A DNA stretch of 35,130 bases, from positions 1 through 35,130 of the forward strand of contig RBZT01000154.1 in the NCBI GenBank assembly GCA_003693705.1. The letters run 5' to 3'. A program made the position numbers and the translations under genes. Source of the DNA: Polymyxa betae A26-41 (Eukaryota > Protista > Endomyxa: Phytomyxea). The notes below the pieces were generated by a model, which worked only from the letters and a program-made list of their open reading frames with translations, was not told the DNA's origin and searched no databases. Below, in pieces: positions 1-35,130 of the stretch (the first letter of the stretch is position 1; every line of letters begins with the position of its first letter).

Positions 1-66
1 CCCGAGTTCGGGTCGGGCGGGACGGGTTCGGGTTCGGGTTGAAGGCTGTACCCGAACCGAAACCCC
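1..66. repeat. GGGTTC/CCCGAA short-motif cluster, possible subterminal repeats of a hAT-like DNA transposon
   Basis: cgggttcgggttcgggtt followed by cccgaaccgaaacccc. A similar cluster lies at 2495-2538. Confidence 0.35.
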
Positions 67-1083
67 AAACATTTTACCGTACCGGACATCTCAAACCAAC
101 AATCGCCAATACATAATCTTTGTTACGTATATGCTCGTCCGATATCTCATCGATACCTCATTCTGGCTCTATTTTTGGATAGATCTCGTCGAAATGAATC
201 CAAAATAGAAATAAAAATTTGGAAACGAATTTCTCGCACTACAAATACGCAAAACCTTTGTATGGAAAGCCATATTTTTGCGACTAGAAAAGCCGAGAAA
301 TGCCCTCGCGAAACCACGCAACTTTGTCCACGGTCAAGCTAGAATTAATATTTTTGTCAAAGGATTATTCCAAGGACGTTTGCTTCTTTGCACATCCTTT
401 TTGGCGGACTTTGGAGTTCGGACCCTGCAGGCTTCATTCATTTCAATTTTGCAAAGCAATAAAAACTGATTCTGTCGCGAACAATGGTACCGACCGCAGT
501 GAATCGAAAGTTCGCTCGATGATGCTAGCGTTATATGGATGCATATAGCGAAAAGAATGGATTGCAGCTAACACCGAAACAAGTAGAGAATGCCTTGCGA
601 AAGTGTCGTCGACACCGATCGGTTCCGCAGAACAGTAATGGTGAACCTTAACATGTCCCATAAAAAAATACAGATTGTGCGTGCGCACAATTCCAAAATT
701 TTCCCAAGAGTGCTCAAGCTCATTAGAAGAATGAATTGAGACGATTGTAGGTTTTAAGCTGTTCGGTTCGGTTGAAACGTTGTCAGAAATCTTTATTGAC
801 AGTGGTTGTCCTCTTTGTTGTTCCCAGGTTTCTTTTTATACCGTGGTCTTCCGTTTCTGTTGATCGCATTTTCAAAACTGGACGTGATGGGAAGAAAGTC
901 AATTGGCCTTCGGAATGACCTTCGGCCTTCGGATTGGCCTTCTGCGCGCTTTTTGTCTTTGGCCTTCTAATAGGCCTTCTCCAATGTAATTGGCCTTCTG
1001 GATAACCTTCTCCCAAGTAAATGGTCCTTTTGAATGGCTTTTGCGCAATTTTGCATGTATCCTTATAATTTTCAATCACAATG

Positions 1084-1537
1084 TCGTGACTCACGACATC
1101 AATGACTCAATTTCTCTTATCATCTCCATCTTTTCGCCTAATTTCTCCTCATAAAACATTCTGAAGCATTATTATTCACACTGTCTCGGACTGGTTTATC
1201 ACATTTTTTTGAATGATTTATGCAGCTGCTCTTGACCACGCTCCTCCCGCCTACATGCACACATCGCTTCCGCAACGAAACAGGAATCCGCATTCCAAAA
1301 CAACCTTCGTCACCCAACTGACATCTGACAGCAACACGGCTCTCAGCGCAGCCTCTGACACGGCTCAGGACTCTGAGTCCCAGCGCAGCCACTTCTTGCA
1401 TCCAGGGGGAGAGCAATTTCGTGACTCAGGACATCAATGACTCAATTTCTCTCATAATCTCCATCTTTTCGCCTAATTTCTCCTCATAAAACATTCTGAA
1501 GCATTATCATTCACTGTGTTCAGACTAGTTTATCACA
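1084..1537 (+). repeat. ~120-bp direct repeat pair (1084-1203 and 1419-1537)
   Basis: Both copies run tcgtgactca(c/g)gacatcaatgactcaatttctc...tttatcaca; offset 335 bp. Confidence 0.9.
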
Positions 1538-1689
1538 CACAGTTTCCGGGATTGACTTCTCTCCTTTTGTTATTTATGTAATTCGGGTTTGTGATGTTAA
1601 CGAAACATCAAGTATAGGTAAGTGTAACAATTGTGGTCGTAGCCTGATTCTTCGTTAGAAGTCGATTCCACTGTCCTAAAACTAAGCCA

Positions 1690-1870
1690 ATCAGGACAAT
1701 ACAGCACCGACTTCCAATAATCACAGTCATTTGTGCAAATTCTCTGGGGAAGATACCGGTGAGATGCTACACTCTGGGCTTTGCGGGCACGATGTGGTTG
1801 ATTGGATGTAAGACAAGCAAGTCTAGCTCTTTTACCATTTTTTGTGGTGATTTCTTGGTTGCTTCTCTCG
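1690..1870 (-). pseudogene. Possible Tc1/mariner-like transposase remnant
   Basis: Fragments SPQKMVKELDL and DYWKSVLY, in different frames, resemble the Tc1 HTH and the W..VL(W/F)SDE lead-in. No catalytic motif was recovered. Confidence 0.2.
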
Positions 1871-2494
1871 CACATCATAGTCAGCGAATAAATCTTATGA
1901 TCAATAACAAAGTTGTACTTTGCGATCAGCGAAAAGGTCGACAAATTGAGCAATCATTCCATCTTGCCTCATCGTTTCTTTGTGATCTTCAAAGGAACGA
2001 CGAAAACTGTCTGAATCCCGTAACCCTTCTCCATCAATCTGGGACAAAGGATTCGCGTCGTTTCGCCTATATAGCTCGTAAAAAGCATCCGCGTTATATA
2101 GGTTAGCTTCAAAAAAGGATTCGGACGAGCTACAGATGAGTCTAAGGATATCTATTTGGAAACTATAAAAGATGTTAAAAAAATCGCGAAGGTATTGGAA
2201 AATGAATATCGATATAACGGATCTACGCACAAGACGAAGCCATAAACAAAGCCATCGCGAAGGCACTGTATTGCGAAAGGGTCGAGGAAGGTAATTCTGA
2301 AGGACGCTGGCGATTTCAGAAGGCCAATCAAAAAGCCGAAGGTCATTCCGAAGGCCAGATTCTCAGTAACCACGGGATGTAATTGGAGATTCGACGTCAC
2401 TCTCTGGCCCCGGAGGGTTTGAATGTGTTGATGATTGGAAAAACAGTCAAAAATGAGATATTATCTATTACATAAAAAAATGTCAGAACTGATT

Positions 2495-2538
2495 GGGTTC
2501 TACCCGAATCGTCCCAACCCAACCCGATCGGACCCCTA
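2495..2538. repeat. CCCGA/CCCAA motif cluster ending in ACCCCTA, possible hAT-like right end
   Basis: gggttctacccgaatcgtcccaacccaacccgatcggaccccta; the reverse complement starts TAGGGG, like many hAT termini. Confidence 0.3.
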
Positions 2539-3165
2539 ACTGTTGAATGTGCGAATGGTTTGGTGTCCGACTCATCATCAATTGTAACTTGTATCGCGAT
2601 AGCAAAAAAGTTGGCTATGGTCGGCTCAGTAATTGTTAAAAGTTTCCCCCGCAGATCTTTTAACTGAAGGCTAGGAGAGTTCATATTTACCTGTCGTAAT
2701 GTTTGCGACCCAATATATAAAAACTCTTTTATTGTATTCTAATTGTCTGTGTCCATCGTTTGTGAAATATGACCGACGAGACTACGGTTCAAAGATCGAG
2801 CCATTGGGCTCAGGGAGACGGATCAAGCAAATTGGACTGCAGCCAGCACTAACGAGCTCCGTTTGCTGTATGCGAGGGGGTGCGTACAGCAACAACGCGC
2901 GGCCCCCTCTCCGTGTTGAACGCTCTTATTTTTGACACAATCCATAATATGACCATGTCTCATTCAGATTGATCTGACAGGGTGAATCAACGAACTAAAT
3001 AATTTGGCTCTCTGATAAGGTGTTTTCATATGTTCAATTTGCTTTCCTGCTTAACTAAGATCGCGCAGGTTTCTACCGTCGTTTCAAGAGGGTTAAACTA
3101 CAACAATCTGTTGGCTACTATCTTTTTCAGTGGAGCCAGGACAATCATTCGGTTTTATTATGCAG

Positions 3166-3200
3166 CTGGAGCAGAGTCGAATCTGGAGCAGAGTCGAATC
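3166..3200 (+). repeat. 17-bp perfect tandem duplication
   Basis: ctggagcagagtcgaat x2. Confidence 0.9.
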
Positions 3201-3563
3201 AAATTCTGTGAAAAGAGTGGATCAAAACAGGCTGATTTCAAAAGATCATGGTTTTGCAGAGGGCTGAAAGCTCTGAAAAACGAATATGCGGATGTGGAAG
3301 GATGCTTTGCAGTCAAAAACAATAATGACCATTACATTTTGTCAATAAGATTGGCACCAAAGCAAACTAGACAGAGACATGGGACGCGATGAGAGATTGT
3401 TCCTTCACGATGCACAGATATTATTTCGACATACTGTGTCATGTCAAAACAGCATTCGGCAAGAACAAGAGCACTTTGTAAAATGCGATGTCAGCGTCAC
3501 AGAACGGTGAGAGAGTTTTTAATCATTGTGGTTGACACGAAATGTGTCAAGTTCTTCATCTAA

Positions 3564-3579
3564 GGCCCTGGTTCAAGTA
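3564..3579 (+). mobile_element. Candidate PIF/Harbinger terminal inverted repeat (left end)
   Basis: TAA|GGCCCTGGTTCAAGTA: TAA target-type trinucleotide, and similarity to the terminus TTA|GAGCCTGGTTTAAGTG at 19121. The matching right end was not identified. Confidence 0.35.
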
Positions 3580-4143
3580 AATAGACGCCTCAGACTATCT
3601 CAGAAATTGCGGTGAAACTACATCGCCCATCAATTTACAAAGAAACAGATCAGCAGTTTCTGCGTGAGAGCGCAAGAAATCCTGCGTCTCTACAGAATGG
3701 TCGCAGTTTGTTGCAACAACTAATTTCAAGAATCACCTTCCTGTTCTTCGTGCATAATGGATGCCTTGCTTCCAATGTATCTTCGTTGTAGTTTTCCACT
3801 TGTGATTGCCGAAATCTAACCTGTGCAAATGAACTCTGACCAGATAACAGCGCTGATATCCATCGGGACCAGCCAAAGGTCTTTTTTGTCACTGAAACCG
3901 ACACCAGAACCAGGATGCTGCGGTTTGTTAATTAAAACCCATATTTTTGTATTTTCTTTTCAAACGATTAGAAGAGCACCAAAAGCCGGAGCCAATGGTT
4001 TTTGAAGCCGTTTTACAACGACTCGCAAGATTCGAAATCCCCATAAGAGATATCGGGGGCGACACTAAGTGTAAACACTATTACAGATGGATATGTTCCC
4101 TTCGTGCAGTTAAGTTGATGACACGCTTTTCCGTTGAAGGAAG

Positions 4144-4854
4144 CTATTTATTCATCAAAGGAATACTGAGAGAGGTTTCGGCTTCTTTACCTTCAAAATA
4201 TTGCAGCGTTGCTCTTGACTCGGGGCAAGATAAACTATTATTTTTAGCTCTGGGTTTAATGTAGAAATCTGGGTCCATCATTTTCTGGGAATACATAACA
4301 ATCAAGCTATACCCATTAGCAGAGACTGTTTCGGTTATCGAGTAGTTTGCTTTAATGTTCAAGAACACAGTTGCCCGCGTTCCACCAGCCCACCACACTG
4401 TTTCGAAAGTTGTCATGTCAAATCGAAACAATTTTTGCCGAACTCGAAGAGTGGTGTTTTGATCGGTAACATTATTGTCCTTTTTCATCGCCTCGATATC
4501 GGAGCTAAAGTTTTTAAAATCTCGCTTACGATTCATAATCAATGGCTTAATATCTTCATCTTCATCTCCGGAAACCATCTCGTGCGCAGCCGCTATGAAG
4601 AGTTAAAAAATATTATAGAAATGCCGAAAAAATCGCATATTACTTTTGTCGGCTTGGTTAGATCGACATTGGCGTATGTTTCCCCCCCCAGTAGGGCAGA
4701 ATCCAATAACGCAAAAATGGCATCATACGCTTTGACTTGATTCCAGATGACCGTCGTGCCGTCAATTCCATCTTTAAGCTCTTCTAAGATTGCGGGTCAG
4801 GCGTTGGTTTTGCTCGGCCGTCCATGACGAGACCGTGTTAGACTTCTTGGACAT
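4144..4854 (-). pseudogene. Frameshifted gene with Myb/SANT-like start, probable Harbinger accessory ORF
   Basis: MSKKSNTVSSWTAEQNQRL (WT.E....L pattern), then a frameshift to AILEELKDG... It is divergent from the transposase at 5331. The downstream extent is uncertain. Confidence 0.4.
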
Positions 4855-5330
4855 GATCTAAGTACGAACTTAGAAGTTTGAATGAGCTTCAATTACCCGC
4901 CAACTCTCCATCGCTGCATGAGCAACGAAATTCTGCGCACACCAACTGCAACCAAGCCCGCATAAACGACACTCCTCGTGCCAAATGCCAGTCTCAAAAT
5001 TCTACCATAAACTTCGAACTCCAAAATCTCGTAACTGAGAACAGCCAGGCGAAATCGAACAAAGCGATTGCAAATGCAAGAGCCAAACGCAGGTTTTGGC
5101 TTTTTCGGTTGAGTTCTGCGGAATTGTATTTTGTGAAACGTTAATATTATCGCCCTCAGTCGTCCATACAAGGCAATATCGTTTGCGGCTGAAATGGTCA
5201 AGCTCTGTGCTCAGTAACAATCAAGTTTTTGCACAATTTTGATTTTGAAACTGAAAAAAAACCAGTGTTTCCAGTTTTTCCAGGCTCATGTTCGATCACC
5301 AACAAGTGCGCACACGGATTTTTTTCATTC

Positions 5331-5770
5331 ATGATGTCCTCTGTGAACGAAGCCAAATGGTTTTGTGAAGACCGAAATCACTGGGGCTGCTGCATCATCG
5401 TTCCGAACAGTATCATGGAAGAGGAAATGGAAAGCCCATTTCAGTATATGCTTACGGACTTGCTTGCGGGTATGTTCCGATATTCAAAATTCCGACAAGT
5501 ACCTGCGCCAAGAACACCTAATGGGACTAAAGTTTCTGCAAAGTTACAGACCAGAGGAAGTTGCTTGTCCAGTATTTAAGTTGTCAGCAAAGAATTATAG
5601 GAAATGGGTTTGGTTTGTAGTTGAGCAAATCTCAAAACATGATTACGTAATAAGCTTTGCTTTTAAAAATTGGTTTTTCGTTGACTGTTATTGATTCAGA
5701 TTCATTGGGAAGACCGGTGGGAAAATTGGAGCCAGTTAGTGACATCCTGTACTCTCGATGGGACCGATTT
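5331..5770 (+). pseudogene. PIF/Harbinger/ISL2EU-type (DDE_Tnp_4-like) transposase, N-terminal half
   Basis: HLMGLKFLQSYRPEEV...KNYRKWVWFVV (HTH region), then IHWEDRW...SCTLDGTD (first catalytic D). It is cut at 5770 by the CACTA insertion. Confidence 0.75.
5647..5699 (+). other. 53-nt GT-AG spliceosomal intron in the transposase
   Basis: gtaataag...ttgattcag; removal joins KHDY to IHWEDRW in frame. Confidence 0.7.
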
Positions 5771-6513
5771 CACCGGAACTGCGCAGACCTGCGTTTTACC
5801 GCATTCTCGGACCTGCGAATTTTCACGGCCATTTCGCAAGTTCACGCAGAATTTTGCACGTCGAAATGCGTGATTTCGCAGATTCTGCTGGCAGATATTT
5901 GCGGAGCATTGCAGATATTTGGATGAGCATCTGCGTAAAATTGACATATCCAAAACGCATGTAATCAGCGAATAATTGCAGAGAAACGCAATCTGGATAA
6001 ATTAAATTTTTAATAAAAAATCGCAGCTAGCTCTAATAAATTAATCTCGAACATAACGTAAAGTAATATCTGTTTTGAAGTTTATTTGTCAAAGTTATTC
6101 GCAGCCTAGCCAGATCAGACAATACATCACCCGTAAGCAATCTAATTATACTTGCCAGGAATCTCTTTCATATCCAATTTAGTTAATCCCGACAAGAATA
6201 TTGGCTTTCAGGCGGCTGTTACAGGTTCTATCATTTTCCAAAAAAGTCAGAAGAACATAAAACACAGACCACTGGTCATAATTTTGTCCAGGAGACCGGT
6301 CCTTTCACAGGGAGCTGTACAATTGGTAGGTAAGATTCTACAGCTCTATGGCGACAGCAGCCAAGATCCACCGGTATTAAGCACCCTACAACGGGCCGTA
6401 TGGAGTTTACACTTGTCTTGAATAGACATCGGAAAAGAGCATGTAGACTTTCTGATGCCATTACAGGATGGCCCAGGTAACGGCTTCAGACATACAAGTA
6501 GGCGTGAAGAGAA

Positions 6514-6641
6514 GAGGGGTCATCCATTATTTCAGGAGACCGGCCTCCGGTACCCGGAAGCCGTACACCTCTTCTCTTCAATGTGAGGGGTCATCCATTA
6601 TTTCAGGAGACCGGCCCTTATGGCTGAGGGCGGTACACCTC
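6514..6641 (+). repeat. 71-bp-period duplication inside the CACTA element
   Basis: gaggggtcatccattatttcaggagaccggcc is exact at 6514-6545 and 6585-6616, each followed by gtacacctc. A weaker copy lies near 6277-6302. Confidence 0.85.
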
Positions 6642-7689
6642 ATCATATCGCCTCTAGTCATAGCCGTGCCCAGGCGCAAGACTTGATCTTGGTGTGAAGT
6701 CGACAATAAAAGGTGAAAGGAATGAGGACAAGAGGGTGCACGGAGTGCGTACGGTGTCTGCGCAGCCACGCTCAGTTTCGAATCAAAAACAGCGCCAGTG
6801 ACGGCGTAATAGTGCGCCACTGTTGTAATAAAATGCGTCAGTGCGTTTGGAAAAATTTCGTGCAATAGACTCATTAACTGCATCAGAACACGTTTGTAAT
6901 GGAGAGTGCAGCTCCAGGCTCTGTTGTTTTCTTCTTATTGGAAGGAAAACCTGTCGCAAGGGGCGCTTTGCTGTCTGAGGAAAATGATCCCCATCAACAT
7001 GTTGGCATCGTTCATGGTCATGATGTCGATTTGCAGTTCGAATGAGGGGTTAGGGTCGTTCGAGTTCTAGTCGACAATAACGTTCCTTCGGTGTCAGCAA
7101 GCCCTTAAAATGAAGAAATTTTGGTGAGAGGTCTAAGGTTTGTCGCGCCACTTGATTATCTGATATTCAAGGTTGATACTGCACGTAAGTTTATGCTCTG
7201 AACAGTATCACCCAAATATGTAATAATTGACTACCTGAAATCCGGGCAAACGTCAACGAACAGGCAGCTACGAAATCTAGCTGTCTGACATACGGGATGC
7301 TTACTGGCCTCTGGAAGCCTGGATTGATCACCCCCGTACTGGCCCAGTATCTGTTGAATTGCTGAAACAATTTCGGATGAAGACTCCAAACAGCATGACT
7401 CCTGAGCGAATGAAGATTCGTCAGTTGCTTCGTGATCAGATCGCATACAGCAAGTGAGTAAATCATAATGCTCTTGGAACCGGTCCTCATATTGTAACAT
7501 ATCTCGTGAAACAGTTGATGCCGATGCAGAAAGGCTGCTGAATCTCGTAACTGTGCAATTCCCTGCAGCGAAGGCGACAAATCAGTTGATCCGTGATGGT
7601 TTGCAGACGTGTTGTTGATAGAGTGCTTGATAATAGTTTCATTCAGAGAGCTGTTGGCGAAGTTGTCTGATATGAAAGCCAAAGAAAAT

Positions 7690-9814
7690 GCCAAAAATCG
7701 GAAGCAGCAGTCAATGCCGAAAGAAATCGGAGAGTACTGTACAAGGAAATAAAGCGTCATTTTTAGAACAGAACCCCAGAAATGACACTTGTCAGCAATG
7801 CCCTCAGTGCCATGTATCAAGACAAAACGCCCGAACATTTCTGTACTGGCCACTCTCGTTTGACATCCAGGTAAAGGTTTTGCACACTTTTCACATCTCA
7901 TAATTCCAATTTCTAGATCCGTTTTGCCAGTTTGTTCTGGCAAGGTTACGATGAAGTTGATTCCGCCGTCATGGAGTATATGAAGACACAGACCAAGGAG
8001 GAATCCATGTGCGATTGGCTCCATGGTGACCTGTTCTATGACCATTACGTACAATATCATGACAAAGAGAAGCAGGCTGCGAAGAACGCTAATGAATTAC
8101 TGATGATGCAATCCCCTTCTTATCTTTGTTCAGAGAGGCAGTACATGACAATCGCGTTGTCACATTGTTTCGATGATTCTCATCTACACAACTCTTCTAG
8201 AATATCGGTATGGCCTCACCTCTTCTCATATCTCACACTACCATCATTCGCGCGTTGCAAACCTCAGCAGTAGCAATGACTTCGTGCTCATATTATTCAA
8301 GCCAAGCGTACTTCCATCTGGTTGCTCATGAAATGAATCTGATCAACAAAGAGGGATTTTGGATCTTCGATTCATCCAGGAAACAATTAACTAAGGTACG
8401 CTAGCGTTTTCTGCTTCAATGCACCAGCAACTAATCGTCTGCAGGTGAAACTGAAGTTAATGACCAACATGGCAGATTTACATGCCTTTGCAAAGGCAAT
8501 GATGAAAGCAGGATCATCGAGCATTCATGGAGCATGCATTTGTTCTATCGTTGGAGTGAGAGCAAATAAACGGACCTGCCGCTTGGGATCTTACAGATTT
8601 CTCCCTCCAGCCCATCCATTTCGCAAGAAATCATTGTTACCAAAATGCTTGGATTTACATCGCAAATCTCCAGCACCAACGTTTTGGACGAAAGATCAGA
8701 TAGTTGAGGCAGGTTGAAATGAAATGCGATTGGTTTGAATATCCAGTCCTAACCCGCCTACAGGAATCGAAGCGAGTCGTTACGAAGCTGATAAAATCAA
8801 GAGCAGGACGCTGAGCGCAAGAAAATGCATGAAAGTGTACGACAGATCAAGCGATCTCTCCCACCCTTAAAAAACCAGGGCCAGGACAGTATGGAGTAGA
8901 CAACTTGACCAGCGGTCTGGACAATGGTTGGGATCCTAGTAGACAGTATAAATCCAATTTTATGCATCATATAGGGGTAGGTTATTGATTCTGGCAATTG
9001 TTTGCTGATGTTAACTGGCGTTTTTGTATAGAAGGCTGTAAGAACCTTGGTTGAGGCCCTGGATTGCGAAAGTAATGGTTCCGGATTGGTGTTCGATTAT
9101 GAGGCTCGACTGTCGGAAAAGCCTCTAAACAGGCTCAGCAGTGTTTGGGAGCAAGACGTTGAGCTCCCGTGGGCATTGATTCCAGTAAGCCGAAAAGCTA
9201 TATCTGAACGAATCAAAAATTTGCTGGTACCGGACAGTAAGAGGGCAGAAGTTTTTGAGAGTTGTAGTTGTTAATAACACTCAGGGACCGAAGAGCTATT
9301 TAACCCGTTCATAAGATCGCAAGTAATGGTGAAGAATTCGCAGTGGCATATGCTGTTGCATGGGCTGTTCAAATTTCTAACCAAAGGGCTGTTCGGAGAG
9401 AGCATCCAGGCTCAGAGCTTTCCGAAGGCTCTATTCCGGTTGTTTGTTGTTCTGTCAAGCTGCATGTGTTCAAGCTTGAGACGATCACAATTACAAAAGC
9501 TTCATCTCGCAATTGTGGAATCTTTGGCACAGCTGGAATAAGTAATAACTGTCTCGGTTCGGTTTCAATGCTAACTTTTCATTCTGCAACTGCCAAGTAT
9601 GATGTTGACTCGGCCGGTACATTTTATTCTTCATATAGTTCCACATGTTTTGCAGGATATTGGCCCATTGAAAGGGATTGCATGGAATTTCTTGTCGGAG
9701 CGTTTCATGCGACCTTTAAAGTCAATGAACCACGCAACGAGGGGACAATCTGTCAACATCATGAACAATTTCTCTGAGCAAGTTGCAGCCTCTTGTTTTA
9801 GGTTGGTTCAGTAG
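7690..9814 (+). pseudogene. CACTA Tnp2/TnpD-like transposase, heavily disrupted
   Basis: Motifs occur in the expected order: CQQCPQCHVSR..FLYWPL; CDWLHGDLF; IALSHCFDD..SVWP..LP..ARCK; ADLHA..GACICSIVG; RFLPPAHPFR; FMHH; HFILHIV..IGPL..WNFLSERFMRPLK. Coding remnants probably extend from ~6900 to ~10800. Confidence 0.8.
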
Positions 9815-11076
9815 AATCAAACACGGGACAAGTTTTCTCAGTTTCCGCTAGGTTACAGCACCACGATCGATACACCTCTCTGGAAAACAGAATATGGACG
9901 TTTGGGGAAACAAAGATTGGAGGATTACAGCAAGGACATCGACGAACTGCCGACAGAGCCAAAAGTTTTTGATCCGAAAGATTTGCAGTTAGGTTAAGGG
10001 CTAGGTGTTACGACGGATTGCTTGACAAATTTGATCAGGTCGTTTGCATGAAGACATGTATCTCAGGTATCGACGAGTATCGCCGCTGCGTAGTAACCTT
10101 GAATTCCAGCCTTGAGAAACCTTAGTCCGACAGAAGACTGGCGACGGAACCAATCCTGTTTTTTCATGAGCACCACGTGCACGAGAAGTTAATTGATCAC
10201 TTAAGAAGCAACGGTTTCCACGAAATTCTTCTAAGCGCGCTACAAGGTAAGTTGGCTTTTCGTTTGAGGTAATTCGAAATCATAATTATGCAATAAAGCT
10301 TTGGGATTTACTTCAAATTTATTATGGTGTACAGCTGTTGTTGATGTAGTTTGTGCAGGCAATATCGCCAGTCTCACAAAAATGATGCACAAAGGGAAGC
10401 TTTTTAGGTCAAAAGATTACGAACTTAAACGAGCTTTAAAGAGTAGTAACCACATGATGCAAATCAAGATAGAATCATCATGTTCTTCTAAGCATTCCAA
10501 CTGGTTTGCTTCGGGAAACTGGTTCACCATGCTGACCATCAAAGACGACATGGAGCCCTTGGTAATGGTGTTTGTGGATTGGTATAAGTCGCCGGAGTGC
10601 CCAAAGGTCGGCCATGGAACCGATAACGAGACAGGTTTGCCCGTTATTGAACCCATGTCCAGAGCTGAAAACATTAAATGGTCCAGATGGGTGGGGTCAG
10701 TGACAACATCGAGCCAGTCAACATCATGCTCGGCAAGCTCCCTGAAACAAGATGCAATTTCGCCATTAGGATGGGACATAGAGAAGAGCTAGAATAAAAC
10801 GAGATTACAACTTTGAGTTTATTACAATAGAACGAAGCAGCGAGAAAAAAAGAAAATTTTCCATGTAAAAACAGCAGCAGTAATAAAACAGAATCAGGCC
10901 GCCTCAGGTGCCTCAGCACTAAACAGAAGAGCGGAACCAGGCCGAGCCAGCCCAACAGTTTCAGCACAAAGAGCAACAACTCGGGCAAGTTCAGATCAGA
11001 CAGCAGCGACCCATGCAAAGTGAACAGCAGCAACGACCAGTGGAAGCAAGCAATAGATTTAGAAAATATCAATGCA

Positions 11077-13500
11077 ATAATAAACTGAGGAGAAAAAATT
11101 TCAAAAATGGGCAGCATCCACCCAGGCCGATAATAGTTTGCAAGCTTACCTTCGATTTGAATACTATATCGCTACGAAAACGCGAACCGCAACACCCTAA
11201 ACACGAGAACAATCAGTAGAAGATGGAGAAGCTATAGAACAAACGATGAGCAATGTTAGATAGGCCCAGATGGTACTGCAAGCACAAAGGAGAAATCATG
11301 GGCCGCATCAGCGACGAGACCCATTAAAATAGAAAGATAATTTCATTTTTAAAAGCAACCAACTGATTTAAAAGTTGCAGAAAACTTTAAAACCCTTAAT
11401 AAACTGAGAACAGAAAATTTCAAAAATGGGCAGCATCCACCCTAGTAGATAAAAAAGCATAGACATTACCATTAGTTCGATGCCATTCCATGCACGAAAA
11501 CTCGGGCCGCCTTGGTCTATACACGAGGATCATCAATACAAGGTGGGCGAACTTTAAAATAAAGAAACAGCCATGTTAGATGAGCCCAGAAGGCCCTGCA
11601 AGCGGAAAGCAGAAATCGTGCGCGCAATCAATGACGAAAACCTTCGATAAAGACAGCAAAGAACTGATTTAAAAGTTGAAGAAAACGATTATGAACATTA
11701 ATAAATTAAGAATAGAGAAAATTTCAAAATTGGGCAGCATCCACCCTAAATATAAAAATATTTAGAGAGTACTTTTGATTCGACACCATCACCGGCACGA
11801 AAACTCGGGACGCCCCGATCTATACACAAGAATAGTCAGAACAAAGCATACAAACTTTAGCATAAACAAACAGCAATGTTAGTTGATCCAAGAAGGCCCT
11901 GCAAGCGAAAAGCAGAAATCGTGCGTCTCATCAGTCACGAAAACCTGCGATAAAGTCAACAAACAACTGATTTAACAGTTGAAGAAGACGATTATGAACA
12001 TTAATAAACTAAGAGGAGAGAAAATTCTAAAATTGGGCCGCATCCACCCTAAAATATAAAAACATTTAGAGAGTACTTTTGATTCGACACCATCACGGCA
12101 AGAAAACTCGGGACGCCCCGATCTATACACAAGAATAGTCAGAGCAAAGCATACAAACTATAGCATAAACAAACAGCAATGTTAGATGATCCAAGAAGGC
12201 CCTGCAAGCGAAAAGCAGAAATCGTGCGTCCCATCAGTGACGAAAACCTTTGAAATAGAAAGACAAAAGCATATGTAAAAGCAACCAACTGAATTAAAAG
12301 TTGCAGAACGCGTTTATAAACATTCATAAACTGATCAGAGAGAAATTTTAAAATTGGGCAGCATCCACCCTAAAATACAAAAAAATTTAGAAAGTACCTT
12401 TGATTCGATGCCATTACCGCCACGAAAACTCTAGCCGCCTCGAGCTATACATGGGAACAATCAGCACAAGGTATGCGAACTTTAAAATAAACAAACAGCA
12501 ATGTTAGATGAGCCCAGAAAGCCCTGCAAGCGAAAAGGAGAAACGAACGCCCGATCAGTGACGAGCCCAGTAAAATAGAAAGACTAAAGCATTTGTTAAA
12601 GCAGCCAGCAGATTAACAAGTTGAAGAAAACGTTTTTAAACCTTAATAACCTAAGAAGAAAGAAAATTTCAAAATTGGGCAGCGTCCACCCTAAAATATA
12701 AAAAAAATTAGAGAGTACTTTTGATTCGACACCATCACCGCCACGAAAACTCGGAACGCCCAAATCTATACACTAGAGTAGTCCGCACAAAGTATACAAT
12801 TTTTAGCATAAACAAACTGCAATGCTAGATGGGCTCAGAAGGCCCTGCAAGCGAAAAGAAGAAATCGTGCGTCCCATCGGTGACGAAAAACTTTGAAATA
12901 GAAAGACAAAAGCATAAGTAAAATCAACCTACTGATTTTAGTGTTGAAAACTCTAAAAAAATTAATAAACTGAAAAAAGAAAAAAAATTTCAATATTGGG
13001 CAGCATCCACCCTAGAAGATAAAAACATTAAGAGAGTACCTTTGAAACGATGCAATCACCGCCACGAAAACTCGGGACGCCGCGAACTATAGACGAAAAC
13101 AATCATCACAGGCATCAAAAACTATAGGGTGAACAAAAAAGCATTGCTAATCTGGCCCCCGAAGGCCCTCAAGCGGAAATGTGAAATCAAATGCGTCCAC
13201 CTGTGACAAGACAGGAAGATAATGAACAGAAAAAGCATTTCAAAAGCAGCCAACTGCTTTTATAAATATAGAAAACCTAAACTTTAAAGACGCTAATAAA
13301 CTGAGAAGAGAGAAAAATTTCAGTAAGGGTCAGCATCCACCCTAGCCGATAGTGCAAAAACGTACCGACTCGAAGCCAAAATCGCCAGCAAGAACCCAGA
13401 CCGCCCCGACCTATACACGAGAACAATCAGTCCAAGACGTATAGGCTCATGAAAGAAAAAGCAGCAATGCCAGACAGACCTGAAGGGGCCACTCAGCCAA
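11077..13500 (+). repeat. Tandem array of 8 diverged ~300-330-bp units inside the CACTA element
   Basis: The anchor gggcagcatccacc (or a near match) occurs at ~11109, 11428, 11732, 12035, 12356, 12677, 12998 and 13327, with spacings 319, 304, 303, 321, 321, 321 and 329. Confidence 0.95.
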
Positions 13501-14011
13501 CAAGTGTATCCCCTAACGATGAGTCTCATATGAAACTGGTACAAAGACAGTAAATAAACCGGAAGACTGACCTGAACGTCCAGATTGGCATCAATGCTTA
13601 GGATGTGATCGATAGAATCGTGAGAAAGTATATGAGAAGAATGGTCAGAGGAGCGATTCGATCTGTGACATGATGTTACCATGAAAATGATTAGGAGATG
13701 GATCACTCTACATTCAACGTTCATTGATAAATCAACCAAAGCCAAGTCAGAACAACATTCAAACTTTATAATTTAACATCGAATTTTGTTTGCAAACCAT
13801 TGCAATTGCAATTTCGCATGAACGGGCAGTTAAAATAGGAAAGGACGCAGATTTTTGCGAATGGTCTCACATTGCTGATCCTGGCTCCGGAGCGCACTTT
13901 TGCAAAATTGCAGGTTTTTTGCAGGTCTCGATCCAAAACGCAGATTTCCGCTGCGTTAGGCAGAATGCCAGAGGATAAGGCATGTCAGGGCAGACCTGCG
14001 CAGTTCCGGTG

Positions 14012-14480
14012 TTTGTATGTGTTTGAACAAGCAGTATTTGACAAAAACGACATGTCTCGCAAGTTTAAGCATGCAGGGCTGCGTTATGAGGTCCGTCTTG
14101 CTTTAGGCGTTAGCAAAATAGACCATGTTGCTGGAGGGGTACCATGTGGATCATGGCCTGACGTTCGCTTGGCAAGACATTGACTCGTTCCGAAATTGCT
14201 CCTGGAGAAAACCTGCTCCAGGTAAAGGATACCGGGACGGGAAGTTAAAATCTCTTCACCCCTATTGAACATCCTCGTTCTGATCGTGTCCAACAGCTCA
14301 ACCGAAGGCTTGCTCATCCAGGCGAGAAATGAAATGGTAAACAAAACGTTGCAAAGATTTCAGTTTCCTTAAAGAACACTTTCGGCATTCTCGCAAACAG
14401 CACCAAATCGTTTTTGCGTCATGTGCGGATTTGCAAATAAAGCGTTTTGAAGAGTCTTCACCCGATGCACGAGACCTGCT
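14012..14480 (+). pseudogene. C-terminal half of the split Harbinger/ISL2EU-type transposase
   Basis: LYVFEQ..MSRKFKHAGLRYEV..GGVPCGSWPD..; KGYRDG; ARNEMVN; FRH..HQIVF. It continues in frame from DGTD at 5770 once the CACTA and one TTT are removed. Confidence 0.8.
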
Positions 14481-15020
14481 AAACGCAAAACAATAAAGGG
14501 AGAAGACATAAGAGGGATCCGTAAAAATACTGCGAATTTCACATATGTTACTATCAGAAAGGCGCACGGACTGTAGGTTTTCTGGTTTCCGTATATGTTT
14601 CTGTTTACTATACATTTCGCTGCGAGTTGTAAAATCGTTGATATCCCCATAAGATGGCAAGCTCTTGCAACGATTTGTGCTTCAGAGCGGTTTCGTCAGA
14701 TATCGCGATCAAGTTGCTACGGAAATCAGCAGCCCTTCAGTCGGTAGTAATGAATTGTGCTTTATTTCCAGCTCGAATCCCAGCTTCATTCAGCTCAGTC
14801 CGTACGGACACCGTAGGAACTCCGCGGGAGTCGAGCCCATTAATTCTACGGTACGCCTTCATACTTTAATCTTGTTCGCATCTTTGTTAAGCATCAGATT
14901 TATGCGTGAGTCATCAAGGCTTCTCTGCGTGCGCTGATCTTCAAAACTGCGTACGAACTTTAAAAGGGATATAAGATTTTTTAATGTATTTTTATAGATC
15001 TGATACAGCTTAATTATTCC

Positions 15021-16125
15021 ATGCTGATTGCTAAGGTTTCCAAAGCGCTGTCAATTGTGTCAGCAACTGTGCTCGAGTTACTTGTTTGCAAAGACAGTCA
15101 GCAGACTGTCGATCATGCTGCTGGAGTGAGAAATGCTCTTGACACGATGAAATCGTGCCATCGGTTTTCAAAGTATTGACCAATCTTTCTACAACGGAAT
15201 TTGAGAAGCTTTCTTCGACTGTTTGCCCTGTTATTGCTACCCATGCACGGTCAACTGGTGAAGTAATCCAAGGCGCAGGGCGTCCACCAAAACAGTCACC
15301 TCAACAGAGACTGCTGGCTTTTCTGCTATACTTAAAGCACGATAATTCAAGTTTCAATACTTTCCAATGGAATTGGTCTGAAAGTTGTGTTTGTGAAGAT
15401 GCCGTATTTAAAGCCTCCTGCATTGACTATGCGTGTGATCAAAGAGCTTCGTTGGCCAAATTCCGATGAAAGATTAAGAATGGGACTGCAGCTTGCTGAG
15501 TTTCCAGGGTGTATCGGTTTCATTGACGGCACTCTTTGAATTTTGTAAAATCAAGAATCCTGCGGGCAAGGATGAAGACTATAAGCAATTGTATAACGGT
15601 CGCAAGTTAATTTACTGCACCAATAACGTCGTGGTCGTGGATCATCAAGGTCAGTTCATTTATATCGATCCTGGATATCCCTGAACGCTTCACGACGTTA
15701 ATTGTTTGAGACACTCAGATATCAGCAACGACTGGCAGATACACTTCACTATAACCGAAGATTACCAAAAATACCTTCTTGGTGATCCAGGTTATATGGG
15801 AGAAGATGCTTTCATAATGCGAAGGGCTGATCGTCGGGAGATACTTCATGACGCCGATGAATACGAGTTGTCAGCGATTGATGCTTATAACAAGATGCAT
15901 GCTGGATATAGAATCCACGTGGAATGGGGCATCGGAGGGATGAAACGCAAATTCAAGAAAAAGATGAAAGGGTTTGATGTCAGCAAAGAAAATTTTCCAT
16001 TAATGTTCAAAGCTGCAGCCATTCTGACCAATTTCATTCATCGTCGGCGGCTCGAATTTTCCATTGATGCTGGAGAAAATCGGGCTGTAAACAATGAAGA
16101 AATAGTTTGGGAAGGAGATTCTTAA
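15021..16125 (+). pseudogene. Harbinger (HARBI1/DDE_Tnp_4-like) transposase with frameshifts and a stop
   Basis: GRPPK..RLLAFLLYLKH; FPGCIGFIDGT; YNGRK; GYP*TLHD; LLGDPGY; YNKMHAGYRIHVEWGIGGMKRKF. Confidence 0.9.
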
Positions 16126-16174
16126 CGAATCGGAAGAGCTTGGCTATAATACAGTTCATTAAACAATTAGAAGC

Positions 16175-16720
16175 TCATAAATTCAAAATGCCCTTAATCC
16201 TAGCTGGTAGATTCTCTTTGCTGATGAATCCCAGTTGAAAAGCAATGTTAAGATGCTCAATGTCAGACCGGCTAGTTATTGCTTTTGTTGCCGTCTTAAA
16301 GTCGTCTGCGATTTCTTTCACGGAGCCAACCTGCTGCAACAACGACGTTTTGCTAATTTTTGGCTCATTGAACTTAGAGGCTGGCTCAAGTGGAATATAT
16401 GCGCATGCGCAATTCACCGTAATTTTCGATTCCAACAATCAGATTGCGAGTCCCGCATTTTCCGCAGCAATTTCTCTATCTATCGTCTGAGGGGACCCCT
16501 TTATCAAGCGAAGCCATTGTTGGGATTGTCGGCAGTCTTAGTGCTGTAATGAATGGCATTTCTCATTTGAGTTCGGGGCTGCCCAAATGGTAACTGAGGT
16601 CGCTTCGATGTGATGGTCGGGCCTATCGAGCACCAATTTCTCGTAGAGATTTTATCCGATTCTCATAGTTTCCGATAGCAAACTCTTCTGCAATATATGA
16701 TGAAGGTTGGTTCAAAAAAC
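16175..16720 (-). pseudogene. Convergent partner-gene remnant of the Harbinger element
   Basis: A helical-looking ORF tail (87 aa) ends 50 bp from the transposase stop. The two-gene layout is typical of PIF/Harbinger. No domain was recognised. Confidence 0.35.
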
Positions 16721-16789
16721 GGTTCCGCTGTAGCTAGGCATCTCTCCGTAGAATTGTTGATCTGATTGTACAACACTTAGATTCAATGA

Positions 16790-17710
16790 ATGATCCGATA
16801 GTTATAATGCTTCATTTTTCCGTCAAGATCGTGTTGCTGTATGTCTGCATTATCTCACACATACCGGATCAATTTACGATTCAGCGCTTGTTTTCGGAAT
16901 GCGCAAAACCTCTGCATTACGTTATATTGATCAAGTGGTTGACGTTCTGCTTCAATGTTTGGGCCCTAAATTTATCTTTCTGCCAGCACTCAGCAAGAAT
17001 GGGACGAGCTTTCAAATGGTTTCGAAAAAATCTGTGGCTTTCCTGATGCTTGTTTGGCGGTGGACGGATCTTTATTCGAGAAAGAAAAACCTGCGGATTA
17101 TGAAGGATGGTATAGTAGGAAGGGATTTCCAGCAATTAATGCCCAAATTGTCTTTAACTACAAGAACCGCATTAGAGATTATGAGATTATGCATTACGCC
17201 CTGGATCCGAAAACGACAAAGGTATTTATAAACGTTCGAAATTTGGCCAGACGATTGCAGCTATTATTCCTGCTGGTAAGGTGATCGGCGCTGATGCAGG
17301 ATACCAGCTGTTCACACATTGCATGGCACCGTATGACAATGACACCAGAGATACCCAGGAGAAATATTATATTTACCTTCATTCCACTACTCGGATCACC
17401 GTCGAAATAGCTCTTGGGCTTTTGAAAAAGCGTTTCCGCATTTTCAAAGCACCGATGAATCAGAAAGGCAACGAAGGCAATGGCCGAGCTGACTGACGAT
17501 ATGAAAAGGTGAGTGTTAAAAGTATGACATGAATTATTCGAGCCTGCCTTATTCTGCATAATATCCTTATTGACCTACGCCAATCATCCTATAATTAAAA
17601 TTGACTCCAATGATAATCTCGCAGGCAACGGAGCTGTGGCAGTTGCTTGAGAGGCAGCTAAGAAACGTCGTGACCTAATTCGAGCTTATTTGTGGGCGCA
17701 ACGAAAATGA
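16790..17710 (+). pseudogene. Harbinger (DDE_Tnp_4-like) transposase, disrupted
   Basis: FGMRKTSALRYIDQV; GFPDACLAVDGSL; WYSRKGFPAINAQ; PGSEND; GADAGY; HSTTRITVEIALGLLKKRFRI; ACLILHN. Confidence 0.9.
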
Positions 17711-17744
17711 TATAAAGTATTCTGCATGTGCTGTAGTTACACTC

Positions 17745-18419
17745 TATCTTTCTTAGAGCGAAGAAATTCGAGAAGTGCTTCCTGGACAGCTGCACCCCGC
17801 TCTAACATGGTGGCTACCCGATGGCTACCCGATCAAGGGACTCTCGAATTTTGTTTTGATCTTCCTTGACTTCTTTCATGAGCGACCGCATTTCTTCATT
17901 GGTCTTTTCCGGCACCTGGCCGGATAAGGAGGAAGCAATATTATTGAGCCCTTCTGACCCATCAATGCTATTCCATTGCCGATCGGGATGGTTTTTGCTG
18001 GTTGTACATTAGTGATCAATTGTTGACCTGAAGCTGAATGATTTTCTCACTGAACTGAGAAGCAGTCATTGCGAATTTTGATTTTTTTTAGCTGGTATCG
18101 TTTCTGTGTCAGTTGGCACAAAGTCTTCGCCTAACTCTTCCCCAAATTGGGAATCCTGATTGCTGGTGGAATCTCGCTCCTCCTGGACTATGACGACATC
18201 TGTTGCCAGTCCAAGAGAAGAACCATAGCCAGGGAATTTTAAAAAATACTGCTGGATAATATCGAAGACTTCGGGTCTTCATTGCCGGTTTTGGTCGATT
18301 CTTTTCCATCGGGCTTGTGATCGCGCCACTTTTGTTTGTGTGAATTTCTGCTGTGCCTTATCTTTGGTGATGTTTTGCCCAGTTGCTTTGGACATCGTAT
18401 CCTATTTTGTTTCAGCCAT
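17745..18419 (-). pseudogene. Probable convergent Harbinger accessory-gene remnant
   Basis: It lies between the transposase end and the terminus at 18805, and shows fragmentary minus-strand coding character. Confidence 0.3.
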
Positions 18420-18548
18420 CTAAAATGCGGTGACTATGCATACTATCTTTGAAAAATTCATAAAACTGTTTAAAACGCACTCCATCAACTGCTCGACCAT
18501 CCAATTAGACCAAGCAATTGCCTTTTCACCGTTCTCATCCTTCGATGG

Positions 18549-19368
18549 TCGACCTCTTTCCCGCTTGCTCGTCCCATCGCTAGACGGAGTGGAAGGAGCT
18601 AGGTTCGTGGGTTTGGGGCCGACTCAATCGACATGGCTGACGCCCAGAAATGGATAATTGCAGAGAATGCAGCCTCCAGTGGGCGCAACCCTGGCGCAGC
18701 CAATGGAAAATCTGCAGCCGCATTTTCCGACCGCTGCACTTTTCAACCGCATTATCCTTTATTGCGCATTTATTCCACGCATATTTTCACACGTGAACCA
18801 GCCTCTGAGACTAAATCGCTGCTGCCTCGTCAATCGGCGCTTTTCTAAATTTTTCCTGTCGAAGAGATTCTGACGGCTGTGTTTCGCTTTTAGATTCAAT
18901 GATTTTCATTCTTTTGTTAATGATGCTTCGCTGGGCGAATGTTTTAGATTCTTTCACTTTCTGAGGAAACTCGTCACTCTGAAGCACAGCTTTCTCACTG
19001 TCTTTGGCATTCGGCTTACTGATCCCTCTATAAAATGGCTATTAAAATACGCGTAAAATAGGGTTTTGCATAAAAGACCGCATTTTCCAGGGGACAAGCT
19101 GCAATAATTCCAGTCGCTTAGAGCCTGGTTTAAGTGTGAAAAAATGCGGGAAATAAATACGCAATAAAGGAGAATGCGGTTGAAAAGTGCAGCGGGCGGA
19201 AAATGCGGCAGCAGATGTTAAAGGGAGGAGCCAGAGTTGCGCCCACTAGGAGCTGCATTTTCTGCAATTCTCCATTTGTGGGCGTCAGCCATGTCGACTG
19301 AGTCGGCCCCGAAACTAGCTCCTCTCACTCCGTCAAACCATGGGACGAACAAGCACGCAAGAGGGCGA
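18549..19368. repeat. Long inverted repeat (~255-bp arms 18549-18805 and 19121-19368), two homologous Harbinger-type termini back to back
   Basis: For example, ccgctgcacttttcaaccgcatt and aatgcggttgaaaagtgcagcgg are reverse complements. The inner ends read aaccagcctc|TGA and TTA|gagcctggtt. Confidence 0.9.
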
Positions 19369-19659
19369 GAAACTAAATTGATGAAGCATTTGCTACCGGA
19401 AACTGTGACAATCTGATAGCATCTCTACGAGAAATTGATGCTCGATAGGCCCGAATATCACAATTGGAAGCGACCTCAGTTACCATTTGGGCAGCCCCGG
19501 ATCTCAAATGATCAATGGCATTTATTACAGCGTTAAAACTACCGACAATTCCAGCATAGCTTCGCTTGATAAAGACATCTCCCCAGATGATAGCCAGGGA
19601 AATTGGGGTGGAAATTGCGGGACGGGCAACCTGTTTGGTGGAATAGATAATTACAGTCG

Positions 19660-20200
19660 CCAGGAAAAACAAGCAATGCAGAATGAGATCCATTGACGCT
19701 GAACAAACCGTGGGCCCTCGTCGCGACGCCAGCCGACATAAACATCGTGAGCAGCAGATGTACATATAAGGTCAAGTGTGACGAAGACAGAAACACTACC
19801 AAATCGAAAGCCAACGCGGGGATTCTCCCAAGTCTTCGAAGTCGATTAAACCGCGACGGTTGCTCGCGTCATTACCATGAACAGCTTGAGGATATTCTTT
19901 GAACAGACGCCTCCCTGCACGTTCGACTTCATCATCTCGATGTCGTAACCGCTTTCTGAAATTCCCACTTATCGAGTCGTGATTTATGCAGCAGCGAACC
20001 GGATTTGAGTATAAAGGCACAAGCGGAGAGAAGCTGGTTTGCAGATTCCAGACCGTTGTATACGGCTTAAAGCAGTCATGCCGCGAATGGTGGATAAGGC
20101 CTAACGCCGCTCGATTACAGGCTGCATTGTTATACTCAGCCGGCATATATTGGACCTCAAAACGACAATCCTATGTGACACTCCTATCGACGGAGAATGG
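19660..20200 (+). pseudogene. Internally deleted Ty1/Copia RT-RNase H remnant
   Basis: WALV..P..INIVSSRCTYKVK; KLVCRFQTVVYGLKQSCREW; IYWTSKRQSYVTLLSTE. Confidence 0.75.
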
Positions 20201-20568
20201 GGCAGCACGAAAAAAGCCAGTATAAACTGGCAGCACGACCTAGGGGGCCAGTACAAAGGGGCAGTACGAAAAGAGCCAGTATAAAGGGGCAGTACGAAGG
20301 GGCAGTACAATGGGCCAACACGAAGGGTCAGTACAAAGGGGCAGTACGAAAAGAGCCAGTATAAAGGGGCAGTACGAAGGGCCAGTACGATGGGCCAACA
20401 CGAAGGGCCATACAAAGGGGCAGCACAAAATAAAGTTTTGTACGAAGGGGTAGTACGGTGGTCAGAATAAAGGGCCAGTACTAAAGGGCAGTACAAAGGC
20501 GCTGTACAATGGGAAAATAAGAAGGGCCAGTACAGAGGAACAGTACGAAAGGAGCCAGTATAAAGGGT
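20201..20568 (+). repeat. ~13-14-bp minisatellite (GGG[C/G]CAGTAC[G/A]AA) with an 80-bp higher-order period
   Basis: Repeated gggccagtacaaa and gggcagtacgaa; the block gtacaaaggggcagtacgaaaagagccagtataaaggggcagtacgaagg occurs at 20251 and 20331. Confidence 0.95.
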
Positions 20569-20659
20569 GATCGACCAAGTCTGGCGACATCGTGCACAGC
20601 GACCTTTGCTGTCCAATGAGAACGCGCTCTTTGCAGGGAAACATCTATATGGTGACTTA

Positions 20660-22880
20660 CCCCAGCAAAACGGCAAAGCAGAACGACTGAACAGAACTAT
20701 AACCGAGATGGCCCGATGCTGGTTAACTGAAGCTGGTTTAGGAAATGAGTATTGGCAGTATGCTGCAGCATTGGCGGCTTACATTCGGAATCGGACGCCG
20801 ACGACAGCGAACCAGAATCTGAAAACGCCGTTTGAGTTGTTGTGGGGCAGGAAGCCTGATCTCAGTCAGTTACCGCTGTTCGGAGCCAAAGCTCAAGTAC
20901 ACGTACCCGATGAGTTATGCGGAAAGCTCGATCATAAATTGCGAGATTGTTTTTTATTAGGATATGCAGAAGGAGCAAAAGCTGGAATATTCGAACAAAT
21001 CGAGACAAAACGAAGATTCGATTCACAAGCGCCGTAATCGAAGGTGTCAGAATCGGAAATGATTTCGGATCAACACCAGCAGCAAGAATGAGCAACAACG
21101 AACCAGTAACGACACCGAAGACTGAATCGGATATTAAGATGACGAGTGTTGAACCCGATCCCGGCCGAGAAACAGACTGACCGAGAACAGCCTGGATTCG
21201 GCGGGAGACGATCAGAATCGGAGCGTACAAGAAGATGAGGTGGCTGCGGTGGAGGTCACTGAAATGCGACGAAGCCGAGCGCCCATCCGTTATACATGTA
21301 TGAATTAGCTTTAGCAGTTCAAAGTGGTGGCACAGCGGAGCCGGAATCTGTCCACGAAGCATTTCAGTCGCAATACTGGCAGAAAGCGATGGCTGCGGAA
21401 TACGATGCACTGGTTCGGAATTCTACGTGGGAGTTTGTCCCAGTCCTTGTTGGACGGTCCGCTGTCAGCGGTAAATGGCGTTTAGAAGTAAAGACTGACT
21501 CTAATGGCGATGTCCAGCGTTATAAGGCGCGTTATGTCGCTCGCGGATTCACCCAACGACCGGGAATCGATTTTGTGGAGACGACTTCACCGGGGGTATC
21601 ACTGAAAAGCCTTCGGAAGCTGCTGTCGATGGCGGCGGAGCAAGAAATGGAGAAACAACAGCTAGACGTTGATTCGACATTCCTTTATGGGCAACCTGAC
21701 GAAGAGATTTACCTCGAACAGCCTCAAGGATTTGTGAAAACCGGTTCGAACGGCGAGAGGCTGGTATGCGAGCTTCGTAAAGCCATTTACGGCCTCAAGC
21801 AGGCAGGAAGAGTTTGGTGGAAGATGATTGACGCAGAGTTAAAGAAAATGGGTTGTAGCAGCTCAACGAGCGATACCTGGATTCACCGACGCTTCGTTGA
21901 TGGTTTTGTCGTTCTGATTGCAATCTACGTTGATGACCTGGTTATAGCATCTAAGTCTATGCAGCAGATTAAGAAGTTGGAGATCACCTTAAAGGAGAAG
22001 TTTTCGATAAATCCCATTTGCGATATCAACCACGTTCTTGGAATGAAAGTTCAGTGCGATCGGGCGAAGATGTCGTTGATGATAAGCCAATCAGCCTACG
22101 CTCAGACGGTGTTGGAGAGGTTCGGAATGGCAGAGAGTCGCCCGATCGAAACCGCGATGGGGACGGGAGCCGTACTGGAGCCGAACGATGGACCTGCAAC
22201 ACTTTACCAGTATCAGCAGACTGTGGGCTCGGTGATGTACCTGGCCATGGGCACGAGGCCTGACATGGCGTATGGCGTCGGTTTAGTATCACGATTCGCA
22301 AGCAACCCGGGCGAGCAGCACGTGAAGGCGGTCAATCGACTGATGCGTTGCCTCCGGGCACAGTCAACATGGGCATACTGTTCGGCGGGAGCGACGACGA
22401 CCGGTTCTCGGGCTTCGACGACGCCGACTTCGCCGGGTGTACGACAGCACGAAGGTCGACGAGTGGCTATACCTCCAAACTATACGGAGGCGCAGTTTGT
22501 TGGGCGAGCAGTCGCCAATAATGCGCAGCCCTATCCACCACTGTGGCCAAATACGTGGCTCTATGTATGGCTGCCAGGGAGTCCACGAGGTTGGGCGGCC
22601 TCCCCAACTTTATGGGAACCCTGCAGATGGAGCCCACGACTATTTATCAGGATAACATGTCCACTATCGCGCTGGGGAATATCGGGAAAGTTTCAAAACT
22701 CTCGAAACATATCGATGTTCGATTTCATTATACTCGCGACAAAATTGAACAGGGTGGATCAAGTTAAAGTATTGCCCTACCAATTTGATGATCGCAGATG
22801 CAATGCCGAAAGCATTGGCGCCAGATTTTTTTGCTTCCCATCGTGAGAAGTTCCTTGCCTTGCCCAGATGAGTTCACGTG
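20660..22880 (+). mobile_element. Ty1/Copia 3' half: integrase core, RT and RNase H (frameshifted)
   Basis: PQQNGKAERLNRT; RYKARYVARGFTQRPGIDF; IYGLKQAGRVW; IYVDD; TRPDMAY; IYQDN; SKHIDVRFHYTRD. Domain order is IN-RT-RH. Confidence 0.95.
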
Positions 22881-22886
22881 ACGCTC

Positions 22887-23007
22887 GGGAGGGAGTGTTG
22901 TGGAAGACGAGCTCTCAGTGAGCTGCAGTCGGGTTGCGCGTCGGGAATCCCGACACACAATCGGAATCTCCCAAGTGCCCGTTTTTTGTTTGACTACGTT
23001 ATGAACA
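22887..23007 (+). repeat. Polypurine tract (22887-22895) and candidate short 3' LTR (22896-~23007)
   Basis: gggagggag|TGTTG directly follows RNase H. The candidate end is AACA at 23007, with no partner LTR to confirm it. Confidence 0.55.
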
Positions 23008-23329
23008 CTCACTTCATTTATTGAGCCCTTTTGTGTATTGCTGCCAATTAGGGATCCCAATGACGAACAATGACCGGGCTAATTCAGCTATCCAGCAGGC
23101 ATCAGGCCATCGTCGAAGTGAAGTCGTTGTCTCGACTCCGGACCAACCTGCTGATAATCGTGTTCTTATATTTATTGAATCAGCAATTGGGAATTATAAA
23201 AAAAAACAATTTCAAAAAAACAAACAATATCACAAAGTCTAGAAAATTTGGAATCCATCCAAAATCTAAATCCTACTCATCAGCCAGCCAGAACACCGCA
23301 AAAAATATCTAAAAATGAGATACTAGAGG

Positions 23330-24960
23330 AACATGTCCGTGAGCGAAAAGTGTGGACGAGGTGGGGAATGCACAGCGCAGAACGTCCATAATCTTCTGAT
23401 GTCGCCGTTCAGCATCCAGTTGGATTTGCATTTGGAATCTCTGCATTTCTCCCCGATCAAGATTCCGTAATCGCTTTGTCTCCGCCTGAAACTGCTCTGC
23501 CTCAGCACGACTTCGTTCCTAACGCCTCTCCACGACCAAAATTTTGCCATTGAGTGTCCTGAATTCTGATCGAAGGCTTACATCCTCAGCGAATAGTGCT
23601 TGGACAGTCGAATCTGCCTGTTGTTGCAAGTGGGCAATTGATGTAAAGTGGAAACCGCATTCGGATAACTTTCTTTCGGAAACCGTTTCAACCAGAATCA
23701 TAATCGCACGGGTCAGCACTCGCTGTTTGATGATTGCAGATTCATTCGGATCTATCATTGACTCGACCAGAGCCTATGGAAATTTGCGACCAGCATGTGC
23801 GAATCTCAAAGTTCTGACACCATATCGTCGAACGCGATGATAGCTGCAGCGGTCATGCATTCAGCGAAAACGGGGTGGAAACGATCGATGTTCGAATGGA
23901 ATATGGCCGACACCAATACATAGGCTTTGTGTTCAGGATCATCGCGGCCAGAGTGCTGAGCGGAGCGAGTCGCGGACATGCACCTCCAGTGTCGACCGTT
24001 CCGAACCTGAGGGGAACCCGCGCCATTTTATGCAAAGCAGCGGGGTCCCATTTTACATCGCATATTTCTCTGGTCACCGGGTTCTTGCGGATCTTGATTA
24101 TCCCACCCATTGTACATGGCATTTGCGTCGCGAGGAATACTTGGGTGATTGAGAGCTTCCAAAAACATGATGCTCCTCAGCGAATGGGATGTGACGTCTG
24201 AATTCACACGCGCCCCGTTGTTTTCATAGCGTTAAGTAGCTCTTGAAGATGTAGGTTCAAATACTGTGACGGCTTCGCGTTTGTCGCTGCTTTTGGAAAA
24301 AGGAACGAGTTGTTCTGAAAAAAATTCAACGTGCAGAAAAATTTATACAAATCACAAACCTCGGACTTGGATGTTAATGGACAGCAAAACGATAGATGGC
24401 GGATTTACAGATGAAGCGGATAAAGAATCCAGCCGTTGATGTTGTATGTCAGAGGGAGAATGTCCGTATGGGTCGAGATACGGAAATGAGACCTGATTAC
24501 ATTGTATCCATATCAGGGCGCCAGCACAAATTGTTTCTAGTCGACAAACCATATCTGAAACCCGGACGATAACGGGAGAGTGCGGGTTGATTGTGTCGGC
24601 CCAAATGTCGCTGGCGCGCCCTCCTTTGATTGTTTGAAGTCCAAAGAGCGATGAGCTCTCGATCTACCCAAGGCGGATCGCAGTGAGAGCGATTTGGCGA
24701 GCTTTTTCAAATTAGGACGGAGGCGCATTAGTGGTCAGGGGCAGACACTTCTCCAGGCGACTCCGGCTAATCAGTTTAGCTGCCTTGCTTAAGCAGGTCG
24801 AAAAGAACTCGCCCAGCAGAGATTGAAGTTGAGACGACTGAGATGCCAATTTCTACAGAAAGAACGATTCAAATCGATGACAAATATGCTTTTTAGAGCA
24901 ATAGAGAAAAGCTGAACGGAGTCTATTTTTTGGAGACTCAAAACATCCTGGAGGTTTTTA
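23330..24960 (-). pseudogene. Probable Crypton-type tyrosine recombinase pseudogene
   Basis: LFGLQTIKGGRASDI (~24601-24648; box I Arg), TSHPIR*GAS (~24169-24198; HxxR box II), then HP.I..GW and HKMARV, in the order I recall from stramenopile Cryptons. Boundaries are approximate. Confidence 0.55.
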
Positions 24961-25559
24961 AATGTTGCTCATTAATGAGCCAATACATGAGCTGTCCCGC
25001 AAGCTGTACCCCGTCTTCTCCTATCAAGTGCTCTATCTTATATCATCGAAACTGCAGATTGTTTCCCTGAAACTGAAGATTGAATGGCAAGAATGGTTTT
25101 GAATTAGAATGTGTTTGTGCAAATGTCAAACCTGCTTGACAGAAGAAATGAATTGAAATGAGTGCGGGCTGTACGCAACTGAGCAGTCGACGATTTTTTT
25201 TCAGCAAATGAATTGAAAGTAAGCCGTTTTCGTTGTCGCCCCCTTCATGACCTTCCTGAGGCTCCCGCTGCAAAAATTTCAATATTGTGGGAAAGGCTGG
25301 TAAATGGCTGATTACCGCTCCGTTTGAACAGGCCCACCGACTCTGCATTCGGATCGCAGATTTGACATGCAAGACCAGCGACCTCGGCCAGAAATAAGCA
25401 GGACGAAACTGCAATGGCAATCCTCGACCACAGTAAAGGTCCCGCCAAAGAATGTTTACGCCGTAGACTGTCTATTGTGGAGAGTTACCCCTTTCAATCC
25501 AATGACCAGTTTCCCTCTATGGATGGCCCAGTGAGTGTGACGGTCAGCGAATATGGTTC

Positions 25560-26400
25560 GGCTTACTAGGTCTGGCCGGTTCGGTTGATTGAACAATAAT
25601 ACAAATTATGGCATCAACAAAGCAATATGCCGACAGCATCGTTACGGAAGCTCCAATAGGGAGAATGCAGAACGCATATGTCGAATTCATCCATTCGGAT
25701 TCACTCAAACGAAAAATGCCGAAACCAATCACAACCTTTTACACCATTTAACAAAACAAACCAAGAAAGTGCAAATCACCAAAATACAAGCGTTAAAAGC
25801 TGTGACTCTTACACTACGGATCTGAACCAGTTAGCATTGTCTGCTAGTGTAAAAGATACCAACTGCAACTCGATTATAAACAGTGGTTGCTCCAAGCACA
25901 TGGACAATACTAAGATGCTGTTCGTCAACTATCGATCTGGCGGGAATTAAAACATCATGATGGGGAATGATACATCTGAATACAGCTCTGGAGTTGACGA
26001 TAAAGGCAATCCCTCATCTACTGGCCGTTTCAGAATCGAAAATCCCTTGTTAGTTCCAAACCTGAAGCCCAAGTTAATCTCAGTTGGCCAACTAACTAAA
26101 GAGGGTTAGAAGCTCTTGTTCAATGGGAGCCATTTAAATATCAATGCAAGAGATGAATGGACACCACCCAAAGGAAAACGAATAGTCAAATGCCAGCGAG
26201 ACGTTAATAATCTATACAACCTGAGCGAATCCAATAATGATATTCGAACGCCAACATCACTATTATTTAGCCAAGTTTAATCTTAGCGCACTTGCCTAAT
26301 GCATGAAAGACTTGGTCACATCTATAACCAGGACCTGAACAGTGTGTAGCAAAGGCTGAAATCACAAATCAAGAGAATATACCTAAGACCATAGGACCCG
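25560..26400 (+). pseudogene. Ty1/Copia gag-protease-preintegrase remnant, ending at the viral junction
   Basis: IINSGCSKHM (protease DSG motif), VPNLKPKLISVGQL and HERLGH. The CxxC/integrase region expected next is absent and viral sequence starts instead. Confidence 0.8.
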
Positions 26401-26526
26401 CTGTTCCACTGTTCCATGTGACGGAACGTTAGGGCCGTCCCATATATTTCACGGGGTGCGCCTTACAAAATCCATCCCCTGGCTGGAACACCCCCTTGTT
26501 CCATAACGATATCGTACCGTTCCAGT
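26401..26526 (+). promoter_or_regulatory. Iteron-rich viral origin/promoter region
   Basis: CTGTTCCA x2 (26401-26416), inverted GGAAC (26423), hairpin TGGAACA-ccccct-TGTTCCA (26484-26503), GTTCCA (26519) and TATA-like tatattt (26443). No canonical nonanucleotide was seen. Confidence 0.6.
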
Positions 26527-27585
26527 ATGTTGGAGGCCGCGCTTGACGATATCGGCATCGCTGAACCGGGTACAAACAAGGCTCGTGCGATGGTGTTTAC
26601 GCTTTTCTGTCATCAATCTCTTCCGGAGGATGTTGAGTGGTGCGATCCTGAACCGATCGTTCAGGATATCCCTCACAAATATTTGGTGTACGGACCAGAG
26701 TTCACCGAGGAGGGTCGCCTGAATTTGCAGGGATTTATTCAATTTAAAAACCCTCTATCTTTTTCTTCGGTTTTGAAAAAGTTCCGGCAGTTTACTCCGC
26801 GTTTACGGCGCGCAGTCGCTACGGCGGCGCAGAATCGTGCGTACTGCACCAAAGCGGTTGATATTTGGCCGTTCGACGAACACGGCGTGTGTCCGACTGA
26901 TGGCGGTGATGGTGAGGTGAATCGTTGGAAGTCGCCGTATGATCTGGCCTATTCCGGTTCGATTGACATTATCGATCCGCAGATTCAGATCCAGTCGATC
27001 CTTTCTCTGGAGCGGATCGAAGAGCGGTGGCAGTTTCGCCGCAAGCTTCAAGATTTGGCGATTCTGCGTAACGTTTGGATTATTGGTCCGACCCGTCACG
27101 GGAAGTCCTCAATTCCTAATCGATTCTTCCGTGAAGAGGACCGATATGCGAAGATCTGCAACAAGCATTGGTGCAACTATAAGGGTCAGACGGTAGTTTA
27201 CATGCAGGACTTGGATCGTAATTTCGGCAATTGGGCTCTACAGAAATTCAAGGAATGGACCGATTTGTACGTATTTCCGGGTGAGCGTAAATTCGGCAAC
27301 GTCCGGATTCGGCCGGCACATTTTATTTGTACATCGAATTTTTTTATTGAGAATTATTTCGCGGATCACGATCAAGAACATATCAACGCGATCGCGGCGC
27401 GTTTCACTGTTATTGATCTATTCGCGTGCTGTGGGCAAGCGGCGTTCTGTCGTTATGTGAGGCATCATCCGGAGCTCTACCCCGAAGAGTCTTGGCGTCG
27501 TTTCTATCAGGCCACTCATGGATGGTGGCTCTACGACGACCGGGACCAGGCGATCGTCAACTGCGACGATGATCACGAAATATAG
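26527..27585 (+). CDS. rep: CRESS-virus rolling-circle replication initiator (HUH endonuclease + SF3 helicase), 352 aa
   Basis: Motif I VFTLF, motif II LNLQG, motif III YCTK, Walker A GPTRHGKS, Walker B VYMQD, motif C ICTSN, Arg-finger region AIAARF. Confidence 0.95.
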   Translation: MLEAALDDIGIAEPGTNKARAMVFTLFCHQSLPEDVEWCDPEPIVQDIPHKYLVYGPEFTEEGRLNLQGFIQFKNPLSFSSVLKKFRQFTPRLRRAVATAAQNRAYCTKAVDIWPFDEHGVCPTDGGDGEVNRWKSPYDLAYSGSIDIIDPQIQIQSILSLERIEERWQFRRKLQDLAILRNVWIIGPTRHGKSSIPNRFFREEDRYAKICNKHWCNYKGQTVVYMQDLDRNFGNWALQKFKEWTDLYVFPGERKFGNVRIRPAHFICTSNFFIENYFADHDQEHINAIAARFTVIDLFACCGQAAFCRYVRHHPELYPEESWRRFYQATHGWWLYDDRDQAIVNCDDDHEI

Positions 27586-27894
27586 CGGAAGTTCGTGCCC
27601 CTGGGTCTGTCTACTCTGGCTCCCGATCTGGAGGTGCCTCGCGGTGAGCGTGTGGCGCTGCCATCGCCTGACACACAGACGACTACTCAAGCGTCCGTTC
27701 CTACTATCGTTGGTGCTGCCGAAGACCTGATGCAGTTGTCTGCGGTTGATTCGTCTCCCGTTGCCGCGTCGTCTGCGTCGCCGGATGCGTGCAATGACGA
27801 CTCGGACAGTGATTCTACCTGCGACAGTGGTATGACTTCGGAAAGCGCGCCTGATTTATTATCTGCAATGCTGGATGACAGGGACAGTGAATAA
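27586..27894 (+). pseudogene. In-frame Ser/Asp-rich continuation of Rep beyond a single TAG
   Basis: Same frame as Rep and open for 102 codons. The track ORF begins at GTG. It ends in a TAA overlapped by AATAAA (27890-27895). Confidence 0.55.
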
Positions 27895-27961
27895 AGATCT
27901 AAATTTGGCGCCATTTCGTTATGGACATGAGCTCCTCCCCATCGTTTTGTTCATTCACAAA

Positions 27962-28348
27962 ATGCGGCTCTCAACTACGTTGTCCGATTTGTTCCAGGTT
28001 GAGATCACGGACCGTGGCCATGGTGACTTCTTTATTGGACTGTACAAGAGAGCTGGTGATGGGTTCTGCCGATCCCTTGTCGCGTATCTCGATGGAAGCT
28101 CTCGATTGCGGGACGTGGATTTTGGAAGTAATTCGGATTTTGCTGAGCAAGCTGACGATGCTGTTCGATCCGCATTCCGATTCTATTCCCCATACAGTAC
28201 TCCTAAAACAGCTCAGTCGTGTACTGGAAGTGATGAGGGATCCTGTCCCGGTCCCCCCTCCCGCAGAAAGCGAAAATTAACGGGCGTGGACTCGAAGGCG
28301 GTGTACGCCCCGTCGCAGCTCAAGTTTGACGAAATAATATTTTCATAA
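27962..28348 (+). CDS. Hypothetical viral accessory protein (~128 aa; up to 157 aa from 27875)
   Basis: Open frame filling the Rep-capsid gap, with a basic PPSRRKRKL motif near the C-terminus. Confidence 0.5.
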   Translation: MRLSTTLSDLFQVEITDRGHGDFFIGLYKRAGDGFCRSLVAYLDGSSRLRDVDFGSNSDFAEQADDAVRSAFRFYSPYSTPKTAQSCTGSDEGSCPGPPSRRKRKLTGVDSKAVYAPSQLKFDEIIFS

Positions 28349-28374
28349 ACTTCCTCTCGTTTCTCATAGTCGAA

Positions 28375-29280
28375 ATGGTGCGGACTCGATCGGGTGCGGG
28401 TATCCCTGCCGCGCCTCGTCTTCCTGGCAACCCCAGGGCGTTCTATTGAAGGCCGATGGCCCCGCCTGTTCTGGCGGGTGAGCGTCCTTTTTCTGGTGAG
28501 GGTGTTCCAATTCTAGGCGGGCGGCGCCGCACTTCTATGCAGATGCCGACGGCTTCGTCGATCCTTCGCTCCGGTTCGTATGGTCATTCTGCAAAGCATC
28601 GTTCCGGTGGTGTTTACACTTTGACAATGCCTCTTTATGCTGGTCAGAAACGTGCGCGTTCTCGTCGTCTTGCTAAGCGTACTGTGCGTGCTCGCCGCGG
28701 CGGCATATATGACGTTGGTCGTTACGGCAGGCAGCCCATCCGTATCCGTGGGTACGGTGCGTACAATTGGCGCGGCGCCCTCAGTAGTGCAGGTCGTGCG
28801 ATTCAGACGGTAGGCCGGCGTGTTATTCCTGCCGGTACGTTTGCTCGCATGGGTAACGCGGTAGGCTCTACTCTGGGTTCCAGTGTTGGAGGTTGTCTTG
28901 GTGCCGCTATCGGCGGTAACCTCGGTTCCGCTCTCGGCAAGAAAATCGCATCTGTTGCGGGTTTCGGTTCCTATAACGTCAAGCGTAACTCAATAATGAA
29001 ATGGACCAATGTACGGTTGTATCGCACCGTGAGTTCGTCTGCAATATCGTAGTTCCCGCCTCGGTTACCGGGTTTAGCACGGATACGTTTCGTCTGAACT
29101 CTGGTAACATTAAAACGTTCCCTTGGCTCAGCAAGATCGCGGATGCCTACGATCAGTTCCAATTCCTTGGTTGCATATTCCAGTTTAAGAGCACATCCTG
29201 GTTGTCTAACGTTCCTCCGCCCGGTACGTTAATTATAGCGGCGGATTATCAAGTCAATGATGCCGCGTATGCCACCCAAG
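28375..29280 (+). pseudogene. cap: Tombusvirus-like (crucivirus) capsid protein, frameshifted at ~29000 and 3'-truncated
   Basis: Arg-rich arm KRARSRRLAKRTVRARR; RGYGAY; Gly-rich stretch; GFGSYNVKRNSI; then another frame with VSHREFVCNI..FRLNSGNIKTFPWLSKIADAYDQFQFLGCIFQFKSTS..GTLIIAADY. Possible starts are 28375, 28456 or 28627. Confidence 0.9.
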
Positions 29281-29749
29281 GAAGGTCCCGCCTGCAATTG
29301 TTACAGTCGCGGGGGACCCAGTAACAATAACAGATGCGAGACAGAACTGCTTGGTTTGGGTACCCGCATCCAGTAGAGGATGGTCTACGGATCAGAATTT
29401 TGACCCAATCATGCTTTTACCCTACCTTGCAAATCCTCAGTCAGAGATTTGTCGAAACAGTTTCTGGACAGAAACTGGATCAGCTCGTCCCCTTGTTTTC
29501 CACGCCAAAACTGGATAGGTTTTTGACGTATCTTCTCATGGCTCCAAGGTGCTTTGAGATTTCCAGTATAGATCCTATCTGCACGGCTGAACTGCTCGAC
29601 TTTATGGAACAGGTCTTCGTGAAGTTTACCTATCTTGTTTTGAAAATATATAAAGCTCAGCTAAAAACAGAGCATACCAATCTGAAAACCATCGGTTTTG
29701 AGTACAACTGGAAAACGTTCGATATCATTTGATGATTCGGCGCCATTAC

Positions 29750-30026
29750 CATCGCCGGTATCGCCAAATGTCCAGAGTCTGGTTGAGCTCTGAGAGAATC
29801 GAGAGTGGTATTCATACTTGCATGGCAAGACTGCATGTGGCGGAGTTGTCGACCACCAGTGGAAAGCCGCCATGGACGACTCGGTCTGTGTGTGCTATAG
29901 CAACTCCGGTTCGGAGCTTGAGAAACACAGTGGTTCGTGGACATGCACGACGCGAGCCATCTTACAGTGCGACCACATGTTGTGTACACCTCCTGTCTTG
30001 GGTTGATGTCTTGACACGCGCCCTCG
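29750..30026 (-). repeat. PPT-like tract and start of the 3' LTR of the minus-strand Copia
   Basis: Minus-strand ttcgagggcgcg|TGTCAAG follows RNase H. The LTR starts at 30016 and its far end is undefined. Confidence 0.45.
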
Positions 30027-30049
30027 AACAGATTATGGTCATCGGGTTT

Positions 30050-33000
30050 GAAATATCCTTGACTCCTATTTGGTCACGACACCATTAAAATTTAGGTATC
30101 GGAGACGGTTTGGTCAATGCATCCGCTACCATCATTGCAGTTGGTATCGGAACAAACTTGACGACCTTGTTCGCGACTTGTTCGCTCGTGTAGCGGTAAT
30201 TGACATCGATGTGATTGGTGCGAGGATCGGCTCGGTTGTTCGCTGTCATCGAAATGCTTCCATGGTTATCTTCAAGATTACCGTCGGGTGCTGGTGCTCA
30301 TGGCCGAGTTCCTTCAGAAACTGTCGTAACCAGACAATCTCGCGCACCGCGTCATACGCCGCTTGGTACTCAGCTTGCACGCTGGATGTTGAGACCAATG
30401 ATGGTCGCTTCGATTTAACTGCGACTGGGCCGTTTGCGAACATAATGACATATCCGGTAACAGATCTCCTTGTGTCCGGATCATTCGCGAAGACGTTGTC
30501 CACAGGGATGAGGCTTGGTTCGGAGATGTTCTGTGAGTATTCGATGCCAAATGTTATGGCTCCCTTGAGATATCGGAGAACATGCTAAGCAGCAGTCCAG
30601 TGACGTTGACCTGAGGTCTTAACGAACTGACAAGAAACGGACACCGCAGGCAAGATGTCAGGCCGAGTGTTGATCCCAAGCCACAAGAGGGCTCCAATCA
30701 GCTCACCGTAGGGCTTGCCTTGCATCGTTGCAGTGTCAGAATCTGTTTGTGCGCACATTTCGTCAGTGAGATGGAATCCTGGCTGATGTGGCGCAGAGCT
30801 GGGAGAGCAGTCGGTCATCTTGAACCGCTCTAGGATTTCCTGAATGTACAGCGCTTGGTCAATCCGGATGGGCCCAGTCGGTGTAGAGCGGTGAATGTGC
30901 ATGCCGAGTAGACGACTTGGTTCCCCGAGGTCTTTGATCTCGAATTCGTTGCTGAGCAGCTGAACAACCAGATCACAGAGTACTGTATCGTTGTGCACCA
31001 TCAGCGAATCGTCGTCGTGGATTCCCATCATCACGAAACTTCTGCCTTCGCGTGTTATATACATGCAAGTGCCTGCACAAACGCGACGAAAGCCTGCCTT
31101 ATTGACTAGGAAGTCGTTGAACTTCTTGTTCCAAAACATGCCAGCCTGTTTGAGGCCATACAGCGCCTTGAGAAGTTCACACAATAAATGTTCCTGATCA
31201 GGTTCAACGAAGCCATCTGGCGGCTTCATGAGCACCTGTTGGTCCATTTCGCCGTTAAGAAATGCGCAGACGACATCTATATGTCGTTGATGGTACCTAT
31301 ATTGGGCGGAAAGGGCGAGCAATAGACGCCTGGACTCCTTGTGGTCTACAGGAGCAAATGTTAAAAATCAATCCCTGGTCGCTGGGAAAAGCCTTTGATG
31401 ACCAAGCGAGCCTTAAATTTGTCGATAGTGCCATCGTCCTTGGGCTTTGTCGTGAAGACCCACTGTTTGGATGGCTTTACGTCCTTGAGGTAGTTGCCGA
31501 AGCTGCAAAGTTTTGAAGTTTATGAGGGTTTGAAACTCTTCGTGCGCGGCGTCGTTCCAATATCCCCAGTACGGACTCTGAAGGGCTTCCTTAAAACTTG
31601 ATGGTTTCTTGAAGTCACAGGCTTGAACATCGTCCCGTGCAGGCGGTGGGAGTATATCAGGGAAGTGCTTGGGAGTGGCAGCACTAAGTACGGTAAACTG
31701 TATATGGGCAACTGTATCTTCGAAGGTCTCGTCGTGAAGGGACCCGTTATCAGAATTGGCTTGTGGAACTTTCCAGCAGTCACTCGTTGTTTTGCGCTCA
31801 AGTTGAGGGTACCGGTGAGATATCGTAGATGCTGGGACATGAAGAGCCTCGGTGCTGTCAGTTGAAGATGAATCATCTGTTGAATTTTGTGCTGCCTCTT
31901 GATCATCAACTTCTTCACTTTTCCCAGGCTTTCGCTGTCATCGCAGAGGTTAGCATTGAGCTTCTCGGCATTGTTCATCTCTTTTTCCGGCTGAGTGTCG
32001 TGCTCTTCTGCAAGTTGTCGTTGGCAATAGTCGCTCTTGCCTTCATTAACGCGCCAGAACGAAAATTCTGACTAGTTGAAAATGACATCGTGGCTCACGA
32101 GGCGTTGCTGTGGATCGGGATCCCAAAGATGATAGGCCTTCTGGGTTGACTCGTTGCCAACGAAGATTGCTCGTCTGGCGTGTGGCTCCTGGTTACGCCG
32201 TGTTGTCGTTGGTGTCAGTACCCATGCATCGCAGCCGAGAACTCGAAGATGTGCAAGGTCAGTTTGTCTTTGGTACATTGCCACGTAATGCAGAGTGTGG
32301 GCGCTGGTTGAGGAGGTAAACGGCAGCCACTAGGAAGAATGGCCAGAAATCTTGAGGCAGTTTCGCGCGCAAGCGGATCGGCTCTGTGATTTCAATAATG
32401 GACCGGTTGAGACGCTCAGGCAAGCCGTTGGACTCGGAGTCATAGGCCACAATTGTTCGGTGTGGATTCCATTTTCCATATAATATGTTCGACATGCCTT
32501 CGACAAGTATTCGCCAATATTATTGGTTTGAAGCTGTTCAACGCATGAGACGGAATGTTTATGCCTTCTTAGCATCTTCGCTTCAAAAATTTTGAACGCG
32601 TCGAGTTGATCGGCCTTGCTTTTCAGAAGTAACAGCTCTGTGTATCGTGTAATGTGGTCGATATATGTGACACAATATCTCCAGTTTCCATTGATGCCGG
32701 TAGCTTTGAAGGGTCCCTTTAATAGGAAAAACACATTCGCCAGGGCGTATTGTGACCGTTTTGCTGGGTTGGAAATGACGTCTGCTCATCTTTCCCAGGG
32801 TACAGGGCTCGCACGGTGTTTCAATCTCGGGTCTCGGTTTGAGCGCAATTCCGGTGTCGCTTGTGCGCTCCAATCGCAGCAAGTCGCGTTGGTTGAGATG
32901 AACCTGACGCTCGTGCCAAAGCTGTGTTGCCTCAGCGCTCTTTTGCTTGGAATAATATGTGATTGCGGGACTGCGGGAACTTGATTTCTTGGATGAAGCT

Positions 33001-34260
33001 TAGGCGCCGTAGTAAGTAGAAACATGTTATTCGGTCCCTTGGGAATCGTTCCGATGACTTTGCCTGATGGTCGTGAGAACCCGTCTTTAGCGTAGATGGT
33101 CATGTGATCACCGTCGAGGAGGAACTTGATTCCGGTACTGGTTGTATGGCCTGGAGACAGAAGGTTCTTGCGAAGCTTGGGCTCATGGAGCGCGTTTTCC
33201 ACATTAACGATTTCGCCTCCGGGTAAAACAAAATGTGCGGTGCCGACACCCACCGATTCCATAGTGCGAATGTCACCAAGCTCGATCTTAGGACCACATT
33301 GGGACATGTAACATGTGAACGAAGCAATATCGTGGAGCACGTGCTGGAAACACCCAGAATCGATATATGTATCCGCCTCACAACTTGCTGCTGAAGCAGA
33401 GAGCACACGATGAGGAAAGATGTTAATCTGACTTGGTATATTTGCTAAACGTGGGTTGAGCTCAAGATGTTTTGTCCAACAAGCATCGTCGCCGCCGGGG
33501 TGTCGGTGATCAGGAATAGAGCAAGTTGACTTGCCTGACTTTGCCTTTCCTGTGCGTGCAGCTTTTTCAAGTTTGTCGACTTTCGCCTGTAGCGCTTCGA
33601 AAAGTGTAACTACCTTGGTAGACGCGGTGCTGTCCAAAATCCGAGATGCCGACTCCTTCATTGAGCTCTCCGCGTTCAAGAGCATTCCGGTGGCTTTCTG
33701 AATGGTCACCGACTCCCGCGTGTCGAGAGCCGCGACGACATGCTGCTAGCTGTCGGGAAGATTTAACGAGAATCACAGTCACGATTGCTTGTTCATCGAG
33801 GTCGACGCCAGCGTTCTTGACGGCGAGCGCGTTGGCTTGCATGTAGTGATATAGTCTTGGATAGATTGCTCGGCATCTTTGGTCGCCTTGAACAGTTTCT
33901 TCATGCAGCAGACTAGAGTGGACACACTCTTGCTTTGGAACGTTTCGTACAGTATCTTGGAGCGGCATGAGCAGAATCAGCCGACTGTGTTATGGCTAGT
34001 AGGCTGTCACTGATGCGCATCTCGATTATGCCCTTGGCCTTGAGACCTTGGCGATAAAACAGCCTTATCGTGCTCTTATCCGAATCGGGTGGTACACCGG
34101 GTGCATCGATATCGGGAGCGTAGATCTTTGGGTTGACAAACCAACCATATCATCTAGTTCCATATTGACCAGAAGGGCGGCCATTCGAGGGGCCCATTGG
34201 GGGTAGTTTGTGCCGTCCAGGATGGGCACGAAAGAACTCATGGTCCTGTCAGCCATGGGA
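30050..34260 (-). mobile_element. Near full-length decayed Ty1/Copia gag-pol
   Basis: gag PILDGTNYPQW; protease YIDSGCFQHV; PCEPCTLGK; integrase ESNGLPERLNR; RT LYGLKQAG, IHDDD and TRPDI; RNase H RRSVTGY, QAEY, HIDVNY and ADALTKP. It has many frameshifts and no 5' LTR was found. Confidence 0.95.
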
Positions 34261-34345
34261 CTCTTAATCGGTTGAGGCTCGAGAAACAAGAGAGATCAAT
34301 GTCTGGCCAGCAGTCTGTTGAAGTTGTGACTGTATTTATGGCCCG

Positions 34346-35130
34346 GTGGGCTCTTATAAAATAAAAACAGACATTATCAGGTTCTTTCGCAAGTATGCGT
34401 TGTATCGGCATATCATCGAAGATGTCAATGCGGAGTCCGTGGTCAGGATAACTCCGCGGACTGTCAAGTCAATGTTCGACCCGTTTTTATTATCGGCGCT
34501 TATGAAGTATGAGCGCGACTGGAAGTCCGTCGGAACGGCTTTATGTGATTCGTTCCTGCTACGATGGCTTAAGAAACAGCAGGGCAGCGACACCTCGAGC
34601 CATCATACTCTTTCCAAGATTCTGCGTGAGAATCTGAAGATGGACCTTCGGATTTCGGCCTCTGCAGCTCGTGAACAAAGATCTGCAACGCCAAGTCGAG
34701 CCGTTAACGACTGAAAACAATTGGGGCGGCCTCTTTGCAACTCCGGATGATAAGAAGAACCTCGTCAGATTCCTGATCGAGTCCGTGCAGCCCTCCAGCT
34801 TCCGAAACTTCATGAAGAATGTGGTTAAAGTGTGTCGATGCCGCACCTGCAGCAGGATACCGAGGCTTTGTTCGACACACTGAAATCCAAGACCAAGATA
34901 TTAGATGAGATGAATTTGATGGGTCAAGACAGGGAAGTCCGAAATGCGGCGACCAAGGAACCGAAGCGGAAACGTGGAGGCGATTATCGGAAGGGCAAGG
35001 ATAAGAAGGCCAAAACCGATCGGCGCGAACTCAAGTCCGTGAAGTGCGGACAAAATGAACATTTTATGTCAAAATGTCCGCAGAAGCCTTCGAAAAAGGA
35101 GCAAGAACTTCTCTTGAAGAAGCATCGCGC
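34346..35130 (+). pseudogene. Ty3/Gypsy-type gag remnant running off the window
   Basis: LRENLKMDLRI...LVRFLIESVQPSSFR, a basic linker, and a degenerate zinc knuckle VKCGQNEHFMSKCP (~35039-35080). Confidence 0.55.

Follow-up and report, generated by a model that had tools for sequence, protein, structure and literature searches.

Gene content and organization of the element

The window, meaning the whole stretch of 35,130 nucleotides analysed here from an assembly labelled Polymyxa betae A26-41, carries at positions 26401-29279 an element of about 2.9 kb that comprises a CRESS Rep, an orphan ORF and a tombusvirus-type capsid, all of them on the plus strand. The left end was placed between 26391 and 26401, and the right limit of the capsid lies at 29279, in the middle of the S domain, according to a profile of 87 related capsids. 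In the initial annotation the two genes had been described as an integrated crucivirus-like genome lying on one strand between transposon remnants of a eukaryotic chromosome. Both the pairing and the setting were confirmed, the former by Pfam, PDB and profile matches and the latter by copia sequences on the two sides. The same annotation had stressed the retention of leader, rep, accessory ORF and cap; all four parts are present, but the element is a partial and inactivated genome with a truncated capsid, and the whole genome was not retained. Both genes carry lesions: stops within the frames, a Rep motif II that has decayed, a break of the capsid frame and the capsid truncation. A working Rep or capsid product would not be expected from these frames, and the element is predicted to be inherited as a fossil.

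The CpG observed/expected ratio of the element is 1.32, versus 1.17 or less in 54 windows taken outside it. At third codon positions Rep, its tail and both capsid pieces present T at 0.32-0.45 and A at 0.08-0.13, and the copia frames present T at 0.23-0.25 and A at 0.19-0.21. The third-position bias common to Rep, tail and capsid pieces points to one origin. No host DNA was recognised between Rep and capsid. The frames of the element fit the standard genetic code; a ciliate-type code was ruled out by the 21 ordinary Gln codons and single internal TAG of Rep plus tail, and by the TGA used as capsid stop.

The leader and the Rep gene

The leader upstream of Rep (26391-26526, plus strand) contains iteron-like TGTTCCA repeats, three direct, one inverted and one partial, and a 7-bp hairpin at 26484-26503. 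It is likely part of the viral intergenic or origin region. The NANTANTAN nonamer is absent from the leader. A second hairpin, weak and AT-rich (28322-28352, -3 to -4 kcal/mol), has a loop that fits NANTANTAN on both strands, not the canonical TAGTATTAC, and is a candidate origin; a canonical stem-loop nonamer was not found in the element. Among cruciviruses a nonanucleotide stem-loop is given for 277 of 461 genomes in the available part of PMC7468197.

Rep (26527-27585, plus strand) comprises an HUH endonuclease, an SF3 helicase and a Cys/His-rich extension. Its frame is free of stops throughout 26422-27585, with the first ATG at 26527 and a product of 352 amino acids, and was matched in Pfam to Viral_Rep (E 2e-8) and RNA_helicase (E 8e-6). 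The AlphaFold model, built from a 74-row alignment with a pLDDT of 88, resembles the Reps of vientovirus and porcine circovirus (PCV2) in PDB and unclassified CRESS Reps in BFVD. Rep retains motifs I and III, Walker A, Walker B (at its second acid), the Arg finger and motif C. The exception is motif II, where the metal-binding residue, invariant in 145 of 145 aligned relatives, is gone at codon 26722-26724. The stop codon lies at 27583-27585, and 102 further codons are open in the same frame beyond it (27586-27894, plus strand), forming an acidic, low-complexity stretch that likely was once the tail of Rep. That this stop is premature is probable, since the tail carries the codon bias of Rep (third positions T 0.35 and A 0.09, versus 0.34 and 0.11 in Rep) and the alignment with the related Rep P0001 spans it.

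Together with P0001, P0006 and P0007, partners that were compared by Rep alone, this Rep forms a fully supported four-member clade with identities of 40-51%, and the closest Reps sit on contigs of 2.7-5.4 kb. The Cys/His-rich extension that follows the helicase (27420-27585) is common to the four members; it was modelled at moderate to high confidence and is possibly metal-binding. Free close relatives were absent from the viral_contigs set when queried with the window Rep, P0006, the capsid piece and the leader motif, and one metagenome scan gave as its sole match an unrelated Rep.

The accessory ORF and the capsid gene

The accessory ORF (27962-28348, plus strand) is intact and encodes 128 amino acids with a basic RRKRK stretch. 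It had no match in Pfam or in the Atlas and nothing under E 0.3 among the fetched ORFs; it is matched in part by the diverged second copy of the element described below.

The capsid is split over two frames, 28450-29052 and 28989-29324. The N-terminal part (28375-29010, plus strand) opens with the ATG at 28375, and a stop in frame at 28447-28449 interrupts it; its recognisable features are an Arg-rich arm, a Gly-rich tract, an arm motif before the S domain and a GFGSY motif. The S-domain fragment (28995-29279, plus strand) belongs to the other frame, which contains HREF and FPWLSKIA and matches Viral_coat (E 6e-7), the top PDB matches being tombusvirid coat proteins (E 0.006-0.01); a grouping with non-tombus capsids was not seen. 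The 87-capsid profile matches 28843-29010 (E 6e-10) and 28995-29279 (E 4e-28), with no other match anywhere in the window. The frame breaks near 29000, where about 10-20 codons were lost, and the S-domain fragment corresponds to profile positions 99-193 of 425, so that half of the S domain and the whole P domain are missing. A continuation of the capsid beyond 29279 was considered and rejected, the weak match to P0005 (E 0.11) being unsupported by the 87-sequence profile.

Genomic setting

The window is almost wholly transposon debris, with copia, Harbinger-like and CACTA-like elements as the only convincing families in 67 frames. Besides transposon domains, Pfam gave two weak unrelated matches in these frames. 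No host gene was recognised in the window, no tRNA or Rfam match was obtained in it, and two of its ORFs had no match in the Atlas. The closest relatives of the window copia RT are metagenome proteins. The repeats of the window have a mean CpG ratio of 0.98, without depletion. Absence of CpG depletion argues against a land plant or a vertebrate, and the composition suggests a microbial eukaryote as host; an oomycete, a phytomyxid or a zoosporic fungus may be conjectured.

Other structures in the window comprise seven to nine degenerate tandem copies of an A-rich unit of 300-330 bases (11075-13436); long inverted repeats nested in one another, 78-100% complementary, that surround remnants of Harbinger-like transposase (16416-19657); an array of a 13-base unit directly upstream of a copia pol region (20186-20567); and a gag-like ORF (34322-35130) that is frameshifted and to which neither Pfam nor the Atlas assigns a family, presumably reminiscent of the LTR-element gags of oomycetes and phytomyxids.

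The left flank of the element (25660-26390, plus strand) is a decayed Ty1/copia pol, identified by Pol_BBD (E 0.003) and by tblastx against the other copia of the window (E 4e-8). On reading its frames, a protease-like domain was found followed by the His/Cys N-terminus of the integrase; a gag_pre-integrs match (E 0.05) stayed below the cut-off. The integrase core does not resume to the right of the element. There, the flank (29280-30050) is formed by about 220 unclassified bases, with no capsid or Pfam match, and then by multi-copy DNA that leads into a minus-strand copia whose RT is at 30585-31367 (RVT_2 E 3e-42). Along this flank the summed depth climbs from 373 to 753 and 1443, the multi-copy DNA starting near 29500, and the left junction is itself within multi-copy DNA with a summed depth of about 720. 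Compared by eye, the two ends (26393-26403 and 29283-29294) share an imperfect likeness of 11-12 bases, with 8 of the first 9 letters equal, a possible microhomology.

Junctions, depth and further copies in sequencing runs

The stretch or part of it is present in nine runs from four studies, and contigs from four of these runs were compared; runs X3-X5, X8 and X9 hold small shares of it, and no RNA run is among the runs listed with the stretch. Run X1 is probably the source sample. Its element unitigs have depths of 343-380, versus 313-352 for the flank unitigs, and many of its contigs stand at about half depth, which suggests two chromosome sets or two genotypes. At trace depth the stretch was also found in runs with two other organism labels from three studies, a pattern compatible with a parasite or symbiont living with larger organisms, or with a contaminant of these.

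The element is joined to its flanks at flank depth, at the right end by contigs of X1 and X2 and at the left end by a contig of X2. The X1 contig (28010-29530, depth 373) crosses the capsid end. In X2, a run of another study under another organism label, the contigs 26363-26902 and 29109-29565 have depths of 2-3 and zero differences, and the second passes the start of the multi-copy DNA near 29500; this X2 trace could be the same material as X1. The integration proposed in the initial annotation is in this way backed by contigs across both ends, with the left one crossed by only 28-38 bases in one X2 contig of depth 2.3 among the matches listed, an overlap that is borderline against the 31-base matching rule. 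No X1 piece across the left end is among the matches listed. The motif II lesion and the Rep stop are unchanged in the difference-free contigs of X2, as is the capsid stop in a difference-free contig of run X7. Assembly errors are excluded as the source of these lesions by their recurrence in difference-free contigs of two other studies. Of the 6 joints listed, in contigs that drop rare variants, not one would close a circle or bypass the element as a whole.

An X1 contig of depth 174 matches the window in islands at 26442-26479, 26578-26616, 27837-27857 and from 27977 on, all in order, which fall in the leader, at Rep motif I, at the end of the tail and at the beginning of the orphan ORF. This contig is a diverged second copy, possibly internally deleted. 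At its loose end a hairpin is placed as the one at 26484-26503 of the window, with arms that are different and still complementary by eye. A contig of X7 matches 26391-26443 with 6 differences and then enters another flank, which may mean that a further locus ends in the same way.

Relationships of the capsid and the Rep

The capsid comparison covers 146 contigs with a capsid, of which 24 also carry Rep and 74 carry RdRP-like frames, 48 being unassigned, under automatic partner labels some of which differed between two labelling rounds. The top scores were those of L160 and L161, both RdRP-bearing, followed by the Rep-bearing L157. L160, an RNA-virus contig with RdRP, is the nearest single capsid (45% over 157 columns). 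When the 45 best capsids and that of the window were placed in a quick tree, which contains no named GenBank crucivirus, the window capsid is sister to L160 (SH-aLRT 86), beside L157, L135 and L159 (80), these three being the Rep-bearing rows of its clade. An earlier 88-row tree did not resolve its position. The clade is mixed and weakly supported, at 80-86, with an RNA virus as its member nearest to the window capsid. The capsid tree alone does not split crucivirus from RNA-virus capsids; what separates a crucivirus from an RNA-virus origin is the pairing of Rep and capsid.

L157, retrieved solely through Rep patterns, ranks first of the 96 fetched Rep ORFs as a match to the window Rep; it is also the best crucivirus-type capsid match to the window, with 37-42% identity over two pieces. 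Of the 21 Rep-plus-capsid contigs retrieved through their capsid, L159 and L135 have the two best-matching Reps. In these comparisons Rep and capsid, each on its own, lead to one set of near relatives among the free contigs with both genes. Across the full set of 25 contigs with Rep and capsid, the two similarities show no correlation (rho 0.03), as expected for a group reported to recombine often. The capsid arm contains 11 Arg in the window and 8 each in L157 and L159, versus none in the RNA virus L160 and one in L161. L159 also has the layout of the window, a unisense series of Rep, small ORFs and capsid. A tombus-type capsid is carried by 3 of the 73 viral contigs found by Rep, and no RdRP family was identified in the 76 window frames scanned. 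L157 (1-4398) is an entire Rep-plus-tombus-capsid contig within a GTDB assembly of Bradyrhizobium, where it likely represents crucivirus contamination.

Comparison with known systems

Cruciviruses were reportedly the subject of Diemer and Stedman in 2012, and Zhao et al. in 2021 are said to have surveyed CRESS fossils. The element resembles cruciviruses in combining a CRESS Rep with a tombus-type capsid that has a basic R arm, a Gly tract and an S domain (available parts of PMC7468197 and PMC5822885), in its unisense layout, given for 40% of 461 genomes, and in an accessory ORF without relatives (same part of PMC7468197). It differs from them in being linear and in chromosomal repeats, with broken genes and a truncated capsid; cruciviruses are circular ssDNA of about 2.5-8 kb, whereas this is an integrated 2.9-kb fragment. 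In the available text of PMC7468197 and PMC5822885 the described cruciviruses are free circles with an unidentified host, and in that of the former SAR organisms are proposed as hosts. A 2025 study, as far as its accessible portion states, reports cellular genomes without significant BLAST matches to cruciviruses and one rotifer protein recognised by fold (PMC11832652).

L157, L159 and L135 are the nearest Rep-bearing capsids and share the same large Rep clade, and the gene order is the same in L159; the difference is that the window Rep falls in its own clade with P0001, P0006 and P0007, which has the Cys/His-rich extension. With the tombus-type RNA viruses the element shares the capsid family, to which its nearest capsid, L160, belongs. 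It differs from the L160 and L161 type in that those viruses have an RdRP, not found in the window, and a Lys/Asn-rich arm. Oomycete RNA viruses, set beside the window by description only, are named as sister group of crucivirus capsids in the available part of PMC5822885. Integrated, host-assigning pairs of Rep and Cap are known from the CRESS elements of Entamoeba and Giardia (Naryaviridae, Nenyaviridae, Vilyaviridae; PMC7493932), and the Oomyviridae elements of oomycetes are likewise integrated ssDNA viruses with both genes (PMC12451638, PMC13499601). These are other groups, for which a tombus-type capsid is not described in the available parts of the three papers, and the Oomyviridae, compared by description only, differ further in having linear genomes (same parts of PMC12451638 and PMC13499601). 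An integrated crucivirus was not found in the literature searched, most subscription papers lying outside the search. The crucivirus group and paired CRESS fossils are both known; their combination was not found in print.

Origin of the element

The block formed by Rep, accessory ORF and capsid likely derives from one crucivirus-type ssDNA virus, and it is quite probable that such a virus integrated into a copia remnant and then decayed. Rolling-circle replication in the nucleus is the mode of CRESS viruses. The virus would have infected an ancestor of the eukaryote, replicated there by this mode and been captured into the chromosome, after a copy of its genome, linearised within the intergenic region that precedes Rep, had been joined into the copia pol just past the integrase zinc-binding motif. 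The joining may have occurred through Rep, which is thought to mediate the integration of CRESS viruses (available part of PMC7493932), or through break repair. Point lesions and a small frameshifting deletion would have followed. Because the copia does not resume at the right, a later deletion or rearrangement is likely, which would have taken the remaining capsid, the original right end and the remaining copia. The existence of the second copy suggests that capture happened more than once, or that the element was duplicated long ago.

The block could instead represent two separate adjoining fossils, a CRESS Rep fragment and a capsid cDNA of a tombus- or noda-like RNA virus copied by a retroelement. 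The highest capsid scores of the RdRP-bearing L160 and L161, the copia elements with reverse transcriptase around the site and the scarcity of tombus-type capsids among Rep-found viral contigs (3 of 73) would agree with it. It is improbable, however, in view of the common strand with no recognised host DNA between the genes, the codon and CpG bias common to Rep and capsid, the Arg-rich arm, the free Rep-plus-capsid relatives shared by both genes and the lack of an RdRP match in 76 window frames. A different question is whose DNA was sequenced: if the fossil, although real, came from a microbial eukaryote co-sequenced with the labelled organism, the label would name the wrong host. To this we assign only a small probability; the traces under two other labels, the window without a recognised host gene and the solely metagenomic relatives of the copia are in its favour, but in X1 both element and flanks stand at a word depth of about 310-380-fold with many paralogous contigs, as for the main organism.

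That the assembler merged a free contaminating crucivirus with host repeats is very improbable. Element depth equals flank depth, a second study crosses both ends, both genes are inactivated with the same lesions across studies, and no circle-closing joint is among the 6 listed. In its favour are the contamination of kits and assemblies by cruciviruses (available part of PMC7468197), L157 in its bacterial assembly being one such case, and the position of the left junction in multi-copy DNA at about 720 summed depth.

Returning to an integrated crucivirus, we lean slightly towards a broader reading, that this would be the first fossil tying a crucivirus to a specific eukaryotic host, with at least two diverged copies reflecting repeated infection and a capsid at the RNA-virus boundary, in a lineage where DNA and RNA viruses may have swapped coats. 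Cruciviruses serve as the standard case of a DNA virus that bears the capsid of an RNA virus, and their host was not demonstrated in the available parts of papers from 2016, 2020 and 2025. It was through paired Rep-plus-capsid fossils that Entamoeba and Giardia became the assigned hosts of three other CRESS families (PMC7493932, available part). In the same manner this fossil would give a candidate crucivirus host, the labelled organism of the assembly, making the host question directly testable and opening a test of the SAR-host hypothesis. The same organism would be a place to look for a live virus and for RNA viruses with a matching capsid. L160 (1-2684) and L161 (1-5098), RNA viruses with divergent RdRPs and the capsids nearest to that of the window, are candidate RNA-virus partners in the capsid exchange.
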